Part shown: positions 1 to 64,000 of the stretch, piece after piece | Layout of the letters: every line of letters starts with the position of its first letter | Position numbering within the stretch: position 1 is the first letter of the stretch | Assembly: GCA_014360895.1 (NCBI GenBank) | Contig: JACIWQ010000002.1 | Coordinates: 6,629 to 70,628, forward strand | Direction of reading: 5' to 3' | Origin: Thermoflexales bacterium | GTDB taxonomy: Bacteria > Chloroflexota > Anaerolineae > B4-G1 > DUEL01 | Length of the DNA stretch: 64,000 nt | The notes under the pieces: model-generated | The model's input: the letters and a program-made list of their open reading frames with translations, nothing else | Told to the model about the DNA's origin: nothing | Databases searched by the model: none | Made by a program: the position numbers and the translations under genes

Positions 1-351
1 GTAGAACTGGCACTGAATGCCCAGTTCGGAGAGACGAGGGGCCAGCGCCTGGGCCAGTTCGGCGTCGTCTATCAACAGGCGCAACGGTCGGCGCGGTCGC
101 CCAGCCCCGGGGGCCGGACGCGTCATCACCCCCACCAGGGTATCCAGGACCTGCTCCGGTGTTGGCCGGGCCTCCAAAGTGTGCATGCCCAGGAACTTGT
201 CGTTTTTCTGATCCACGAACATGATGATGTACGGACGATAGGGGGCCCGGTCCGGTGGTGTAATCCATACCCGCATCATGCGGACCGTTCCCTGCCAGGT
301 CTCATCCGTCTGGGGCAGTTTCAACGCTTTTTCAAAAGGGGACTTGCCCAT
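1..351 (-). CDS. Hypothetical protein, N-terminal part; the gene runs off the window edge
   Basis: Open minus-strand frame from ATG at 351 to position 1, preceded by a GGAGGGGGG RBS. It is not in the ORF track because it is truncated. No recognisable domain. Confidence 0.45.
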   Translation of the reverse strand, partial: MGKSPFEKALKLPQTDETWQGTVRMMRVWITPPDRAPYRPYIIMFVDQKNDKFLGMHTLEARPTPEQVLDTLVGVMTRPAPGAGRPRRPLRLLIDDAELAQALAPRLSELGIQCQFY

Positions 352-388
352 CACTCCCCCCTCCTGACCCGATGAATCCCGCGCCTTT

Positions 389-835
389 TCACCGGGAGCG
401 AACCAGAACCGTCCACGTCCCCTTCTGCACCACCTCGTCCCTTTGGTTCAGCACGACGGCGGAGATGGTCACGAAGCCACCACCCAGATGGGGCATCTCC
501 CGTTTCTGCGTCGCGACCATCTGTACCCGGATGGTATCGCCAATCCGAATCGGGGCCCGGAACTTCCAGTCCAGCCCGATAAATGCGACGGCCGTCCCCT
601 CCATCAGGCCGGTCTGCCAGGCCAGCCCGCTGGCGACGGAGAGCCCCAGCAGGCCATGGGCAATGCGCTCCCCGAACATCGTCGTCCGGGCGTACTCCGG
701 GTCCACATGCAACGGGTTGTTGTCGCCGGAGAGTTCGGCGAAGGTCAGAATGTCCGCCTCGGTGATGGTGCGCGGCGCCGTCTCTATCTCTTCGCCGATG
801 ACGAAGTCCTCAAAGTATCGTCCCCGGGGTTCCAT
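389..835 (-). CDS. MaoC-like (hotdog fold) dehydratase
   Basis: 148 aa with the MaoC/hotdog signature around ...NPLHVDPEYARTTMFGERIAHG... Confidence 0.75.
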   Translation of the reverse strand: MEPRGRYFEDFVIGEEIETAPRTITEADILTFAELSGDNNPLHVDPEYARTTMFGERIAHGLLGLSVASGLAWQTGLMEGTAVAFIGLDWKFRAPIRIGDTIRVQMVATQKREMPHLGGGFVTISAVVLNQRDEVVQKGTWTVLVRSR

Positions 836-1712
836 CGGATGCCTCCTGACTTGTATGATCCTCCATGACCGCCTTCAGGGCCCGGATGGCCACCTCCACC
901 ATCCCGTCCTCGGGCGGACGGGTGGTCAGCCGCTGCAGCGCCAGGTTGGGGCTCAGCAGCGGGCGCATCCAGGGCCGGTCGGCAAAGCGGGCACTGAATT
1001 GCATCCACTCGTAGGCCAGGCCCACAATGAGCGGGATGGCCAGTATCCGGCTGAGGGCCCGCCATATCAACGGCAACTGCCCCAGCGGAGCCAGGACCAG
1101 GACGGAGATGACCACCACGCTCAACAGAAAGGACGTGCCGCACCGGGGGTGAGCCGTGGAGTGAGCTTGAACAGCTTCCACCGTGAGCGGCACACCGGCC
1201 TCGTAGGCGTTGATGGTTTTGTGCTCTGCCCCGTGGTAGGCGAACACCCGGCGGATGTCGGGCAGGAACCCAACCCCCCAGATGTAGCTCACCACCAGGA
1301 GCAACCGGACCAGTCCCTCCAGCAGACTGTCTGCCAGAGGGGAAAGCGGCACAGGGAGCAGGCCCACCAGAAGGGACGGCAGCACCATGAAAAGGCCGAC
1401 GCCCAGGGCCAGGCCCAGCAGGCCGCTGACCCATCCCATTGCGCCGCTGAACGAGCTGGCTTTCCCCTCCTCGCCCAGGGCCACGTCGGCCGACCACATC
1501 AGTGCGCGGACGCCCAGCCCCAGCGCGTCCCAGAGCATGGTCAGCCCGCGCAGCAGGGGGATGCGGGGAATCGCCCCCCGGTAGATGGCCGACCGAAGCG
1601 GCTCGGTGCGGAGGACAATCTCCCCCTGGGGGTTGCGGACGGCCACCGCCACGCGGCGGGTGCTCCGCATCATCACCCCTTCAATGACGGCCTGCCCCCC
1701 GTAGCGCTCCAA
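810..1712 (-). CDS. DUF1385-family metal-dependent protein
   Basis: 300 aa with N-terminal YGGQAVIEGVMMR and a YHGAEHK motif, followed by hydrophobic segments typical of DUF1385. Confidence 0.7.
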   Translation of the reverse strand: MERYGGQAVIEGVMMRSTRRVAVAVRNPQGEIVLRTEPLRSAIYRGAIPRIPLLRGLTMLWDALGLGVRALMWSADVALGEEGKASSFSGAMGWVSGLLGLALGVGLFMVLPSLLVGLLPVPLSPLADSLLEGLVRLLLVVSYIWGVGFLPDIRRVFAYHGAEHKTINAYEAGVPLTVEAVQAHSTAHPRCGTSFLLSVVVISVLVLAPLGQLPLIWRALSRILAIPLIVGLAYEWMQFSARFADRPWMRPLLSPNLALQRLTTRPPEDGMVEVAIRALKAVMEDHTSQEASDGTPGTIL

Positions 1713-1716
1713 ACCC

Positions 1717-2817
1717 TCACTCCAGGTCGTATGCCACCCCCAGTTCGGCGGCGATGGCCCGCAGGTCGGCCGCGACTTTGGGGTTCAACGGGATGCCCTC
1801 CCGCTGCCGTCGCTCCGTCTCTTCGTACTCCTTCTCCCCGTGGATGTAGATTCGGGTGGCGCCCTCCGCTTTCGGGGCGTTCTTCAGCCGTCGCTGCAGG
1901 TCGTCCATCGCGGCCTTGAACTCGTCCAGAGGCCGGAATCCGTCCACCCGCCAGGCCCCGAAGAAATGGCCCAGGTTGGCCGGCAGGGGCTTCCCGTCCG
2001 GCGTCTTCGGGTAGACCAGGTCGGCGTAGGCGGCGCCGGAGAGGACCGCGCAGAAGACATCCACCCAGAGGGCCAGGCCGTACCCCTTGTGTCCGCTGAG
2101 CAGTTCCCCTTCGCCGCCCAGTGGGAGGAGGCCGCCGCCGGCCCGATTCTTGAAGTTCTCCAGCACCCGACCGGCGTCTTCGGTGGCGATGCCGCGCTCA
2201 TCGGTGGCCCATCCCAGGGGCATGGGCTTCCCCAGCCGGTGGTAGACCTCCAGTTTGCCCCGGGGGACGGTGCTGGTGGCCATGTCCAGGACGAAGGGGC
2301 GCTCTTCTCCGGCGGGCGCGGCGACGGCAATAGGGTTGGTCCCCAGCATCGCGTTGCGGCCGAAGGTCGGCACGACCAGGACGTCCGCGTTGGTCATGGA
2401 CATGCCGATGCAGTCGTGCTCCAGAGCCATCATGGCGTAGTATCCGGCGATGCCGTAGTGATTGGAGTTGCGCACGGCGACGAATCCCGCGCCCACTTCC
2501 AGGGCCTTGCGGATGGCCATCTGCATCGCCCGGTAGGAGACGGGTTGTCCTAACCCGGCCCCGGCGTCTATGAGGGCGGTGGCTGGCGTCTCGTGCACCA
2601 CCTTCTCCTGAGGACGGGCGATCATCATGCCGGTCTGCAATCCCTCCACGTACCGGCGCAGTCGGGCCACGCCGTGAGAGTCAATCCCGCGCAGGTCCGC
2701 CGCCACCAGCACGTCGGCGGTAATCCGGGCATCCTCCTCCGGCACATCCAGTTTTCGGAAGACCCGCTCGCAGAACGCCCTGAGGGGCTCCGCCCAGACG
2801 CGTATCGCTTCTGCCAT
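1717..2817 (-). CDS. Ldh_2-family (malate/L-lactate/sulfolactate dehydrogenase-like) oxidoreductase
   Basis: Ldh_2 family motifs (GIDSHGV, NSNHYG, SGHKGYG). The start was moved to the internal ATG at 2817, which has a GGAGGT RBS. Confidence 0.75.
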   Translation of the reverse strand: MAEAIRVWAEPLRAFCERVFRKLDVPEEDARITADVLVAADLRGIDSHGVARLRRYVEGLQTGMMIARPQEKVVHETPATALIDAGAGLGQPVSYRAMQMAIRKALEVGAGFVAVRNSNHYGIAGYYAMMALEHDCIGMSMTNADVLVVPTFGRNAMLGTNPIAVAAPAGEERPFVLDMATSTVPRGKLEVYHRLGKPMPLGWATDERGIATEDAGRVLENFKNRAGGGLLPLGGEGELLSGHKGYGLALWVDVFCAVLSGAAYADLVYPKTPDGKPLPANLGHFFGAWRVDGFRPLDEFKAAMDDLQRRLKNAPKAEGATRIYIHGEKEYEETERRQREGIPLNPKVAADLRAIAAELGVAYDLE

Positions 2818-2819
2818 CT

Positions 2820-3290
2820 CTACCTCCGTTGGGGTTTGAGAATATCTACCAGCGGTGTTCCGCACCTGTACAAACGTATGGGATACTCCTTGCCTTTGAA
2901 AGAAATTCTCCGATTCCGTAAGTCTACGAGGTCCTGGGTATGGATCCGCTTGTACAAAATTACCGGCGTCAAATGGGCTACCTCAAGCGCAAACCTCCAG
3001 TCATTGGCGAGAACGTCAGCGGTGGCATGGAATTTCTTCACAATATCGCCGGTTTTTACCGTGCGGCTTTTCATTTCCACCACTACCCACCGGGGCCCAA
3101 CCGAATCCAGAATGACATAGTCCGGACGCTTCTCTTGCGGCGGAAAAGCCGCGCAGTTATCCGCGTCCACACAGACAAATCGGTATGGTTCCCCAACGGG
3201 CAGATCGCAGCCTTCTTTAGAGCACCGCGATACCAGACAGGGCGGGTTGCAATCCCGGTGAAGGCTCCGGAATTCGTCGGCGAGGCTCAT
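2820..3290 (-). CDS. Hypothetical small protein with an N-terminal Cys cluster (C-x3-C-x4-C-x4-C) and a PD-(D/E)xK-like core (ILD...VVVEMK); candidate nuclease partner of the upstream ATPase
   Basis: 156 aa ORF directly downstream of the ATPase gene, with a 12-nt gap. It lies in an AT-richer island. The nuclease assignment is inferred from motifs only. Confidence 0.5.
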   Translation of the reverse strand: MSLADEFRSLHRDCNPPCLVSRCSKEGCDLPVGEPYRFVCVDADNCAAFPPQEKRPDYVILDSVGPRWVVVEMKSRTVKTGDIVKKFHATADVLANDWRFALEVAHLTPVILYKRIHTQDLVDLRNRRISFKGKEYPIRLYRCGTPLVDILKPQRR

Positions 3291-3302
3291 CGGGGTGCTC
3301 CG

Positions 3303-4694
3303 CTATTCAGACTCTATCAGATCCAAGAGGCTATACGTCTGACTTCCAATGGCTTCCGCCACGCGGACAAATTCGTCTTCCGGGATGCCGAAGCCAGGTT
3401 CCGGAATAACTGGCTCAATGACCGAGCCGTCGCCCTCCATCCGGAAGAGATAGACACCGACCTCACCATAGCCCAGGCGGTCCCACTCCGGGTCAAAGCC
3501 CTCCGGCCGATGGCCCTTCTCCAGAGCCTCTCCCAGAAGCAAGTGGTTGCTAATCTGGTGAAGGATAATGTCGCTGTGGGTCGTACAAAGCACCCGCACG
3601 CCACACCGGACCAGCCGCACCATCAGGGTGGCAATGCGGCGCTGGTTCTCCGGATGGAGGTGGGCCTCCGGCTCTTCTATGATGAGCCAGTCGCCTCTGC
3701 GAAGAAGTCCTTTACGTAACCAGAGGTCTATCGGCGCCAATTCGGCCAAGCCGGAAGAAACGGCTGATAGAGGAATTCGCAGGCCCTGCTGGAAAACCAA
3801 AAGTTGTGGGTCTTCAGGAGACAACCAGTCCACGTATCCCTGCAAAATTTCTTCTAAAAGGGTCGTCACCGCCGTATCCTTTATCGGTTGCCAAACCCAG
3901 CGAGGGCCTCCCTCCAAAAGCGCCAAAAGAAAATCCCCTGCTACTCCAGTATAAGGAGTCGCTTGTATGGGCCTAATACCGATTTCTCGCCGGACCCAAC
4001 GGATAGCCATCGCCGCCAAAACTCTCCAGCCTTGCAGCAATCCAGCACGCGCGGCGGGAAAGTAGTAAATGCGCTCTGGCAACCCTAAAGAGTTCTGAAA
4101 GGCCCAGATGAGGTCCTCAGGGGTCAACTGTAAAGGGCGTCCGCGACGAGGCTTCGGAAGGCCGTAGAATTCCAGCGAAAGCCGATCAAAGCCACCCCAT
4201 TCCCATGACCACCCGCGTCCCTTTAACCAACCGCCTTGCACAACGAAGGGGGCTCTTTTTTCTTGTTCCCATCTAAACCCGATCTGGAGGTAATCCCCAC
4301 CCCGGCGCACCAGAGGCTCTATGGAATCCTGGCCAAAGTAATTGGGAATCTGATTCTCAAGCGAGGAGACGATTTGCCCGATGAATTGGGAAAGTTTCTC
4401 CCGAAAGGCCTCCTGCCCTGCTTCAGACAACATATCAGGCACAATTATTACCGGTTCAGTAGCGCTCTTACTGAGAGGCGATTTTGTAAGTAACCACAAC
4501 AGGTCCCAGATGTTTTCCCAACCTCTTACTTCCAGGGCCTTTATAAATAAATATGCCAGCGTCGCCGCGTACGTCTTCCCACTGCCGTTGGGACCGATGA
4601 AAACCGTCAGCGGGGCGAGGTCAAAACTCCCCTCTCGGATGGGACCGAAATCCTTCATCCAACATTGAATCCGAGGCCAGGTTTGCTCTTTCAT
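3303..4694 (-). CDS. ABC-type (AAA_15/AAA_21-like) ATPase, as found in Septu/PARIS/OLD-type defense systems
   Basis: Walker A FIGPNGSGKTY, Q-loop-like YYFPAAR, signature-like SSGLAE, Walker B WLIIEEPEAHLHP and H-loop TTHS. The start was moved to the ATG at 4694, which has a GAGGAG RBS. The longer ORF-track start would overlap the chelatase gene by about 120 nt. Confidence 0.7.
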   Translation of the reverse strand: MKEQTWPRIQCWMKDFGPIREGSFDLAPLTVFIGPNGSGKTYAATLAYLFIKALEVRGWENIWDLLWLLTKSPLSKSATEPVIIVPDMLSEAGQEAFREKLSQFIGQIVSSLENQIPNYFGQDSIEPLVRRGGDYLQIGFRWEQEKRAPFVVQGGWLKGRGWSWEWGGFDRLSLEFYGLPKPRRGRPLQLTPEDLIWAFQNSLGLPERIYYFPAARAGLLQGWRVLAAMAIRWVRREIGIRPIQATPYTGVAGDFLLALLEGGPRWVWQPIKDTAVTTLLEEILQGYVDWLSPEDPQLLVFQQGLRIPLSAVSSGLAELAPIDLWLRKGLLRRGDWLIIEEPEAHLHPENQRRIATLMVRLVRCGVRVLCTTHSDIILHQISNHLLLGEALEKGHRPEGFDPEWDRLGYGEVGVYLFRMEGDGSVIEPVIPEPGFGIPEDEFVRVAEAIGSQTYSLLDLIESE

Positions 4695-4740
4695 CTGTTT
4701 CTCCTCGCCGTCAACAGACCTTGTCAGGAATAACGCTGGG

Positions 4741-4840
4741 AAGTAGGACCGGAGGAAAATCCGCGCCTGTCCGCGTTCATCCGCGTCCGATTCCCGATGA
4801 GTCAATGAGCAGGCCTGGCGGCCTGCGCTACAATTGAACG
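4741..4840. repeat. Repeat family C copy (AAAATCYGCGC..GTCCGCGTTCATCCGCGTCC...GGCCTGGCGGCCTGCGCTAC)
   Basis: About 90-bp element, near-identical to the two tandem copies at 13112-13296. Confidence 0.6.
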
Positions 4841-6894
4841 TCCAGTTCCCGCCGCACTCGCTCCGCCAGCGCGTCGGCTCGCAGTTCCTCCAGCCGGTAG
4901 CAAGGGGCCTGGAGGTGCTCCGCCAGCGCCTGGGCCAGTCCCTGGTCAAAGGATTCGTGTTCCATGTTGATGACCACCGACCGGATGTGAGCCTGGGGGA
5001 AGAGTTCCGCGATGCGGTGGGCCTCCTCCTGGGGCGGCAGGTCGCTCATGGAGACGTTGCCGGCCCCGTCGGTGAGGAGCACCATCAGGGGCATCAGGTC
5101 GGGATGCTGACGGAGTTCGCGGGTGATGACTTCGTAGGCCAGGTTGAGCCCGGCGGAGAGGGGAGTTTTGCCCCCCACCGGGACGTCCTGAAGCGCTTTC
5201 TGGGCCCGGGTCACGCTACGGGTGGGCGGCAATACCACCCGGGCGCCGTTCTTCTGGAAGATGACCACGCCCACCCGGTCGCGGCGCTGGTAGGCATCGG
5301 TGAGCAGCGACATCACGGCCCCTTTGGTCGCCTCCATCCGCTCGGCGACCGCCATAGACCAGGACGCGTCCACCACGAAGAGGATGAGGTTGGCCATGCG
5401 GCGGACGCGCACTTTGCGGTGGTAGTCTTCCGGGCGGATGACCAGGGCGGGTCCACCGGGCCGACGACGACGGCTCTGGTGGGGCGCGGCGGCCCGCAGC
5501 GTGGCGTCAAAGGCCAGGTCGTCGGGATTGTCGGGGGAGGGGCGAGCTTGGATGTAGCGCCCGCGCCGCTGGTCGGTGCGGGTAGTGCTGCGCCGACCGG
5601 TCCCGGAGCGGGTCAGCCGGTCCAGGGGAGTATCCAGTCGTCGGGGAGTGAAGGACTCGCCGGTGGCAATTTTCTTTCCCCCTTCCCACCACTGCCCCTC
5701 GGAGGGCCACTGGGGAATGTGCTGGAAGACGGGTTCGCGCGGCCGCTCCCGTCCCTCAGAGGAGGGCATCTCCCCCGTCTCAACCTCTACGTGCGTTTTT
5801 TTTTCCTCCGGGAGGACCTCTTTGTCAACCACCTCCTCTGCCAGCGACGGCTCCTTTTGGGCCACCTGGACGCGGGCCTCGGCCAGCCGTTCCCCCAGAT
5901 TGTCCAGCGTCGCCTCTACCGGCTGGAGGGGGTGGCGACGGAGGCGGTGGGGCAGGGCCAGTTCGGCGGCCAGGAGGATGTCCCGGTCGGTGATGCGGGT
6001 GCGGCCTTCAAAGGCCGCGTTGGCCCGGGCCGTCTTCAGGATGACCATGTCGGGCCGGTGGCCGTCCACCCGCATCTCGGCCATCATCGCGGCGATGACG
6101 GCCAGGTCGCCCCGGGTGTGGCGCACCTGAGGCAGGAGTTGGCGGGCGCGGGCGATCTCCCGGGAAAGGGCCTCTTCGCGCGGCAACCATTCGGCGTAGA
6201 ACCCCTCGGGGTCGCTCTCAAAGGCCAGGTTGCGCTCCATAATGAGCATCCGCGCCGCCGGGTCGTGGACGCTGCGGATGTCCACGCAGAGGGCGAAGCG
6301 GTCCAGGAGTTGGGGGCGCAGGTCCCCTTCCTCCGGGTTCATCGTCCCGATGAGGATAAAGCGGGCCGGGTGGCTGAAGGAGATGCCCTCCCGCTCCACC
6401 ACGTTGACCCCCATCGCGGCCGCGTCCAGCAGGATGTCCACCACGTGGTCATCCAGCAGGTTGACCTCGTCCACGTAGAGGACGCCCCGGTTGGCGGCGG
6501 CCAGCACGCCCGGCTCAAAGTGGCGCTCCCCCTTCTGGATGGCCCGTTCAATATCCAGCGTGCCCACCACCCGGTCCTCCGTCGCGCTGACGGGGAGGTC
6601 CACAAATCGGGTACGGCGGCGGGCCCGGGGGAGTTCCTCCCCGGCCGCCGCCCGCTCTTTGCAGAGCGTGCACCAGGTGGCGGGCTGGTCGGGGTCGCAG
6701 GAGAACGGGCAATCGGCCACGACCTCTATCTCCGGCAACAGCGCAGCCAGGGCGCGGGCAGCGGTGGACTTGCCCGTCCCGCGTTCGCCGCGAATCAAGA
6801 CCCCTCCAATCTGGGGGTAGACGGCGTTCAGGACAAGCGCCCGGCGCATCAGGTCCTGGTTAACGATGGCAGTGAACGGAAAAATGGGCGGCAT
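4828..6894 (-). CDS. Mg-chelatase-like ChlI/ChlD fusion protein (AAA+ ATPase plus C-terminal vWA domain)
   Basis: N-terminus FPFTAIVNQDLMRRALVLNAVYPQIGGVLIRGERGTGKST matches the ChlI/BchI family. The C-terminal vWA domain carries DASWSM and a metal-ion-dependent adhesion site-like sequence. Confidence 0.8.
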   Translation of the reverse strand: MPPIFPFTAIVNQDLMRRALVLNAVYPQIGGVLIRGERGTGKSTAARALAALLPEIEVVADCPFSCDPDQPATWCTLCKERAAAGEELPRARRRTRFVDLPVSATEDRVVGTLDIERAIQKGERHFEPGVLAAANRGVLYVDEVNLLDDHVVDILLDAAAMGVNVVEREGISFSHPARFILIGTMNPEEGDLRPQLLDRFALCVDIRSVHDPAARMLIMERNLAFESDPEGFYAEWLPREEALSREIARARQLLPQVRHTRGDLAVIAAMMAEMRVDGHRPDMVILKTARANAAFEGRTRITDRDILLAAELALPHRLRRHPLQPVEATLDNLGERLAEARVQVAQKEPSLAEEVVDKEVLPEEKKTHVEVETGEMPSSEGRERPREPVFQHIPQWPSEGQWWEGGKKIATGESFTPRRLDTPLDRLTRSGTGRRSTTRTDQRRGRYIQARPSPDNPDDLAFDATLRAAAPHQSRRRRPGGPALVIRPEDYHRKVRVRRMANLILFVVDASWSMAVAERMEATKGAVMSLLTDAYQRRDRVGVVIFQKNGARVVLPPTRSVTRAQKALQDVPVGGKTPLSAGLNLAYEVITRELRQHPDLMPLMVLLTDGAGNVSMSDLPPQEEAHRIAELFPQAHIRSVVINMEHESFDQGLAQALAEHLQAPCYRLEELRADALAERVRRELDVQL

Positions 6895-6924
6895 AATCTT
6901 CCCTCAACCCACACGATTCATTCC

Positions 6925-6956
6925 AATTATACCGCGCTCTGGGAAAATGGGAAACG
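6925..6956 (-). promoter_or_regulatory. Candidate sigma70-type promoter of the chelatase gene (TTTCCC ... TATAAT)
   Basis: The minus-strand sequence GTTTCCCATTTTCCCAGAGCGCGGTATAATT lies about 35 nt upstream of the ATG. It resembles the TA-module promoters at 52212 and 53641. Confidence 0.3.
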
Positions 6957-7023
6957 GTGAGACTGCCCATCCGGAACGGGGGAGGGAGACAGGCAGCGGG
7001 AAGCTCCGTTGCCCACCCCTATA

Positions 7024-8232
7024 TCATCGGAGGGGGCGCCAGCGGAGCGCGGCGTCGTACATAGCCACGATGTTAGCGGGCGGAATATCGTGCTGGAGGT
7101 CGTGGATCGGGGCAAAGACGTAACCGCCCCCCGGTGCGAAGATGGAGAGGCGGTAGTGCACATCCGCCTCCACCTCCTCCGGGCTGGCCCAGGGGAGCAA
7201 TCCCTGGACGTCGCATCCGCCGCCCCAAAAGACCAGCCGGTCGCCGAATTCCCGTTTGAGCCTCTCCGGATCCATCCTCGCCGCCGAGGTCTGTACCGGA
7301 TTGAGGATGTCTACGCCGGCCTCTATCAGGTAGGGGATCAGTTCGTAGACCGAACCGCAACTGTGGAGAAAGACGCGAGCGCGCGTACGGGTATGGACCA
7401 GTTCGTACAACTCCCGGTGATAGGGCTGGAACAGGCGCCGATAGACTTCCGGGGGAATCTGTAACCCCTGCTGAGTCCCGAAATCGTCCCCAAAGCCCAC
7501 CACGTCCACATACTCCCCCACCGCATCCAGGTATTGCTCCAGGTTCTCGCGCGTGGCCCGGGCCAGTTTCGCCACCAGAGCGGCGGCGAAATCCGGGTTC
7601 CGCTTCAGGTCTATCAGCCAGCGGACCCACCCCCGGGCAAACTGGGCGCCCTCAAAGAGGCTCCCCCCGAACCAGCCGACGATGGCGTATTCCGTCTCCT
7701 CGTAGAGACGACGGGCGGCCCGGTGCAGGAAGTCCAGTTCCTCTTCGGAGATGCGGGGCGGCTCCCAACGCTCCAGGTCGGCGATGGTGGCGTTGGCTAA
7801 GGGAGCGTCGCGGGGCACGAAGTGATACGTCCCGGCGGCCATCCGGTGGGAGATGGAGCCGTCGGCGGAGCGGATGAGCAGGTCGCCCTGAGGGGTGACC
7901 TCCGGCTCAAAGTCGGCGGAAATGAGGGCCGGGGAGCCGTCGGGAAGTCGCCAGGGCTTCCAGCGGGTGTTGCGGACACCTGGGATGGGCTCAAAGACGG
8001 GCAGGCCAATTGTGTCCACCCCGAAGCGGCGGCGGACCGGCTCCTCCACTTCGGCCAATTGGAGGAGAATGTCGGCCACGCGCACGGGTTCTCCGTCCAA
8101 CCCCAGGTACTGCTTCAGGCGCGCGTAGGCAACGGCGCTGATCCCGGTGACGGGTGTCCCGCCCAGGTCTACGGGCACCCGGTCGGGTTCGCGGTGGGAA
8201 AGCGCCGCACGCACACGCTCACGGGAGTTCAT
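7024..8232 (-). CDS. Uroporphyrinogen decarboxylase (URO-D)/MtaA-family protein
   Basis: URO-D family. The start was moved to the internal ATG at 8232 (MNSRERVRAALSHREPDRVPVD), which has a GGAGG RBS. Confidence 0.7.
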   Translation of the reverse strand: MNSRERVRAALSHREPDRVPVDLGGTPVTGISAVAYARLKQYLGLDGEPVRVADILLQLAEVEEPVRRRFGVDTIGLPVFEPIPGVRNTRWKPWRLPDGSPALISADFEPEVTPQGDLLIRSADGSISHRMAAGTYHFVPRDAPLANATIADLERWEPPRISEEELDFLHRAARRLYEETEYAIVGWFGGSLFEGAQFARGWVRWLIDLKRNPDFAAALVAKLARATRENLEQYLDAVGEYVDVVGFGDDFGTQQGLQIPPEVYRRLFQPYHRELYELVHTRTRARVFLHSCGSVYELIPYLIEAGVDILNPVQTSAARMDPERLKREFGDRLVFWGGGCDVQGLLPWASPEEVEADVHYRLSIFAPGGGYVFAPIHDLQHDIPPANIVAMYDAALRWRPLR

Positions 8233-8345
8233 GGCGAGAGGACCTCCGGCTCGGTGAATAAGGACAAAGGCTTTGGCAAAAGTGTACCACGAACGATGAA
8301 GTGCCGCAACCCTTTCTGCCGGTGAGGGGACGATGGGGGGCCAAA

Positions 8346-8640
8346 CATATCGGGTCTGCGCCACCGCAGCATAGGCCGCCAGGCTGGTCTGGGTATAGAC
8401 GAACAGCCCGCGCTACGGCATAAGGTCATTGCGAGGGCACGGAGTGCCCGAAGGGTCATTGCGAGGGCGCGCAGCGCCCGAGGCAATCCCCAGAAGCGAC
8501 GGGGGGATTGCTTCGCTGCCCTGACGGGCGGCTCGCAATGACGTAAGGTGACGGTCACCTTCAGTGACTGTCACCTTGTTCGCCCCTTCGGGCTCGCAAT
8601 GACCTTTGCGAAGGGGTTTGTGGGGAGCGCACCGGCCCCT
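8346..8640. repeat. Composite repeat: family D unit, then palindromic family A elements (GGTCATTGCGAG...CTCGCAATGACC) with an embedded family B palindrome (GGTGACGGTCACC/AGTGACTGTCACC)
   Basis: The same units recur at 15968, 16750, 19867, 45758-45872 and 62788. ORFs in the track here are spurious. Confidence 0.7.
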
Positions 8641-8680
8641 TCCCGACGAGAATAGGACACGCCCGCGATGGAGAGCGCGC

Positions 8681-8709
8681 TTGACCGCTTTCCCCCTCTG
8701 CGGTATAAT
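8681..8709 (+). promoter_or_regulatory. Candidate sigma70 promoter of rpmH: TTGACC, 17-nt spacer, TATAAT
   Basis: Canonical -35/-10 hexamers with a 17-nt spacer, about 65 nt upstream of the rpmH ATG. Confidence 0.4.
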
Positions 8710-8775
8710 GAACCCGCTTCTCCGCCGGGGAGCCATCGTGCGGAGATTCAATTTTGTATAGGGGATGTATGCAGA

Positions 8776-8976
8776 ATGCCGAAGCGAACGTATCAGCCCA
8801 AAAAACGAAAGCGAATGCGGACGCACGGCTTCCGCGCCCGGATGGCCACGGCGACCGGCCGTCGGGTGCTGAAGGCCCGACGGCTCAAAGGACGCCATCA
8901 GTTGACCGTCCAGCGCGAGTGGGCCAAGAAGTGGAACTGGAAGGAGAGTGCCCGCCGGCCCCGGCGCCGGGCGTAG
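8776..8976 (+). CDS. rpmH: 50S ribosomal protein L34, with an unusual C-terminal extension of about 20 aa
   Basis: [45 protein letters not shown] matches L34. The ORF continues to the stop at 8976. Confidence 0.8.
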
Positions 8977-9353
8977 GGCATGAGAAGGGCCGTCCAGCCC
9001 GGTGGCGACAGGTCCGGCTCCGGCGGTCGGCGGACTTTGAGCGCATCCGGCAGGAGGGCCGGGCCTGGTCCCACCCGCTGTTGGTGTTGGTCGCCGCGCC
9101 CAACCCCATCGGGCGGACCCGCATCGGCGTCGTTGCCGGGCGCCGGGTGGGTACGGCGGTGGCCCGCAACCGGGCCCGGCGGTTGCTCCGGGAGGCGGCC
9201 CGTCACCTCTACCCTCGCCTGATGCCCGGATGGGACCTCGTCCTCATCGCCCGGCCGCCCATCCTGACGGTCAAGGAGCCCCAGGTGGAAGCCGCACTGG
9301 AGGGACTGGTCCGGGAAGCCGGGTTACTGCAGGCAGAGGAGAAAGTTCGGTGA
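8931..9353 (+). CDS. rnpA: Ribonuclease P protein component
   Basis: [26 protein letters not shown]...[20 protein letters not shown] matches RnpA. No in-frame ATG exists; the GTG at 8931 is the nearest start, so the start is uncertain. It overlaps the rpmH 3' end. Confidence 0.6.
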
Positions 9354-9571
9354 AATATCTGTTGCTGGTCCTGATCCGATTGTGGCAGTGGACGTTCTCG
9401 CGCGTCCTGCCGCCGACCTGCCGTTTCTACCCCTCCTGCTCCCAGTACGGTTACGAGGCCATCTCCCGCTACGGTGTCCTGCGCGGCGGCTGGCTGACGG
9501 TCCGACGCGTCGCCCGCTGTCACCCCTTCAACCCGGGCGGATACGACCCCGTCCCTGAGCTTCATCGGTAG
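9350..9571 (+). CDS. yidD: Membrane protein insertion efficiency factor YidD
   Basis: [42 protein letters not shown] matches the YidD family. The GTG start overlaps the rnpA stop. Confidence 0.75.
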
Positions 9572-9612
9572 ATGGGTATACGGTAAATTGGTATACTGGT
9601 CAGTGGTCAGTG

Positions 9613-9675
<63 letters not shown>

Positions 9676-9690
9676 CAGGAGCGCTATAGC

Positions 9691-10806
9691 GTGAATAGAC
9701 GATTATCCCTTCTCACGTTCGGCCTGGCCCTCACCGTCACCCTCCTCCTCGCCGGTTGCTCCGGCGGCGTCCGCGCCACCACCTGGACCACCCTGATTCT
9801 CCACAACGGGACCCTCTACGTGGCGGACCTGGAACAGGTCCGGGCGCTGGACACGGAGACCGGCCAGCAGACCTGGGCATTTCCCCCCACGCCGGACCTG
9901 CGCCAGTACGGCCCTTTCTACACGGTCACCCTGCTGAATGACGAACTGCTCCTGGTGACCTCCTACGAACGGACCGGAGGGGGCCTCTTTGCCCGCTCCC
10001 GGGGGGTCCTGCGCGCCCTTTCCCTGAACGGCGGTCAGATGGCCTGGCCTCAACCCTTCACGGCGGACGGGGAATTCATCGCTCCCGGCGCGGCCGGAGA
10101 CGGCATCTTCGTCATCGGCAACAGCGACGGCAACGTCTACGGCCTGCGCATAGAGGACGGCGCGTTGCTCTGGCAGTATCCCACCCGGAGCCGGGTCTGG
10201 GCGACGCCGCTGGTCATCTCGGACACCGTCTACATCGCTTCGCTGGACCATCACCTCTACGCGCTGGACCTGGAGAGCGGCGCGCTGCGCTGGCAGTTCG
10301 GGGCCGGCGGCGCGATGGCCGACCGCCCCCTCGTCCTGACCGATACCCTCTACGTCGGTTCCTTTGACCACAACCTCTATGCTCTGCGGCTGGCGGACGG
10401 CACCGAAATCTGGCGTTTTACCGGCGCCAACTGGTTCTGGGGCACCCCGGCCAGCGACGGCACCCGCCTTTACGCCGCCGATGTGGACGGCAATGTCTAC
10501 GCGCTGGACGCCGCCACCGGGCAGGAAATCTGGCGCAGCCAGGTGCAGGGGACCGTCCGGCTGGGGCCGGCGCTGAGCCCGGACGGGAAGCGGTTGCTGG
10601 TCGCCAGCGAGAACGGCACCCTCTTCGGCCTGGATACCGCCGACGGCTTCGTCCTCTGGCAGCAGGCCGGGCAGGGACAACTGGGCTCCATGGCCATCGG
10701 TGGCGAGAAGGTCTACGTGACCCGCATCAACGCCCCTCAGCGGGTGCAGGCTTTCTACGTGGAGAACGGCCGCCCGGTCTGGTCCTATCCGGCGCAGCAA
10801 CAGTAA
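9691..10806 (+). CDS. PQQ-like beta-propeller repeat lipoprotein (BamB-like)
   Basis: The lipoprotein signal LLLAGCSGG follows a GTG start with an AGGAG RBS. Repeated xLYAxDxxxGxxxWxF PQQ-type blades are present. The ORF-track N-terminus (MVILSFCHS repeated) is translation of the octamer array and is discounted. Confidence 0.7.
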   Translation: MNRRLSLLTFGLALTVTLLLAGCSGGVRATTWTTLILHNGTLYVADLEQVRALDTETGQQTWAFPPTPDLRQYGPFYTVTLLNDELLLVTSYERTGGGLFARSRGVLRALSLNGGQMAWPQPFTADGEFIAPGAAGDGIFVIGNSDGNVYGLRIEDGALLWQYPTRSRVWATPLVISDTVYIASLDHHLYALDLESGALRWQFGAGGAMADRPLVLTDTLYVGSFDHNLYALRLADGTEIWRFTGANWFWGTPASDGTRLYAADVDGNVYALDAATGQEIWRSQVQGTVRLGPALSPDGKRLLVASENGTLFGLDTADGFVLWQQAGQGQLGSMAIGGEKVYVTRINAPQRVQAFYVENGRPVWSYPAQQQ

Positions 10807-10845
10807 CGGAGTACGGAACAGGGAGTACACGGTACGGAGTGCGAT

Positions 10846-11643
10846 ATGTGGGACTTGTTGATTCTGAACCCAATGGTGAATCTGCTGCTGCTCTTTTACC
10901 GCCTTCTGGGCCACCAGACGGTGCTGGCCATCACGGCGCTCACGCTGGTGGTACGGCTGGCCGTCCTGCCACTGACGTTGAAGCAGCAGCAGTCCGCCCG
11001 CCGGATGCAGGAGTTGCAGCCGGAACTGGCAAAACTCCAGAAAAAGTACGCCAATGACAAAGAGGCACTGGCCCGGGAGCAGATGAAACTCTACCGGGAG
11101 GCCGGCATGAATCCGATGGCAGGGTGTCTGCCGCTGTTGATTCAACTGCCCCTCCTCTACGGCCTTTGGCAGGCCATTATGCGCACCCTGGCCGCCAGCC
11201 CAATGGAACTGGTCCGCCTCTCCCAGAACATCTACTCCTTCATCCCCGGCCTGACCTCCCTTATCCCGTTGCAGAACCGGTTCCTGTGGATGGACCTGGG
11301 CCAGCCGGACCCGTACTACGTCCTTCCGGTTCTGGTGGTGGTCACTTCCTGGCTTTCGCAGAAAATTCTGACTCCGCCTTCTACCGACCCCCAGTCGGCG
11401 GCGATGAACCAGCAGATGTTGATTATGATGCCGCTGATGTTCGGATTTTTCTCCATCTCCTTCGCTTCCGGGCTTTCCATTTACTTCATCATCTCCAACC
11501 TGGTCACCCTTCTCCAGTACTTCGTGACCCCGAGGCAGAAACCTGCCCAGGCGGTAGAGACAGAGGAGCCAAAGGAGGCGGAGCGGCCAAAGGGGCCGGA
11601 GCGGCCGCCCCGACCTCCCCGGCGAAAAGGCGGACGGAGATAA
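10846..11643 (+). CDS. yidC: Membrane protein insertase YidC (short Gram-positive/SpoIIIJ-like form)
   Basis: YidC/Oxa1 family, 265 aa with conserved TM segments and a basic C-terminal tail. Confidence 0.85.
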   Translation: MWDLLILNPMVNLLLLFYRLLGHQTVLAITALTLVVRLAVLPLTLKQQQSARRMQELQPELAKLQKKYANDKEALAREQMKLYREAGMNPMAGCLPLLIQLPLLYGLWQAIMRTLAASPMELVRLSQNIYSFIPGLTSLIPLQNRFLWMDLGQPDPYYVLPVLVVVTSWLSQKILTPPSTDPQSAAMNQQMLIMMPLMFGFFSISFASGLSIYFIISNLVTLLQYFVTPRQKPAQAVETEEPKEAERPKGPERPPRPPRRKGGRR

Positions 11644-11674
11644 ACGCGGGGGGCTCCCGCTGGAGGAGGAGAAC

Positions 11675-11914
11675 ATGGAGAAACTGGACCGAATCGTTGC
11701 GAATCCGAGAATCTGTATGGGGCAGCCGGTGATCCGAGGGACCCGAATCACGGTCAGCGTGATTCTGAAGATGTTGGCTGGTGGCAAGACGATTGACGAT
11801 GTCTTGGAGGCTTATCCGGAACTTCAGCCAGAGGACATATACCAGGCCATGCAGTATGCGGCCTGGGTGGTCTCGGACCAGATTCACCCTGTGCCATCCC
11901 TGGAGGTTGCTTGA
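11675..11914 (+). CDS. DUF433 domain protein (putative antitoxin-like)
   Basis: MGQPVIRGTRITVSVILKMLAGGKTIDDVLEAYPELQPEDIYQAMQYAA matches DUF433. Confidence 0.7.
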   Translation: MEKLDRIVANPRICMGQPVIRGTRITVSVILKMLAGGKTIDDVLEAYPELQPEDIYQAMQYAAWVVSDQIHPVPSLEVA

Positions 11915-12285
11915 AGCACCTTCGCCTTTTGGCCGATATGAATATCTCACCGAGAACTGTTGAGGCCATGCGGCATGAGGGCTGGGATATTGTCCGGGTC
12001 TCCCAGGTGCTGCCTGCTGACACTTCTGATGAAGAGATTCTGGAATTTGCCCGTCAAACAGGGCGGGTCGTGGTTACCCAGGATTTGGACTTTTCGGCCC
12101 TGCTGGCCCTGGAAGGTTGCAACCGCCCCAGTCTGGTGACTTTGCGATTAATGACGTCTGACCCGGAAACGGTCACTCGGACACTGCTAAAAGTACTGCC
12201 TGGAGTGGAACAGGCACTGAAAGTAGGCGCTGTTGCGACGATTGAAGAGGATGTCGTTCGCATTCGCCACCTGCCCATCCGGTGA
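11911..12285 (+). CDS. DUF5615 (PIN-like) domain protein, putative toxin partner of DUF433
   Basis: MKHLRLLADMNIS...GRVVVTQDLDF is a DUF5615 pattern. Its ATG overlaps the DUF433 stop by 4 bp (ATGA). Confidence 0.65.
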   Translation: MKHLRLLADMNISPRTVEAMRHEGWDIVRVSQVLPADTSDEEILEFARQTGRVVVTQDLDFSALLALEGCNRPSLVTLRLMTSDPETVTRTLLKVLPGVEQALKVGAVATIEEDVVRIRHLPIR

Positions 12286-12313
12286 AGGAACCATTCACTC
12301 TATGAGGGCATCA

Positions 12314-13042
12314 ATGAGCACAGAAAGCAAGATTTTCTTCGGCGAAACGGTAGATGCCGCCATCGCGGCCGGGCTTGCCGCACTGCGGCTCCCGCGCGAG
12401 GCGGTAGAGATTGAGATTCTGGATGAGGGCAGTCGGGGCATCCTGGGCATCGGCGCCCGGATGGCGCGGGTCCGGCTCACGCCGCTGGTCGCCCCGGAGA
12501 CCGCCCCCGCCCCTGCGCCGGCCCCCGCCCCAACCCCGACGGCCCCGCCGGCCACTCCGGAGTCGCCTGCTGCCGAGGTGGCCCGCTCCATCCTGGCGGA
12601 CCTCCTCCAGCATCTGGGCTTCTCCGCCGAAATCCAGGCCCGCATGGCGGAGCCGGCAACCGATGAGGAGACGACGACCCTTGTGCTGGACATTCAGACT
12701 GCCGGGGCGGATACGTTGATCGGCCCGCGAGGGGAAACCCTGGCCGCCCTCCAGCACATCCTGCGGCTGCTGGTCAACCGGAAAATGGGCCACATGGTCA
12801 ACCTGGTGGTGGACGTCCAGGGCTACAAGGAACGGCGGGAGCAGAGCCTCCGCCGCCTGGCGGAGCGGATGGCCAGCCAGGCCGTCCGCAGCGGGCGCAC
12901 CGTCTACCTGGAGCCGATGCCTCCCTACGAGCGCCGCATCATCCACCTGGCGCTCCGCGACCACCCCGACGTCACCACCCAGAGCATCGGCGAGGGCAAC
13001 CGCCGCCGGGTCACCATCATCCCCCGCGTCGGCAAAGAGTAG
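12314..13042 (+). CDS. jag: Jag/KhpB RNA-binding protein (Jag_N, KH and R3H domains)
   Basis: C-terminal R3H region (TVYLEPMPPYERRIIHLALRDHPDVTTQSIGEGNRRRVTI). The start was chosen at MSTESKIFFGETVDAAI; an alternative ATG lies at 12302. Confidence 0.75.
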   Translation: MSTESKIFFGETVDAAIAAGLAALRLPREAVEIEILDEGSRGILGIGARMARVRLTPLVAPETAPAPAPAPAPTPTAPPATPESPAAEVARSILADLLQHLGFSAEIQARMAEPATDEETTTLVLDIQTAGADTLIGPRGETLAALQHILRLLVNRKMGHMVNLVVDVQGYKERREQSLRRLAERMASQAVRSGRTVYLEPMPPYERRIIHLALRDHPDVTTQSIGEGNRRRVTIIPRVGKE

Positions 13043-13111
13043 GGCGCCGAAAACCGCAAAGCCCGACCGTAGACTTTATCGGAAATAGCACCATGTAGCG
13101 CACCACGTATC

Positions 13112-13296
13112 TTCTTCAACGAAAATCTGCGCTCGTCCGCGTTCATCCGCGTCCTAATTATCCCGTTGCAATTCGCCTGTACAGACCTGGCGGCCTGCGC
13201 TACGTTGAAAATCTGCGCTCGTCCGCGTTCATCCGCGTCCTAATTATCCCGCTACAATTCGCCTGTACAGGCCTGGCGGCCTGCGCTACGTTCTAT
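13112..13296. repeat. Two tandem copies of the ~90-bp repeat family C element
   Basis: Near-identical direct repeats at 13118-13203 and 13207-13292. They are also related to the copy at 4741-4840. Confidence 0.8.
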
Positions 13297-13387
13297 CGCC
13301 GGGCTATCAAAAAGCCCCGAAGGGGCTTCGCAGGATGAGCCCGATGCTTGAGCGTCGGGCGAAACTGGGTACCGGAACCACGTCTGG

Positions 13388-14233
13388 GTGAACACACCGG
13401 ATTACCTCGTTGTTGGCCATGTGACCCAGGACCGGCTGCCGGACGGCTCGCTGACCCCTGGCGGCACGGCGTCCTATGCCGCCCGCACCGCCCGCGCGCT
13501 GGGCCTGCGCACCGCCGTCCTCACCAGCGCCGACGATTCCCTGGACCTGAGCGCCATCCTCCCTGATGTGGAAATTTACCGCGTTCCGGCGGCCACCAGC
13601 ACCATCTTTGAAAACCGCTACACGTCGGACGGACGGGTCCAATTCCTGCACGCCCGCGCCGCCCTCCTGACACCGGAGACGCTGTGGAGCGCAGGATTTG
13701 TCTTGCCGCGCCATATCGGCATCCTCCACCTGGGCCCCGTGGCGCGGGAATGCGACCCCGCCCTGGCCGATCACATCCCCGCCGACTTCCTGGGCCTGAC
13801 CCCCCAGGGCTGGATGCGCCGCTGGGACGGGGCCGGACGGGTCGCCCCCGGCCCCTGGGAGGAGGCGGAGACGTGGCTCCCGCGCGCCGACGCCGTCGTC
13901 CTGAGCGAAGAGGACATCGGCGGCGACGAGGCGCTGGCCGCCCGCTGGGCCGCACAGACCCGGGTCCTGGCCGTCACCCGGGGCGCGTGCGGATGCTCCG
14001 TCTATGCCGACGGCCGGGTCTGGCACCTGCCCGCGTTCCCGGCTCGGGAGGTGGACCCCACCGGCGCGGGGGACATCTTCGCCGCCGTCTTCTTCACCTG
14101 CCTCTGGCAGGGCGACGACCCGGTCCGGGCCGCCCGCCGGGCTAACTGCATCGCCGCCGTCTCCGTCACCCGGCCCGGCCTCTCCGGCACCCCCACCCCG
14201 GCCGAAATCGCCCGCTGCCTCGGGCAGGAGTGA
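13388..14233 (+). CDS. PfkB-family carbohydrate/nucleoside kinase
   Basis: Ribokinase-like fold with the C-terminal DPTGAGD motif. GTG start. Confidence 0.7.
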   Translation: MNTPDYLVVGHVTQDRLPDGSLTPGGTASYAARTARALGLRTAVLTSADDSLDLSAILPDVEIYRVPAATSTIFENRYTSDGRVQFLHARAALLTPETLWSAGFVLPRHIGILHLGPVARECDPALADHIPADFLGLTPQGWMRRWDGAGRVAPGPWEEAETWLPRADAVVLSEEDIGGDEALAARWAAQTRVLAVTRGACGCSVYADGRVWHLPAFPAREVDPTGAGDIFAAVFFTCLWQGDDPVRAARRANCIAAVSVTRPGLSGTPTPAEIARCLGQE

Positions 14234-14301
14234 AAACCACAAAGACACGAAGACATAAACCCATTCATCGTGTCTTTGTGCCTTCGCGGTGACCATCCGA
14301 A

Positions 14302-15099
14302 ATGATCATCTACGCCTTCGCCAACCAGAAGGGCGGCGTGGGCAAGACCACGACCGCCGTCAACCTGGCGGCCTACCTGGCCCACTGGGGCCAGCGGGTC
14401 CTGCTGGTGGATATGGACCCCCAGGCCAACGCGACGGTCAGCCTGGGGGTGGACCGCGCCGCGCTCCCGGCCACGGTCTACGATGCCCTGGTGCGCGAGA
14501 CGCCGCTGGACTCTATCATCACCCCGACCCGCTGGGTGCGGCTGGACCTGCTGCCCAGTTCGGCCCAACTGGCCGGCGCGACGGTGGAATTGGTTCCGAT
14601 GCTGGCCCGGGAGCGGCGGCTGGAAATGGCCCTCTCCGGCCTGGGCCAGCGGTACGACTACGTCCTGATTGATTGTCCCCCGAGCCTGGGCATCCTCACC
14701 GTCAACGCGCTGGTCGCCGCCACCGGCGGCGTCATCATCCCCGTCCAGTGCGAGTACCTGGCCCTGGACGGCCTCTCCCAACTGATCCGCACGCTGGACC
14801 TGGTCCGCCGGTCCCTGAACCCCCGCCTGCGCCTGCGCGGCCTGGTGATGACCATGTTTGACTCGCGCACCCATCTCTCCCAGCAGGTGGTGGCGGAAGT
14901 GCGACGGTATTTCGGCGACCGGGTCTTCCGGACGATCATCCCGCGCAACGTCCGGTTGAGCGAGGCGCCCAGCCACGGGCTCCCCATTATGGCCTATGCC
15001 CCCCGCTCCCCGGGCGACCTGGCCTACCGGGCCCTGGCGTGGGAACTGCTCAGCGGCGACGGACGGGCGCCGTCGGCGGAGGTGGAACATGGCGGGTAA
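14302..15099 (+). CDS. parA: Chromosome partitioning ATPase ParA/Soj
   Basis: N-terminus IIYAFANQKGGVGKTTTAVNLAAYLA carries the deviant Walker A motif. Confidence 0.85.
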   Translation: MIIYAFANQKGGVGKTTTAVNLAAYLAHWGQRVLLVDMDPQANATVSLGVDRAALPATVYDALVRETPLDSIITPTRWVRLDLLPSSAQLAGATVELVPMLARERRLEMALSGLGQRYDYVLIDCPPSLGILTVNALVAATGGVIIPVQCEYLALDGLSQLIRTLDLVRRSLNPRLRLRGLVMTMFDSRTHLSQQVVAEVRRYFGDRVFRTIIPRNVRLSEAPSHGLPIMAYAPRSPGDLAYRALAWELLSGDGRAPSAEVEHGG

Positions 15100-15931
15100 G
15101 TTCGGCCTGGGCAGAGGATTGGAGGCGCTGATCCCCGTCGGCGAGGAGACGGCAGGCATCCTGGAGGTGCCGGTGGACGAGATCCGTCCCAACCCCCACC
15201 AGCCCCGCATGCTCATCCGGGACGACGAACTGGTGGAACTGGCCCTCTCCATCCAGACGCACGGCGTCCTTCAGCCCCTCATCGTCGTCCGGGAGGGGGA
15301 CGGCTACCAGTTGGTGGCGGGGGAGCGGCGGTGGCGGGCGGCCAAACTGGCTGGCCTGACGACGGTCCCCGTCATCGTCAAAGACCTGGCCCCCCAGCAG
15401 ACACTGGAACTGGCGCTGGTGGAAAACCTCCAGCGGAAGGACCTGAATCCGCTGGAGGAAGCAGCGGCCTACCGTCAACTGATAGAAGAATTCGGGCTGA
15501 CTCACGAGGAGGTGGCGCAGCGGGTGGGCCGGAGCCGGGTCGCCGTCACCAACACCCTGCGCCTGCTGAAGGCCACCGACGCGGTCAAGGAGGCGCTGCT
15601 GAATGGCCGCATCGGGGAGGGGCATGCCCGCGCGCTCCTGGCCCTGGAGGACCCCCAGGCCCAGGCCGCCGCGCTGCGCATTGTCCTGCGCCAGGGCCTC
15701 ACCGTCCGCCAGACGGAGGAACTGGTGGGGCGAATCCTGCAGACCCGGCCCCAGAAACCGACGGCCCGCCCTACCGCCCCCGAGGTACAGGCCCTGGAGG
15801 ACCGGTTCCGGCAGGCCCTGGGGACACGCGTCCAGGTCCGCCCGGGGAAGAAGGGAGGGCGGATCATCATCTACTACTACTCGGAGGAGGAACTGGAGGG
15901 GCTGTACGAACGGCTGACCGCGCGGGATTAA
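15089..15931 (+). CDS. parB: Chromosome partitioning protein ParB/Spo0J
   Basis: [16 protein letters not shown]...[13 protein letters not shown] plus an HTH region. The start is at ATG 15089 and overlaps the parA end. Confidence 0.85.
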
Positions 15932-15967
15932 CCTCGCGCCTGGCTACCTGACAGTTTCCACTGGGAG

Positions 15968-16054
15968 GGTCATTGCGAGGGCGCACAGCGCCCGAAGCAA
16001 TCTCCCGACAAGCTTCTGGAGATTGCTTCGCCCCCTTCGGGGGCTCGCAATGAC
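15968..16054. repeat. Family A palindromic MITE/REP-like element (single copy)
   Basis: Left arm GGTCATTGCGAGGGCGCACAGCGCCCGAAGCAATC, right arm GATTGCTTCGCCCCCTTCGGGGGCTCGCAATGAC. Confidence 0.75.
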
Positions 16055-16113
16055 ACCCCCGGAGGGGCATTCGGGAAGCGCAGAAGAGAAGTATCAGGTG
16101 GCTAGGCCTCGCG

Positions 16114-16707
16114 CTACAACGATACGACTCTTCCCGCCTGCATCAGCGTCTCGGCGATGGTGTACATGTTGGACACCTCGCCGACGGCCACCTTCTCCTT
16201 CAGCCCGTAGTACCCCAGACAGGTACCGCAGATCAGAATCTGGACGCCCTGCGCCTGGAGCGTCCGCAGGTCCTCCAGCACCGGCGACCCCTCCACGGTC
16301 AGTTTGACCCCGCTGTTGAAGAAGATGAGAACGTCGGGGAGGGGGCTGACCTCGTTGAGGGTGTGCAGGAAACCCCGGATGAGGATTTGCCCCAACTCCT
16401 CGTGTTCCCCCCGTCCCATAAACTCCGAGGGGACCACCAGGACCAGCGGGCCGCCGGACGGAGTCGGTGCCGGGGCGGGGGCAACCGCCGGGGCGGCCTC
16501 CCCCCGGCTAATGTGGAGATAAATCCCGTCCTCCCGCTCCTCGGCCCGGACGGTGTACCCCGCCTTCTCAGCCATCCGGGTCACGTTGTGGCGGGCGGTG
16601 TCGCTATCCACGATGGTCGTGACCGCGTCGCTTTCCCGCAGCGCGTCGCGGGTGAGCAGAACCGGCTGGGGGCATGGGAGCCCCCGGGCATCTACGGTTT
16701 TTGCCAT
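16114..16707 (-). CDS. yedF: Selenium metabolism protein YedF-like (TusA-like domain with CPQP motif plus a DsrE/DsrF-like domain)
   Basis: N-terminus AKTVDARGLPCPQPVLLTRDAL is TusA-like. The C-terminal DsrE-like fold carries ILICGTCLGYYG. Confidence 0.7.
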   Translation of the reverse strand: MAKTVDARGLPCPQPVLLTRDALRESDAVTTIVDSDTARHNVTRMAEKAGYTVRAEEREDGIYLHISRGEAAPAVAPAPAPTPSGGPLVLVVPSEFMGRGEHEELGQILIRGFLHTLNEVSPLPDVLIFFNSGVKLTVEGSPVLEDLRTLQAQGVQILICGTCLGYYGLKEKVAVGEVSNMYTIAETLMQAGRVVSL

Positions 16708-16749
16708 AGCGTCCTCCCCTAAAAGAGCGAAGTGTCAACAGTTCGCAAA

Positions 16750-17112
16750 GGTCATTGCGAGCCCGAAGGGCGAAGCAACCGGTCATTGCGAGCCCGAAGG
16801 GCGAAGCAACCGGTCACTGCGAGCCCCGAAGGGCGAAGCAACCGGTCATTGCGAGCCCGAAGGGCGAAGCAACCGGTCATTGCGAGCCCGAAGGGCGAAG
16901 CAATCGGTCATTGCGAGCCCGAAGGGCGAAGCAACCGGTCATTGCGAGCCCGAAGGGCGAAGCAACCAGTCATTGCGAGCCCGAAGGGCGAAGCAACCGG
17001 TCATTGCGAGCCCGAAGGGCGAAGCAATCTCCTCGTCGCTTCTGGGGATTGCTTCGGGGCTATCGCCCCTCGCAATGACCCTTCGGGCACTCTGTGCCCT
17101 CACAATGACCCG
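16750..17112. repeat. Tandem array of about 9 copies of a 31-bp unit (GGTCATTGCGAGCCCGAAGGGCGAAGCAACC), derived from the family A left arm and terminated by the right arm
   Basis: Strict 31-bp periodicity with no unique spacers, so this is a satellite-like expansion and not a CRISPR. ORFs across it are spurious. Confidence 0.8.
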
Positions 17113-17161
17113 CCAGTGTGTCGCAAGCCGGCCTCTTCGCTTCGCCAGCCGCAAAAGCTCC

Positions 17162-18313
17162 TCACCCCTGGGCCAACCGGGCCACGGCCCGCAGCGCGGC
17201 GTCCACCTCATCCCGTGTGGTGAACGCCCCCAGCGCGAAGCGGACCGTCCCGGCGGGGAACGTCCCGATGGTCCGGTGGGCCGCCGGGGCGCAGTGGAGC
17301 CCCACCCGGCACATGATGCCGTACTCCTCGTCCAGCTGCATCCCCACCTCCGAGGGCTCCATCCCGGCGATGTTGAAGGAGACGACGGCCGTCCGCTGCC
17401 GCGCGTCGGCCGGGCCGTAAACGGTCACGCCGGGGATTTCCCGCAGGCCGTCCAGCAACCGCTGCGTCAGGGCCACCTCGTGGGCGCGGATGGCCTCCAC
17501 GCCCTGCTCCAGCACCCAGCGGACCCCGGCCTCCAGCCCCGCCAGCCCCACCGCGTTGGGCGTCCCGCTCTCGCACATATCCGGCAGGAAGTCCGGTTGT
17601 TCCTCCCGCTCGGAGCGGCTCCCCGTCCCGCCCCGGATGAGGGGCCGGAACTCCTCCAGCGGGACCCGGTCCCCGATGATAAGCCCGCCGGTGCCCGTCG
17701 GCCCGTAGAGGGACTTGTGTCCGGTGAAGGCCAGGAGGTCAATCCCGTCGGCCTGCATATCTATGGGGACGGCGCCCCCGCTCTGGGCCGCGTCCACCAG
17801 CAGCAGGGGCCCGTTCATCTCCCGCAGGGCCCGCCCGACCTCCGCCACCGGCAGAATTGTCCCCGTCACGTTGGAGGCGTGGTTGAGGACGACCAGGCGG
17901 GTGTGGGGCCGCAGGGCCGCCAGGACCGCCTGCGGGTCCAGCGTCCCCTCCGGAGAGCAGGGGACCACTGTCACCTCCACGCCCTCCCGCTCCAGGGCCC
18001 GCAGGGGGCGCATCACCGAGTTGTGCTCCATGCTGGAGGTGACGACGTGGTCGCCGGGCCGCAGCAGGCCCCGCAGAGCCAGGTTGATCCCCTCCGTGGC
18101 GTTGAGGCCGAAGACGACCCGCAGCGGGTCGGGGGCGCCGAAGAGTTGGGCCACGGCCTCGCGCGCGGCGTAGACGATACGTCCCGCCTCCACCGAGAGC
18201 CGGTGCCCGGAGCGGCCCGGGTTGGCGCCGACCTCGGTCATATAGCGGGCCATCGCCGCCAGGACCCCCGGCGGTTTGGGCCAGGACGTGGCCGCGTTGT
18301 CCAGGTAAATCAT
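17162..18313 (-). CDS. Class V aminotransferase-fold cysteine desulfurase/selenocysteine lyase (SufS/CsdA-like)
   Basis: IYLDNAATSWPKP ... FTGHKSLYGPTGTGGL (PLP lysine region) ... catalytic Cys region HCAPAAHR. Confidence 0.8.
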   Translation of the reverse strand: MIYLDNAATSWPKPPGVLAAMARYMTEVGANPGRSGHRLSVEAGRIVYAAREAVAQLFGAPDPLRVVFGLNATEGINLALRGLLRPGDHVVTSSMEHNSVMRPLRALEREGVEVTVVPCSPEGTLDPQAVLAALRPHTRLVVLNHASNVTGTILPVAEVGRALREMNGPLLLVDAAQSGGAVPIDMQADGIDLLAFTGHKSLYGPTGTGGLIIGDRVPLEEFRPLIRGGTGSRSEREEQPDFLPDMCESGTPNAVGLAGLEAGVRWVLEQGVEAIRAHEVALTQRLLDGLREIPGVTVYGPADARQRTAVVSFNIAGMEPSEVGMQLDEEYGIMCRVGLHCAPAAHRTIGTFPAGTVRFALGAFTTRDEVDAALRAVARLAQG

Positions 18314-18330
18314 CGCGCCTCCGCATCGGT

Positions 18331-18380
18331 CAGTCAGGTGACAGTCACCTCAAAGGTGACTGTCACCTGAATGTCACCTG
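18331..18380. repeat. Family B nested palindrome (CAGTCAGGTGACAGTCACCTCAAAGGTGACTGTCACCTG...)
   Basis: A perfect 15-bp palindrome and its complement separated by 3 nt. The same element occurs at 58476-58515, with partial copies at 8551-8582 and 62829-62850. Confidence 0.75.
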
Positions 18381-19423
18381 ACCACCTCAATCCCCGGCTC
18401 CCCCTCCACCACCTCCCCGACCTCCCAGAAGGGCTGGTCCAGCGCGCGGCAGGCCTCGGCGAATCGGTCCATCTCACCGGCGGGGATGGCGGCCAGAATC
18501 CCCCCGTTGGTCTGCGCATCATAGAGGAGCATCTGGACCTCTTCCGGGATGGACGGGTCAAAGGTCACCCACTGGCGGAAGTACATCTCGTTGGCCGCCG
18601 TCCCGCCGGGGAAGAGCCACTGCTCGGCCAGGGGACGGGCCGCCTCCAGGATGGGGACCCGGTCGGCCCGGACCCGGAAGCGGACCCCCGCCGCCAGGGC
18701 CATCTCCGCCGCGTGGCCCAGGAAGCCGAAGCCGGTGACGTCGGTGGCACCCCGGGCGGAGGTGGCGTGGACGGCCCGAACGGCGTCCCGGTTCAGCCGC
18801 AGCATCCAGGGGACGGCCTGGGCCAGCGCCTCCGGAGAGGCCTGCCCGGCCCGGTAGGCGGTGGTGATGACGCCGGAGCCCAACGGTTTGGTCAGGGCCA
18901 GCCGTTCGCCGGGCCGCGCGCCGCCCTTGAGGAGCAGCCGGTCCGGCGTCACCGTCCCGATGACGGCCAGGCCGTACTTGGGCTCCCGGTCGTCCATCGT
19001 GTGCCCGCCGGCGACGACGACGCCCGCCTCCCGGGCCTTCTCCATCCCGCCCCGGAAAATCTCGGCGGCGATCTCCGGCGGCATGTCCGAGGGGATGGCG
19101 GCCAGGTTGAGGGCCAGGAAGGGCGTCCCGCCCATCGCGTAGACGTCGCTGATGGAGTTAGCGGCGGCGATGGCGCCGTAGGTGTAGGCGTCGTCCACCA
19201 CCGGCGCGAAGAAGTCCGCCGTCGCCACCAGCAGGGTGCCGTTCTCCATCCGGTAGACGACGGCGTCATCGGGCGAGCCGAGCCCCACGACGACGCGCTC
19301 ACTTTCCTGAAGCGAATCCAGCAGGGGGCGCAGGACCTGCGCCAGGGCCCCGGGGGCCAGTTTTCCCGCTCAACCCGCGCAGGAGGCAATTTGGGTCAGC
19401 CGGGTAAAGTCTCGTTTGGGCAT
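18374..19423 (-). CDS. selD: Selenide, water dikinase SelD, predicted selenoprotein with in-frame UGA (Sec) at codon 18
   Basis: The body from 19288 matches SelD (DAVVYRMENGTLLVATADFF, AIR-synthase-like). Extending the same frame upstream gives MPKRDFTRLTQIASCAG-[TGA at 19370-19372]-AGKLAPGALAQVLRPLL. This aligns with the SelD N-terminal GAG-C/U-GCK active-site loop. There is an ATG at 19423 with a GGAGG RBS and an upstream in-frame stop at 19439. The ORF track split it at the UGA. Confidence 0.7.
19330..19369 (-). promoter_or_regulatory. Candidate bacterial SECIS hairpin immediately downstream of the selD UGA
   Basis: The GC stem-loop GGCCCCCGGGGCC (minus strand, 19346-19358) begins about 13 nt after the UGA. 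The fold and loop features were not verified. Confidence 0.3.
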
Positions 19424-19522
19424 GGGACCTCCCGGCCCTCACCCCTCCCCCAGCCCCTCCCCTCTCCCACTTACGGGAGAGGGGGTGGGGGTGGCCCGCA
19501 GGGCCGGGGGTGGGGATGAGGG

Positions 19523-19732
19523 CTACCGCGTCAGCGTCAACTTGAACTCGTCCCCCACCGCTTCCACCTGCACCTTGAGGCCGGCCCGTTCGGCCGCCCG
19601 GCGCACGTTCTCGCGGGAGGTGACGGTATCCACCAGAACTTCAATGGGGAATTGCCCCTCTTCCATTGCTTGCCGGGTCAGGATGACCGGCTGGGGGCAG
19701 GAGAGCCCCCGTGCGTCCACGACTTTCGCCAT
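19523..19732 (-). CDS. TusA-like sulfurtransferase-family small protein
   Basis: MAKVVDARGLSCPQPVILTRQAM has the TusA CPxP motif. 69 aa. Confidence 0.7.
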   Translation of the reverse strand: MAKVVDARGLSCPQPVILTRQAMEEGQFPIEVLVDTVTSRENVRRAAERAGLKVQVEAVGDEFKLTLTR

Positions 19733-19866
19733 TTTACCACCTCCTGATGGGAAACCGCAAAGGGCGCGAAGAACGCAAAGGTTTGTAAGGACGCGCGCAG
19801 TTGGCCTTGGAGCGCAGGCCGTCGGGCCTGTCCGGAACAGGCGAACGGCCTGCGTTCTTCCCTCCA

Positions 19867-20150
19867 GTCATTGCGAGGGAGCACAGCGCCCGAGGGGTCA
19901 TTGCGAGGGCGCGAAGCGCCCGAAGCAATCCCCAGAAGCGACGAGGAGATTGCTTCGCCCTTCGGGCTCGCAATGACTGTCCGGGGTCATTGCGAGGGCG
20001 TGCAGTGCCCGAAGCAATCCCCAGAAGCGACGAGGAGATTGCTTCGCCCTTCGGGCTCGCAATGACTGTCTGGGGTCATTGCGAGGGCGTGCAGCGCCCG
20101 AAGCAATCCCCATCCAGTGGAGACTGCTTCGCTCCGCTCGCAGTGAATAG
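19867..20150. repeat. Three or more tandem family A palindromic elements
   Basis: Repeated GGTCATTGCGAGGGCG..GCCCGAAGCAATCCCCAGAAGCGACGAGGAGATTGCTTCGCCCTTCGGGCTCGCAATGAC units. ORFs in the track here are spurious. Confidence 0.75.
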
Positions 20151-20265
20151 CCGGGGGTTGCCGCCAAACAGCCTGCGCTCCGCTTCTTCCGCCTATAATC
20201 CCTGCGCCCTCTGCGTCCTCCACGGTTGATCCACCGCAGAGAGCGCAGAGAAGGCGGAGATTTTA

Positions 20266-21417
20266 TCAATTTCTCTCCGCGCCCTCTGCGTTCTCTGCGG
20301 TCCACTCTTTCGCCCGCATCGTGAAGCCCAGCACGATGCAGAAGACCAGTCCGATGAGGACGGCGGCCTGTCCATAGGGACCGGGCCCGCCGACGGTCAG
20401 CACGCCCTCGGCCAGTTTGTCGGGAACGCCGGTCAGGGCCCAGTTGTGGGCGAAGCCCGCGCCGAAAATCATCCCCAGGACGAAGAGGGCCGCGTCGCCG
20501 TCGCCCTCACCGGAGAGGAAGAGTTGACGGCCCGGGCAGCCGCCCGCCAGGAGGAAGGCCAGCCCGGCCAATGCCATCCCCAGGAAGTTCCAGAGGTGGT
20601 TGGAGTGGGCCACCGGCTGGGCGGCAAAGCCCAGTTTGAACTGCCCCAGGGCCAGGTTGGTCACCAGCGCGACCACGAAGAGCGCGCCGACGCCGGTGAT
20701 GAGGTGGGTATCCCCCATCAGGATGACGTCCCGCCAGGCGCCCATCGTGCAGAAGCGGGTGCGCTGGGCCAGGAAGCCGATGACCAGCCCCACGGCCAGG
20801 GAGATGAGAATGGGCGCGTGTTTGGAGCCGGGCCCCTCGGTGCTGAAGAAGATGGGGCCGTCTTTGGTGAACTGGGGGCGGAAGAGGAGGAGCAGGAGGA
20901 GGCCCAGTATGATGACGGGCATCATCCAGCCCACGGGGGCCGGCGCCGGGCGGCTGCGGCCCAGGGAGTATCCCCGTTTGAGGAAGAAGACGCCCACGGC
21001 GATACCGGCGACCAGCCCGGCGGTGCCCACCAGGCCGTTCAGGTCGCCGCCCGCCAGCCGCAGCAGGGCCCGCCAGGGGCAGCCCAGGAAGGTCAGGGCG
21101 CCGATCATAGCGAACATGCCCAGGAGGAAGCGGACGATGGGGGCGGAGCCGGCGCGGGGCTTGAACTCCCGGAAGAGGAGGGCCGCGACCAGGGAGCCCA
21201 GGACGAAGGCGATGATTTCGGGCCGGATGTACTGGACGGTGGCGGCCCGGTGGAGGCCCAGGGCTCCGGCGATGTCCCGCTCAAAGCAGGCCACGCAGAT
21301 GCCCATGTTGGCGGGGTTGCCGGCCTTCTGCAGGAGCGGGGCCAGGAGGCCGATGACCGCCCCGGCCAGGAGGATGCCCCAGCGCGAGGCGAAGAAACGG
21401 GTGAGACGTTCGGACAT
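20266..21417 (-). CDS. yedE: YedE/YeeE-family putative selenium/sulfur-compound transporter
   Basis: Multi-TM protein with paired GICVACFERD and FCTMGAWRD motifs. The start was moved to the internal ATG at 21417 (MSERLTRFF), which has a GGAGG RBS. Confidence 0.7.
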   Translation of the reverse strand: MSERLTRFFASRWGILLAGAVIGLLAPLLQKAGNPANMGICVACFERDIAGALGLHRAATVQYIRPEIIAFVLGSLVAALLFREFKPRAGSAPIVRFLLGMFAMIGALTFLGCPWRALLRLAGGDLNGLVGTAGLVAGIAVGVFFLKRGYSLGRSRPAPAPVGWMMPVIILGLLLLLLFRPQFTKDGPIFFSTEGPGSKHAPILISLAVGLVIGFLAQRTRFCTMGAWRDVILMGDTHLITGVGALFVVALVTNLALGQFKLGFAAQPVAHSNHLWNFLGMALAGLAFLLAGGCPGRQLFLSGEGDGDAALFVLGMIFGAGFAHNWALTGVPDKLAEGVLTVGGPGPYGQAAVLIGLVFCIVLGFTMRAKEWTAENAEGAERN

Positions 21418-21720
21418 GGTGCACACCTCCCTGAATGGAATCTCCACGCGACCGGGCGGGGGCCCGGGCACGGCGTGGGCGCGAAAAAGCCGCCGTCGGC
21501 CCACGCCGGCGGCGGCTTCGGGAGGCGCGCCCCATATCCGTCTCAGGGTGCGGCATCCCCGCCGCCCCCGGACGCAGGCCCAGCGGTTCTCGGGCGCCAA
21601 CCGGCGCCCCGCCGATGCGATCAGGTGCGGCGGTGATACCAGAGGGTCATGTCTTGCTCCCTTGCCGATACTACCGAAAGTATACACCAAGATGGCGGAG
21701 AACGCAAGCTGCATGTTCCC

Positions 21721-22617
21721 CTACCTGCGCTCTCCCTGCAGCAGAAAGACCCCGACCAGGATCAATCCCCCACCCAGCAGTTGGATGGGGGTCATCTGTT
21801 CCCTTAAGATGAAGTATGCCATGATGCCCGTCATCACCGGCTCCAGGGTGACGACGATGTTGGCGACGGCCGCCGGAAGGTAGGCCAAGCTGACCGTGTA
21901 CAGACCGTAGCCTCCAATGGTCGGCAACAGTGCCAGGGTAGCTAGAAGGGCCCACCCGCTTGTTCGGTCGCCCAGCCAGAAAAGGGTGGCCCGGTGCTGC
22001 AGGAGGAACAGGAAGGCCGTCGCTATGGTAAAGGCGCCAAAGGTGGCCGTCCAGGGGGAGATTTCCCGGCGGTGGGCGGCCTTGCCGAAGAGGCTGTAGG
22101 CCGTGAACGCCAGCCCACCGCTCAGCCCCACGACAATCCCCAGCGGGTTCAATCTCCAGGCGTCCCGATTGTAGGCGCCGGAGGTCAGAATGCAGCCAGC
22201 CAGACTCAGGACCAGGGCCACCACGCGGGATGGCCCGAAGCGCTCGCCGAAAAGGTAACGCTCCGCCAGCGCGGTAAAGGCGGGGGAACTGTAGACCAGT
22301 ATCGTCGCCACCGCCGCGCCGTTGAGCGCCACTGAGGTGGTCCACAGCGCGTTGAAGATGGCCAGGGTAAGGCCATACGCGGCGAAGAACGCCAGGTTGC
22401 GCCGGGGATTGGGGACGCGGAGCAGGCGGGGTCGGAGCAGACCCAGACCCAGCGCCAGCCCCAGGGCGACGAACAGGTCCCTCCAGAAGGCCAGCACCAG
22501 GGGCGGCAGCCGGTAATGGTTGCTCAGATGAGCGATAAAGACGGCCGTCGTGGACCAGACAGCCGTCCCCGCCAGACAGATGAGCAGGCCACGGGTGAAC
22601 GATGAACGAGGATGCAT
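21721..22617 (-). CDS. DMT-superfamily (EamA-like) transporter
   Basis: 10-TM duplicated EamA pattern, 298 aa. Confidence 0.65.
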   Translation of the reverse strand: MHPRSSFTRGLLICLAGTAVWSTTAVFIAHLSNHYRLPPLVLAFWRDLFVALGLALGLGLLRPRLLRVPNPRRNLAFFAAYGLTLAIFNALWTTSVALNGAAVATILVYSSPAFTALAERYLFGERFGPSRVVALVLSLAGCILTSGAYNRDAWRLNPLGIVVGLSGGLAFTAYSLFGKAAHRREISPWTATFGAFTIATAFLFLLQHRATLFWLGDRTSGWALLATLALLPTIGGYGLYTVSLAYLPAAVANIVVTLEPVMTGIMAYFILREQMTPIQLLGGGLILVGVFLLQGERR

Positions 22618-22627
22618 CGCGTTGTCC

Positions 22628-25444
22628 TTAACGAATCTCCAGCGGGAAACTCAACGCCCGGTCCGACGGAGCCTCCAACCCAAAGGTGACGGGCATCCGC
22701 TCACCGTCCGGAGCGTAGAGCCCCGCGCGAATCTGATAGGTCCCTGCGGGGAGGCCCGGCAGCGGGTGTGGGTCGGTGACAATCTCGCCGGGAACCCACG
22801 TGTGGGTGGGGCGTCCGTTGAGGCCGGGCCAGCCGTCGTGCTGGGCCACCAGGGAGAGCGGCGCGTCCGGCGGGGTGATGTGGACAAAAACCGAGCGGGG
22901 GGTATCGTCCGTAAAGCCGGCCCGCCAGATGAGGGTCACGGTGAACGGTTCGCCGGCCTGCACCTGGGGCGGGTCCAGGCGGTATCCCAGCAGGGTAGCG
23001 AATCCGGGCCCGAATTCTGCCCCTACCGGTTCGTAGGGGACAGTCGGTTCGGCGAAGACCCGCTCTGTCCGGACGGTAACCGTCGGGCCATACCAGACTC
23101 CGCCCGTCTCCGACCCGTCGGCCCGCAGCAGGCGAACCTCCAGCGGGGCCTCCAGGTCCAGCGCCCGGCACGGGAAGATGAGTTGGAAGTAGGACCGGAT
23201 GCGGTCGCCGGGGCGCAGGAGGGCCTGGGATTCGGCGGGGGCCAGCGGGTTCTCCTCCCGGTGTTCCCCCGCCACAATCGCCACCCGGTACTCTTCCCGG
23301 AGGGGCTCCCGGACCTCCCAGAAGAGTTCCCCCGTGATTTTCCGGCAGGGCACCCCTTCGCTCTGGAAGAGGTGGACCCCCAGGAGGGCCAGCGGAGCCG
23401 GTGCCCCGGCCGGACGGGCCGGGGAGAACTCCCCCGGCATCTCCGGCGGCGACGCGGGTTGAGTGACCGTGATGGGTCGGAGGGCGATTGTCCCCGCCGC
23501 CTCCTGTGTGTAGAGGGTCAGCGTGGGGGTGTAGACGCCGGGAGGAGTCCCCGCCGGGAGGCGCAGGAAGAAGCGCCCGAAGACCGGTACACCGGGGGGC
23601 CAGCGCTCCGGCCGGTAGTCGCCGTCGGTCACGATGCGGTCGTCCTGGCCCCACTCCACTCCCAGCCCGTCCCGCAGCCGGAAAGAGGCCATATAGAGGG
23701 CTCCCGTGTGTCGCGCGGGGTCGTCCGTTGTCCACCAGACCCGCAGTTCCAGCGGCTGGTCGGCGGGATGAGGCCCCTCCGGCAGGAAGTATCCCCAGAG
23801 GCGAACCCCCGGCAGGAGTTCCACGTCGGGCCGGTCGGTCGTGGGCGGCTCCAGGGGGAAGTTTGGGGGGCCGTCCAGCAGGAACCGGCGGACCCGCAGG
23901 TGGCGGAAGTAGGGCACCGGCTCCTCGCGCGCCACGTCTTCCAGAAGCGTCTCCACCAGCCGGGTCGGGTCGGTGACGCCGTCCAGCCAGGCCACCAGCC
24001 AGACGGAGCAGGGGGCCGGCCGTGCGCCACAGGGCGCGAGGGCGGTGTTCAGGGTTCGGGCGACTTCGGGGTAGGTCAGGACGTGGGTGACGTCCAGCAG
24101 GGGGTCGTTGGGCATCGGGAGCATCCCCTTGGCCCCGGCGTAGTAGAGCCAGGTCGGGAAGACGGAGCCGGTGGAGATGAGGACAACGTCGCCGGGGGCC
24201 CGGTGTTCCTGGATGTAGCGGGCCGCGCCGCGCCAGTCCTGGCGGGCGTAGGCCGGATTGGTCAGCAGGTTGCGGTCGGCCTCCCAGAGGAAGCGGCCGG
24301 CCAGCGCCGTCGCGGCGGTCAGGAGAAGGGCGACGAGGGCCCGGACCCCCCGACGGCGGGCGTTCTCCAGGCTTCCCCACGCGACGGCCAGGGCCAGAAA
24401 GGTCGCGGGGGCAAAGAGGGCCGCGTGGCGGGCGCCCCATTTGGGGATTTCTTGGTAGGTGTAGGCGATGAGCAGGAGCGGCGCGGCGTAGAGAAAGGGA
24501 TACAGGCCCGGCAGGAGCTGGGGGCGGGAAGCGGCCAGGGCCAGAAGCGCGGCCAGGAGGACAATGCAGGCCGCCGTCTCCGCCACCTCATCTGGGAGAT
24601 GCTCCATCACGGTCAGCCCGCCGAGGGAGATACGGAGCAGGTAGGGCGGGGGCATATACCCGTGCCAGTAGGTCATGTTCAGGGGTGCCATCTTCACGGC
24701 GACCCAGGCCCAGGGAAGGTAGAGGACCGCCACCACCAGGGCGGGGAGAAAGAAACGCTTTCTCAAAACCGCAAAGGGCGCGAAGAGCGCAAAGAAATCT
24801 AAAGAATCTTTGCGTTCTTTGCGGTTAGAAAATTCCACTTTGGCCGCGAGAACGGCGACCAGCGCGATAAGCCCCTGTCCGACGAGCCAGAAGCCGGCCA
24901 GGGCCAGGGTGTAGAGGGCGGCGAGGGTGAACGTGGCCCAGAGCCAGGCCCAGAGCTGGCGCCCACGGGCAGAAGAGGCCGCGAGGGTTTCCAGCAGGGC
25001 GACGTCGGCCAGCAGGGTCCAGGCCAGCGCAGGGCCGTACATGCGGACCTCGCGGGAGGCCCAGAGGAAGGGGGTGCCGACCGCGAAGAGGAGCGCCGCG
25101 GCCAGCGCGCCCAGGGGCCGTCCGGTGAGGCGTCCGGCCAGCCGCGCGGCTCCAGCGATGGTCAGGACGCCCATGAGCACCGACGGCCATCGGAGGGCGA
25201 ACTCCGTCGCGCCGGCCAGGGGAATCCAGGCCCGGAGCAAGAGGTAATAGAGAGGCGGGACGACTTCCCGCGCGCTGAGGCTCAGCATCTCCCGCAGGGG
25301 AACCTGGGAAGCCACCCACCAGCAGTAGGCCTCGTCGTACCAGAGGCTCCAGCGGTCCAGCCCTCCTGCGCGCAGGGCGAGAGCGAGAAGGAGGCAGAAA
25401 ACCAGAGGCAGGAGCCTCGGGAGGGTCAGGCGGTTATCGGACAT
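22628..25444 (-). CDS. Large membrane glycosyltransferase, family 39 (ArnT/PMT-like) with a long C-terminal extracytoplasmic domain
   Basis: N-terminal multi-TM region with a WYDEAY-type loop motif typical of GT39/PMT_2. The start was set at the internal ATG 25444 (MSDNRLTLPRLLPLVF). Confidence 0.65.
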   Translation of the reverse strand: MSDNRLTLPRLLPLVFCLLLALALRAGGLDRWSLWYDEAYCWWVASQVPLREMLSLSAREVVPPLYYLLLRAWIPLAGATEFALRWPSVLMGVLTIAGAARLAGRLTGRPLGALAAALLFAVGTPFLWASREVRMYGPALAWTLLADVALLETLAASSARGRQLWAWLWATFTLAALYTLALAGFWLVGQGLIALVAVLAAKVEFSNRKERKDSLDFFALFAPFAVLRKRFFLPALVVAVLYLPWAWVAVKMAPLNMTYWHGYMPPPYLLRISLGGLTVMEHLPDEVAETAACIVLLAALLALAASRPQLLPGLYPFLYAAPLLLIAYTYQEIPKWGARHAALFAPATFLALAVAWGSLENARRRGVRALVALLLTAATALAGRFLWEADRNLLTNPAYARQDWRGAARYIQEHRAPGDVVLISTGSVFPTWLYYAGAKGMLPMPNDPLLDVTHVLTYPEVARTLNTALAPCGARPAPCSVWLVAWLDGVTDPTRLVETLLEDVAREEPVPYFRHLRVRRFLLDGPPNFPLEPPTTDRPDVELLPGVRLWGYFLPEGPHPADQPLELRVWWTTDDPARHTGALYMASFRLRDGLGVEWGQDDRIVTDGDYRPERWPPGVPVFGRFFLRLPAGTPPGVYTPTLTLYTQEAAGTIALRPITVTQPASPPEMPGEFSPARPAGAPAPLALLGVHLFQSEGVPCRKITGELFWEVREPLREEYRVAIVAGEHREENPLAPAESQALLRPGDRIRSYFQLIFPCRALDLEAPLEVRLLRADGSETGGVWYGPTVTVRTERVFAEPTVPYEPVGAEFGPGFATLLGYRLDPPQVQAGEPFTVTLIWRAGFTDDTPRSVFVHITPPDAPLSLVAQHDGWPGLNGRPTHTWVPGEIVTDPHPLPGLPAGTYQIRAGLYAPDGERMPVTFGLEAPSDRALSFPLEIR

Positions 25445-26048
25445 CCCTGGTCGTCCGTCGTCCAGAAACGCAGGGGTGGTCCCGGATGTAGAAGCGCCAG
25501 GGAACTGTGCGGGCCCGCAGGTCGCCCTGGACGCCGACGCGGGGGCCGGTGGCGACCTGGTCGTCCGGGACGGGAGCCCCGGCATCCACAAAAAGCACCG
25601 CATCGGGCGCGCACATGTCGGCCTTATCCAGGCGCCGGTCAATCTCCATCGCCTGGCAGAGGCGGGCCGGTCCGGCGGTCAGGAGCACAGGGTCTGCGAC
25701 TCCCCGACGCTGGCGCATCTGCTCCAGTCCTTCCAGCGGTTCCAGCGCACGAATGAGAACGGCGGCGGGGAATCCCTCCGCCTCGGTGACGATGTTCAGG
25801 CAGTGGTGGAGGCCGTAAATCTGGTAGACGTAGGCGTGGCCGGGCGGGCCGTACATCGCCTCGTTGCGGGACGTCCGGCCGAAGCGGGCGTGAGAAGCCA
25901 GGTCGTCCTCGCCGATGTAGGCCTCCACCTCCACGATGCGCCCGCTCAGCCGCTCGCCGTCCAGCAGCCGCACCAGGACCTGCCCCAGGAGGTCCCGGGC
26001 GACCTGGAGGGTATCGCGAGCAAAGAAATCACGGGGAAGGGGAGGCAT
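25434..26048 (-). CDS. mpg: DNA-3-methyladenine glycosylase (Mpg/AAG family)
   Basis: FFARDTLQVARDLLG...VEVEAYIGEDDLASHA...GHAYVYQIYGLHHCLNIV matches the AAG family. Confidence 0.8.
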   Translation of the reverse strand: MPPLPRDFFARDTLQVARDLLGQVLVRLLDGERLSGRIVEVEAYIGEDDLASHARFGRTSRNEAMYGPPGHAYVYQIYGLHHCLNIVTEAEGFPAAVLIRALEPLEGLEQMRQRRGVADPVLLTAGPARLCQAMEIDRRLDKADMCAPDAVLFVDAGAPVPDDQVATGPRVGVQGDLRARTVPWRFYIRDHPCVSGRRTTRDVR

Positions 26049-26087
26049 TTTTAGAAGATCGGACCTGGCAAAGGGCGAATTCGGGCC

Positions 26088-26330
26088 CTATGGGCTTCCA
26101 GAACCACAACGAAAAAGGGCGGTCTCTTCCTGAGCCAGGTAGTCCGCTGCGAAATCTATGGCGGCATAAATGTCATCGGGCGTTAGATGAGGGTGGTCGG
26201 CCAGGATTTCGTCTACGGTCATACCGCCGGCCAGTTTGCGCAGGATGTGCTCAACGGTGATGCGGGTTCCACGGATGACCGGCTTGCCAAACATAATGCG
26301 GGGATTGATTTCTATCCGTTCGTGCTGCAT
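26088..26330 (-). CDS. DUF433 domain protein (orphan, no DUF5615 partner visible)
   Basis: MFGKPVIRGTRITVEHILRKLAGGMTVDEILADHPHLTPDDIYAAIDFAADYL matches DUF433. Confidence 0.7.
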   Translation of the reverse strand: MQHERIEINPRIMFGKPVIRGTRITVEHILRKLAGGMTVDEILADHPHLTPDDIYAAIDFAADYLAQEETALFRCGSGSP

Positions 26331-26359
26331 CTCACCTCCGTTGCATCACCACGCGGGTA

Positions 26360-27286
26360 CTACCGGGCGAAGCGCGGGTCGCGCTTCAGCGTAAGCCGCA
26401 GCCCTTCCTGCAGAGAGACGCGCGGCTTGTAGTTCAGGAGACGACGGGCGAGGGTGATGTCGGCACAGAGACGGGAGACCCCGCCGCCCTGGGCCGGGCT
26501 GTGGATGATCTCCACGTCCCGCCCGACGGCCTCCAGCACCATCTGCGCCAGTTCGTTAATGGAGGTCTCCTGCCCGGAGCCGACGTTGATGATGCGGCGG
26601 TCGGCGTCCGGCGCTGTCGCGGCGGCGACCATCGCGTCCACCACATCGTCCAGATAGACAAAGTCGCGCGTCTGGGTGCCACCGCCGAAGATGACCAGGG
26701 TCCCGCCCCGCACCGCCTGCTGGAGGAAGCGGGGGACCACCGGCGGGTGGGAGGGCGGCAGGTTCTGCCCCGGACCGTAGGCGTTGAAGATGCGCAGGAC
26801 CACGGTCTCAATCCCCCAGAGGGCGCCGATGGTCCGGACGTAGTACTCGGCGGCCAGTTTGCTCACGGCGTAGGGGGACTGGGGGTTGGGCGGAGCGTCC
26901 TCCCGCACCGGCTGGGTCGGCTGTTCACCGTAAACGGCGCCGGAGGAAGTGAGGACCACCCGCCGCACCCCGGCGTCCCGGATGGCCTCCATCAGGGTGA
27001 CGGTCCCGCCGACGTTGACCTCGTTGTATTCCCGGGGGTAAAGGACCGATTCGGCCACCAGCACCCGCGCGGCCAGGTGGTAGACGCAGTCCACGTCCTG
27101 CAGGAGCGTCCAGAGTTTGGGGCGGTCCAGGACGCTCCCGCGTGTGAAGAGCACCCGCCCATCCAGCCGGGAGGGGTCTCCGGCGCTCAGGTCGTCTATG
27201 ACCCGGACCTGGTGTCCCTCGGCGGCGAGGCGGTTGGCCAGGGCAGTGCCCAGAAATCCGGCCCCACCGGTAATCAGGAATCGCAT
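26360..27286 (-). CDS. NAD-dependent epimerase/dehydratase (UDP-sugar 4-epimerase-like)
   Basis: [20 protein letters not shown] with a YxxxK active site. The start was moved to ATG 27286. Confidence 0.8.
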   Translation of the reverse strand: MRFLITGGAGFLGTALANRLAAEGHQVRVIDDLSAGDPSRLDGRVLFTRGSVLDRPKLWTLLQDVDCVYHLAARVLVAESVLYPREYNEVNVGGTVTLMEAIRDAGVRRVVLTSSGAVYGEQPTQPVREDAPPNPQSPYAVSKLAAEYYVRTIGALWGIETVVLRIFNAYGPGQNLPPSHPPVVPRFLQQAVRGGTLVIFGGGTQTRDFVYLDDVVDAMVAAATAPDADRRIINVGSGQETSINELAQMVLEAVGRDVEIIHSPAQGGGVSRLCADITLARRLLNYKPRVSLQEGLRLTLKRDPRFAR

Positions 27287-27345
27287 GGTCGGCCATCGGG
27301 TCGGGCCGGAGCGGGCGGCATAGCCGCCCGCTCCGGCCATGTCCT

Positions 27346-29496
27346 CTACAGATACCGCTGCACCACAGCGACGACGTCCGGGTAGTCAATCCCCAGCCGC
27401 TTCAACGTCTCCAGCGTGGGGACGCCATCCCGGGTCCAACCCCGGCGGGCGTAGACGGCGTCCTTCAGCCGCTCGTACTGCTCCTCCCGGTATTGGCGCA
27501 GCGCGGCCAGTTTCTCCTGGGTCGTCATCTTCGCCGGGTCCAGCCCCAGCAGTTCCCGCAACTGTTTGTCGTACCGCTCGGCGCGGGACTCGTACTCCTC
27601 CACCGTCACCGGCCCCATAGAGCGATAGGGGACGTTGTCGTGTTCCCGGCGGCCGTAGCCCCGGCGCAGGTTGAAGACCCGCTGGAAGTTGTAGACCCGC
27701 TCGGACATGGTGATGAGGTCCTCGCGGGTAATCTGCTTGCCCGTCACGCCGGAGAAGAGGTCCACGTAGTTCTGGACGTGAGCCGGGATTTTGGCCGGTT
27801 CGGAGGTGTACTTGTTGTCGGGCGGGATGATGTCGTTCCAGGGGAGTTTGCAATGGCCCACCAGGCCGAACCAGGTGCGGAACATCGGGAAGTAGTGGAG
27901 CGCCTCCGCCTTGTCCTCAAAGGTGGGCAGCAGGTTGCTGACCATGTCCATAAAGATGAGCCAGGCCTCGTCGTGCTGGGGACCCTTGTTGGCCAGACCG
28001 TAGCCGCCCTGCTGCGCCAGCGACTCTTTGGAGACGTACTCGGAGTACTCCAGCCCCTTGGCCTCCATCCCGATGTCCTGGACGAACTGGGGGTCGGCGC
28101 CGAAGTGCTCCACGAAGTACTTCTTCATAAAGCGGATGCCCTGCCCGGCGATCTTGCCGAAGCCCTCGCCCCGGGCCATCTGGTGGAGCAGTTCTATGGC
28201 CGCGTCGGCGTTGCCGAAGCGGAGTTCCAGCCCGCCGGTCTTCTCTTTATCCAGAACCCCGGCCTCGTAGCACTCCATCACGAAGGCGGTGAGGGTGCCG
28301 AAGGAGATGGTGTCTATCCCGTAGGTGTCGCAGTAGAAGTTAATTTCCAGGATGGCGTCGGGGTCAAAGATGCCGCAGTTGGTGCCGACACCGGCCACCG
28401 TCTCGTACTCCGGCCCGTCCACGATGACCTTCTGGCCCTTGTAGGGGCCGGTGCGGACGGTGTAGCCGTCCACGGCGTGGGAGCAGGACATGGTGCAACC
28501 GTACCAGCAGCCGTCGGGGAGGCCCTGGCGGAAGCGGGACTCCCAGACATCGCCGTTGACTTTGGAGGCGTCGGGATGGCCGCCGTATTTGAAGTTGTGG
28601 ACGGGGAGGAGGTCATAGTCGCTCATAATCTGGACCAGGTAGGTGGTCCCCCGACGGCGCATGCGGTTCTGGGAGTCGTCGTAGTCGTGGATCTCCTTAT
28701 GCAGGCGCATACCGGCGCGGGCGATGCGCTCCGGGTCGGCGGGGTGGACAGAGTCGGCGCGGACAGGCGGGCTCTTGACCACCAGCGCCTTAATGTGTTT
28801 ATTCCGGAAGACGGTGCCGGTGCCGCCCCGGCCGGCCTGCTTGAAGCGGAACGCGCCCCGGCGGCGATCGTAGAAGGCGAAGTTGAGGCAGCCGATGCGG
28901 GTGTGCTCCGCCCCTTTTCCGGCGGAGACGGCGGACATGAAGTACCGGTCCTCCTCCTTCTCCGCCATCTGCCGGATGAGCCACTCGCCGATGAGGTGGG
29001 TGTCCACCGGGGCATCGGGGGCCTCCTCTATGGTGATGCGGCCCTGCTGCCCGTCTATGACGACGATGACCTCCCGGTCGGCCTTGCCCTGGATCTCTAT
29101 GGCGTCCCATCCGGCGAACTTGAGGAGGGGGCCGAAGTGGCCGCCGACATTGGAGTCTATGGGGATGTCGGTGAGGGGGGAGATGGTGACGACCAGGGAC
29201 TTGCCGGAGCCGGGGTACTGGGTGATGCCGCCGATGGGGCCGGAGGAGATGACGATTTCGTTCTCCGGGTCGTTCCACTTCGTGTCGTCGCGGGTCCCCT
29301 GCCAGAGGAGCCAGAGGCCGAACCCCCGGCCGCCGATGAACTTCTCCTTCATCTCCTCGGTGACCGGTTTGGCGGCGATGGTGTAGTCGGAGAGGTTGAC
29401 GTAGAGGGTCTGCCCGGTGTAGCCCCGCTCCACCGGCGGGACGGTGTAGGTGTATTCGGCCAGAACCTTGCGGGTGGGTGAAGACTGGTCAGTCAT
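27346..29496 (-). CDS. Aldehyde:ferredoxin oxidoreductase family (tungstopterin AOR-like)
   Basis: AOR_N and AOR_C domains (FIGGRGFGLWLLWQ...). The start was moved to ATG 29496, which has a GGAGGA RBS. Confidence 0.8.
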   Translation of the reverse strand: MTDQSSPTRKVLAEYTYTVPPVERGYTGQTLYVNLSDYTIAAKPVTEEMKEKFIGGRGFGLWLLWQGTRDDTKWNDPENEIVISSGPIGGITQYPGSGKSLVVTISPLTDIPIDSNVGGHFGPLLKFAGWDAIEIQGKADREVIVVIDGQQGRITIEEAPDAPVDTHLIGEWLIRQMAEKEEDRYFMSAVSAGKGAEHTRIGCLNFAFYDRRRGAFRFKQAGRGGTGTVFRNKHIKALVVKSPPVRADSVHPADPERIARAGMRLHKEIHDYDDSQNRMRRRGTTYLVQIMSDYDLLPVHNFKYGGHPDASKVNGDVWESRFRQGLPDGCWYGCTMSCSHAVDGYTVRTGPYKGQKVIVDGPEYETVAGVGTNCGIFDPDAILEINFYCDTYGIDTISFGTLTAFVMECYEAGVLDKEKTGGLELRFGNADAAIELLHQMARGEGFGKIAGQGIRFMKKYFVEHFGADPQFVQDIGMEAKGLEYSEYVSKESLAQQGGYGLANKGPQHDEAWLIFMDMVSNLLPTFEDKAEALHYFPMFRTWFGLVGHCKLPWNDIIPPDNKYTSEPAKIPAHVQNYVDLFSGVTGKQITREDLITMSERVYNFQRVFNLRRGYGRREHDNVPYRSMGPVTVEEYESRAERYDKQLRELLGLDPAKMTTQEKLAALRQYREEQYERLKDAVYARRGWTRDGVPTLETLKRLGIDYPDVVAVVQRYL

Positions 29497-29579
29497 TGCT
29501 CTTCCTCCGAGTTCAAATTTGTACTTCTCTTTAAATCTGCGGAGCAAAATTAAACTTTTCGGCTCAAAAGTTTAATTTG

Positions 29580-30782
29580 CTATTTTGCATGTGCCGGTGT
29601 CCACTCCTCTATGAGAACCTCCAGGATCGGTGCAGCCTGGTAGGTTTTGCCGTAAGAGCCGTCGCTGGCAGGGGTCAAGACACCCACTTGGATAAGTTTC
29701 TGCACAATTTGTTTGGCGCCGGGGTAGGAAATCCCCAGCCTGCGTTGAACCTCCGGAATGGTCAGGACCGGAGTATTGAAGAGTTCATCTACCAAGCGCA
29801 GCGTCAGGGCAGAGGTATGTGCATGAATCAGTCGCTTGCGCCACTCCTCCCGCAGGTCCTGCAACCTCCGGGCCCGCGCGACGGCGTCCCGGGCCTGTTC
29901 CGCCACGCCGCGCAGGAAGAAGAGGACCCAGTCCCTCCAGGCCCCGCGCTCGCTGACGGCCAGGAGCAGGTCGTAGTATGCCTGGCGGTGGCGGTAAAAG
30001 TAAGCGCTCAGGTAAAGCAGGGGCAGCGGCAGCAGTCCCCACTGAATGAGCAGAAGAGAAATCAGCAACCGGCCGATGCGCCCGTTGCCGTCCACAAAAG
30101 GATGGATGGCCTCAAACTGATAGTGGATGAGGGCCAGGCGCACCAGCGGTGGATAAGGGTCATCGTTCCTGTGCAGATACGCCTCCAGTGCATTGAGGGC
30201 TTCCTGCATCTGCGGCACCGGTGGTGGGACGAAAACGGCGTCCTTCAACGTACACCCAGGTGGCCCGATCCAGTTCTGGGTGCGGCGAAACTCGCCGGGA
30301 GTGGTATGCTCTCCTCTCACTCCTGCCAACAGACGCTCGTGCAACTCGCGGAGGAGGCGCAGGCTGACCGGCAAGTTCTTCAGTCGTTCCAGCCCGTATT
30401 CCAGAGCGTTCACGTAGTTCAGCACCTCCCGCACGTCCGCTTCGGACGGGGGCACCTCTATGCCGGGCAAAGGCAACTGTCGGGCTTCGTAGGCATAGAG
30501 ATCGGTAATGTCAGCCTGGGTGCCCTCAATGCGGGAGGAGAGGACGGCCTCCCGACGGATAAAAGGCCCGATGAGCAGGTGGGGATTTGGTATCGTCCGC
30601 CCCAGACCGGAGAGTTCCGCCAGTGCACGGTCGGCCTCGGAGAGCGCTTTCGCCAGAGGCCAATCTATCCGCAATTTGGGGGGCAGAGGGTTGGGAACGA
30701 AGGCCCAATATGCGGCCTCGCCTTCTCCCACCCGAATCACCTGCCCGGCCGTGCTGTTGCGAAACCGTTGGGGGTCCATCAC
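29580..30782 (-). CDS. Fic/DOC-family protein with a C-terminal winged-helix domain
   Basis: The Fic motif HPFVDGNGRIGR is present. Confidence 0.8.
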   Translation of the reverse strand: MMDPQRFRNSTAGQVIRVGEGEAAYWAFVPNPLPPKLRIDWPLAKALSEADRALAELSGLGRTIPNPHLLIGPFIRREAVLSSRIEGTQADITDLYAYEARQLPLPGIEVPPSEADVREVLNYVNALEYGLERLKNLPVSLRLLRELHERLLAGVRGEHTTPGEFRRTQNWIGPPGCTLKDAVFVPPPVPQMQEALNALEAYLHRNDDPYPPLVRLALIHYQFEAIHPFVDGNGRIGRLLISLLLIQWGLLPLPLLYLSAYFYRHRQAYYDLLLAVSERGAWRDWVLFFLRGVAEQARDAVARARRLQDLREEWRKRLIHAHTSALTLRLVDELFNTPVLTIPEVQRRLGISYPGAKQIVQKLIQVGVLTPASDGSYGKTYQAAPILEVLIEEWTPAHAK

Positions 30783-30785
30783 TCC

Positions 30786-31043
30786 CTACGGGTCCAGGCG
30801 ATATTGTGGGTCATCTGGGGCGCTGTTCCGCAGCCACGCCGGTACATCCTCCCCATCCGGGTTCAACCAAAGAATAGCGGAAAGGTCGGGAATCTGTTTA
30901 GCAAGCTGAGAAAACTGCTTCCGTTGTTTTTCGTTCAAGGAAATCACCCGGCGGTCAGTTTCCAGAGCAAGTTCTACCAGGAAGAGGTCTTTTTCTATCT
31001 GCTTGGTCCCTGGCCATAATGCCTGCGCCTGGGCGTTCACCAT
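30786..31043 (-). CDS. Small hypothetical protein immediately upstream of fic (possibly co-transcribed)
   Basis: 85 aa ORF whose stop is 3 nt before the fic start. The region is AT-richer than its flanks. Confidence 0.35.
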   Translation of the reverse strand: MVNAQAQALWPGTKQIEKDLFLVELALETDRRVISLNEKQRKQFSQLAKQIPDLSAILWLNPDGEDVPAWLRNSAPDDPQYRLDP

Positions 31044-31058
31044 ACGCCATGTGCAACA

Positions 31059-31618
31059 TTATTTCACAGAGACCAACCCTGCGAAATCCAGGGGTGGACG
31101 TCCGTGCTGTAAATTCAACCACACCCAAACGGTGTGAGCCAAGATCTTGCGGAACCATTTCGCCAAAAGTGTCCACCCCTTGCGCACCCGCATAGATTGT
31201 ACCTTGAAACGCTCCGTCAGCGGGCTAATCACGGTCTCAATTTGCTGCCGAATGCCCTTTAGAGCCTGGGGAAGCACAAAACGCGTGGGTCGCATATTGC
31301 TTCGCAGGGGGTCAACAGGTACAGGTCGTACTCCTGTTGAAATTTCTCCTGCGTCTTGTCCCCCAGGCAGGCGGCGTGGTTAGGCATTCCCGCCACCAGC
31401 ACTTCGGTCAATTGGCTGTCGTGAGAGTTGGCCGGGAGCACACAGGCGGGTACAATCATTCCATTGGAAGCAATCCGCAGCCCGCCCTTGAAGCCGAAGT
31501 AAAACTCATCCTTACTGGCGATGAAGAGCTCTTCGTCCAACATCGCGGCATACCTCCAGGATAGTTTACCTGGAAGTATACCCCAAAAATCAAGTTGCAC
31601 ATGACGTAGGTTGCACAT
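31059..31618 (-). pseudogene. Degraded transposase remnant (IS4/IS5-like C-terminal region) split over two overlapping frames
   Basis: Two overlapping ORFs, 31059-31295 and 31259-31618. An R..IE......K-like C-terminal transposase motif (IRQQIETVISPLTERFK) is present. The composition is AT-richer. The family assignment is tentative. Confidence 0.3.
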
Positions 31619-31626
31619 GACGTAAA

Positions 31627-33678
31627 TTATCTCTCCGGCTCGGGGCGGATCAGCCCGTGCTCTATCTCCTCTTGTAGCAACTTCAGGTCAGCGTCTACCA
31701 TCATTTTGACCAATTCCTCAAAGGAGACGGTGGGCTCCCAACCCAGGACCCGGCGGGCCTTAGAGGGGTCGGCGACCAGCAGGTCCACTTCGGCGGGGCG
31801 CATATAGCGGGGGTCCTGGATGACGTAATCCCGCCAGTCCAGCCCGACGTGGGCGAAGGCGATCTCGCAGAGTTCCCGCACCGAGTGGGTCTGGCCGGTG
31901 CCGACGACGTAGTCATCGGGGGCGGGTTGCTGGAGCATCAACCACATGGCGCGGACGTAGTCCCCGGCGAAGCCCCAGTCCCGGCGGGCATCCAGGTTGC
32001 CCAGCCGCAGTTCCTTCGCCAGTCCCAGTTTGATCTTCGCCACGCCGTAGGAGACCTTGCGAGTGACGAATTCCAGGCCCCGACGGGGGGAGTTATGGAT
32101 CCACCCCTGCCCAACCCCGGCATGGAAAGTGCCGGATTGGGTGGCGAGGTCAAACAGCCAGCCTCTATACGGGACGGGAGTGGTCTGGACGACCTCGGAG
32201 AGCGGACGCCGCAAGTGCTGACCCTTCTGCCCCGGAACCCCAGGGGAGTTGAGATTGATTTGGTAGTAGAGGCGACCGTCCCGCTCTTCCAGGCAGAGGA
32301 TGGCCCGCTGGTCCAGAGTGACCCGGGCTAACCAGTACAACCCGGCGGCCAGGGGGGCAGAGGCCGTTTTGAACCCCTTGAACTCGTACCGGACGGGGGC
32401 CCGCTGCAGGCCATCCCCGGCATTGTACCCCCGCAAAAAGGCCAGCCGGGCCTCCGGTCCGGCGTTCAGCACCCGTTGGGGAATCCGTTTGTGGCCGGAA
32501 CGGGTGTAGATGGTGCTTCGGATATAGCGGCCGTACTCGTTGGCCCCCGGAAGGTACAACTGACAGACCGGCTCTCCTCCCTCAAATCCACTGGGGTGTA
32601 CGGAGAACCGACTGCGGCAGCCGATCACCTGCCGGGCCACTTCCGCCACCTGTTCCAGAAACTGGACATCCTGACTGGTAATCTGGATTTTTCCCTCCTC
32701 GCTGATATATCCATCGGCCACGATGACGCCCAGCAGCCATGCCTCTGCTTCGGTCATCTGAATGGCATTGGTCGGCGGGGGGAGTTCTATCAGGGCCAGA
32801 TGGTCCCCGGGGCGCACCTCCTCCGTCCGTCGGGAAGAGGGCCGGCCGTTTTCTCCAACGAATACCTGATGGTCTGCGGTGGTGTGATAGACGGCCCCCC
32901 GAGCGGCCACGCGGTACACCTCTTTGTTCAGTTTGCGCTCAAAGCCGTTCCAGGTCGCCGTCATACAGGTGACCGGTGTCCATCCGCCCGCATCCCATAC
33001 TTCCAGGGGGTCGTCCGGGTCCACCTCGGTGGTGAAGCGGGTGGCGGTGTGGGGTTCGGTCCGGTGAGGAACAACATCCTCTATGGGCAGGATGTCTATC
33101 AGGCCATCCCGCCGGATAATCACCGGGGTCTCGCCTGTCACGCATTCGTGGTTGAACAGGATGCCGGAGACCGCATAGATACCGAAAGACTCCCGGTAGT
33201 TGACCGTGATCCAGTGGCCGTAGACCTTGGCCACTCCGTAGGGGCTGCGGGGGTAGAAGGGGGTCAGTTCGTTCTGGGGGACCTCCCGGACCTTGCCGAA
33301 CATCTCTGACGAACTGGCCTGATAGAAACGGATGCTGGGGTCTACGGTGCGGATAGCTTCCAGCATTCGGGTGACCCCCAGCGCGGTGACCTCGCCGGTG
33401 AAGACCGGTTGCTCCCACGAGGTGGGGACGAAGGACTGGGCGGCCAGGTTGTAGACCTCGTCTGGCTCGTATTCCCGCAGGATGGAGATGAGAGACCCCT
33501 GGTCCAGCAGGTCGCCGGAGACCAGGGTGATTTTGTCCTGGATGTGCTGGATGCGGGAGAAGTTGACCGTGCTGGTGCGGCGCACCATGCCGATGACTTC
33601 GTACCCTTTCTCCAGCAAAAATTCCGCCAGATACGAACCGTCCTGTCCGGTGATACCGGTGATTAAGGCTCGGGGCAT
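31627..33678 (-). CDS. gmd: GDP-mannose 4,6-dehydratase interrupted by an intein
   Basis: Exteins match Gmd ([25 protein letters not shown]...GILFNHE // [12 protein letters not shown]...). The start was moved to ATG 33678, which has an AGGAGG RBS. Confidence 0.85.
32092..33144 (-). mobile_element. Intein (351 aa) with a LAGLIDADG homing-endonuclease domain, inserted in gmd between NHE and SPRRG
   Basis: N-terminal Cys directly after LFNHE. Two LAGLIDADG blocks ([25 protein letters not shown]). C-terminal HN followed by the extein Ser. Confidence 0.8.
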
Positions 33679-33691
33679 TGTACCTCCTAAC

Positions 33692-33723
33692 GCAAGTTGG
33701 CAAGTTGGCAAGTTGGCAAGTTA
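33692..33723. repeat. Tandem octamer (CAAGTTGG) x4
   Basis: Perfect tandem copies that are the reverse complement of the octamers at 34191-34254. Confidence 0.8.
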
Positions 33724-34140
33724 TGATTGGCGACGGTAGCGGCGCTGGCGCTCAATGTTGGGGGCCAGCATAGCGATGATTTCATCCAGAAGGGCCAGGC
33801 GGTGTTCCAGCACCTCGCGAGGGAGCAGGTGGTGGGCGCGGTAGTACCACCCCCGGCTTTCCCGCGCGGAGCCTATAGCAATCCGCAAGAAGTAAGAGAA
33901 CTCCTTGCCATATCCCCGACCGTATCCTTCTTCAATGTTAGCGCAAATAGAACCCGCGCTGCGAATTAATTGCTCCGCAATGGCCCGCCCTCGGGGGTCT
34001 CTGATCAGAATCGCGCAGTCCTGCCACGCCAGTTCAAAAAGGTATAAGGCCTTCGGATAAACCTGAAATCTCCAGAGCGGGTCCTGGCAGATACTCTGCG
34101 GCACCGTCCCGGCCCATTCCTCAAAGGTGATCCACTTCAT
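33721..34140 (-). CDS. Four-helix-bundle protein (TIGR02436 family)
   Basis: ...AIGSARESRGWYYRA... is typical of the family. The start was moved to ATG 34140, which has a GGGAGGG RBS. Confidence 0.7.
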   Translation of the reverse strand: MKWITFEEWAGTVPQSICQDPLWRFQVYPKALYLFELAWQDCAILIRDPRGRAIAEQLIRSAGSICANIEEGYGRGYGKEFSYFLRIAIGSARESRGWYYRAHHLLPREVLEHRLALLDEIIAMLAPNIERQRRYRRQS

Positions 34141-34190
34141 GCTTCCCTCCCAATGCATCTTGGTTATCAACCTGTCCCCTTGCTCCTGTG

Positions 34191-34254
34191 CCGACTTGCT
34201 CACTTGCCGACTTGCTCACTTGCCGACTTGCCCACTTGCCGACTTGCCCACTTG
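34191..34254. repeat. Tandem 16-mer (CCGACTTGCYCACTTG) x4, equivalent to 8 octamers of CCRACTTG-type
   Basis: It overlaps the 3' end of the rmd-like gene and encodes its odd tail ...GKSASGQVGK. Confidence 0.8.
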
Positions 34255-35193
34255 CCCTCTCCAGTACTCTAAGGTCTCTCTCAACGTCTGCTCAAGGGGA
34301 ATCTGCGGCTCCCAGCTGGTGCGGCGGCGGAACTTCTCCGCGCTCCCGTAGATGACGGGCACGTCGGCGGGGCGGTAGAGGGCCGGGTCCACCTCCACCT
34401 GGACCTCCGCGTCGGTGAAGGAAAGGAGCGTCTCCAGGATCCAGCGGATGGAGCGGGCCACGCCGGAAGCTAGATTGTAGACCTCCCCGGACTCGGCCTC
34501 CGTCGCCGCCAGGTAGTAGGCCCGGACGATGTCCCGGACGTCGGTGAAATCCCGCGCCACATCCAGATTCCCCACCCGCACTACCGGCTCCTGGAGTCCG
34601 GCCTCAATGCGGGCAATCTGTTGGGCGAAGGCCGGGACGACGAAGCGGGGGGACTGCCCCGGCCCGGTGTGGTTAAACGGCCGCAGCCGAACCACGTCCA
34701 TCCCGTAGGCCAGATGGTACTGGAGCCCCAGGAAATCCTGCCCCACTTTGCTGACCGCATAGGGGTTGACCGGGCGCAAGGGGCTCTCCTCGGTGAGGGG
34801 GAGGTCTTCCGGCCGGGGCCAGCCGTACTCCTCGTTGGACCCGATGACAATGACTCGCGACCGGCCTCCCGCTCGCCGTACCCCCTCCAGGACGTTCAAC
34901 TGGGCCCGCAGGTTGTTCTCTATCGTCTCCCACGGGTCGGCGAAGGAGGTGGGGACGAAAGATTGGGCCGCCAGGTGAAAAATGACGTCGGGGCGGAAAT
35001 CCCCCAGCAATTCGGCCACCCGCGCTCCGTCCCGCAGGTCCAGGTGGACCAGGGAGAGGCACGACTGGGGCCGGGGGTCCGCCACCGGCTCCGGATAGAC
35101 CGTCCCCAAAAGCTCCCAGTCCGGTTGGGTCAGGAGATAGTCGCAGAGATAACGTCCGACGAACCCCCCGGCTCCGGTAATCAGCGCGCGCAT
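34216..35193 (-). CDS. GDP-4-keto-6-deoxy-D-mannose reductase-like SDR (Rmd/GDP-sugar epimerase-reductase family)
   Basis: MRALITGAGGFVGRYL with YxxxK. It is adjacent to gmd, which suggests GDP-deoxyhexose synthesis. Confidence 0.65.
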   Translation of the reverse strand: MRALITGAGGFVGRYLCDYLLTQPDWELLGTVYPEPVADPRPQSCLSLVHLDLRDGARVAELLGDFRPDVIFHLAAQSFVPTSFADPWETIENNLRAQLNVLEGVRRAGGRSRVIVIGSNEEYGWPRPEDLPLTEESPLRPVNPYAVSKVGQDFLGLQYHLAYGMDVVRLRPFNHTGPGQSPRFVVPAFAQQIARIEAGLQEPVVRVGNLDVARDFTDVRDIVRAYYLAATEAESGEVYNLASGVARSIRWILETLLSFTDAEVQVEVDPALYRPADVPVIYGSAEKFRRRTSWEPQIPLEQTLRETLEYWRGQVGKSASGQVGK

Positions 35194-35301
35194 AAGTCGT
35201 CTCCGAAACGGCCAAACGGTTGTGACGTAGAGATTATACCCCAGAGAAGGGGAGTTGCCAAACCGGCCGGGTGGGTTATACTATGCGGGGAGGGTTCAGG
35301 G

Positions 35302-35946
35302 ATGGCGCCGAACGAATACCCCAGGCCAATGGTGACCGTGGATGTCGTCATCTTCACTCTGCGGGAGAACGACCTGCAGGTGTTGCTGGTCCGCCGCCGC
35401 AATCCCCCCTTCGCTGGGATGTGGGCGATCCCCGGAGGGTTTGTGGACATAGACGAGCCGCTGGAGACGGCGGCATTGCGGGAACTGGAGGAGGAGACCG
35501 GCATCCGGGACGTTTATCTGGAGCAGTTCCATACGTTTGGCGACCCTGGGCGGGACCCGCGCGGGCGGACTATCACCGTGGCGTATCTCGCCCTGGTCCG
35601 GGCCGACCGGGTTCAGCCCCGCGCGGGCGATGACGCCGCCGAGGCCCGCTGGTGGCCCATGCGCGACCTCCCCCCTCTGGCCTTTGACCACGACCGCATT
35701 CTGACCTGCGCCCGGGAGCGCCTCCGCCGCCAACTGGACTGCCCGGCGGTCGTCGCCGGACTTCTGCCGGAGACGTTCACTCTCAGCGAATTGCAGGCCG
35801 CTTACGAGGCCGTCCTCGGCGAGAAGGTGAACCGTCGGGCCTTTCGCCGCAAAGTCCTGGCCGCCGGAATCCTTCAGGAGACAGGGGGATACCGGCGGGT
35901 GGACGGCCGTCCAGCCAAACTCTACCGGATCAGGAGCAATCGTTGA
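35302..35946 (+). CDS. NUDIX hydrolase with a C-terminal winged-helix domain (NrtR-like)
   Basis: Nudix box GGFVDIDEPLETAALRELEEETGI. Start ATG at 35302 with a GGAGG RBS. Confidence 0.7.
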   Translation: MAPNEYPRPMVTVDVVIFTLRENDLQVLLVRRRNPPFAGMWAIPGGFVDIDEPLETAALRELEEETGIRDVYLEQFHTFGDPGRDPRGRTITVAYLALVRADRVQPRAGDDAAEARWWPMRDLPPLAFDHDRILTCARERLRRQLDCPAVVAGLLPETFTLSELQAAYEAVLGEKVNRRAFRRKVLAAGILQETGGYRRVDGRPAKLYRIRSNR

Positions 35947-37274
35947 AAACTCGGCGACTCATCGGTCTGTACGTTGTACTGGCCCTCAGCCTGATCGGGA
36001 CAGGGTGCGCCGGACAGTCCTCGCGCCCTTCCGCTGTAGGGGCGACGGTTTCGCTGTACGGCGACCTGGAGCATCTGGACCCGCGCGGGGAGGTCATTAC
36101 CGTCTGGTATCCCGCATCCCACGAGGATGCCTTGCTGGCGATGCTGGACCGGTTCAACAGGACCAACCGGTGGGGAATTGCAGTACGGGGGGAGCGTCTG
36201 GAGGACTCCGCTGCCCTTTACGAGCGCATCCTGGAGGGGGCGTCGGCGAAGAAACTGCCCGACATGGCCATTGTCTCCCCGGGGTATCTGGGGGCTATCG
36301 CGACGAAAGGGCTGGCTGTGGAACTGACGCCCTACGTGAAGAGCCGCCAGTGGGGATTCCCGGTGGCGGAACTGGAGGAGTTTTTCCCTTCCGTCCTGGA
36401 AGTTGGAGAACTGAGCCAGCCGTCTGGGCGGTACGGCTTTCCCTTTGCCCTCTCGGCCGGGCTTCTGGTCTACAACCGGGGGCGGCTTCACCAGTTGGGC
36501 TACGACCATCCGCCCCGTACCTGGGAGGAGTTTCGGGAAATGGCCTGCGCGGCCTCGGACCCGACCAGCGGCATCTACGGCTACGAATTTGCCGCCAGCG
36601 GCCCCACGTTTGTACGCCTGCTCATCGGTTGGGGGGGCCAGATGATGAGTCCGGATAGAAAAGAGTACACCTTCGGGGGGGCCGAGGGATTGGAAGCGTT
36701 GACGTTTCTCCAGGCCATGGTACAGGAAGGGTGCGCTCTCCGGGAGGCTCACTGGGAACAGGCAGAGGCGGATTTTGGGGCGGGCAGGGCGCTCTTCGTT
36801 CTCAGCAACACCTGGCACATTCCCCACTACCGGCAGGTTGCGGCGAAACGGGAAGGGCTGGACTGGGCGGTAGCCCCTTTGCCGACTTCTACCGGCGCGC
36901 CGGCCACCGACCTTTTCGGCCTCTCCTGGTTCATCCCGCCTACCACTCCCCGGCGGCAACTGGCGGCATGGCTGGTGGTCCGCTGGATGAACGAACAGCC
37001 CCAGCAGGAACGCTGGGTATCCGCCTATGGCTACCTTCCTCATCGCCCGCTTTCTCCCGAAGCCCGGGATGCGCTGCTGGAAGAGACTCCCCAGTATGCC
37101 GATGCCCTGGCTCTGCTGGAGTTGGACGCGGTGGTAGAGCCGGCGGTCCCCGGCTACGAACAATGTCGGGATATTCTGGGGGCTATGGTGAGCGCAGTGG
37201 CTGAGGGGGAGGACCCCGCTTTCTGGCTGAATTGGGCGGCCGAATCCTGCCAGGCCGCTCTGGGCGGGCCCTGA
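35943..37274 (+). CDS. ABC transporter substrate-binding lipoprotein (family 1, sugar-type)
   Basis: Signal peptide with lipobox LIGTGCAG. SBP_bac_1-like length and motifs. The TTG start overlaps the NUDIX stop. Confidence 0.65.
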   Translation: MKTRRLIGLYVVLALSLIGTGCAGQSSRPSAVGATVSLYGDLEHLDPRGEVITVWYPASHEDALLAMLDRFNRTNRWGIAVRGERLEDSAALYERILEGASAKKLPDMAIVSPGYLGAIATKGLAVELTPYVKSRQWGFPVAELEEFFPSVLEVGELSQPSGRYGFPFALSAGLLVYNRGRLHQLGYDHPPRTWEEFREMACAASDPTSGIYGYEFAASGPTFVRLLIGWGGQMMSPDRKEYTFGGAEGLEALTFLQAMVQEGCALREAHWEQAEADFGAGRALFVLSNTWHIPHYRQVAAKREGLDWAVAPLPTSTGAPATDLFGLSWFIPPTTPRRQLAAWLVVRWMNEQPQQERWVSAYGYLPHRPLSPEARDALLEETPQYADALALLELDAVVEPAVPGYEQCRDILGAMVSAVAEGEDPAFWLNWAAESCQAALGGP

Positions 37275-37346
37275 TCCTGGCCGCATGTTCATCCTATCAG
37301 GGAGAAGAAACGGCTGGGGGGTGGGCGGATCCGCCCACCCCCAACT

Positions 37347-37856
37347 TTACCGATAATGGCCTTTTCTCCAACGTTCCAGCGCCTGGCGAGTAGAGGCGAA
37401 GGCCAGCGGCGGGAGTTCATCTGGGTGGAAGAAACCCGCTGCGCCAGCGTCATCTCCGGCCCGCATAGTGCCTCCCACTACCTCACCCTGATATACCACG
37501 GTAAAGTTCGCCTCACCCGGCAACCCTTCTCCGGGAAGAACATCCAGCAGGCCTGTCAACCGGATCTCCAGGCCGGTTTCCTCCTGGCACTCCCGAACAG
37601 CCGTGGAGGCTGGCTCCTCATCGTACTCCACGAAACCGGCGGGCAGGCTCCACCGTCCCTTGAACGGTCCGAAGGCCCGCCGGACCAGCAGGACCTTCCC
37701 GTCTTTTTCCACCAGTACGGCCGCCGCCACTTTGGGGTCGCGGAAGATGATGCGGTCGCATGCCGGGCAGTATCGCCGTACCCGGCCGTATGCTTCCCGG
37801 TCCTGAAGGGGTCCGCCACATTGGGGGCAGAAGTTCAGTTCCAGATATTCCGCCAT
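37347..37856 (-). CDS. NUDIX hydrolase with an N-terminal zinc ribbon (NudC-like)
   Basis: CPQCGG...CPACD zinc ribbon, then Nudix box GFVEYDEEPASTAVRECQEETG. The start was chosen at the internal ATG to avoid overlap with the anti-sigma gene. Confidence 0.6.
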   Translation of the reverse strand: MAEYLELNFCPQCGGPLQDREAYGRVRRYCPACDRIIFRDPKVAAAVLVEKDGKVLLVRRAFGPFKGRWSLPAGFVEYDEEPASTAVRECQEETGLEIRLTGLLDVLPGEGLPGEANFTVVYQGEVVGGTMRAGDDAGAAGFFHPDELPPLAFASTRQALERWRKGHYR

Positions 37857-37876
37857 ATCGGTCGCAGGGGGCGGTG

Positions 37877-38791
37877 TTATCGGGCCCGCCACGCCCGGAT
37901 GGAGAGGACGGCGAGCGTCATCGTCAGCAGGGCCAGCCCTCCCACCGGCAGCCAGGATGTGACCCGCTGAGCTCGTTCTCCCCCCGGCATCTCCACTGGC
38001 GGAGAGGTCGGCGTGACCTCCACCGTTGGGGGGGCGGCCGTTACCCTCTCCTCTCCGGCGGCAGCTACCCGTTCCGAAGGCTGTGGTTCCGGTGTCGGTG
38101 TGGGGGATGCTTCCGCTTCCGGCTCCTCAGGTTCACCGGGTTCCCGGAGGGATGGCCCCGGCCCCGCCCCACCACCCATCCCCCCCATTTCCGGAGGGAT
38201 GGGCCCCCCTTCCAGCAGTGGGGAAGGGGCGACCTCGCTCCAGGCCTCCATCTCCGGGACGGCGGTTTCGGAGACGGTGGCCGCACTGTCCAACCGGGCC
38301 GGCTCGGGGGTCACCGTCGCCTCCGGGGACGACGGGGCCTTTTTTGCCAGCGCCTCCTGGGTTTCCTGGACCTGGGGGGAGGGCCCCGTCTCGTAGGCGG
38401 CCATCGGTACCGGTGCGGCGGCCCCCGGCCCACCCCCTCCGGCGGTGAGCAGGTTCCCCACCAGCAGGACGACGCAGAGGAGCCCGCTCACAGCGGTCGC
38501 GAGGGTCAGCGCGGGGGCCAGACGGCGGGCCGCCGACGGGGGTTGGCGGACCGTCGGCGCGGGCGGGCGGACCATCGCGGGGGTCAGCAGGAAGTTGCGG
38601 GGCGCGGGGACAGCGGGCAATCCCCGGACCAGCGCCACCGTCCGCTGCAACGATTCCAGGCGCGCGCGCAGGTCCGGGTCCTCCGCCAGTCGGGCCTCCA
38701 ATCGGGCCCGCTCCCGGGGGCTCAGCGCCCCGTCTATGTATGCCGACAGCCATTCATCTACCCGTTCCCGGGCTCGGTTCTTTCCCAGCAT
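37877..38791 (-). CDS. Anti-sigma factor (zf-HC2/RskA-like N-terminus, TM segment, Pro/Glu-rich extracytoplasmic tail)
   Basis: RERVDEWLSAYIDGALSPRERARLEARLAEDPDLRARLESLQ is a classic anti-sigma N-terminal domain. The start was chosen at ATG 38791, which has a GAGGA RBS. Confidence 0.65.
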   Translation of the reverse strand: MLGKNRARERVDEWLSAYIDGALSPRERARLEARLAEDPDLRARLESLQRTVALVRGLPAVPAPRNFLLTPAMVRPPAPTVRQPPSAARRLAPALTLATAVSGLLCVVLLVGNLLTAGGGGPGAAAPVPMAAYETGPSPQVQETQEALAKKAPSSPEATVTPEPARLDSAATVSETAVPEMEAWSEVAPSPLLEGGPIPPEMGGMGGGAGPGPSLREPGEPEEPEAEASPTPTPEPQPSERVAAAGEERVTAAPPTVEVTPTSPPVEMPGGERAQRVTSWLPVGGLALLTMTLAVLSIRAWRAR

Positions 38792-39407
38792 CTCGGTCCT
38801 CATCTTCAAGACGGTACGCGCGGGGCAATAGTTCCCTCTGCGCCTGCAGGAGGTCCCGCAGGCGGGCCCGGGCCCGCGCCAGGCGGGATTTGACCGTCCC
38901 CACCGGAATTCCCACCGTATCCGCAATCTCCTGATAGTTCATCCCTTCCACATCCGAAAGGACCAGCACAACTCGCTGGTCTGGGGGAAGCGTGACGATG
39001 GCCGACTGAAGGAAGCGAGTCAGTTCCGCCTGCTGGGCGGCTTCCTCCGGCGTCGGATGACCGTTGACCAGAAAGGGGTTGGCGTCTTCGTCCATCTCGC
39101 CGAAGGATTCCCAGGAGACGGCGGGGCGGCGCTTTTGGCGGCGCAGTTCGTCGTAGCAGCGATTGGCGACGGTGCGCATGAGCCAGGACAGGAAGGAGCC
39201 GCCCCGGAAGGTGGAGAGATGCCGGTAGGCGGCGATGAAGGCCTCCTGGGTGGCGTCCTCGGCGGCCGCAGGGTCGCCCAGGATGCGGTAGGCGAGGTTG
39301 TAGACCCGGTCCTGGTAGGCCAGGACCAGTTCGTTGAAGGCATCCAGGTCACCGCGCTGCGCGGCGGCCACCAGCCGCCCCTCGTCCAGATTTCTTCCTG
39401 TGATCAC
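38754..39407 (-). CDS. ECF-type RNA polymerase sigma-70 factor
   Basis: Region 2 (FNELVLAYQDRVYNLAYRILGD) and region 4 (MNYQEIADTVGIPVGTVKSRLARAR). Confidence 0.8.
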   Translation of the reverse strand: MITGRNLDEGRLVAAAQRGDLDAFNELVLAYQDRVYNLAYRILGDPAAAEDATQEAFIAAYRHLSTFRGGSFLSWLMRTVANRCYDELRRQKRRPAVSWESFGEMDEDANPFLVNGHPTPEEAAQQAELTRFLQSAIVTLPPDQRVVLVLSDVEGMNYQEIADTVGIPVGTVKSRLARARARLRDLLQAQRELLPRAYRLEDEDRDAGKEPSPGTGR

Positions 39408-39546
39408 CTCAGTGTCACCAATAACCGGTTACCAAATTGTAACGCGGCAGAAATCCCATTTCGGCCCATTTCTGTGTATGATGGCTACAGAGGTTCGGGA
39501 AAACCCGGACCTCTGGTAGCCACGATGAAGCCACAAGGAGGTTACA

Positions 39547-39828
39547 ATGGAAATGATTAAGGTCGCTGCCGATTCCCGCTCCACGGCTGTGGCGGGGGCC
39601 ATCGCCGGAGTCATTCGGGAACGAGGGAAGGTGGATGTGCGGGCCATCGGGGCCAGCGCCGTCAATCAGGCCGTGAAAGCGGTCGCCATTGCCCGGAGTT
39701 ATCTGATGCCGGAAGGGATTGACATCGTCTGCATCCCCTCCTTTTCCGAGGTGATGATTGACGGGCAGGAACGGACGGCCGTCCACCTCACCGTAGAGAC
39801 CCGATGCAATTCCAGCAAGGCCGCGTAG
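39547..39828 (+). CDS. spoVS: Stage V sporulation protein S homolog
   Basis: MEMIKVAADSRSTAVAGAIAGVIRERGKVDVRAIGASAVNQAVKAVAIARSYL closely matches SpoVS. AAGGAGG RBS. Confidence 0.8.
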   Translation: MEMIKVAADSRSTAVAGAIAGVIRERGKVDVRAIGASAVNQAVKAVAIARSYLMPEGIDIVCIPSFSEVMIDGQERTAVHLTVETRCNSSKAA

Positions 39829-40682
39829 ACCTCCACGTCCACACCACCGCTTCGGATGGATCCCTGACGCCTGCCCAAGTTGTAAGACTGGCGCTGGAGC
39901 AAGGGCTGGCCGCCATCGCCCTGACGGACCACGATACGGTGGAAGGGCTCGCTGAAGCATGGGCCGCCGCCAGCGGCACCGGCCTGGAGGTCGTCCCCGG
40001 GGTGGAGATCAGTTCGGATTGGCCCGTGGGTGATTTCCATATCCTAGGACTGTATATAGACCCCTGGGATGGGCCGTTCAACGAGTGCCTGCAGTCTATG
40101 AAGGCCGCCCGTTTAGGGCGGGCCCGAAAGATACTGGAACGACTGGCCGCCCTGGGGATGCCCCTGGAATGGGATGAAGTCGCCCGTTTTTGCACGGGAA
40201 ACTGTGCCATCGGACGACTCCACATCGCCCGCGCAATGGTCCAGCGGGGGTATGTCTCCGATGTCCATCAGGCCTTCCAGCGCTATATCGGCCGGGACGG
40301 GCCGGCGTATGTCCCCCGGTTGCGGATGACACCGGTGGAGGTCATCGGGTTGATCCGGCGAGCAGGAGGCGTAGCCGTACTGGCCCATCCCGCTGCTTCC
40401 GGCGTGGTGGAGTACATCCCGATTCTGGCCTCAATGGGCCTGCAGGGTGTGGAAGTCTGGTATCCGGACCATTCTCCCGAGGATGTCAGGTTGCTGTTCC
40501 AGCTGGCTCGCCAGTACCACCTGCTCGTGACCGGAGGGAGCGATTTCCACGGTTTGGAATCGGGTGCGGGAGCCCCATTGGGGTCCGTGGACATGCCCCT
40601 GCAGGTGCTCTGGCAACTCCAGCAGGCTGCCGAACTGGCCCGACAACCGGAAGAGAGGTCCGTTTTCAGTATGGCGCTATAG
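39804..40682 (+). CDS. PHP-domain phosphoesterase (TrpH/YcdX-like)
   Basis: VDLHVHTTASDG ... ALTDHDT ... PHP His motifs. Confidence 0.7.
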   Translation: MQFQQGRVDLHVHTTASDGSLTPAQVVRLALEQGLAAIALTDHDTVEGLAEAWAAASGTGLEVVPGVEISSDWPVGDFHILGLYIDPWDGPFNECLQSMKAARLGRARKILERLAALGMPLEWDEVARFCTGNCAIGRLHIARAMVQRGYVSDVHQAFQRYIGRDGPAYVPRLRMTPVEVIGLIRRAGGVAVLAHPAASGVVEYIPILASMGLQGVEVWYPDHSPEDVRLLFQLARQYHLLVTGGSDFHGLESGAGAPLGSVDMPLQVLWQLQQAAELARQPEERSVFSMAL

Positions 40683-40744
40683 CCGCCCAATGGAACGGCT
40701 ATGCTTTTACGGCGGTGGCTCTGCCACCGCCGTAAAATTTCCCG

Positions 40745-41737
40745 CTACAGGTCAAACCCCAGCAGAACTTCCAGCGTCAACTGGGGGTTGGCGTTGCGAC
40801 GCAGTCGGTCTGAGGCCGTCCGGATGGCCTGGATGCGGGCGACGGCCTGAGCGGGTGTGAACCGGGCTGCCATCTGCTCCAGGTGGGCCCGCTGGTCCAG
40901 ATGAGTCAGTAGGGATTCCCCTTCCCGGCCCTCTCCGACGCCTCCCGTCAGCAGGAGAACATCCCGCCACCATCCGGCCCAGAGGTCCAGTGCCTCCTGA
41001 GCTGCTTCGGGGTCGCGCGCCAGTTCCGCCGCGTAGCGGAACCGGTCCGTCAGCGGCGCGTGGATCAGCACGACCATCTCCTCTATCCGTTGTTGCCGCT
41101 GCCGGAGCAGGTCGGGTTCGGTAGCCGCCCGGACGGCCCAACCGATCCGTCCACCGCTGAGATGTGCCAGCCGGCGCGCCGTTTCGGCATCCACTCCCCA
41201 CCGCGTCTGCAGTGCGCCAGCAATCTGCGACACAGGAACTGGACGGAGCGGGACGACCTGGCAGCGGGAGACAATTGTCGGCAGGAGCGAATCGGTATCC
41301 GGGGCCAGTAGAATCAGGACGACAAAGTCGGGCGGCTCTTCCAGCGTCTTGAGCAGCGCGTTGGCCGCTGAGGGGGTCGCCTGGTCAAAGCGGTCCAGGA
41401 TGGCGACCCGGTGGGTGGCCATGTTCGGCGTCAGCGAGAGATGGCGCTGGAGTTCCCGGACCTGTTCCACCTTCAGTCGCCCCACCTCCGATTCGGGCTG
41501 CACCCAAAACAGGTCGGGATGGTTGCCACTGGCGACCAGGCGGCAGGACCGGCATTCGCCGCAGGGGCGAGGGCTCCCCAGGCAGAGGAGAGCGGAAGCC
41601 AGCGCCCGTGCCAGCGTCCCCTTGCCGATGCCGGGCGGGCCGGTGAAGAGGTAAGCGTGGGAAAGTTCGCCGTCCTCCAGCGCCTGCTGGAGGAGATGGA
41701 CGGCCCATTCATGTCCGACGATGCCCCAATTTTCCAT
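40745..41737 (-). CDS. holB: DNA polymerase III subunit delta prime
   Basis: HAYLFTGPPGIGKGTLARALASALLC plus a Cys zinc module. Confidence 0.8.
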   Translation of the reverse strand: MENWGIVGHEWAVHLLQQALEDGELSHAYLFTGPPGIGKGTLARALASALLCLGSPRPCGECRSCRLVASGNHPDLFWVQPESEVGRLKVEQVRELQRHLSLTPNMATHRVAILDRFDQATPSAANALLKTLEEPPDFVVLILLAPDTDSLLPTIVSRCQVVPLRPVPVSQIAGALQTRWGVDAETARRLAHLSGGRIGWAVRAATEPDLLRQRQQRIEEMVVLIHAPLTDRFRYAAELARDPEAAQEALDLWAGWWRDVLLLTGGVGEGREGESLLTHLDQRAHLEQMAARFTPAQAVARIQAIRTASDRLRRNANPQLTLEVLLGFDL

Positions 41738-41745
41738 CGGAAGGT

Positions 41746-42501
41746 TTATCTACCCGCCCTTGAGGTGGCCCGCTGTCGCCAGGCCTCGTAGAGGACGATA
41801 GAGCCGGCGACGGCCGCATTGAGAGAGGTGACGTTCCCGACCATCGGGAGTTGGACCATCCGGTCGCATCGCTCCTGGACCAGTCGGCGCAACCCCTCCC
41901 CTTCGCTGCCGATGACCAGAGCCAGAGGGCCGGTGAGGTCGGCCTGGTCGTATCTCTGGGCACCCCGCACGGCTTCCAATCCGACCACCCAGATATCGCG
42001 CGCCTTCAGCCGTTCTATGGTCTCCGGCAGATTGGGCACCTGAGCGATTCGGAGGTGCTCGGCGGCCCCGGCGGAAGTGTGCACCACGGTGGGGGTGATA
42101 CCGATGGCCCGGCGCTGTTGGATCACCACGCCGTGGACGCCGACAGCCTCGGCGGTCCGCAGGAGGGTGCCCACATTCTGCGGGTCCTGCAGGAGGTCCA
42201 GCAGCAGCAGGAAGGGAGGCTCAGCGCGCCGCGCGCTTTCGGCCAGAATCTCCTCCAGGTCGGCATAGGGGTATTCGCTGGCCTCCAGCGCCACTCCCTG
42301 GTGGTTGGCCTCCCCCAACCAGTCCAGATGGCGGCGGGGGACGCGTTCCACCGGCACCCTGGCCTGCTCTGCCAGGGTCAAAATGTCGTCCACGATGTCC
42401 GTCGCGCGGACGGTATCGGCGACCATCAGCCGGAAGAATTGCCGCCTTCCGGCCCGCAGCGACTCGTAGACCGCATTTCGTCCGTAGAGGGTTTCGCGCA
42501 T
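41746..42501 (-). CDS. rlmB: 23S rRNA (guanosine-2'-O-)-methyltransferase RlmB (SpoU/TrmH family)
   Basis: SpoU_sub_bind N-terminus plus SpoU methylase motifs (NVGTLLRTAEAVG, LVIGSEGEGL). Confidence 0.8.
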   Translation of the reverse strand: MRETLYGRNAVYESLRAGRRQFFRLMVADTVRATDIVDDILTLAEQARVPVERVPRRHLDWLGEANHQGVALEASEYPYADLEEILAESARRAEPPFLLLLDLLQDPQNVGTLLRTAEAVGVHGVVIQQRRAIGITPTVVHTSAGAAEHLRIAQVPNLPETIERLKARDIWVVGLEAVRGAQRYDQADLTGPLALVIGSEGEGLRRLVQERCDRMVQLPMVGNVTSLNAAVAGSIVLYEAWRQRATSRAGR

Positions 42502-42529
42502 CGGTGCGGCTCGTCGCCGGGAATGGCTC

Positions 42530-42967
42530 CTATGCTCTTTGCTCTTTCCCTACCCGCAGACTGGTGAACCCCACCAGGGCAATCCCCAAACCCAGCAGCC
42601 AGAGATGGATCAGAGCCTCCGTAAGGACTTCCGGGTGACGGTGCAGATAGAGGCCATTTTGCAGGAAGAACAGGATATCCATCAGGGCCAGGAATAGCAT
42701 CCCGCTGCCGGCCATCCCGGCCCAGTGGAGGCCCCATGGCCGCCGCCGGAAGAGGCCCCAGGCGCCGACCAGCGAGGCGGCGATCACCCATCCATCGGCG
42801 ACGATAAACGAACACTCCCAGGGGTACCAGGCCGGACATGTTTGGGCCAGGAAAGACCCCCGAGGGTCCTCAGCGGCGAAGACGACCCAGAAGATGAGCG
42901 TCCCCAACCCGGTCAGGCCCAGCAGGATGGCAAGGAAGCGGCTCTTGTCTATCTCTCCAGCCGCCAT
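42530..42967 (-). CDS. Small integral membrane protein, function unknown
   Basis: Four predicted TM helices. The start was moved to ATG 42967, which has a GGAAGGA RBS. Confidence 0.45.
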   Translation of the reverse strand: MAAGEIDKSRFLAILLGLTGLGTLIFWVVFAAEDPRGSFLAQTCPAWYPWECSFIVADGWVIAASLVGAWGLFRRRPWGLHWAGMAGSGMLFLALMDILFFLQNGLYLHRHPEVLTEALIHLWLLGLGIALVGFTSLRVGKEQRA

Positions 42968-44403
42968 GTCGGTCCTTCCGGTCGGTCTTCCACGATGATG
43001 CCCAGTTCCGCCAGGCGCTGACGGATGGCGTCGGCGTGTGCCCAATCCTTCGCGGCCCGGTACTCCTGCCGCAGGTCCAGGATTAACTGCATCAGCCCGT
43101 CCAGCAATCCACTGCGCACTTCCGGCGGCTCCAGTTGGTCGGGGATGATGCCCAGAATCTGGCCCCCCAGTTCGCTGAACATCTGGTCTATCGCCGCCAG
43201 GGTGCCCCGGGCCACCGGCTGTCCGGAGTCCAGCATCCGGTTCACCGCGCGCGCCAGGTCGTGCAGCGCGGCCATCGCCTTGGGGGTGTTGAAATCATCG
43301 TCCATCGCCGCCAGGAACGCCTCCCGGTACGGGTCCAGGTCACCGATGTAGGAGAGGTCGGCCGTGCCCTCGGGCATCGCCGTTTCTTTCATCCGGGCCC
43401 GGACAGCGCGGACGGTGTTGTGAAGGCGGCGGATGCCCTGCTCGGCGGCCTCCATCGCCTGGCGGGAATAATCCAGCGTCCCCCGGTAGTGGGCGGAGAG
43501 GATGAACGCCCGGATGACCTCTGGACGGTAGAGTTTCAGGGCATCTTTGATGGTCAGGAAGTTGCCCAGGCTCTTGCTCATCTTGACGCCGTCCACCGTC
43601 AGGGAGCCGGCGAGAATCCAGTAGCGGGCAAAGGGTTTGCCGGTGACAGCTTCCGCCTGGGCGATCTCGCACTCGTTGTGGGGGAAGATATTGTCTATGC
43701 CGCCGCCGTGAATATCAAAGGTTTCCCCCAGATATTTGGTGGCCATGACGGAGCACTCAATATGCCAGCCGGGGTAGCCCCAGCCCCAGGGGGAGGGCCA
43801 GCGCAGGATGTGTTCCGGCTCTGCGCGCTTCCAGAGGGCGAAGTCCGCCGGGTGCCGCTTCTCCTCCCGGACCTCTACCCGCGCGCCCGGTTCCAGTTCC
43901 TCCACCTTCCGGCCGGAGAGTTTGCCGTATTCGGGGAACTTTTCCACGGAAAAATAGACGTTGCCGTCCACTTCGTAAGCGTACCCCTTCTCTATCAGCG
44001 TCTTAATCCACTCAATCTGTTCGGGGATATGTGCGCTGGCGCGGGGGGAGATGTTGGGACGGATAACGCCCAGGGCGTCCATATCCTCAAAGTAGGAACG
44101 GGTGTAGATTTCCACCAGTTCCATCGGCTCCACCCGCTCCCGCCGGGCGCCTTTGAGGATGCGGTCTTCTCCAGTGTCCAGGAGATGGCCTACATCGGTG
44201 ATGTTCTGGACATAGCGGACCTTGTAGCCCAGGAAGCGGAGGTACCGCACTACCACGTCCATCGCGACGTAGAGTTTGGCATGGCCCAGATGGGCGTGGT
44301 CGTAGACGGTCGGACCGCAGACGTACATGTACACCCGTCCGCGCTCCAGGGGTTTAAAGATTTCTTTTTGACGGGTCAGGTAATTGTAGACCTGCAGGGC
44401 CAT
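42949..44403 (-). CDS. cysS: Cysteine--tRNA ligase
   Basis: HIGH motif ([14 protein letters not shown]) and KMSKS ([12 protein letters not shown]). Confidence 0.9.
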
Positions 44404-44422
44404 TCTCCTCCTCCTGATCGGG

Positions 44423-45466
44423 TTATGCGTGTTCCGCCGGGCGGGCGAATATCATCCGACCCGCTGCTGTCTGCAGGACTTTCGTCACCACTGTATCTAT
44501 TTCCGTCCCAATGAAGGGGCGACCGTTCTCCACCACAACCATTGTCCCGTCATCCAGGTAGCCCACGCCCTGGTCGGGCTCTTTCCCTTCCTGGATGACG
44601 TGCACCCGGAGGCTCTCGCCGGGCAGGTAGACAGCGCGTACTGCGTTGGCCAGTTCGTTGATGTTCAGCACCAGCACGCCCTGGAGTTCGGCGACGCGGT
44701 TCAGGTTGTAGTCGTTGGTGATGATGGGACAACGGAGGCGTCGGGCCAGCAGGACCAGTTTGTCGTCCGCCGAACGGGCCTCAGGAGCATCCAGGTCCAC
44801 AATCCGCACCGGAGTAGCAGATTCCTCCTGGAGACGGCGAAGCATGTCCAGCCCACGCCGCCCCCGGTTGCGCCGCAGGGGGTCAGGGGAATCGGCGATA
44901 TACTGGAGTTCGTTGAGGATAAAGCGGGGCACCAGCATCTCGCTGCGGATAAATCCGGTCCGGCTGATGTCGGCGATGCGTCCGTCAATGATGACGCTGG
45001 TATCCAGGAGGACCGGGGGAATCTCCCCCCAATCCTCAGGCCGTTCGGGGAGCCGTCCTCTCAGGAAGGCAAAGATTTCCTGCTGCCGGGCGGTCATGAC
45101 CAGTACTCCGATGTAGCCGAAGAGCACCGCGCTCAGGAAGGGCAGGATCTGGTTCAGGGGACGGGGGAGCATAGAGAGGGGAAACGTGCTCAGGGAGGCA
45201 ACGACCAGGCCGACAATCAGTCCGATGGTAGCGGCCAGGAGTTGCTGGACGGGCATCCGGTGGATTTTCTGGCGCAGGAATCGCAGCGGGCGCACCGTGA
45301 GGTACGGGGTGAGGGTCAGGCCGGCCAGGGCGCCGACCAGCATAAAGATCGTACCGTACAGATAGGCGGAGGTCTCCGCGATGGCCGCGAACCGCACACC
45401 TAATACCAGCCCTCCAACAGCCAGAACGAGCATGCCCACGATTCGGGAGATGAAATCGGCGCTCAT
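44423..45466 (-). CDS. PIN/TRAM-domain membrane protein (YacL-like)
   Basis: N-terminal TM region, a PIN domain and a C-terminal TRAM. The arrangement matches the YacL family, which is commonly found next to cysS. Confidence 0.7.
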   Translation of the reverse strand: MSADFISRIVGMLVLAVGGLVLGVRFAAIAETSAYLYGTIFMLVGALAGLTLTPYLTVRPLRFLRQKIHRMPVQQLLAATIGLIVGLVVASLSTFPLSMLPRPLNQILPFLSAVLFGYIGVLVMTARQQEIFAFLRGRLPERPEDWGEIPPVLLDTSVIIDGRIADISRTGFIRSEMLVPRFILNELQYIADSPDPLRRNRGRRGLDMLRRLQEESATPVRIVDLDAPEARSADDKLVLLARRLRCPIITNDYNLNRVAELQGVLVLNINELANAVRAVYLPGESLRVHVIQEGKEPDQGVGYLDDGTMVVVENGRPFIGTEIDTVVTKVLQTAAGRMIFARPAEHA

Positions 45467-45757
45467 CCCACTCCTCCTTCCGACGGCGCGATAAGGTTGA
45501 CGGGGGCATGAACGTCCGGCGGGTCCATCGGCGGAGGCAAAGAGCGGCGGATGAGGTGGCGAAAAGGCTTAACGATGATTCAGGATAAGACCAGAGAATG
45601 TTTCTTGCCTTGCCCCGCCGTCCATCGCGGTATCAATAAATTCCAAAAACGCCCGCGAATCGGAACCGGCCCGCGTCGTTCAGCCCGTAGCGAAGGTATC
45701 TTATCACACTCCCATAAAAAGTCAAAAGGCATCAGACGGACGGGTGTGTCCCCAATC

Positions 45758-45872
45758 TGTCGGGTCCGCGCCACCACAGCACAGGCCGCCGGGCCGGTCT
45801 GGGTACAGGTGAACTGCGCTGCAGTGGAAGGGTCATTGCGAGGGCGCGCAGCGCCTGAAGCAATCCCCATAG
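45758..45872. repeat. Family D unit followed by a family A left arm (half element)
   Basis: TCGGGTCCGCGCCACCACAGCACAGGCCGCCGGGCCGGTCTGGGTACAG parallels 8346-8400. It is followed by GGTCATTGCGAGGGCGCGCAGCGCC. Confidence 0.6.
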
Positions 45873-45950
45873 AAATCTCTCGCCGCCTGTTCGGCCTGAA
45901 TGGCCAGGGAAAACATCGTTTCTACCGTATCTTCCGGCATGCTCTTTCAC

Positions 45951-47615
<1,665 letters not shown>

Positions 47616-47682
47616 TGGGCCTCCTTTGGTTTACACTTTCGTTTGCGATATCTGCGTGCTGACTGGAAGAGGAGGGCATGCC

Positions 47683-49455
47683 TCACCGCCAATTCGGTTG
47701 GCCGTCATAGAAAGAATTATCGGTCAGCTTGCCCAGACCGGTGCCGTCGGCATTCGTCACATAGATCTCGGAATCGCCGTCCCGATCGGAGGCAAAGGCA
47801 AGAAACCTCCCATCGGGCGACCACGTCGGATCGGTATCACGCGCCGGGTTGGTGATCAACGGCCACAAGGTGCTCAGACCTTCGCACGAGGGAACCATCG
47901 CCCAAATATCATAGTCGGTAGCGGACGTTCCACCCCGGTTTGAGACAAAGGCCAGGAACGGCAGCCCGCTCCGCCTCTCCCGCGTCGGCGACCAGGCCGG
48001 GGAGAAATCCATGAACGTTTCGTCGGATACCTGCACCTGGCACAGGCCGCTCCCGTCGGCGTTCACCAGATAGATGCCCCCGTTTCCATCGCGGCAGGAA
48101 CTGAACGCGATCCGGTTTCCCATCCAACTATGCGCGATGTCTATGCAGGAGCCATCGCCGGTCAGCCGCCTCACACCGCTCCCGTCGGCGTTCATCACAT
48201 AAAGCGCCTCGTTGAGGAATCCGCCACCCTCCCGGTTGGACGTGAATACAATCCGGCTTCCATCGGGGGACCAGATCGGCCGATAGTCGGCTGCCGGATT
48301 GCGGGTCAGGTTGACCGGATGGCTGCCATCGGCACCCATAACATAGACTTCCAAATTGCCATCCCTATCGGAAGTGAAAGCAATCCGGGTTTTGTCAGGA
48401 GACCAGACAGGGAGCGTATCCCTGGCTGGGTTGTTGGTCAACCGGACGGCCTCGCCCCCGGTAGAGGCCATGGCATAAATCTCCTCATTGCCGTCCCGAT
48501 TGGAGACGAAAACGATCTCCCAACTGGGAGGAGGATTTACGCCGGATACGGGAACCAGTGGAGGACCCTCGTGCCAGACGCCCCAGGTATCATCGTCCTC
48601 GTACAGTTCGTATTGCCCGATCCGAAGGCCTTTTTCGTAGCGCTGAATCACGGCATAGTAGACCGGGTATCCTTCAGGAACTACCGAGAGGGCAGAATCG
48701 CCCACAAGTGCGTGCCACCGATGCTCGGTGGCCGCTCCGAGATTCCTCGGCCAGTACCAGGGATAGTAGAGCAGGTACACCACAGGGCGATCAAGACGGC
48801 GAATGGCGATTCCGCCCGCGCCAGATCGGAGCGGCTCCTCAATAGTCGGAGCCTCAGCCACCGAGGGGAACTCTCTGACCATTACCTCTACGGTTTCCGC
48901 CGGCCCTACGGCCCGTCCCAGCCTTCCTGCTGCTGGCCCCTGGGGTACAGGCGGTGTCCCTCCCCCCAGCGGTTCGTAGGAGCAGGTCAGGATCAGATCG
49001 CACATGCACAGAGTGTTCCACGAGTATGTCTGACCATAGACGTAGACAATGGCCTCCGGGCTTTCCTGATAGCCCTCTGGCTGCCAGATCATCTCCTCAT
49101 AGTTCTTCACGCACGTATAGCCGGCCAGGTAGTATCCTGTGGGCGGCGACGGACAGGTCTGAGGGCACCCCTCGCAGGGGGGACAGGGCGTGGGAGTGAG
49201 ACTGGAGGGAAGGCCCGGCGCGGCGAACGGTCCTGATGGGGTTGATGTAGGAGTTGCAAACGTAAGGGGTTGCGTTGGATTTGTGGTCGCTACTGGTTGT
49301 GATTGCGAGTGTGGCGGTTTCGGCACAGATGTGGAGGTCAGCGTCGGCCCTATGGTTGCGGGGGGAGATGGTGTCACACCCGCAGTGGAAAAGAACTCAC
49401 AACTGCCGATGACAAACAAGACAATGATCAGGACCACCTCAACCGGAGCGTTCAT
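47683..49455 (-). CDS. Secreted TolB-like (PD40/WD40-like beta-propeller) protein with a Thr/Pro-rich linker
   Basis: Signal peptide, then repeated xxxPxWSPDG PD40 blades. Start chosen at ATG 49455. Confidence 0.6.
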   Translation of the reverse strand: MNAPVEVVLIIVLFVIGSCEFFSTAGVTPSPPATIGPTLTSTSVPKPPHSQSQPVATTNPTQPLTFATPTSTPSGPFAAPGLPSSLTPTPCPPCEGCPQTCPSPPTGYYLAGYTCVKNYEEMIWQPEGYQESPEAIVYVYGQTYSWNTLCMCDLILTCSYEPLGGGTPPVPQGPAAGRLGRAVGPAETVEVMVREFPSVAEAPTIEEPLRSGAGGIAIRRLDRPVVYLLYYPWYWPRNLGAATEHRWHALVGDSALSVVPEGYPVYYAVIQRYEKGLRIGQYELYEDDDTWGVWHEGPPLVPVSGVNPPPSWEIVFVSNRDGNEEIYAMASTGGEAVRLTNNPARDTLPVWSPDKTRIAFTSDRDGNLEVYVMGADGSHPVNLTRNPAADYRPIWSPDGSRIVFTSNREGGGFLNEALYVMNADGSGVRRLTGDGSCIDIAHSWMGNRIAFSSCRDGNGGIYLVNADGSGLCQVQVSDETFMDFSPAWSPTRERRSGLPFLAFVSNRGGTSATDYDIWAMVPSCEGLSTLWPLITNPARDTDPTWSPDGRFLAFASDRDGDSEIYVTNADGTGLGKLTDNSFYDGQPNWR

Positions 49456-49653
49456 TTTTGTCCGCCAGTACATCGTTCCCCCTCCCTATCTCACATTATA
49501 CTTCCACGACCCCATGACGTCAATGGGTTTGAACTGGACTTTACTCCCATCTCGTGTTGGAGGGGCTGGAAAGAGGCTTGACATTCTCCCCTTCCAATGG
49601 TATAAGCATCCGTTGAGGGTTCCCCCGACGGCCCGGAATCTGAGGACAGAGGA

Positions 49654-50595
49654 ATGGCAGACCTTTCCGTCTCCCTGTGCGGCGTCCGGCTGCCCAACCC
49701 CACGGTGCTGGCCTCCGGCATCCTGGGGCTGAGCCACGGCGTGCTGGTCCGGGTGGCCCGCTCCGGCGCCGGCGCCGTCACCACCAAATCCATCAGCCTG
49801 GCCCCTCGCGATGGCTACCCCAACCCCGTCATCGTGGAGTGGGGTGGGGGGCTTATCAACGCCGTCGGCCTCTCCAATCCCGGCGTGGAGGTCATGGTGG
49901 ACGAAATCCGCGCCGCGAAGGAGCAACTGGCCCCCCTGGGCGTCCCCGTCATCGCCAGCATCTTCGCCGATACCATCTACGACTTCGGTACCATCGCCCG
50001 CTACGTCTCCGAGGCCCGCCCTGACCTGATCGAGGTCAATATCTCCTGCCCCAACATAGACGACCAGTACCTGCGCATGTTCGCCGCCGACCCCTACGTC
50101 TCCGCCCAGGTGACCCGTCGGGTCAAGGCCAACACGGACATCCCCGTCCTGGTCAAACTCTCCCCCAACGTCACCGACATCGTCCGCATCGCCGAAGCGG
50201 TGGTGGAGGCCGGCGCGGACGGCATCACCGCCGTCAACAGCCTGGGGCCCGGCCTGATCCTGGATATAGAGACGGCCCGGCCCGTCCTCTCTCACGGGAC
50301 CGGCGGCGTGAGCGGCCCGGCCCTGCGCCCCATCGCCGTCCGCTGCGTCTACGATATCTGCCGCACCGTGGACGTCCCGGTGATCGCCACCGGCGGCATT
50401 ACCACCGGACGGGACGCCGTGGAGATGATCCTGGTCGGCGCCACCGCCGTCGGCATCGGCTCCGCCCTCTACTACCGGGGCCTGGAGGTCTTCCAGGAAG
50501 TCTGCCAGGGTATCCGGGACTACATGGAGCGGCACGGCTATCGGCGAATAGAGGACTTTCGCGGCCGCGCCCGGGAGATCATGGGACGCCGATGA
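49654..50595 (+). CDS. pyrD: Dihydroorotate dehydrogenase catalytic subunit (class 1)
   Basis: LPNPTVLASGILG ... NISCPN ... conserved PyrD motifs. Confidence 0.85.
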   Translation: MADLSVSLCGVRLPNPTVLASGILGLSHGVLVRVARSGAGAVTTKSISLAPRDGYPNPVIVEWGGGLINAVGLSNPGVEVMVDEIRAAKEQLAPLGVPVIASIFADTIYDFGTIARYVSEARPDLIEVNISCPNIDDQYLRMFAADPYVSAQVTRRVKANTDIPVLVKLSPNVTDIVRIAEAVVEAGADGITAVNSLGPGLILDIETARPVLSHGTGGVSGPALRPIAVRCVYDICRTVDVPVIATGGITTGRDAVEMILVGATAVGIGSALYYRGLEVFQEVCQGIRDYMERHGYRRIEDFRGRAREIMGRR

Positions 50596-52205
50596 ACGCA
50601 GAGAGGGGATTCACCACGAAGACCCGAAGGCACAAAGGCAAATTCATCGTTCTTCTCCTCGTGTCTTTGTGCCTCTGTGGTTTCATCACCGCCTGCACCC
50701 CCATTGGCCCCGTGCGCGTCACTCTGGTCGCCGACGGGCAGACCCGCACCCTCACCACCGACGCCCAGACGGTGGGGGAACTCCTGGCGCGGGCAGGAAT
50801 CACCCTGGACGAAGATGACCGCGTCGTCCCACCGGAGACTGTCCTCCTGACCGACGGGATGACTGTCCGGGTGGTGCGGGTGGAGGTCCGCACCGAGACG
50901 GTCCGGCAGACCCTCCCCTACGGCCGGGAGACGGTGCGGGACGCGACGATCCCGGTCGGGCAGACCCGCCTACTGCGGGCCGGGGTGAACGGCGTGGAGG
51001 AATTGACCTACGTCATCACCCTGGAGGACGGCGTGGAGGTGGAGCGGCGCCTGGCCCGACGGATCACCGTCCAGGAGCCCCAGAACGAGATTCTGCTGGT
51101 GGGGGCGCGGGAGGAGGTGACGGCGGTGCCCATCTCCGGCACCGTCACCTACCTCTCCGCCCACAACGCCTGGGTGATGCGAGGGACCACCGGCAGCCGC
51201 CGCCGACTGACGGCGACCGGCGACCTGGACGGCCGGGTCTTTGACCTCTCGCCCGACGGCTCCCAACTCCTCTTCACCCGCACGGCCACCGAGACGGGCG
51301 TCCTGAACACCCTCTGGATGATAGACACGCTCACCCCGGGGGCCGAACCGGTCCGGCTGCCGGAGCAGAATGTCCTCTGGGCGGCATGGTCGCCGGACGG
51401 TGCGTGGATCGCGTACTCCACCGGCGCGCCGCGCGAGGCGCCGCCGGGCTGGGAGGCCGCCAACGACCTCTTCGTGGCCCGTCCCCAGGCGGACGGTCGG
51501 CTCCGGGACCGCCGTCGGGTGCTGGGGCCGTCGGCGGGCGGCGCCTACGGCTGGTGGGGGACGACCTTCGCCTGGGCTCCCCCGGGGGAGAACGGGCCGT
51601 CCACCCTCCTGGCCTACGCCCGCGCCGACGAAATCGGCATCGTGGACCTCGCCGCCCGTAAGCCGGAGGCCGTCCCGCTGGTGCGGTTCCCGCCGTTCCG
51701 CACCTACGCTCCCTGGGCCTGGGTCCCGACCCTCTCCTGGTCGCCGGAGGGAGCATTTCTGGCGACCGTCCTCCACGGCCCCTCGCCCACCGGGGAGGAG
51801 CCGGAGGATAGTCCCGTCTTTGACATTTACGCCTTAGGCGTGGTGACGACTTCGGAAACCCTCCTGCAGGCGAAACTGGTCCCGGAGGCGGGGATGTGGG
51901 CGGCGCCGTCGTTCTCGCCGGAGGGCGACCTCATCCTCTTCGGACGGGCCCGGGCCCCCTATGCCTCCCCGACCAGCACCTACGACCTCTACCGGATGGA
52001 CCGGGACGGGTCGGACCGGCGGCGGCTGTTCCCGCAGGACGACCGGGAGCCCGGGCTGGAGTATCCGGGGGTGGCCTGGGACCCGGCGGGCGGGCGGGTA
52101 CTGGTGGTCTATCGGGGCGACCTCTGGCTGGTGACGACCGACGGGCAGGCCCGCCGGGTGACCGAGGACGGCGCCATCACCCTGGCTCGCTGGCAGGGAG
52201 GGTAG
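50592..52205 (+). CDS. Lipoprotein with a DUF348/G5-like N-terminal region and a C-terminal TolB-like beta-propeller
   Basis: Lipobox ITAC. A G5-like segment (TETVRQTLPYGRETVRDATIPVGQTRLLRAGVNGVEELTYVI). WSPDG-type blades. Confidence 0.55.
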   Translation: MNAERGFTTKTRRHKGKFIVLLLVSLCLCGFITACTPIGPVRVTLVADGQTRTLTTDAQTVGELLARAGITLDEDDRVVPPETVLLTDGMTVRVVRVEVRTETVRQTLPYGRETVRDATIPVGQTRLLRAGVNGVEELTYVITLEDGVEVERRLARRITVQEPQNEILLVGAREEVTAVPISGTVTYLSAHNAWVMRGTTGSRRRLTATGDLDGRVFDLSPDGSQLLFTRTATETGVLNTLWMIDTLTPGAEPVRLPEQNVLWAAWSPDGAWIAYSTGAPREAPPGWEAANDLFVARPQADGRLRDRRRVLGPSAGGAYGWWGTTFAWAPPGENGPSTLLAYARADEIGIVDLAARKPEAVPLVRFPPFRTYAPWAWVPTLSWSPEGAFLATVLHGPSPTGEEPEDSPVFDIYALGVVTTSETLLQAKLVPEAGMWAAPSFSPEGDLILFGRARAPYASPTSTYDLYRMDRDGSDRRRLFPQDDREPGLEYPGVAWDPAGGRVLVVYRGDLWLVTTDGQARRVTEDGAITLARWQGG

Positions 52206-52212
52206 TCCCCAC

Positions 52213-52241
52213 TTGCCCATTTTCCGGAGGGGGGATATAAT
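52213..52241 (+). promoter_or_regulatory. Candidate promoter of the MNT-HepT operon: TTGCCC, 17-nt spacer, TATAAT
   Basis: CTTGCCCATTTTCCGGAGGGGGGATATAATT. Sixteen nucleotides are identical to the motif at 53641-53670. Confidence 0.4.
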
Positions 52242-52290
52242 TACCCTACAAGCCCCCACGCGCCCTTCAGGCCCACGATAGCGGACCGGT

Positions 52291-52743
52291 TTGGATAGGA
52301 TGGGATGGATGGTTGAGCCCCGGCGGCACAAAACACCCGAGGAGCGGCGGGTTATCATTGCCACCTTGCAGGGGGTGCTGGAAGCCCAACCCGACGTCCG
52401 CTTTGCCTACCTCTACGGCTCCTTCCTGGAAGACCTGCCTTTCCACGATGTGGACGTGGCCGTCTATCTGGAGGACGGCGTGGATTTTACCGACCGGGCG
52501 CTGGAACTGGCCGAAGTGGCCGAGCGGGCGCTCCGGGAGGCCGGACACCCGCTGCCGGTGGATGTCCGGGTGCTGAATCCGGCGCCCCTGGGATTCCGCT
52601 ATCACGTCTTTCGGGGTCAACTCCTGCTGAGCCGGGAGGAAGACCTGCGAGTCCGTGAAGTCGTGCAGACGCTGACCCGCTACTTGGATGTAAAGCCTCT
52701 GATCCGCGCCGCTTTGAGGGAGGCAATGACTTCTTGGGCCTGA
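52291..52743 (+). CDS. Nucleotidyltransferase (MNT-type antitoxin)
   Basis: GSFLED...DVDVAV matches the MNT GSx..DxD motifs. Confidence 0.7.
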   Translation: MDRMGWMVEPRRHKTPEERRVIIATLQGVLEAQPDVRFAYLYGSFLEDLPFHDVDVAVYLEDGVDFTDRALELAEVAERALREAGHPLPVDVRVLNPAPLGFRYHVFRGQLLLSREEDLRVREVVQTLTRYLDVKPLIRAALREAMTSWA

Positions 52744-53141
52744 ACGAATCGCTGATCCGCAGCCGGTTTGAGGATATTCGGGTGTCGCTGGAGCGCCTGG
52801 AGGAACTTCGGGCGCTTTCCCGAGAGGAGTTCCTGGCCCATCGCGACCGGCTGGACCTGGCCTGTTATCGCCTGATTGTGGCCATTGAGGCGGCGGTCCA
52901 AATCTGTTTCCACGTTAGCGCCCAGAAACTACACCGGGTGCCGGAAGAGTACGCTGAGTGTTTCTCCCTGTTGGGAGAAGCGGGTATGATCTCTGCGGAG
53001 TTAAGCGAGCACCTCCAGCGAATGGCTCGCTTTTGGAATGTGCTGGTGCACCGCTATTGGGATGTGGATTACCATCGGGTATACGATATTCTTCAAAACC
53101 GTCTGGACGATTTGCGGGAGTTTGTAGATGCGATGAGCTGA
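52734..53141 (+). CDS. HepT-like (DUF86, HEPN) RNase toxin
   Basis: Rx4HxY motif in LVHRYWDVD. It overlaps the MNT stop by 10 nt. Confidence 0.7.
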   Translation: MGLNESLIRSRFEDIRVSLERLEELRALSREEFLAHRDRLDLACYRLIVAIEAAVQICFHVSAQKLHRVPEEYAECFSLLGEAGMISAELSEHLQRMARFWNVLVHRYWDVDYHRVYDILQNRLDDLREFVDAMS

Positions 53142-53163
53142 TTGCTCTAATGGAGGCTTTCTC

Positions 53164-53622
53164 GTGATTCACGGCGTAGAACTCAAACCCCTGGTCACCC
53201 ACACCGACGAGCGCGGCTTTTTCCGCGAGATTATCCGGGCCAGCGACCCCATTTTCCCCGAGGGCTTCGGCCAGTGGAGCCACACCATGAGCCACACGGG
53301 TGTCGCCAAGGCCTGGCACATCCACCACCGCCAGACCGACTGGTGGTATGTGGCCTGCGGGACGGTGCGGGCCGCCCTCTACGATGCCCGCCCCGACTCC
53401 CCGACCTACGGACAACTGGAGGAGTTCCTGCTGGGGGACGGCCATCCCCCCGTTGTTCTGAAAATCCCCCCGGGGGTCGCCCACGGCTACCGGGTCCTCC
53501 AGGGCCCGGCCCACATTTTCTACATCACCTCCCACGAGTACGACGGGACCGACGAGGGCCGCATCCCCCACGACGACCCGACCATCGGCTACGACTGGAC
53601 CCGCTGGCCGGAGATTAAATAA
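53164..53622 (+). CDS. dTDP-4-dehydrorhamnose 3,5-epimerase-like cupin (RmlC family)
   Basis: RmlC-like His dyad region (KAWHIHHRQTDWWYVACGTVRAALYD). GTG start. Confidence 0.7.
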   Translation: MIHGVELKPLVTHTDERGFFREIIRASDPIFPEGFGQWSHTMSHTGVAKAWHIHHRQTDWWYVACGTVRAALYDARPDSPTYGQLEEFLLGDGHPPVVLKIPPGVAHGYRVLQGPAHIFYITSHEYDGTDEGRIPHDDPTIGYDWTRWPEIK

Positions 53623-53641
53623 GGGGATTCCGGTTCTCCGC

Positions 53642-53670
53642 CTGCCCATTTTCCGGAGCGGGATGTAATT
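53642..53670 (+). promoter_or_regulatory. Candidate promoter of the VapBC module: CTGCCC, 17-nt spacer, GTAATT
   Basis: CCTGCCCATTTTCCGGAGCGGGATGTAATT. It shares its core with 52212-52241. It is followed by a GGAGGAGG RBS. Confidence 0.35.
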
Positions 53671-53681
53671 TTTGGAGGAGG

Positions 53682-53936
53682 GTGATGATGTCCGTCCTCA
53701 CGAAAATCCAGATTCTCCGCGCTTTAGACAGGTTGCCACCGGACAGTTTGCACATCGTGGCCGAGTTTGTGGAATTCCTGCGCGCAAAGGCCGAGGCCTC
53801 TGCACCGTCAATGGCTCCGCCCCAAAGGGTGGTGAAACTGGGCGGCCTGTGGGAAGGCTATTCGTTTTCAGAAGAAGAGATCCGCGCTGCACGGCGGGAA
53901 GCGTGGACCGGTTTAGGTCGGGGGTTAGATGGCTGA
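53682..53936 (+). CDS. Antitoxin-like small protein (VapB-type partner of the downstream PIN)
   Basis: 84 aa ORF overlapping the PIN gene start. The true start is ambiguous between GTG 53682, ATG 53685 and ATG 53688. Confidence 0.55.
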   Translation: MMMSVLTKIQILRALDRLPPDSLHIVAEFVEFLRAKAEASAPSMAPPQRVVKLGGLWEGYSFSEEEIRAARREAWTGLGRGLDG

Positions 53937-54333
53937 GTATGTGGCGGATACCCATGCCCTGGTCTGGCACTTGACCAACGACTCGCGTTTATCTCCCATA
54001 GCGCGTGCCGCCTTCACGGATGCGGACAACGGGCGTGGAGTTATCTGGATCCCCGGTGTGGTGCTGGTGGAGATTGTGTACCTGGTGGAAAAGGCGCGAC
54101 TACCGGGATCCATGAGCGCTCAGGTTTTGGACCTGGTGGACCCTCCCAGAGACAACTATCTTATTGTCCCCTTAGATGCTGGAGTGATCCGGACTTTACA
54201 AACCATTGACCGGGAAATCCTCCCGGATATGCCTGATCGCATCATCGCGGCCAGCGCCAAGTACCTGGGCCTCCCCTTACTATCCAAAGATTTGGCAATG
54301 GCGGGGATCCCCGGCCTATCGGTTGTCTGGTAA
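53929..54333 (+). CDS. vapC: PIN-domain toxin (VapC family)
   Basis: MAEYVADTHALVWHL ... PLDAGVIRTLQTI ... DRIIAASAKYLGLPLLSKD has the PIN acidic residues. Confidence 0.75.
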   Translation: MAEYVADTHALVWHLTNDSRLSPIARAAFTDADNGRGVIWIPGVVLVEIVYLVEKARLPGSMSAQVLDLVDPPRDNYLIVPLDAGVIRTLQTIDREILPDMPDRIIAASAKYLGLPLLSKDLAMAGIPGLSVVW

Positions 54334-54350
54334 GTCGTTTTGGTACCCAT

Positions 54351-54668
54351 TTGCAGGAGGCAATCTTTGTGATTCACGGCGTAGGACTCAAGCCCCTGGT
54401 CACCCACACCGACGGGCGCGGCTTTTTCCGCGAGATTATCCGGGCCAGCGACCCTATTTTCCCCGAGGGCTTCGGCCAGTGGAGCCACACCATGAGCCAC
54501 ACGGGTGTCGCCAAGGCCTGGCATATCCACCACCGCCAGACCGACTGGTGGTATGTGGCCTGTGGGACGGTGCGGGCCGCCCTCTACGATGCCCGCCCCG
54601 ACTCCCCGACCTACGGACAACTGGAGGAGTTCCTGCGGCTACGACTGGACCCGCTGGCCGGAGATTAA
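54351..54668 (+). pseudogene. Truncated duplicate of the rmlC-like gene (5' about 285 bp, then the last about 35 bp, internal deletion)
   Basis: Nucleotide identity of about 97% to 53161-53455 and then to 53590-53622. It reads as IHGVGLKPLVTHTD...TYGQLEEFL//RLRLDPLAGD. Confidence 0.65.
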
Positions 54669-54760
54669 ATAACAAACCACGAAGACACGAAGACGCGAAG
54701 TTGGTGATTGTTCTTTGTGTCTTCGCGCCTCCGTGGTAAAATTCTTGTTAGGAGGCACTG

Positions 54761-55504
54761 ATGAGTGCTGGAAGAAAATACGCTCAACCGCCGGTTGTGG
54801 AAGCAGTTTGCCAGTTCGTTCTGTCAGCCGATACCCCATGGGACATAACAGTCCCTGGTCTTTTTTACGAGAAACTCAAAGACGAATTTCCTTATCATGA
54901 AACTCGCATTTATCGGGGAGTCGGAATTCGCGTGCCGGAGCAGGATCAACCTCAGTTTCTGTTCGGCGAAGAGCCCGTTTTGGCCCTGTTTTCGGAAAGC
55001 CGGACAATGCTGGTTCAACTGGGCCCTCGCGTTTTAACGGTGAACTGCCTGAAGTCCTATCCTACATGGCCCGTTTTCCGTTCGAAAATTGAAAGAGCGT
55101 GGTTCAGCCTGAAAGAAGTTCTGGAAATCAAGGGGTTGGAACTGGTCAGGTTGCAATACATCAACCAAATCAAAATCCCGGAGTTCCCAGAGGATTTGCA
55201 GGACTGCTTCACCATCTACCCTCATTTTGGGCCGCTTCCAGTGTCCAATATCGTTATGTTTATCGTGGGGGCCTTGCTCACTTTCCACGATGGCCGCGAC
55301 CGCTGCCGGCTACAACTCAATAATCCTTCTGAGGAAGAGCGGCAAACGGTCATCCTGGACATTGAGTACTCTCTGACCCGGCCTGGGGACCTGGGCCTGG
55401 AAGCGATTCCCCAGTGGCTGGAAGAAGCGCACGACCGAATTGAAAATATTTTTGAAAGTTCCATCACCGATCGGCTCAGAACTACATTTCAGCTGGAGGC
55501 GTAA
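54761..55504 (+). CDS. TIGR04255-like conserved hypothetical protein
   Basis: N-terminus KYAQPPVVEAVCQFVL resembles the PPIVEA.C.F.F start of the TIGR04255 family. 247 aa. AT-richer composition than its flanks. Confidence 0.5.
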   Translation: MSAGRKYAQPPVVEAVCQFVLSADTPWDITVPGLFYEKLKDEFPYHETRIYRGVGIRVPEQDQPQFLFGEEPVLALFSESRTMLVQLGPRVLTVNCLKSYPTWPVFRSKIERAWFSLKEVLEIKGLELVRLQYINQIKIPEFPEDLQDCFTIYPHFGPLPVSNIVMFIVGALLTFHDGRDRCRLQLNNPSEEERQTVILDIEYSLTRPGDLGLEAIPQWLEEAHDRIENIFESSITDRLRTTFQLEA

Positions 55505-56083
55505 ATGGGAGCCTTAACCGATTATCCGGTCACAGGGCGGCAAGATGTCTCCTGTATGTTTCCTTTTCCATACAAGCGTAGAATCACCCCCTCTGGATCG
55601 TTAGCACAAATGGCGGTTGCCTTCTCCCATTCTGCCCCTGAAATCTGGCTTCCTTCGGGGAGATGGCAGGGAAAAGCGCGCCCCTCTCCGGATTATGATC
55701 TCTTGAACCAGCGGTATGTGCAATTTTTCCGCATCCAAAGCGCTTTGGCAGAAGTGGACGGAATGGGCATAAAAATCGTCAAACGTGACCAGGTTCAGGA
55801 CTATCTTAGGCGTTATCCCGAGATGATAGACCTGCTCCCTAAGGTAGCCCGTCTGGTTCAAGAGCAACTGCCGGATGCCCGGCTGGTTCTGACGGTTTAC
55901 CAAGACCCTGAAGAAGAAGACGAGTATCTAACGATATATGCCCGTTTTGCCAAATACGATAAGTGCTCTCTGGAAAGGGTTCGGATCACCCGGTCCAGAT
56001 ATCGGGATATGTTAAGAGATTGCCAGGGATGGATTTTCCTGACTACTGACTTCCAAACATCAGACAGGCCCTATGCCGTTTGA
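55505..56083 (+). CDS. Hypothetical protein
   Basis: Its ATG immediately follows the TAA of the upstream gene. The start may be internal (MGIKIVKRDQ...). No recognisable domain. Confidence 0.4.
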   Translation: MGALTDYPVTGRQDVSCMFPFPYKRRITPSGSLAQMAVAFSHSAPEIWLPSGRWQGKARPSPDYDLLNQRYVQFFRIQSALAEVDGMGIKIVKRDQVQDYLRRYPEMIDLLPKVARLVQEQLPDARLVLTVYQDPEEEDEYLTIYARFAKYDKCSLERVRITRSRYRDMLRDCQGWIFLTTDFQTSDRPYAV

Positions 56084-56438
56084 TTGGAGTGAGTTTCTTG
56101 CGGTAGCCCGGCATCTGCAAGGCCAATCAGGACCTGGCTATTCAGAAGAGGCCGCGAATCGCACGGCAATCAGTCGGGCTTATTACGCCGTCTTTGGACG
56201 CGTCTGTGAATTTGCTGAAGCGAACCTCGGCTTCCGACGGGCCGGAAGCGGGAGAGATCACCGGTCACTCAGAGAGCACCTCTATCATCAGGGAGGGCAA
56301 TGGCCTGCCATCGCTGACGATTTGAACGATCTGAGACAGTGGCGCAATTTGTGTGACTATGGGCCTGATGTCCAAAATCTGCAGATTCTGGTGATGGATG
56401 CGATCCGACGGGCGGAGCAGATCTTGCGACAAATTTAA
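56073..56438 (+). CDS. HEPN-like small protein
   Basis: SRAYYAVFGRV helix and an Rx4H motif (RSLREH). It overlaps the upstream ORF by 11 nt. Confidence 0.45.
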   Translation: MPFDWSEFLAVARHLQGQSGPGYSEEAANRTAISRAYYAVFGRVCEFAEANLGFRRAGSGRDHRSLREHLYHQGGQWPAIADDLNDLRQWRNLCDYGPDVQNLQILVMDAIRRAEQILRQI

Positions 56439-56456
56439 ACCGAGGAGAACTGACTT

Positions 56457-57866
56457 ATGAACAACAAATCATGGCCAGATATTCTTCAGGGAATCATTGC
56501 GCTGAAAGAGAACCAGGTGCACATCTTGGACGAATCCCGTCTGCGCGGCCCGGCGCTGGACGCGCTGGTCTACGCCGCCGTCTTCGGCGGGGCGGAAGAG
56601 CGGGCCACCGCCCGCGCGCTCCTCTGGGAACTGGGCCAGGCCCTGGGGATTCGGCCCGCGTCCATCCACGACCTCTATATAGCCCGGGGGCGCGGGGAGA
56701 CTTCCACGAACTGGACCGTCCCCGCGATGAACCTGCGCACGCTGACCTACGACATGGCCCGCGCCGTCTTCCGCGCCGCGCGGGCCCGAAACGTCGGCGC
56801 GATGATTTTTGAGATCGCCCGCTCCGAAATCGGCTATACCGACCAGCGACCCGCCGAATACGCCACCGTCATCATCGGCGCGGCGATCCGCGAGGGCTAT
56901 CGGGGCCCCCTCTTCCTCCAGGGCGACCACTTCCAGGTGAGCGCGAAAAAGTACGCCACCGCCCGGGAGGCCGAAATCGGCGCGGTGGAAGACCTCATCC
57001 GTGAAGCTATCGCCGCCGGATTCTTCAACATTGACATAGACACCTCCACCCTGGTAGACTTGAGCCAGCCGACGGTCCCGGAGCAGCAGCGGACGAACTA
57101 CGAAGTCTGCGCCCACTTCACCCGTTTCATCCGTAGCCTCCAGCCGGAGGGGGTGACCATCTCCGTCGGTGGCGAGATCGGCGAGGTGGGCGGCCACAAC
57201 ACCACCGAGGAGGAACTGCGGGCCTTCATGGACGGCTACAACAGCTCCCTGCCCCTGGGGATGGCCGGCGTCAGCAAACTGAGCATTCAGACCGGCACCT
57301 CCCACGGCGGCGTCGTCCTCCCCGACGGTACCCTGGCCCGGGTCAAGATTGACTTTGACACCCTGGAGCGGCTCAGCCGGGTGGCCCGGGAAGAGTACGG
57401 CCTGGCAGGCGCGGTTCAGCACGGCGCCTCCACCCTCCCGCCGGAGGCGTTCCACAAGTTCCCGGAGGTCGGCACGGCCGAAATTCACCTGGCGACCGCG
57501 TTCCAGAACCTCCTCTACGACCATGCCCTCTTCCCCGCTGACCTTCGGGAGGAGATATACGCCTACCTGCGGAAAGAGCACGTCGCCGACTGGAAGGAAG
57601 GCAAGACCGAGGAGCAGTTCCTCTACGAGGCGCGCAAAAAGGCCCTGGGGCCCTTCAAGCGGGAACTCTGGAACCTGCCGGAGGAGGTCCGGGCGACCAT
57701 TGGGCAGGAACTGGAGGCCCAGTTCATTTTCCTCTTTGAGCAGTTGGGGGTAACGGATACGGCCGACCTGGTCGCCCGTCACGTTCGGCCGCCGGAAATC
57801 CACAAGACCCCCGCCGACTTCGGCGCCGAGAAAGCCCTCTCCATCAGCGAGGGCCTGGCGGACTGA
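56457..57866 (+). CDS. Class II aldolase (fructose/tagatose-bisphosphate aldolase family, long form)
   Basis: LSIQTGTSHGGVV and VQHGASTLPPEAF correspond to the class II FBA TSHG and HGGSG regions. Confidence 0.55.
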   Translation: MNNKSWPDILQGIIALKENQVHILDESRLRGPALDALVYAAVFGGAEERATARALLWELGQALGIRPASIHDLYIARGRGETSTNWTVPAMNLRTLTYDMARAVFRAARARNVGAMIFEIARSEIGYTDQRPAEYATVIIGAAIREGYRGPLFLQGDHFQVSAKKYATAREAEIGAVEDLIREAIAAGFFNIDIDTSTLVDLSQPTVPEQQRTNYEVCAHFTRFIRSLQPEGVTISVGGEIGEVGGHNTTEEELRAFMDGYNSSLPLGMAGVSKLSIQTGTSHGGVVLPDGTLARVKIDFDTLERLSRVAREEYGLAGAVQHGASTLPPEAFHKFPEVGTAEIHLATAFQNLLYDHALFPADLREEIYAYLRKEHVADWKEGKTEEQFLYEARKKALGPFKRELWNLPEEVRATIGQELEAQFIFLFEQLGVTDTADLVARHVRPPEIHKTPADFGAEKALSISEGLAD

Positions 57867-57929
57867 CCCGTCCATATTCCCAGTTTACCAACCTAACAAT
57901 GTTCCATCAACCGAGGTAAAGGAGGAGCC

Positions 57930-58349
57930 ATGTTCCACACCATCATTATCGCGGGACACCTGGGGCGGGACCCGGAGATGCGCTACCTGCCCAACGGCCA
58001 GCCGGTCACCACGTTCTCTGTGGCTTCCACTCGCCGCTGGACAGGTCAAGACGGGCAGACCCAGGAGGAGACCATCTGGTTCCGGGTCTCCGCTTTTGGC
58101 AAACTGGCGGAGACCTGCAACCAATTCCTGACCAAGGGACGGCCGGTCCTGATAGAGGGTCGTCTCCGGCCCGACGATCGGGGCAACCCCCGCACCTGGG
58201 TCGGGCAGGACGGTATGGTTCATGCCTCCTATGAGGTGACGGCTAACACGGTTCGCTTCCTGGGCCGGCGAGAAGAGGCGGCGGCTCCGGTGGTGGAAGA
58301 GATTCCGGAGTACGAGGAGCCGATGCCTGAAGAGGAAATTCCCTTCTAA
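57930..58349 (+). CDS. ssb: Single-stranded DNA-binding protein
   Basis: OB-fold N-terminus (IIIAGHLGRDPEMRYLPNGQPVTTFSVAS), acidic C-terminal tail ending EEIPF. Confidence 0.85.
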   Translation: MFHTIIIAGHLGRDPEMRYLPNGQPVTTFSVASTRRWTGQDGQTQEETIWFRVSAFGKLAETCNQFLTKGRPVLIEGRLRPDDRGNPRTWVGQDGMVHASYEVTANTVRFLGRREEAAAPVVEEIPEYEEPMPEEEIPF

Positions 58350-58475
58350 ACATCCCGGCTCTCTGGGAATTTGCGCGGTATACCGTCCGTTTGTGGGAGA
58401 CGTAGCGCTGGCCGCCAGGCCGGTAGAATACAGGCTGACAGCCTGCGCTATGTTGTCGTGCCGGCCGCCGGGCCT

Positions 58476-58515
58476 GCAGTCAGGTGACAGTCACCTCCCA
58501 GGTGACTGTCACCTG
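58476..58515. repeat. Family B nested palindrome
   Basis: CAGTCAGGTGACAGTCACCTCCCAGGTGACTGTCACCTG; same element as at 18331-18380. Confidence 0.75.
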
Positions 58516-58594
58516 GGGGCCGGCGTTGCTCTGCCGCGTTCTTGCGTCTGCTCTTGGTCCTTTTGTGGTTTCCAGAACACCCTGAGAAGATGCC

Positions 58595-59164
58595 ATGAGT
58601 ACCAGACCTCGCCTTCCTCCCGGACAGGTGCTGACCCAACGCTTCCCGGTCCTCCACTATGGCCCCGTCCCGCGCTACGAAAATCTGGATGACTGGGACC
58701 TGCGCATTTTCGGCGCGGTGGAGGAAGAAGTCCGTTTCACCTATGAACAACTGACCTCTCTACCCACCACTCGCATCGTCGCCGACATCCATTGCGTCAC
58801 CCGCTGGTCTAAATTTGACACTGTCTGGGAGGGCATCCGCTTCCGGGACCTGCTGAACTACGTCCGGCCCCTTCCCGGTGCCGAATACGTCATCGTCCAC
58901 GCCGAGTACGGCTTTACGACCAACCTGCCCCTCCGGCGCCTCTTGGCCGATAACGTCCTGCTGGCCTGGAAGTACGACGATCGGCCGCTGACCCCAGAGC
59001 ACGGCTGGCCGCTGCGGTTGGTGGTGCCCGACCTCTACTTCTGGAAATCGGCCAAGTGGGTGCGGGGGATTGAGTTCTCCTTTGAGGACCGCCCCGGATT
59101 CTGGGAGCAGGCCGGGTATCACAACGAGGGCGACCCCTGGCTGGAGCAACGGTATGCGGAATGA
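58595..59164 (+). CDS. Molybdopterin-dependent oxidoreductase, sulfite-oxidase fold (MsrP/YedY-like catalytic domain)
   Basis: Oxidored_molyb core with the conserved Cys in CVTRWS. Confidence 0.7.
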
Positions 59165-60446
59165 GCCGCGACGCCAGGCGCTGTGGGGGGCTATCTCCGG
59201 CCTGGTACTTCTGATAACGTCGTGCGTCGCTCCCCCGCCATCTCCGACGCCCTTTTCGGCTCCGACGCCCACCCTTCCCCCGCCGACTCCGACGGCCACC
59301 CCCTGGACCGGGCCATTGATGGTCACCCTGACCATCTGGCTTCCGGAGGAGATGAGCCCCTATGGGGAAGAGGCAGGGGCCGACCTTTTGGCCCGCCGCC
59401 TGGCCGATTTCGGGGTCGCCCATCCCGACCTCCAGGTCCAAGCCATTGTCAAAAAAAGCTACGGACGCGGCGGGCTGCTGGATTTCCTGCGGACGGCCAG
59501 CATCGCCGCCCCGTCCGTCCTCCCCGACCTGGTGGTGCTGGATGAGGCCGACCTGCGGGTGGCCGCCCAGGACGGTCTCCTCCAACCCCTGGACGGTCTG
59601 ATCCCTCCCGACCTGGAGGCCGACCTGTTCCCTTTCGCCATCGGACTGGGCCGGGTGGACGAAACCCCTTTCGGCCTGCCCCTGGCGGCTGAACTGCAGC
59701 ATCTGGCCTATTCTCCGGCCGCACTTTCCACCCCGCCTGTCTCCTGGAACGATGTCCTCTCCGCCGGACTGCCCCTCTTCTTCCCTGCCGCCGGGCGAAA
59801 CGGCATCGCGGACGATTTTACCTTCATCCAGTACCTGGGCGCAGGAGGCCGCCTGGTGGACGGAGAGGGGAACCCGATGCTGGAGGAGGGGCCGCTGACG
59901 GCGGTTCTGGATTTCTATGCCCAGGCGACGGCCGCCGGGGTCATCTCTCCGCTCCTGGCCCTCTCTATGGGCAGCGCGGAGGAATGCTGGGCCCGCTTCC
60001 AGGAGGAGGGGGGGCTGACGGTGGTAGACTCGCGGTATTTCTGGACGGAAGGGGAGAAGGTGGCCGAGCCGGGGCCGATTCCCACTCGGGACGGCCGTCC
60101 GGTCGCGCTGGCGGAGGGATGGGTTCTGGCACTGGTGACGACAAGCCCTGAGCGGCAGCAACGGGCGATGGCGCTGGCAGCCTGGCTGCTGGACCCCGGA
60201 TGGTACGGAACGTGGACCCAGAGCACCGGTTATCTGCCGGTGACCCGGGGAGGTCTGGCGGGATGGGCCGTCTCGGCGGAGCGACGGGAGGTGCTGGGGG
60301 CCGTTCTGGCGGGAGCGCGGGAGCCCTTGCCCCAGCCCCTGCGGGACCGGGTGGGGCCGCTATTACAGACGGCGCTGGAGGCTGTCCTCCGGGGCCGCCA
60401 GAGCCCGGCCGAGGCTGCTGCCCGCGCTGTCCAATCTCTGAGATGA
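59154..60446 (+). CDS. ABC transporter substrate-binding protein (family 1) with a Pro/Thr-rich lipoprotein linker
   Basis: Signal peptide and lipobox LITSC. Start chosen at ATG 59154 ([20 protein letters not shown]). Confidence 0.6.
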
Positions 60447-60482
60447 GCAGGGCGGCGGTCCTCCGGGCCGCCGCCCCATCCT

Positions 60483-61703
60483 CTACATCTCCACCACCAG
60501 TTCCTTCGGCAGCGGGGTCAGGTTGTGGACCTGCCCCTCCTCATCTATCCACAGGACGTCCTCCAGGCGGATGCCGTAGCCGTGATCGGGGTCGTAGAGG
60601 CCCGGCTCCACGGTGAAGACGTGGCCCGGTTGCAGGGTGCGGGTGTTACTGGGGACGTCGGTGAAGACGGGCTCTTCGTGGATGGCCAACCCCAGACCGT
60701 GCCCGATGAGGTGGTTGAAGCCGACCTCCGTCTCCGGGTTCTCCGCGATTGTCGGGTAGCCCTGCTGCGCGAAGAAGGCGCAGGCCACCTGCTGGAGCCG
60801 TCGCGCCTCCACCCCCACCCTGGCCTCGGCGACCACCGCGTCCAGACAATCCGCCACGTCCCGATACACCTTCTCCACCTCCGGCGGCGCGTACCCCAGG
60901 CAGAAGGTCCGGGTCAGGTCAAAGTAGTAGCCGCCGGCCCGCCGGGGGAAGATGTCGTAGACGATGGTCCGACCCAGGCGGATGGGGTCGTCCGGACGGC
61001 CCTGGCTGTGGGGGATGCCCGCATCTCGTCCGATGGCGAAGATGAATCCCTCGGGGGATTCCAGCCGCCGCTGGGCCAGCAACTGGTAGACGTAGTCCTT
61101 TACGTGACCAATCGTCAACGGGGTACCGTCGTCGGTGATGAGGGTTTCGTCCTTCACCCGGTGGCGGCGCAGAAAGGCCACCGTCTCCTCCACCACTTCG
61201 CAGGTCAGACGGGCGACCTCCCGGATCCGGGCCACCTCGTCGGCGTCCTTCGTCGCCCGGGCGACTTCCAGGAGGTTCTCGTCGTACTCGCCCCGCACCC
61301 GAATCTCCGGCAGCGCCTCCGCCAGCGCGGAGAGGAGGAGGTAAGCTTGCCCCTGGTCGGCCATCCCGTAAAAGCCCACGTCGCCCCGCACGCCCAGGTC
61401 GGCGAAGATGCGGCGGTAGAGTTCCACCGTTGCCTTCAGCCGGTCGCCGGTTTCACGGAGGATTTCGGTGAAGCGGTAGCGGGCCATATTGACCAGGGGG
61501 AGGCCGCTGGCGACCGCCTCATCCCGCTCAATCGGGGAGTGGATGAAGACAGGGGTCTCCCCCCGTTTCTTGACCACGATTCCCTGGGTCACGGCGGCGC
61601 CATTGAGCAGGTAAACCAGAGAGGGATTCCCATATGTACGGCCGGAGACGACAATGGCATCCAGTCCCCGGGCTTCCATTAAGGCATCTATATCGCGTTT
61701 CAT
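60483..61703 (-). CDS. M24-family metallopeptidase (Xaa-Pro aminopeptidase-like)
   Basis: Pita-bread fold metal ligands (HLIGHGLGLAIHEEP, VEPGLY). Confidence 0.8.
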   Translation of the reverse strand: MKRDIDALMEARGLDAIVVSGRTYGNPSLVYLLNGAAVTQGIVVKKRGETPVFIHSPIERDEAVASGLPLVNMARYRFTEILRETGDRLKATVELYRRIFADLGVRGDVGFYGMADQGQAYLLLSALAEALPEIRVRGEYDENLLEVARATKDADEVARIREVARLTCEVVEETVAFLRRHRVKDETLITDDGTPLTIGHVKDYVYQLLAQRRLESPEGFIFAIGRDAGIPHSQGRPDDPIRLGRTIVYDIFPRRAGGYYFDLTRTFCLGYAPPEVEKVYRDVADCLDAVVAEARVGVEARRLQQVACAFFAQQGYPTIAENPETEVGFNHLIGHGLGLAIHEEPVFTDVPSNTRTLQPGHVFTVEPGLYDPDHGYGIRLEDVLWIDEEGQVHNLTPLPKELVVEM

Positions 61704-61706
61704 CGG

Positions 61707-62579
61707 TTATTTCTCCTCCGGTCCGGGCAGGAGCACGCCCTGGCGGGCGTAGATTCGGGAGGGGCGAAACCGTCCCACCCATTCTCCCGTTGCCTTGCGT
61801 TCCTGAAAGGTCTTTTGGACTTTATGGAGTTCCAGTTCTTCCAGAACGCGGGCCCGTTCCCGCTCCGCGTTCTCTATTCGCTCCCGGGCAATGGCGACAT
61901 ACGTCTCGCTGATGTCTATTCCGAAAAAATCGCACCCCAGAAGTTTCGCGGCAACCAATGTGGTCCCGATACCGGCGTATGGGTCCAGTACAACCCCCTT
62001 CCGGTCGTCCAGAACGGAGTAGATACAGCGGACGGGGAGTTCAATAGGAAACGGGTTCGGATGGCGAGGGTCCCTTTCAGGCCGGATTTCCCACACCGAG
62101 GTCAGAAGGGCGTGGCGGGAATTCAGTTCGGCGCCGATGGTATCTCCGGGGAAACGGGGCTTGCAGAGCCAGTAGATCCGTTCATCCACCTGCCAGAACC
62201 GCCAACCCCGGAGATTGGCCGCAATCTTCCGATACCAGATGATTTCCTGCCGCAGAATCCACCGGGAGTGACTGACCCATTCGTAGGGGTGGATAAGCCG
62301 ACCCCTAAACCAGCGAATTTTATGGTTATAAAAAAGAGACCCTCCGGGGCGGGTGACCCGATATATCTCATTTAACACCGCGACCTGTTCTTCCTGGTAG
62401 GTCTCTTCGTCTTTCCGGTCGGTTGCCGCATCATATACCACCCGGTCTACCAACCAACCCCGATCTCGCTCCCCTTTGTTGTATGGAGGCGAAGTGACGG
62501 TGACGTCAAAAAGGTCATCCGGCAGCGTCCGCAGGACCTCCAGGGCGTCCCCGACCACAACGGTGTTCAACTCCGGCAT
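61707..62579 (-). CDS. DNA methyltransferase (N4-cytosine/N6-adenine, beta class) with SPPY catalytic motif
   Basis: FDVTVTSPPYNKG is motif IV; TRPGGSLFYN is the AdoMet region. The start was moved to ATG 62579, which has a GGAGGAGG RBS. Confidence 0.75.
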   Translation of the reverse strand: MPELNTVVVGDALEVLRTLPDDLFDVTVTSPPYNKGERDRGWLVDRVVYDAATDRKDEETYQEEQVAVLNEIYRVTRPGGSLFYNHKIRWFRGRLIHPYEWVSHSRWILRQEIIWYRKIAANLRGWRFWQVDERIYWLCKPRFPGDTIGAELNSRHALLTSVWEIRPERDPRHPNPFPIELPVRCIYSVLDDRKGVVLDPYAGIGTTLVAAKLLGCDFFGIDISETYVAIARERIENAERERARVLEELELHKVQKTFQERKATGEWVGRFRPSRIYARQGVLLPGPEEK

Positions 62580-62787
62580 AAAGCCTCCTCCCTCAGACGG
62601 GCCAGATATACTGCAAAGTCCCGGGTCAAATGAGGTTGAAACTGCTCCCACTCCCGGCTCAAGAACAGCAGGCGCACCTTGGGATCATCTTGATAGTCGC
62701 GGAAGGTGAAACTCGCGCTGCGCAGGAACAGGCCTACTGGTCGGTTCCCCTCTTGTCGGGGAGGAGCGGCACGCTCCCCGTAAACCC

Positions 62788-62850
62788 TCCGCGAGGGTCA
62801 TTGCGAGCCCCCGCAGGGGGCGAAGCAACGGATTAGGTGACTGTCACCTT
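62788..62850. repeat. Family A half element followed by a family B palindrome (GGTGACTGTCACC)
   Basis: GGTCATTGCGAGCCCCCGCAGGGGGCGAAGCAACGGATTAGGTGACTGTCACCTTTGG. Confidence 0.7.
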
Positions 62851-62868
62851 TGGAGAGGGACACACCCG

Positions 62869-63822
62869 CTAATCCGGCACTCTGATTTTGCTCCGGAAGT
62901 ACGCCACCGTCTCCCGGAGGCCCTCTTCCAGGGAGACTTTGGGCTCCCAGCCCAGCGACTGACGGGCGCGGGTGATGTCCGGACAGCGGCGCTGAGGGTC
63001 GTCCCGGGTGCGGTCGTCGGTGGGGCGGACGAAGGCGATCTCCGAGCGGCTGCCGGTGATCTCCAGAATCTTGCGGGCGAACTCCAGGATGGTCATCTCC
63101 TGGGGGTTGCCCAGGTTCACCGGGCGGGTCTCGTCCGAGAACAGGAGGCGGACCAATCCGTCCACCATATCCGAGACGTAGCAGAAGGAGCGGGTGCGGG
63201 AGCCGTCGTCGTAGACGGTGAGGGGTTCGCCCCGCAGCGCCTGGCCGATGAAGTTGGGCACCACCCGACCGTCGTCCAGCCGCATGCGGGGGCCGTAACA
63301 GTTGAAGATGCGGGCGATGCGGGTGTCCACGCCGTGATAGCGGTGGTAGGCCATGGTGAGCGCTTCGGCGAACCGTTTGCTCTCGTCGTAGACGCCGCGC
63401 GGCCCCACGGGGTTGACGTTCCCCCAGTAGTCCTCGGATTGGGGGTGGACCAGTGGGTCGCCGTAGACCTCGGAGGTAGAGGCCAGGAGGAAACGGGCCC
63501 CCTTCGCCAGCGCCACCCCCAGCGCGTTGTGGGTCCCCAGAGCGCCGACCTTCAGCGTCTGGATGGGGTAGTTCAGATAGTCCACCGGGCTGGGGAGACT
63601 GGCCAGGTGAAGGACGGCGTCCAGCGGCCCGGCGATGTAGATGTAGTGGGTGACGTCGTGTTTGATGAACCGGAACCGCTCATGGCCGGCCAGGTGGGCG
63701 ATGTTCTCCACGCTGCCGGTGCTCAGGTTGTCCATCGCGATGACTTCGTGCCCTTCCGCCAGCAGACGGTCACAGAGATGGGAGCCGATGAATCCGGCCC
63801 CGCCGGTAATCAGGATGCGCAT
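62869..63822 (-). CDS. UDP-glucuronate decarboxylase (UXS-type SDR)
   Basis: [20 protein letters not shown]...YDESKRFAE; overall UXS-like. Confidence 0.8.
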
Positions 63823-63851
63823 TGGGTCCTCTCCTACCGATTTTGAGAAAT

Positions 63852-64000
63852 GATGGCTTTATGGGCCTTCCAGCCAGACTTCCAGTACCCGGCCCACCCG
63901 CTCCAGGCTCGCCGGGCTGACTTTGTCCGGAGTATCCCGGGTGGTGTGCCAGTACGGGTAGTCAAAGTCAATGATGTCCACGGCCGGGATGCCCAGCTGG
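63852..64000 (-). CDS. C-terminal fragment of an M28-family peptidase-like protein; the gene starts beyond the window
   Basis: The minus-strand frame translates to ...[39 protein letters not shown] then stop. Confidence 0.35.

Follow-up and report, generated by a model that had tools for sequence, protein, structure and literature searches.

There are thousands of genes for four-helix-bundle (4HB) proteins of the TIGR02436/PF05635 family, and a single genome often has many of them. We know of no function assigned to them beyond the role of Avd in diversity-generating retroelements (DGRs). Short tandem arrays of heptamers or octamers have been on record since 1990, first from cyanobacteria (STRR) and later from Xanthomonas and Beggiatoaceae; to our knowledge, they have been linked neither to a mechanism nor to a protein partner. 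Among them are the GGGAATC arrays of Xanthomonas (PMC4692102) and the TAACTGA arrays of Beggiatoaceae, Cyanobacteria and Bacteroidetes (PMC4679880), intergenic repeats without an assigned function. S23p/4HB ORFs are found in the 23S rRNA intervening sequences (IVSs) of Leptospira, Coxiella, Brucella and the Xanthomonas type, and in Coxiella RNase III cuts the 28-bp terminal stem of an IVS that carries copy-variable tandem heptamers upstream of its ORF (PMC4990558). In Avd, all five protomers contact an RNA stem-loop, and flipped-out bases are held in crevices between protomers (10.1101/2023.10.23.563531).

A 4HB gene bracketed by inverted octamer arrays is found in the 64,000-nt stretch of Thermoflexales DNA analyzed in this study (the window). 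On the minus strand, the order is an rmd-like gene, (GCAAGTNN)x8, a 139-codon 4HB gene, about four CTTGCCAA units, and gmd, with the following features:

35233..35261, minus strand: promoter-like site TTGGCA-17-TATAAT (11/12 match), upstream of the rmd-like gene.
34216..35193, minus strand: rmd-like NAD-dependent sugar epimerase/reductase (SDR) gene, 325 aa (PF16363, 226 bits).
34192..34255, minus strand: upstream array (GCAAGTNN)x8, alternating 16-mers; 5' arm of the predicted stem.
34141..34191, minus strand: leader of the 4HB gene, 51 nt, including a ribosome-binding site of its own (GGAGG, 34146-34150).
33721..34140, minus strand: 4HB gene, 139 aa (TIGR02436/PF05635; pI 9.1).
33691..33720, minus strand: downstream array (CTTGCCAA)x3 + CTTGCG, units reverse-complementary to those upstream; predicted to form the 3' arm of the stem.
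31627..33690, minus strand: gmd (GDP-mannose 4,6-dehydratase) with its ribosome-binding site; ORF 33678..31627 (TIGR01472, 439 bits, cut-off 415).

The site at 35233..35261 is the sole promoter-like site able to serve rmd, 4HB and gmd, and neither promoter-like nor terminator-like sites were found between the three genes. The downstream array begins at the base directly after the TAA stop codon of the 4HB gene and ends just ahead of the gmd ribosome-binding site (GGAGG at 33683-33687); gmd follows as the next gene of the operon that also contains the rmd-like and 4HB genes. An intein is located inside gmd at 32092-33144. The neighborhood gene tables (L001-L003, ±3-4 kb) contain NUDIX, SBP, epimerase, GMD, NTP_transf_2/HEPN, PGM and NurA.

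Tandem Repeats Finder identified the unit GCAAGTTG at 33692-33722 (period 8, 3.9 copies, 100% matches) and, on the other side of the gene, repeats of period 16 at 34179-34256 (4.9 copies, 95% matches) and of period 8 at 34189-34257 (8.6 copies). Exact parsing of the minus strand over 34255..34192 yields eight GCAAGTNN units in which NN is GG, CG, GG, CG, GA, CG, GA and CG; the array coordinates and unit strings given in the first-pass annotation of this DNA proved correct to within 1-2 nt. The annotation had also described the two arrays as inverted copies of each other, which is borne out both by the parsing and by a search of the whole window for CAAGTNGGCAAGT with at most one mismatch: all 10 matches, where 0.24 are expected, lie within the two bracket arrays and on opposite strands, and none of 100 shuffles reached this number. 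In each octamer, 7 positions out of 8 are complementary between the upstream and downstream arrays. The window also contains further octamer arrays and hairpins that lack a 4HB gene.

The upstream array encodes the last 13 codons of the rmd-like gene (RGQVGKSASGQVGK) and its stop codon. The resulting protein is 325 aa long, compared with 317 aa in the close relatives L002 and L003, its repeat-encoded tail being 8 aa longer. An earlier proposal was that the 3′ end of rmd had been overwritten by the array. A repeat-encoded tail does exist, but "overwritten" is too strong, since rmd ends within an array at the 4HB-less sites L138 and L173 too. More generally, the arrays give neighboring ORFs repeat-encoded tails.

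Assignment of the 4HB gene to TIGR02436 is confirmed by profile scores above the cut-off (69.7 bits, cut-off 24), and PF05635 is the sole Pfam match (61.2 bits, cut-off 33.8). The AlphaFold2 monomer model (pLDDT 95) consists of four long helices (27-45, 49-74, 79-104 and 108-133) in the up-down four-helix-bundle fold of 2GSC and 2RLD, which are also the best Foldseek structures for the model (target-normalized TM-score 0.82-0.90, rmsd 1.6-2.0 Å), with Avd next. By homology with 2GSC and Avd, the protein is presumed to be pentameric. In comparisons drawn from L002, L003 and L007 (L005 and L008 being excluded), dN/dS of the gene is 0.05-0.16, a range that indicates strong purifying selection and, together with the pI of 9.1, argues that the protein is functional. 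Neither PADLOC nor PHROGs models matched it at E <= 0.01, and an Rfam search of the whole window revealed no rRNA or other RNA family; readings as an anti-phage defense system, a phage protein or a known RNA are therefore unsupported.

The bracket is not peculiar to this locus. Among 4HB relatives from Chloroflexota genome bins, 56 of 74 have arrays on both flanks and 68 of 74 have inverted repeated 6-mers common to both flanks, compared with 3 and 12, respectively, of 255 other genes (Fisher p = 1e-43 to 1e-50 for the two comparisons). In L002, L003 and across 80 genome loci, the bracket is kept while copy number and the variable dinucleotides change. The same bracket is found at 19 of 23 distant 4HB genes from Cyanobacteria, Bacteroidota, Gemmatimonadota and Proteobacteria, which were reached with a fragment of the XCC0516 sequence as query, so that the pattern is seen in at least five bacterial phyla. 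Complementarity between the flanks is specific to the locus itself, with a median local alignment score of 20 as against 9 in direct orientation and 10.4 for the flank of another locus (p ~1e-11). A tblastn search of PLSDB plasmids with the window 4HB protein found nothing. Many metagenomic 4HB genes lie on contigs of only ~1-1.4 kb, because the arrays break metagenome assemblies.

These frequencies bear on the simplest explanation, namely that short tandem arrays are slippage-prone intergenic filler and that the bracket has no specific meaning. Arrays are indeed abundant in the window and at related loci, and 47 of the 255 other genes have one on at least one side. Nonetheless, we regard such a coincidence as highly improbable: the both-sides and inverted configurations are more than 200-fold enriched at 4HB genes, a control comparison that contradicts this explanation, and the pattern is repeated across the phyla named above, with a repeat unit that covaries with the protein clade.

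This covariation is evident at loci in different genomic contexts, where protein identity is 63.2% for pairs of the same repeat type and 55.9% for pairs of different types, a result reached in none of 1000 permutations. Each repeat type is found in 2-11 unrelated contexts, so the earlier proposal that gene and arrays are one unit holds up. The 4HB paralogues of a single genome bin bear different repeat units, and within a protein clade the repeat core is kept despite saturation at synonymous sites. In cyanobacteria, 4HB proteins that are nearest neighbors have a common unit across orders and contexts, including plasmids of different orders (L218 was left out of the protein clustering and its arrays were read directly). 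These comparisons show that the gene and its arrays form one heritable package with a clade-specific repeat core, present in many operons and phyla. The upstream arrays might be Shine-Dalgarno-like standby sites that anti-SD-like arrays downstream would mask. Several cyanobacterial units (AGGAG/CTCCT) agree with this idea, but GCAAGT, GCGAAT and GCAAAT do not, and it was not taken up as an explanation of the arrays in general.

The cassettes lie within operons: neighbors on both sides are co-oriented at 40 of 51 4HB cassettes, compared with 60 of 113 other genes (p = 0.003). In both the minimum-free-energy and the centroid fold of the window transcript, the downstream array pairs with upstream units 1-4 to give a predicted stem of 27 bp with three 1x1 mismatches, one every 8th nt. 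From these models we infer that the arrays pair in the window transcript. Folds of 73 loci have a median of 48 bp joining the flanks, compared with 18 in controls (p = 1e-11); flank pairing was judged by local alignment together with full folds, RNAduplex on 200-nt flanks being too noisy alone. Four loci (L009, L045, L050 and L054) have one separate hairpin per side instead of a single long-range stem. Within the window, the best-pairing upstream units fall within the last rmd codons. Translating ribosomes would melt the stem there, and an RNase III cut at this point would take off the rmd stop codon.

The explanation that we favor, at roughly even confidence, is that the locus is an IVS-type 4HB cassette in the spacer of a Thermoflexales (Chloroflexota) GDP-sugar operon, whose arrays pair in RNA and are bound by a 4HB oligomer. 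Such a unit would comprise, 5′ to 3′, the eight GCAAGTNN octamers, the 51-nt leader with its ribosome-binding site, the 139-codon TIGR02436 gene and four complementary octamers; having neither promoter nor terminator of its own, it would depend on read-through transcription that starts at the rmd promoter. Once transcribed, the arrays would pair to form the predicted ~27-bp stem, in which each octamer has one unpaired base pair, and the 4HB cistron would lie in the loop. The stem could fold, insulate or excise the cassette RNA, in the same layout as the 4HB-bearing 23S rRNA intervening sequences. The basic 4HB protein, presumably as a pentamer, would bind the periodic stem formed by its own repeats. 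Avd in DGRs is a precedent for this last step, and by analogy the 4HB oligomer probably binds the arrays. The solo arrays and array hairpins found at other places in the genome could be relics or further targets.

The first-pass annotation had suggested a small mobile cassette, and the comparison of occupied and empty sites supports this in part. The flanks of the occupied site L011 and the empty site L138 are 98-100% identical; the breakpoints fall in direct repeats of array units, and L138 retains a hybrid hairpin. This is the sole precisely defined junction, and it lies within array units without a separate duplication. When L014 is compared with four empty sites, and L042 with L082, the arrays are absent together with the gene. 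Occupied and empty sites thus exist, and the package recurs across contexts, but the cassettes show no associated transposase or integrase and no target-site duplication. At the rmd-gmd site, the 4HB gene is syntenic over a broad clade and its divergence tracks that of the flanks. Taken together with its dN/dS of 0.05-0.16, this makes it an old copy passed down vertically, not a recent insertion.

These sites are central to a second explanation, in which the package is a DNA-level mobile element. The arrays would then be terminal inverted repeats or homology arms, the cassette would move when it recombines with solo arrays or array hairpins, or with the help of a recombinase acting in trans, and the RNA stem would be incidental. 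The L011/L138 breakpoints and the hybrid hairpin are consistent with this, as are the joint absence of arrays and gene at the L014 and L042 sites and the spread of the package over 2-11 contexts per repeat type and over plasmids of different cyanobacterial orders. The mismatches between the arms also give it room: they have no sense-strand G.U bias (71 vs 91, p = 0.14) and are mostly of transversion type, and they therefore carry no compensatory-change signature that would separate RNA pairing from DNA-level symmetry. We nevertheless consider a DNA element unlikely. Simple deletion between direct repeats explains L011/L138 equally well, no linked transposase or integrase and no target-site duplication was seen with the cassettes, and an orientation biased to co-transcription is needless for an element with its own ends. 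Vertical inheritance and strong purifying selection at the rmd-gmd site also speak against it.

The favored RNA-pairing cassette must further be weighed against the arrays that stand alone. For the first-pass annotation, octamer arrays found elsewhere without 4HB genes would refute its mobile cassette, and such arrays are common. An array-seeded metagenome scan of 130 loci comprised 67 low-GC eukaryote-like microsatellites, 30 arrays at contig ends and 33 evaluable high-GC contigs, and a 4HB gene was found in none of the 33. Solo arrays of the window's unit are common in intercistronic spacers. This would be expected if the 4HB protein were a host regulator, acting in trans and mostly post-transcriptionally on dispersed spacer arrays, with its own arrays serving for autoregulation and nothing about it selfish or mobile. 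A similar situation is found in X. campestris, where GGGAATC arrays flank the 4HB gene and the same unit makes up 186 arrays, with no known function, scattered over the genome (PMC4692102). Retention of the repeat core in protein clades and strong purifying selection on the protein are also consistent with regulation. However, many different repeat units occur within single genomes, a close relative (L138) is without the gene and nothing else has changed, and simple operators need no inverted pairing of two flanks. The occurrence of 4HB genes within rRNA and in operons unrelated to one another is more in keeping with insertion than with a regulator at a fixed locus. On balance, the host-regulator explanation appears quite doubtful.

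In the searchable literature, we found no description of a general association of 4HB genes with inverted tandem arrays. The comparison that started from the window ties the two together: 4HB genes are nearly always bracketed, and the unit follows the protein clade. As the package recurs in at least five phyla, and in an rRNA gene, it looks like a widespread self-contained cassette. A broader proposal, which we put forward tentatively, is that Avd-like 4HB proteins are the partners of the 7-8 nt tandem intergenic repeats (STRR, GGGAATC and the Chloroflexota octamers), each clade recognizing its own core and traveling as a promoterless cassette into transcribed spacers. Solo arrays and hairpins would be non-autonomous relatives or a regulon, and the 23S rRNA IVSs would be cassettes that landed in rRNA. 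If so, the 4HB-bearing rRNA intervening sequences would represent one landing site of a general cassette, and short tandem repeats would acquire a concrete candidate binding protein. The proposal could be tested in culturable hosts, through RNase III processing at Xanthomonas accB-4HB-accC and the binding of XCC0516 to GGGAAUC repeats.

Among known systems, the STRR, GGGAATC and TAACTGA arrays resemble those of the window in their 7-8 nt units, in their intergenic position, often within operons and near the upstream ORF, and in often forming convergent inverted pairs of variable copy number. Studies of these arrays made no link to 4HB genes, whereas here the repeats bracket one specific gene family. 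RAYT/REPIN systems likewise consist of a single gene bracketed by inverted short repeats, with the repeat dispersed intergenically in far greater numbers. They differ in having a Y1 transposase and 20-40-nt palindromes, in place of a 4HB protein without a known catalytic motif and arrays of 7-8-nt units; membership was rejected, as PF05635 is the sole Pfam match and an IS200/IS605-like Y1 transposase is not matched. Membership in IS elements or MITEs was also rejected, a transposase being absent and the L011/L138 junction being without a separate duplication. Integron cassettes share with the window a small promoterless ORF, an adjacent hairpin-forming imperfect inverted repeat, co-directional insertion in a transcribed array and presence/absence polymorphism. 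Unlike integron cassettes, which depend on an integrase and attC, the 4HB cassettes comprise one gene family scattered in ordinary operons. No integrase is found in the L001-L003 neighborhoods, and the flanks are tandem octamers rather than an attC-type imperfect palindrome; this candidate was rejected as well.

Avd of the DGRs is, like the window protein, a basic four-helix bundle (matches to 8UB7 and 4DWL), and is pentameric, although sequence identity between the two is only ~12-14%. Avd binds structured RNA encoded beside its own gene, for which the window counterpart would be the predicted stem of the flanking arrays. Membership in a DGR itself was rejected because no reverse transcriptase (no RVT in the L001-L003 gene tables, ±3-4 kb) and no template/variable repeat pair is nearby, the locus having no long near-identical repeat pair.

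The 23S rRNA IVSs have the same protein family, with the ORF in the loop of a ~25-28-bp terminal-inverted-repeat stem, and, like the window element, they are considered to be selfish insertions into a region that is transcribed. An S23p/4HB ORF within an inverted-repeat stem of ~25 bp or more characterizes these IVSs, and the predicted 27-bp stem places the window gene in such a setting. Several differences are apparent. The IVSs occupy helix 25 or 45 of 23S rRNA, whereas the window element lies between protein-coding cistrons; its stem is built of octamers with a mismatch per unit, and RNase III processing is a prediction here. The window ORF is preceded by a good ribosome-binding site and evolves under strong purifying selection, in contrast to the decaying and apparently untranslated Coxiella ORF. 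In Azospirillum, the 23S rRNA (Rfam LSU, 546.8 bits) encloses a 4HB ORF in a stem of 25 bp that consists of inverted heptamers (z = -10.6). The connection with 23S rRNA intervening sequences, drawn from the window sequence at the outset, is thus an apt one: the Azospirillum intervening sequence combines a 4HB gene with a stem of inverted tandem heptamers.

The 4HB gene, which encodes a four-helix-bundle protein, is found between a rmd-like gene and gmd, in the following arrangement (window positions):

35193..34216, minus strand, rmd-like short-chain dehydrogenase gene, 325 aa
34179-34257, upstream array of period 16/period 8 (Tandem Repeats Finder), on the coding strand eight GCAAGTNN units at 34255..34192
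34140..33721, minus strand, 4HB gene, 139 aa
33692-33722, downstream array, (GCAAGTTG)x3.9 with 100% matches (Tandem Repeats Finder), on the coding strand CTTGCCAA x3 + CTTGCG at 33720..33691
33678..31627, minus strand, gmd, TIGR01472 at 439 bits against a cut-off of 415

The bracketing of the 4HB gene by inverted octamer arrays, described in the first-pass annotation, is confirmed by Tandem Repeats Finder and by a motif count in the window, where the octamer motif has 10 matches against 0.24 expected, at only two array sites and on opposite strands. The first base of the downstream array adjoins the TAA stop of the 4HB gene, and its end lies 3 nt before the gmd GGAGG. The upstream array covers the last 42 nt of the rmd-like ORF, including its stop codon, and the repeat-encoded protein tail noted earlier is real (RGQVGKSASGQVGK). 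This gene is named only as a rmd-like GDP-sugar SDR because its NCBIfam matches fall below their cut-offs. The 4HB protein matches PF05635 (61.2 bits, cut-off 33.8) and TIGR02436 (69.7 bits, cut-off 24). Its AlphaFold2 model has four long helices (pLDDT 95); the structures most like it are two pentamers of the S23p family, 2RLD and 2GSC, and after these Avd, a protein of diversity-generating retroelements (DGRs).

The 4HB protein has an annotation in a Thermoflexales genome bin, and the window contig is also present in a Logan assembly. Two related bins harbor 4HB proteins 90% identical to that of the window, keep the order rmd, 4HB, intein-bearing gmd, and contain upstream (GCAAGTNN)n and downstream (NNACTTGC)n arrays that differ from the window's in copy number and variable dinucleotides; their rmd products are 317 aa. 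The gmd intein (351 aa, 32092-33144, minus strand), whose insertion point is NHE|C...HN|SPRRG, contains a LAGLIDADG homing-endonuclease domain; the window shares it with L002 and L003, the two closest relatives. It is absent from locus L138, which has an uninterrupted NHE-SPRRG and a GMD of ~325 aa, and from the more distant rmd-4HB-gmd loci showing the motif.

Scanning a single genome for each species yielded 501 relatives, of which the best 80 loci come almost entirely from Chloroflexota bins. Within 160 nt of the gene, nearly all of these 80 have an upstream array that is matched by its reverse complement downstream. The contexts in these 80 are diverse (rmd|gmd, ABC-2 permease pairs, gnd, thiolase, cas genes and others), as are the unit cores, and the two sides covary: GCAAGT/ACTTGC, GCGAAT/ATTCGC, GCAAAT/ATTTGC, GCAAGA/TCTTGC, GGTTAC/GTAACC and GGCGAG/CTCGCC. 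Arrays on both sides are found at 56 of 74 4HB genes versus 3 of 255 other genes of at least 120 aa in the same loci, and inverted repeated 6-mers common to the two flanks at 68/74 versus 12/255 (Fisher p = 1e-43 and 1e-50); 47 of these 255 other genes have an array on one side or both. Flank complementarity is locus-specific, with a median local alignment score of 20 versus 9 in direct orientation and 10.4 against another locus's flank. Coincidence between gene and arrays is a very remote prospect; it is the inverted bracket, not array presence, that is specific to the 4HB gene. For many 4HB proteins of the subfamily in the protein match list, the sole source is a contig of ~0.6-1.4 kb, as expected if short-read assemblies break at the arrays to either side of the gene.

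Metagenome and viral contigs scanned with the seed (GCAAGTNN)x4 gave 130 loci, only one of which has a 4HB gene, 4 kb away from the array. Once 67 loci resembling low-GC microsatellites and a further 30 whose arrays lie at the end of a contig were set aside, none of the remaining 33 (3 tight array hairpins and 30 single arrays) contains a 4HB gene. The earlier cassette reading was said to fail if arrays occurred elsewhere without 4HB genes, and they do so both here and in the window. There, (GTCATTCT)x8 at 9613-9674 directly follows (TGGTCAG)x3, the whole stretch (9597-9674) occupying the spacer between a yidD-like gene and the next ORF with neither 4HB gene nor inverted partner. Three intergenic hairpins (14232-14290, 24775-24826 and 54678-54740), also without a 4HB gene, consist of 2-3 CRCRAAGR octamers, a ~12-nt loop and inverted octamers; L003 has a hairpin of this type too, at 3880-3980, where it separates the 4HB gene from its upstream array. 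Where GCAAGTAG-type arrays stand alone, they often start within the final codons of the preceding gene, whose stop codon they provide (L130 ~1004-1033, L109, L122); because the units contain TAG or TGA, the 8-nt period gives stops in all three frames. The L130 array is upstream of a gene whose start resembles ribosomal protein L3.

The window has a second repeat family (8424-8481, 16750-17027 and 19867-20112), with a 30-31-nt unit, GGTCATTGCGAG...GAAGCAA(C/T)C, found in tandem (8.9 copies at 16750-17027) and in 89-nt units containing its inverted copy (GATTGCTTCG...CTCGCAATGAC). An 86-bp direct repeat (two copies, 96% identity) is found at 13121-13292.

The bracket is also found in other phyla. 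With a sequence fragment of XCC0516 as query, 4HB genes were found on plasmids, and 16 of 20 loci inspected have clear inverted 7-8-nt arrays, 3 have partial ones and 1 has none, in plasmids whose array density is ~0.3 per kb (156 kb). The arrayed genes include those of Picosynechococcus (between cas10 and cmr3), Anabaena 90 (between cas6 and cas4, GGTGACA/TGTCACC), Nostoc, Calothrix, Aulosira, Trichormus, Scytonema, Geminocystis, Stanieria, Riemerella (Bacteroidota) and Gemmatirosa (Gemmatimonadota). Nearest neighbours of the 4HB protein have a common repeat unit across cyanobacterial orders and contexts. In X. campestris, accB and accC are separated by a homologue that is 92% identical to the crystallised XCC0516 and has the GGGAATC family on its flanks, and two further gammaproteobacterial 4HB loci are bracketed, bringing the tally outside the Chloroflexota set to 19/23.

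Close XCC0516 homologues in X. campestris (L234) and a metagenome relative (L239) lie within the essential aroQ-accB-accC cluster, flanked by GGGAATC heptamers, repeats described as quadruplex-forming and of unknown function. Co-oriented 4HB cassettes are found inside CRISPR-Cas operons of cyanobacterial plasmids (L214, L215, L221), the cas6-4HB-cas4 position occurring in Anabaena sp. 90 and Pseudanabaena galeata and cas10-4HB-cmr3 in Picosynechococcus. A candidate division KSB1 bin (L054 4100-7100, JAKEEU010000090.1) has the order reverse transcriptase, 4HB, cas1, cas2, and each intergenic spacer contains GCAAGT-type arrays or array hairpins. This agrees with the association reported between 23S_rRNA_IVP proteins and CRISPR adaptation modules (PMC10910872).

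Protein clustering sorts loci by repeat unit even where genomic contexts are unrelated. Among different-context pairs, protein identity is 63.2% for the same repeat type versus 55.9% for different types, a difference reached in 0/1000 permutations; the four main types occur in 6, 11, 11 and 2 distinct contexts, and paralogues of one bin can have different units (L009 and L063; L004 and L040). An occupied locus (L011) and an empty one (L138) have flanks 98-100% identical and differ by ~517 nt. ACTTGCA/ACCTGCA units from two right arms bound this difference, and one hybrid array hairpin is left at the empty site. A second empty rmd-gmd junction (L173) also has a hairpin. The L014 4HB gene and the second one of L042 both have arrays, and both gene and arrays are missing from the orthologous spacers of L013, L019, L020, L026 and L082. 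The small mobile cassette proposed earlier stands insofar as gene and arrays form one unit with occupied and empty sites, but not as a recently mobile element at rmd-gmd: the order is common to L001 (the window) through L011, protein identity drops in step with flank identity, and dN/dS is 0.05-0.16, which together argue against recent mobility there. The window copy is, to judge from these comparisons, old, vertically inherited and functional. A cassette acting at the DNA level, with the unit and its empty sites on one side and this vertical descent on the other, is unlikely.

The repeat core is unchanged while synonymous sites are saturated (dS ~1), suggesting constraint on the core sequence itself, beyond pairing ability, and the 4HB protein is the obvious candidate reader of the core. 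Such a reader might instead be a host regulator and the arrays its operator sites, a reading we likewise consider unlikely. The sole promoter-like site of rmd-4HB-gmd is upstream of rmd, and no terminator-like site is found between the three genes. Among 4HB genes, 40/51 are co-oriented with both neighbours versus 60/113 other genes (p = 0.003). In the folded transcript (34275..33670), the four downstream units pair with upstream units 1-4 in both minimum-free-energy and centroid structures, giving a predicted 27-bp stem that is interrupted once in eight positions by a G.A or C.A mismatch and whose loop contains the 4HB cistron, although the paired upstream units fall within the last rmd codons in the window. 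Across 73 loci, flank-to-flank pairs have a median of 48 bp versus 18 with the downstream flank reversed; the arm mismatches have no sense-strand G.U bias. The favoured reading, to which we give about even credence, is that the window element is an intervening-sequence-type cassette: the operon transcript would read through it, the arrays would pair with each other in RNA, and a 4HB oligomer would probably bind them.

Full-text literature searches returned no link of 4HB genes to flanking tandem arrays, an absence that is not proof of novelty. Rehm et al. reported 186 GGGAATC arrays in X. campestris, 70 in convergent pairs, without mention of a 4HB gene (PMC4692102), and for TAACTGA arrays MacGregor stated that "no mechanism is evident" (PMC4679880). 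In the Coxiella 23S rRNA intervening sequence (IVS), a 28-bp terminal stem cut by RNase III closes the loop that contains the S23p ORF, with tandem heptamers, variable between strains, upstream of the ORF (PMC4990558). The link to such sequences drawn in the first-pass annotation holds in Azospirillum lipoferum, where a 23S rRNA gene (Rfam LSU, 546.8 bits) contains a plasmid 4HB match, with the 4HB ORF enclosed by (CRGAKGA)x4-5 and inverse heptamers in a predicted 25-bp stem (z = -10.6). The window element is of the same design but occupies the spacer of an mRNA. In the ribonucleoprotein of DGRs, an RNA stem-loop is touched by all five Avd protomers, with flipped-out bases between protomers (10.1101/2023.10.23.563531), a precedent for the recognition, by a 4HB oligomer, of a stem whose bases are unpaired at regular intervals.

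What the first reader, a model, noticed from the sequence alone, without database searches (positions are those of the whole stretch)
54700..56440. Second AT-richer island: translationally coupled trio TIGR04255-like, unknown and HEPN proteins next to the TA island
From about 54700 to 56440 the composition drops markedly, roughly 50% GC against about 68% in the flanks. It encodes three co-oriented genes with coupled junctions: TAA at 55502 directly followed by ATG at 55505, then an 11-nt overlap at 56073. The genes are a 247-aa TIGR04255-like protein (KYAQPPVVEAVCQFVL start), a 192-aa protein with no recognisable domain, and a 121-aa protein with a HEPN-like helix (SRAYYAVFGRV) and an Rx4H motif (RSLREH). 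HEPN RNases are common effectors of abortive-infection and TA systems. There is no MNT partner here, and the location directly after the MNT-HepT and VapBC modules points to a defense/TA hotspot. This may be an undescribed HEPN-containing three-gene system.
Basis: partly seen in the sequence, partly recalled or inferred. Interest (0 to 1): 0.7.

Follow-up and report, generated by a model that had tools for sequence, protein, structure and literature searches.

The report
Conserved TIGR04255–partner–HEPN three-gene cassette
The low-GC island holds a horizontally acquired three-gene cassette (a TIGR04255 protein, a previously unclassified small protein and a HEPN ribonuclease-type protein) that recurs intact across many bacterial phyla, often wedged between the two genes of Type III restriction systems, so it is probably an undescribed toxin–antitoxin-like phage-defence module.

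Summary
Bases 54700-56440 are the lowest-GC stretch of the window (0.515 against a mean of 0.645; GC3 0.52-0.57 against 0.85-0.90 in neighbouring genes). They carry three tightly coupled genes. A (54761-55504) is a full-length TIGR04255 protein. C (56073-56438) has a HEPN fold of the AF0298/PF05168 "HEPN-T" type. B (55505-56083) is a new family: a disordered N-terminal tail of about 60 aa plus a confident α/β core with no convincing structural or sequence relative. It is not an MNT. The trio is strongly co-conserved: 53 of 55 A-seeded metagenomic loci with enough downstream sequence are A-B-C. Members come from Chloroflexota, Thermus, Acidobacteria, Tectomicrobia and others, always at about 50% GC. 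About one third sit as mod-A-B-C-res inside Type III R-M operons; others lie near other restriction/defence-type genes or on mobile elements. B-C pairs without A have a tail-less B. Phage contigs carry the B core alone. My best reading is that C is an RNase effector, B its protein neutraliser and A an accessory sensor or regulator. Function is inferred, not shown. Verdict: new variant of a known kind (HEPN TA/Abi), apparently undescribed.

The parts
54673..54760 (+). Upstream intergenic leader. It holds a REP-like palindrome (54678-54727) and the Shine-Dalgarno sequence AGGAGG (54750-54755) of gene A.
   Evidence: Sequence read. The palindrome motif CACGAAGACACGAAG occurs 8 times in the window against 0.09 expected. 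No sigma-70-like promoter was found.
54761..55504 (+). Gene A: a 247-aa TIGR04255-family protein, standalone and acidic (pI 4.9). It carries G130R and R132Q in the family's LRYIN motif.
   Evidence: NCBIfam TIGR04255 at 123.6 bits, full length. The family has 2485 representatives at 50% identity with E<=1e-3, all about 245 aa.
55505..55699 (+). Gene B, N-terminal tail (residues 1-65). It is predicted disordered and poorly conserved, and occurs only in B proteins that follow an A gene.
   Evidence: pLDDT is 41-55. B lengths are bimodal, about 125 aa and about 185 aa, and the long form goes with A. The start ATG directly follows the TAA of A.
55700..56083 (+). Gene B, conserved core (residues ~66-192). 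Secondary structure is helix-helix-helix-strand-strand-helix-strand, with motifs VYxDPExxDxYL, YxR and GWxxLTTDF. It belongs to a new family with no Pfam entry.
56073..56438 (+). Gene C: a 121-aa HEPN-T (AF0298/PF05168-like) protein. Its start overlaps the end of B by 11 nt. The putative active site is H63 + R91/N92/D95/Y96.
   Evidence: An 11-nt B/C overlap is found in 24 of 43 distinct pairs.

Best explanation
This is a stand-alone copy of a widespread, horizontally mobile three-gene cassette that most likely works as a toxin-antitoxin-like (abortive-infection type) defence module. C is a small HEPN-T protein that probably dimerises into a metal-independent RNase. [quoted passage not shown] B is translated just before C and usually overlaps it. 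It is the cognate protein partner and holds C inactive by binding, not by AMPylation. A (TIGR04255) is an accessory first gene. It appears together with a disordered N-terminal tail of about 60 aa on B, so it probably docks on that tail and acts as the sensor or regulator that decides when C is released. In about a third of family members the cassette lies between mod and res of a Type III R-M operon. This suggests a second-line safeguard coupled to restriction, by analogy with PrrC. In this genome no R-M gene is nearby, and the cassette sits in a TA hot-spot. What is shown: anatomy, folds, co-conservation, genomic contexts and foreign composition. What is inferred: RNase activity, toxicity, neutralisation by B and the role of A.
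For: The HEPN fold and family of C rest. Invariant H63/R91/D95/Y96 sit exactly where PMC3710099 places the HEPN motif (end of helix 3) and the alternative His (helix 2-3 insert). The B->C order with an 11-nt overlap is conserved. A-B-C is present in 53 of 55 informative A-seeded loci and in all B-seeded genome loci with room, except one decayed locus. Gene loss is asymmetric, as expected for toxin/antitoxin pairs. In L026, B is intact while C is internally deleted. In L060, C is frameshifted. Five to seven phage contigs carry only the B core, 53-97% identical to cellular B cores and lacking both tail and C, beside phage methyltransferases. No C of this family was seen without B. Tail-less B goes with absence of A, and L028 shows the A N-terminus fused onto B after deletion of A. 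Contexts are: Mod directly upstream in 18/55 loci, Res directly downstream in 16/36, both in 10/27, confirmed by Pfam. Other neighbours are a Type ISP enzyme + GmrSD, an Eco57I/MmeI-type methyltransferase + PLD-SNF2 helicase, and a CHAT-NACHT-TPR protein. The cassette also lies in a Thermus integrative element and on the T. brockianus megaplasmid beside VapBC, pAgo and Cas6. It stays at about 50% GC in hosts of 57-70% GC.
Against: No experiment supports any step: toxicity, RNase activity and neutralisation are all inferred. C lacks the canonical Rx4-6H His. HEPN-T proteins of this type have no demonstrated RNase activity that I could find. B is near neutral (core pI 6.5) and has no DNA-binding domain typical of type II antitoxins. 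Several copies sit among housekeeping genes (L018, L091, L097, L106). The window's A has substitutions at four positions conserved in more than 90% of members, including R132Q in LRYIN, so this copy may be partly compromised. The metagenome sample is rich in hot-spring lineages, so the locus counts are not phylogenetically independent: RM-embedded members fall in 7 of 33 A clusters at 70% identity.
Confidence: 0.55

Rival explanations
1. It is a cryptic type VII (HEPN-MNT-like) system. C would be neutralised by covalent nucleotidylylation of the invariant Tyr96, carried out by B (a degenerate minimal nucleotidyltransferase) or by A acting as a new kind of transferase.
Confidence: 0.1
2. It is a non-toxic accessory or regulatory module of Type III restriction-modification. 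For example, it could be an RNA- or nucleotide-binding HEPN complex that tunes Mod/Res expression or activity. The window's copy would then be an orphan left after loss of the R-M genes.
For: The cassette is embedded between mod and res with overlapping stops and starts in many loci. A distant A homologue also directly follows a Mod gene, with different downstream partners (L127). C lacks the canonical catalytic His. PMC3710099 notes that some HEPN domains are non-catalytic binders.
Against: Most copies (about two thirds) have no adjacent R-M, including four syntenic Chloroflexota genomes. B-C pairs and tandem B-C-B-C arrays exist far from any R-M. The position relative to mod/res varies: between, before or after (L004, L022, L029). 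The invariant R/H/D/Y set argues for catalysis. Phage-borne orphan B cores are hard to explain for a housekeeping regulator.
Confidence: 0.15
3. It is a purely selfish addiction (TA) cassette with no anti-phage role. It would persist by post-segregational killing and hitch-hike in mobile islands and R-M operons.
For: The coupled gene organisation is TA-like. The cassette lies beside MNT-HepT and VapBC here, and beside VapBC on pTB1. It is found on a megaplasmid and an integrative element. Its GC is foreign everywhere.
Against: The recurrent operon-level fusion with Type III R-M, the neighbourhoods of other restriction/defence genes, and the capture of the B core by phages are more typical of defence systems. 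The third gene A is unnecessary for simple addiction.
Confidence: 0.15
4. In this particular genome the cassette is an inert, decaying remnant.
For: The window's A carries G130R, R132Q, P->S and Y->C at positions conserved in more than 90% of members. No promoter-like site was detected upstream. No R-M partner lies in the window.
Against: All three ORFs are full length with intact ribosome-binding sites and coupling. B and C keep every invariant residue. Orthologous intact cassettes occupy the same site in at least three related genomes, which implies retention over time.
Confidence: 0.05

Closest known systems
HEPN-T (PF05168; AF0298/2hsb, TTHA 1wwp) proteins of HEPN-MNT modules, and the type VII HepT-MntA TA system
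   Same: C is a HEPN protein of about 120 aa, encoded second in a small overlapping operon. [quoted passage not shown] The best structural matches are 2hsb, 1wwp and HepT.
   Different: The upstream partner is not a minimal nucleotidyltransferase: it has no motifs and hhalign gives 0.07% probability. There is a third gene, TIGR04255. Neutralisation by AMPylation is therefore unlikely.
PrrC anticodon nuclease embedded in the EcoprrI Type Ic R-M operon
   Same: A HEPN RNase gene is inserted inside a restriction-modification operon. In PrrC it is proposed to act as a latent second line of defence (PMC3710099; family contexts).
   Different: PrrC carries an ABC-ATPase regulatory domain and sits in a Type I system. 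Here regulation would come from two separate proteins (A, B), the host system is Type III, and the window's copy has no R-M nearby.
RnlAB / LsoAB (HEPN toxin with protein antitoxin; phage T4 Dmd as substitute antitoxin)
   Same: Both have a HEPN effector held in check by a dedicated protein partner. Phages carry a stand-alone neutraliser: here the orphan B cores in phage contigs.
   Different: RnlA is a large multi-domain toxin encoded upstream of its antitoxin. There is no sequence or fold relation between B and RnlB or Dmd. There is no third component.
AbiV (HEPN with alternative His; type III TA according to bioRxiv 10.1101/2024.05.05.592566)
   Same: PMC3710099 groups AbiV with AF0298-like HEPN-T proteins because both have the alternative conserved His. 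According to the preprint abstract, AbiV is an active RNase whose N-terminal region is essential. C has an invariant N-terminus, MPFDW.
   Different: The AbiV antitoxin is an RNA. No RNA family or repeat was found here. The partners are different.
PADLOC candidate models HEPN_IX and PDC-M05B
   Same: C and its relatives give weak similarity to these models (E 3e-6 to 0.05).
   Different: The scores are far below family level. A and B match nothing in PADLOC-DB v2.0.0.

Membership tests
TIGR04255 (NCBIfam) | Full-length match above the curated cut-off (30 bits) | tested here: met
   A scores 123.6 bits, E 1.2e-35, over residues 6-243 against model positions 1-251 of 252. The T. brockianus homologue is annotated 'TIGR04255 family protein'.
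HEPN superfamily | Four-helix up-and-down bundle with the HEPN topology | tested here: met
   The AF2 model has pLDDT 93 and pTM 0.86 with five helices. The top 19 Foldseek PDB hits are all HEPN-family entries (1wwp, 1wty, HepT chains, 2hsb, sacsin HEPN), at probability 0.96-1.0. The E-values are only about 0.02-0.3.
HEPN superfamily | Canonical Rx4-6H motif at the end of helix 3 | tested here: not met
The motif at the end of helix 3 (77-96) is R91-N-L-C-D95-Y96, with no His.
HEPN-T, AF0298-like (PF05168) | R of the motif is kept and the motif His is absent (Table 1: D replaces H in several cases); a second conserved His lies N-terminal, in the helix 2-3 insert (PMC3710099) | tested here: met
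   R91, D95 and H63 are 100% invariant in 70 sequences. H63 lies at the start of the inserted helix 61-73. The R-x3-D-Y motif aligns with LREESDY of 2hsb and LRNRSDY of 9xbd.
HEPN-T, AF0298-like (PF05168) | Significant sequence match to the Pfam model | tested here: inconclusive
   The window protein has no hit at E<=0.1. Five of 10 family members hit PF05168, best E 2e-4. The L022 orthologue carries a weak precomputed hit. The family profile matches the PDB HEPN entry 9xbd at E 3.2e-6.
Type VII HEPN-MNT toxin-antitoxin | Cognate minimal nucleotidyltransferase partner (G[GS] and DxD/E motifs; Pfam NTP_transf_2/Polbeta) | tested here: not met
Type VII HEPN-MNT toxin-antitoxin | Tyr next to the HEPN motif that is AMPylated | not testable with these tools
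   Y96 is invariant and the equivalent Tyr was mutated by the depositors of 9xbc. Modification itself cannot be assessed in silico.
Type II toxin-antitoxin | Adjacent co-transcribed pair; toxin neutralised by a protein antitoxin; antitoxin can persist alone but toxin cannot | tested here: inconclusive
   Coupling is met. Orphan B exists (L026 and phage contigs), and no orphan C of this family was seen. Toxicity and binding were not tested. B has no HTH/RHH DNA-binding domain.
R-M-embedded HEPN 'second-line' nucleases (PrrC type) | Gene located inside a restriction-modification operon | tested here: not met
   For the window copy, no Mod/Res homologue lies in the 64 kb. For the family the feature is met in about one third of loci (18/55 upstream, 16/36 downstream, 10/27 both).
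R-M-embedded HEPN 'second-line' nucleases (PrrC type) | N-terminal ABC-ATPase regulatory domain fused to the HEPN | tested here: not met
   C is a 121-aa single-domain protein.
Known or candidate defence systems in PADLOC-DB v2.0.0 | Significant match of the component proteins to system models | tested here: not met
   A gave no hits, including 11 family members. B gave none. C gave only weak hits to HEPN_IX and PDC-M05B.

The most novel reading that the evidence does not exclude
The cassette is a dedicated guard of Type III restriction-modification. The TIGR04255 protein would monitor the Mod/Res complex, or phage anti-restriction factors acting on it, and release the HEPN-T RNase from B through B's disordered tail when restriction is subverted. 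This would be a three-protein functional analogue of PrrC-EcoprrI. Phages would answer by carrying both a protective methyltransferase and a stolen B core as an anti-toxin decoy. It would give the first function to the TIGR04255 family (about 2500 clusters at 50% identity), the first demonstrated RNase role to AF0298-type HEPN-T proteins outside MNT pairs, and a new antitoxin fold.
Probability: 0.25. Interest if true: 0.8.

Novelty: new variant of a known kind. Interest (0 to 1): 0.62.

Why it matters
HEPN RNases guarded by partner proteins are a recurring theme in bacterial immunity. This cassette combines a HEPN-T protein with two families of unknown function. One, TIGR04255, has thousands of members. 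The other, B, appears in none of the libraries searched (Pfam, NCBIfam, PADLOC, PHROGs). The cassette shows a repeated operon-level marriage with Type III R-M systems, for which no built-in fail-safe module turned up in my searches. Phage contigs appear to have captured the B core alone, which offers a ready-made test of a defence/counter-defence pair. If confirmed, the cassette would add a new multi-gene defence system common in thermophiles, annotate two orphan families, and extend the PrrC paradigm (restriction backed up by RNA cleavage) to Type III enzymes. If C proves non-catalytic, the cassette would instead point to an unknown regulatory layer of Type III R-M.

Tried and rejected
rejected. 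R64 and H69 are not conserved and lie in the wrong helix.
- **PDB relatives by sequence for A and B:** none. The 9hnh hit to A is a designed repeat protein and is spurious.
- **Internal duplication in A, or any A/B/C interrelation:** hhalign probability is 0.5% or less.
- **PADLOC matches for A and B:** none. PHROGs matched only C (phrog_5176, unknown function).
- **RNA antitoxin or structured RNA:** no Rfam hit at E<=0.1 and no tRNA in the region. There are no tandem or meaningful repeats inside the cassette.
- **Promoter scan:** no sigma-70-like site. The organism may use other signals.
- **Literature:** 'TIGR04255', '9XBD' and 'HEPN'+'UPF0332' returned nothing. Searches combining HEPN with Type III R-M found no description of this cassette.
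Full report
**1. Observation**

GC drops to 0.49-0.53 between about 54600 and 56400, against 0.60-0.70 on either side. The 1740-nt island (GC 0.515) ranks 2nd lowest of 623 sliding windows of that size. The window mean is 0.645 with sd 0.039, and the minimum lies inside the island. Third-position GC is 0.57/0.52/0.54 for the three genes, against 0.85-0.90 for neighbouring housekeeping genes.

The ORFs are 54761-55504 (A, 247 aa), 55505-56083 (B, 192 aa) and 56073-56438 (C, 121 aa), all on the + strand. I read the junctions directly:
- AGGAGG lies 5 nt before ATG 54761.
- At the A/B junction, ...GGAGGCGTAAATG... puts the TAA of A against the ATG of B.
- The ATG of C (56073) overlaps the TGA of B (56081-56083) by 11 nt.
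- C ends 18 nt before the aldolase start codon.

The window comes from a Thermoflexales (Chloroflexota) MAG; B is identical to the NCBI protein H5T61_00795.

**2. The three proteins**

*A.* A matches NCBIfam TIGR04255 end to end (123.6 bits). It has no Pfam, PADLOC or PDB sequence relatives. A full phmmer scan of 1.84 billion representatives finds 2485 relatives at E<=1e-3. The 150 best listed are almost all about 245 aa and show no clear domain fusion.

*C.* C has no direct Pfam hit. An alignment of its homologues gives an AF2 model at pLDDT 93 with helices 5-15, 25-51, 61-73, 77-96 and 103-120. The top Foldseek matches in the PDB are all HEPN domains: 1wwp, HepT of the MntA-HepT complexes, AF0298 2hsb at TM 0.71 and rmsd 2.7, and sacsin HEPN. 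Probability is about 1 but the E-values are modest.

The family profile hits the PDB entry 9xbd, 'HEPN domain-containing protein', at E 3.2e-6, and AF0298 at E 0.05. Five of 10 members hit PF05168. C also matches phrog_5176 at E 3e-11.

Across 70 distinct family sequences the 100% invariant residues are F3, W5, L9, A27, R30, S34, R35, Y37, H63, R91, D95 and Y96. Anantharaman et al. 2013 (PMC3710099) describe exactly this pattern for the AF0298-like HEPN-T family. The R of the Rx4-6H motif at the end of helix 3 is kept, the motif His is absent (their Table 1 notes that D replaces it in several cases), and a second conserved His sits in the insert between helices 2 and 3. They propose that this forms an alternative RNase site.

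In the model, R91-Y96 closes helix 3 and H63 opens the inserted helix.

*B.* By single-sequence search B has only close relatives. A profile of its C-terminal ~125 residues finds 176 clusters, none with a Pfam domain. With 120 sequences the AF2 model is bipartite. Residues 1-60 are disordered (pLDDT 41-55). Residues 64-185 form a confident (about 96) helix-helix-helix-strand-strand-helix-strand domain.

**3. Co-conservation**

Contigs carrying C or B homologues show the same trio or a B-C pair. I built HMMs for A, B and C and scanned six-frame ORFs of all fetched loci:
- Every B-seeded genome locus with room has C directly downstream, except L026.
- Of 80 metagenomic loci seeded with A alone, 55 have at least 950 nt downstream. 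Of these, 53 are A-B-C (one is A-B-C-C) and two are A-B.
- Of those two, L060 has a frameshifted C, and L111 has a different 173-aa gene in place of C.
- B-C spacing is -11 nt in 24 of 43 distinct pairs and at most 13 nt in the rest.

Hosts include Chloroflexota, Thermus (chromosomal island and megaplasmid), Acidobacteria, Tectomicrobia, Thermodesulfatator, Methylacidiphilaceae, Fraserbacteria and an archaeal-binned MAG.

Related Thermoflexales/Anaerolineae contigs have the same synteny as the window: MNT-HepT-rmlC-A-B-C-aldolase-SSB. In L007 the HepT gene was not called. The cassette is therefore inherited within this clade. The VapBC pair and a duplicated rmlC fragment are an extra insertion in the window. 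The cassette stays at about 50% GC in hosts of 57-70% GC.

**4. Modularity**

B lengths are bimodal, about 125 aa and about 185 aa. Long B (with the tail) always follows an A. Tail-less B occurs in B-C pairs without A: the L001 tandem B-C-B-C array, L018-L021 and L025.

L028 shows a B whose first residues (MGKKCANPPVVEEV) are the N-terminus of A. This is a deletion scar linking the two architectures. I infer from this pattern that A works through the tail of B.

**5. Context**

Clustering of neighbouring ORFs gave two dominant families, which Pfam confirmed as N6_N4_Mtase (about 960 aa) and ResIII (about 940 aa). In the A-seeded loci:
- Mod lies directly upstream of A (gap -16 to +24 nt) in 18 of 55 loci.
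- Res lies directly downstream of C in 16 of 36 loci.
- Both are present in 10 of 27 loci, giving five-gene mod-A-B-C-res operons.
- RM-embedded members fall in 7 of 33 A clusters at 70% identity.

Elsewhere the cassette lies after Mod-Res (L004) or before it (L022). Other neighbours:

| Locus | Neighbouring genes |
|---|---|
| L117 | Type ISP enzyme plus GmrSD |
| L058 | Eco57I/MmeI-type methyltransferase plus PLD-SNF2 helicase |
| L120 | CHAT-NACHT-TPR protein |
| L014 (Thermus) | integrase / Prim-Pol island |
| T. brockianus pTB1 | VapBC, a methylase, pAgo and Cas6 |

Some copies sit among housekeeping genes. A distant A homologue also follows a Mod gene, but with different small partners and a UvrD-type helicase (L127). 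The window itself has no Mod/Res homologue.

**6. Asymmetric loss and phage copies**

In L026, B is intact but C is reduced to MPFDWRD* plus its last ~25 codons, and a Res N-terminus remnant follows.

Seven IMG/VR contigs carry a short B with no A and no C. Five of them have at least 0.9 kb of downstream sequence. The neighbours are phage families: phrog_1221, phrog_20074, and the phrog_67 methyltransferase directly upstream in L031 and L035. These phage B proteins are 53-97% identical to the core only (roughly residues 70-180) of cellular long B proteins.

A neutraliser that survives alone and is captured by phages, while its partner never stands alone, is the pattern expected of an antitoxin and its toxin. 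It recalls T4 Dmd acting against RnlA/LsoA.

**7. Interpretation**

The best-supported model has three parts:
- C is a HEPN-T RNase effector that uses R91/H63.
- B is its protein neutraliser.
- A is an accessory sensor or regulator acting through the tail of B.

The whole cassette would be mobile, TA-like and probably abortive-infection in type. It is often coupled to Type III restriction as a second line of defence, by analogy with PrrC-EcoprrI (PMC3710099).

Fold, motifs, co-conservation, contexts and composition are shown. Activity, toxicity, neutralisation and the role of A are inferred. I put this model at 0.55.

The rivals are:
- a cryptic type VII-like system that modifies Y96 (0.10);
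- a non-toxic R-M accessory module (0.15);
- a purely selfish addiction module (0.15);
- an inert remnant in this genome (0.05). The last is suggested by G130R/R132Q in the LRYIN motif of the window's A.

**8. Novelty**

The clustering of HEPN-T proteins with R-M operons was noted in general terms in 2013. I found no description of this three-gene cassette:
- TIGR04255 appears in no paper of the searched library.
- A and B match nothing in PADLOC-DB v2.
- C has only weak hits to HEPN_IX and PDC-M05B.
- Recent defence-discovery papers retrieved by search do not mention it.

The literature search covers only the held open-access library, so I cannot exclude prior description elsewhere. I classify the cassette as a new variant of a known kind (HEPN-based TA/Abi modules), with two uncharacterised partner families.

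Noticed in passing
window 53164-53622 and 54369-54672 (VapBC at 53682-54333 between them): The rmlC-like (dTDP-sugar epimerase) gene is partly duplicated. Its first 268 nt (98% identical) and last 37 nt (100% identical) recur downstream of the VapBC pair, and an internal 154 nt is missing from the second copy. Related genomes (L007, L009, L010) have rmlC directly followed by gene A, so VapBC plus the duplicated fragment is a later insertion.
   Followed up: partly
window 14238-14280, 50615-50671, 54678-54727: A REP-like palindromic element (CACGAAGACACGAAG and its inverted partner) recurs in three intergenic spots: 8 half-site matches against 0.09 expected. One copy lies just upstream of gene A.
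   Followed up: partly
L030-L036 (IMG/VR contigs), B at ~5900-6300 of each locus: Phage contigs carry only the B core, with no tail, no A and no C. It is 53-97% identical to cellular B cores and lies beside phage methyltransferase (phrog_67) or phrog_1221 genes. This may be an anti-defence decoy antitoxin.
   Followed up: partly
L026:6890-7600 (Candidatus Fraserbacteria MAG): This is a decayed locus. B is intact, C is reduced to MPFDWRD* plus its last ~25 codons, and a remnant of a Res N-terminus (MSLLVDNPIINSPFEEPT) follows.
   Followed up: yes
L028:252-698: This tail-less B begins MGKKCANPPVVEEV, which is the conserved N-terminus of A. It looks like an in-frame deletion that removed A and the B tail.
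   Followed up: partly
L111:626-2568 and L127:1930-8558: The effector or partner genes are swapped in these loci. L111 has A + a divergent B + an unrelated 173-aa protein in place of the HEPN. L127 has Mod + a distant TIGR04255 protein + two unknown small proteins + a UvrD-type helicase. TIGR04255 proteins may head a family of variable cassettes.
   Followed up: partly
L001:1911-3468; L087:2155-4749: L001 has a tandem duplication of the two-gene module (B-C-B-C; paralogues 70-79% identical). L087 has an A-B-C-C arrangement inside a mod/res operon.
   Followed up: no
L124:10309-10701 (Thermus brockianus pTB1, NZ_CP016313): An intact C homologue with a GTG start is absent from the distributed gene table. 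It lies downstream of the annotated 'TIGR04255 family protein' and a 'hypothetical protein' (B). VapBC lies immediately upstream of A, as in the window, and pAgo and cas6 are nearby.
   Followed up: yes
window 54761-55504 (protein residues 130, 132 and two others): The window's A deviates from the family at four positions conserved in more than 90% of members: G130R and R132Q in the LRYIN motif, a P->S and a Y->C. The Y->C change is shared by its closest relatives L007 and L010, which keep G130 and R132. The constraint on A in this genome may be relaxed.
   Followed up: partly
window ~2800-4800, 49200-49600, 61600-62600: These are other stretches of lowered GC (0.55-0.57). They were not examined here.
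   Followed up: no
L038, L040-L043 (IMG/VR), C-like gene at ~5944-6375: Distant C-like HEPN-T proteins (phrog_5176 type) occur in P2-like phage regions. Each is preceded by an unrelated 256-284-aa protein (weak TPR signal), not by B, and sits next to baseplate genes. This may be another HEPN-T two-gene module.
   Followed up: partly
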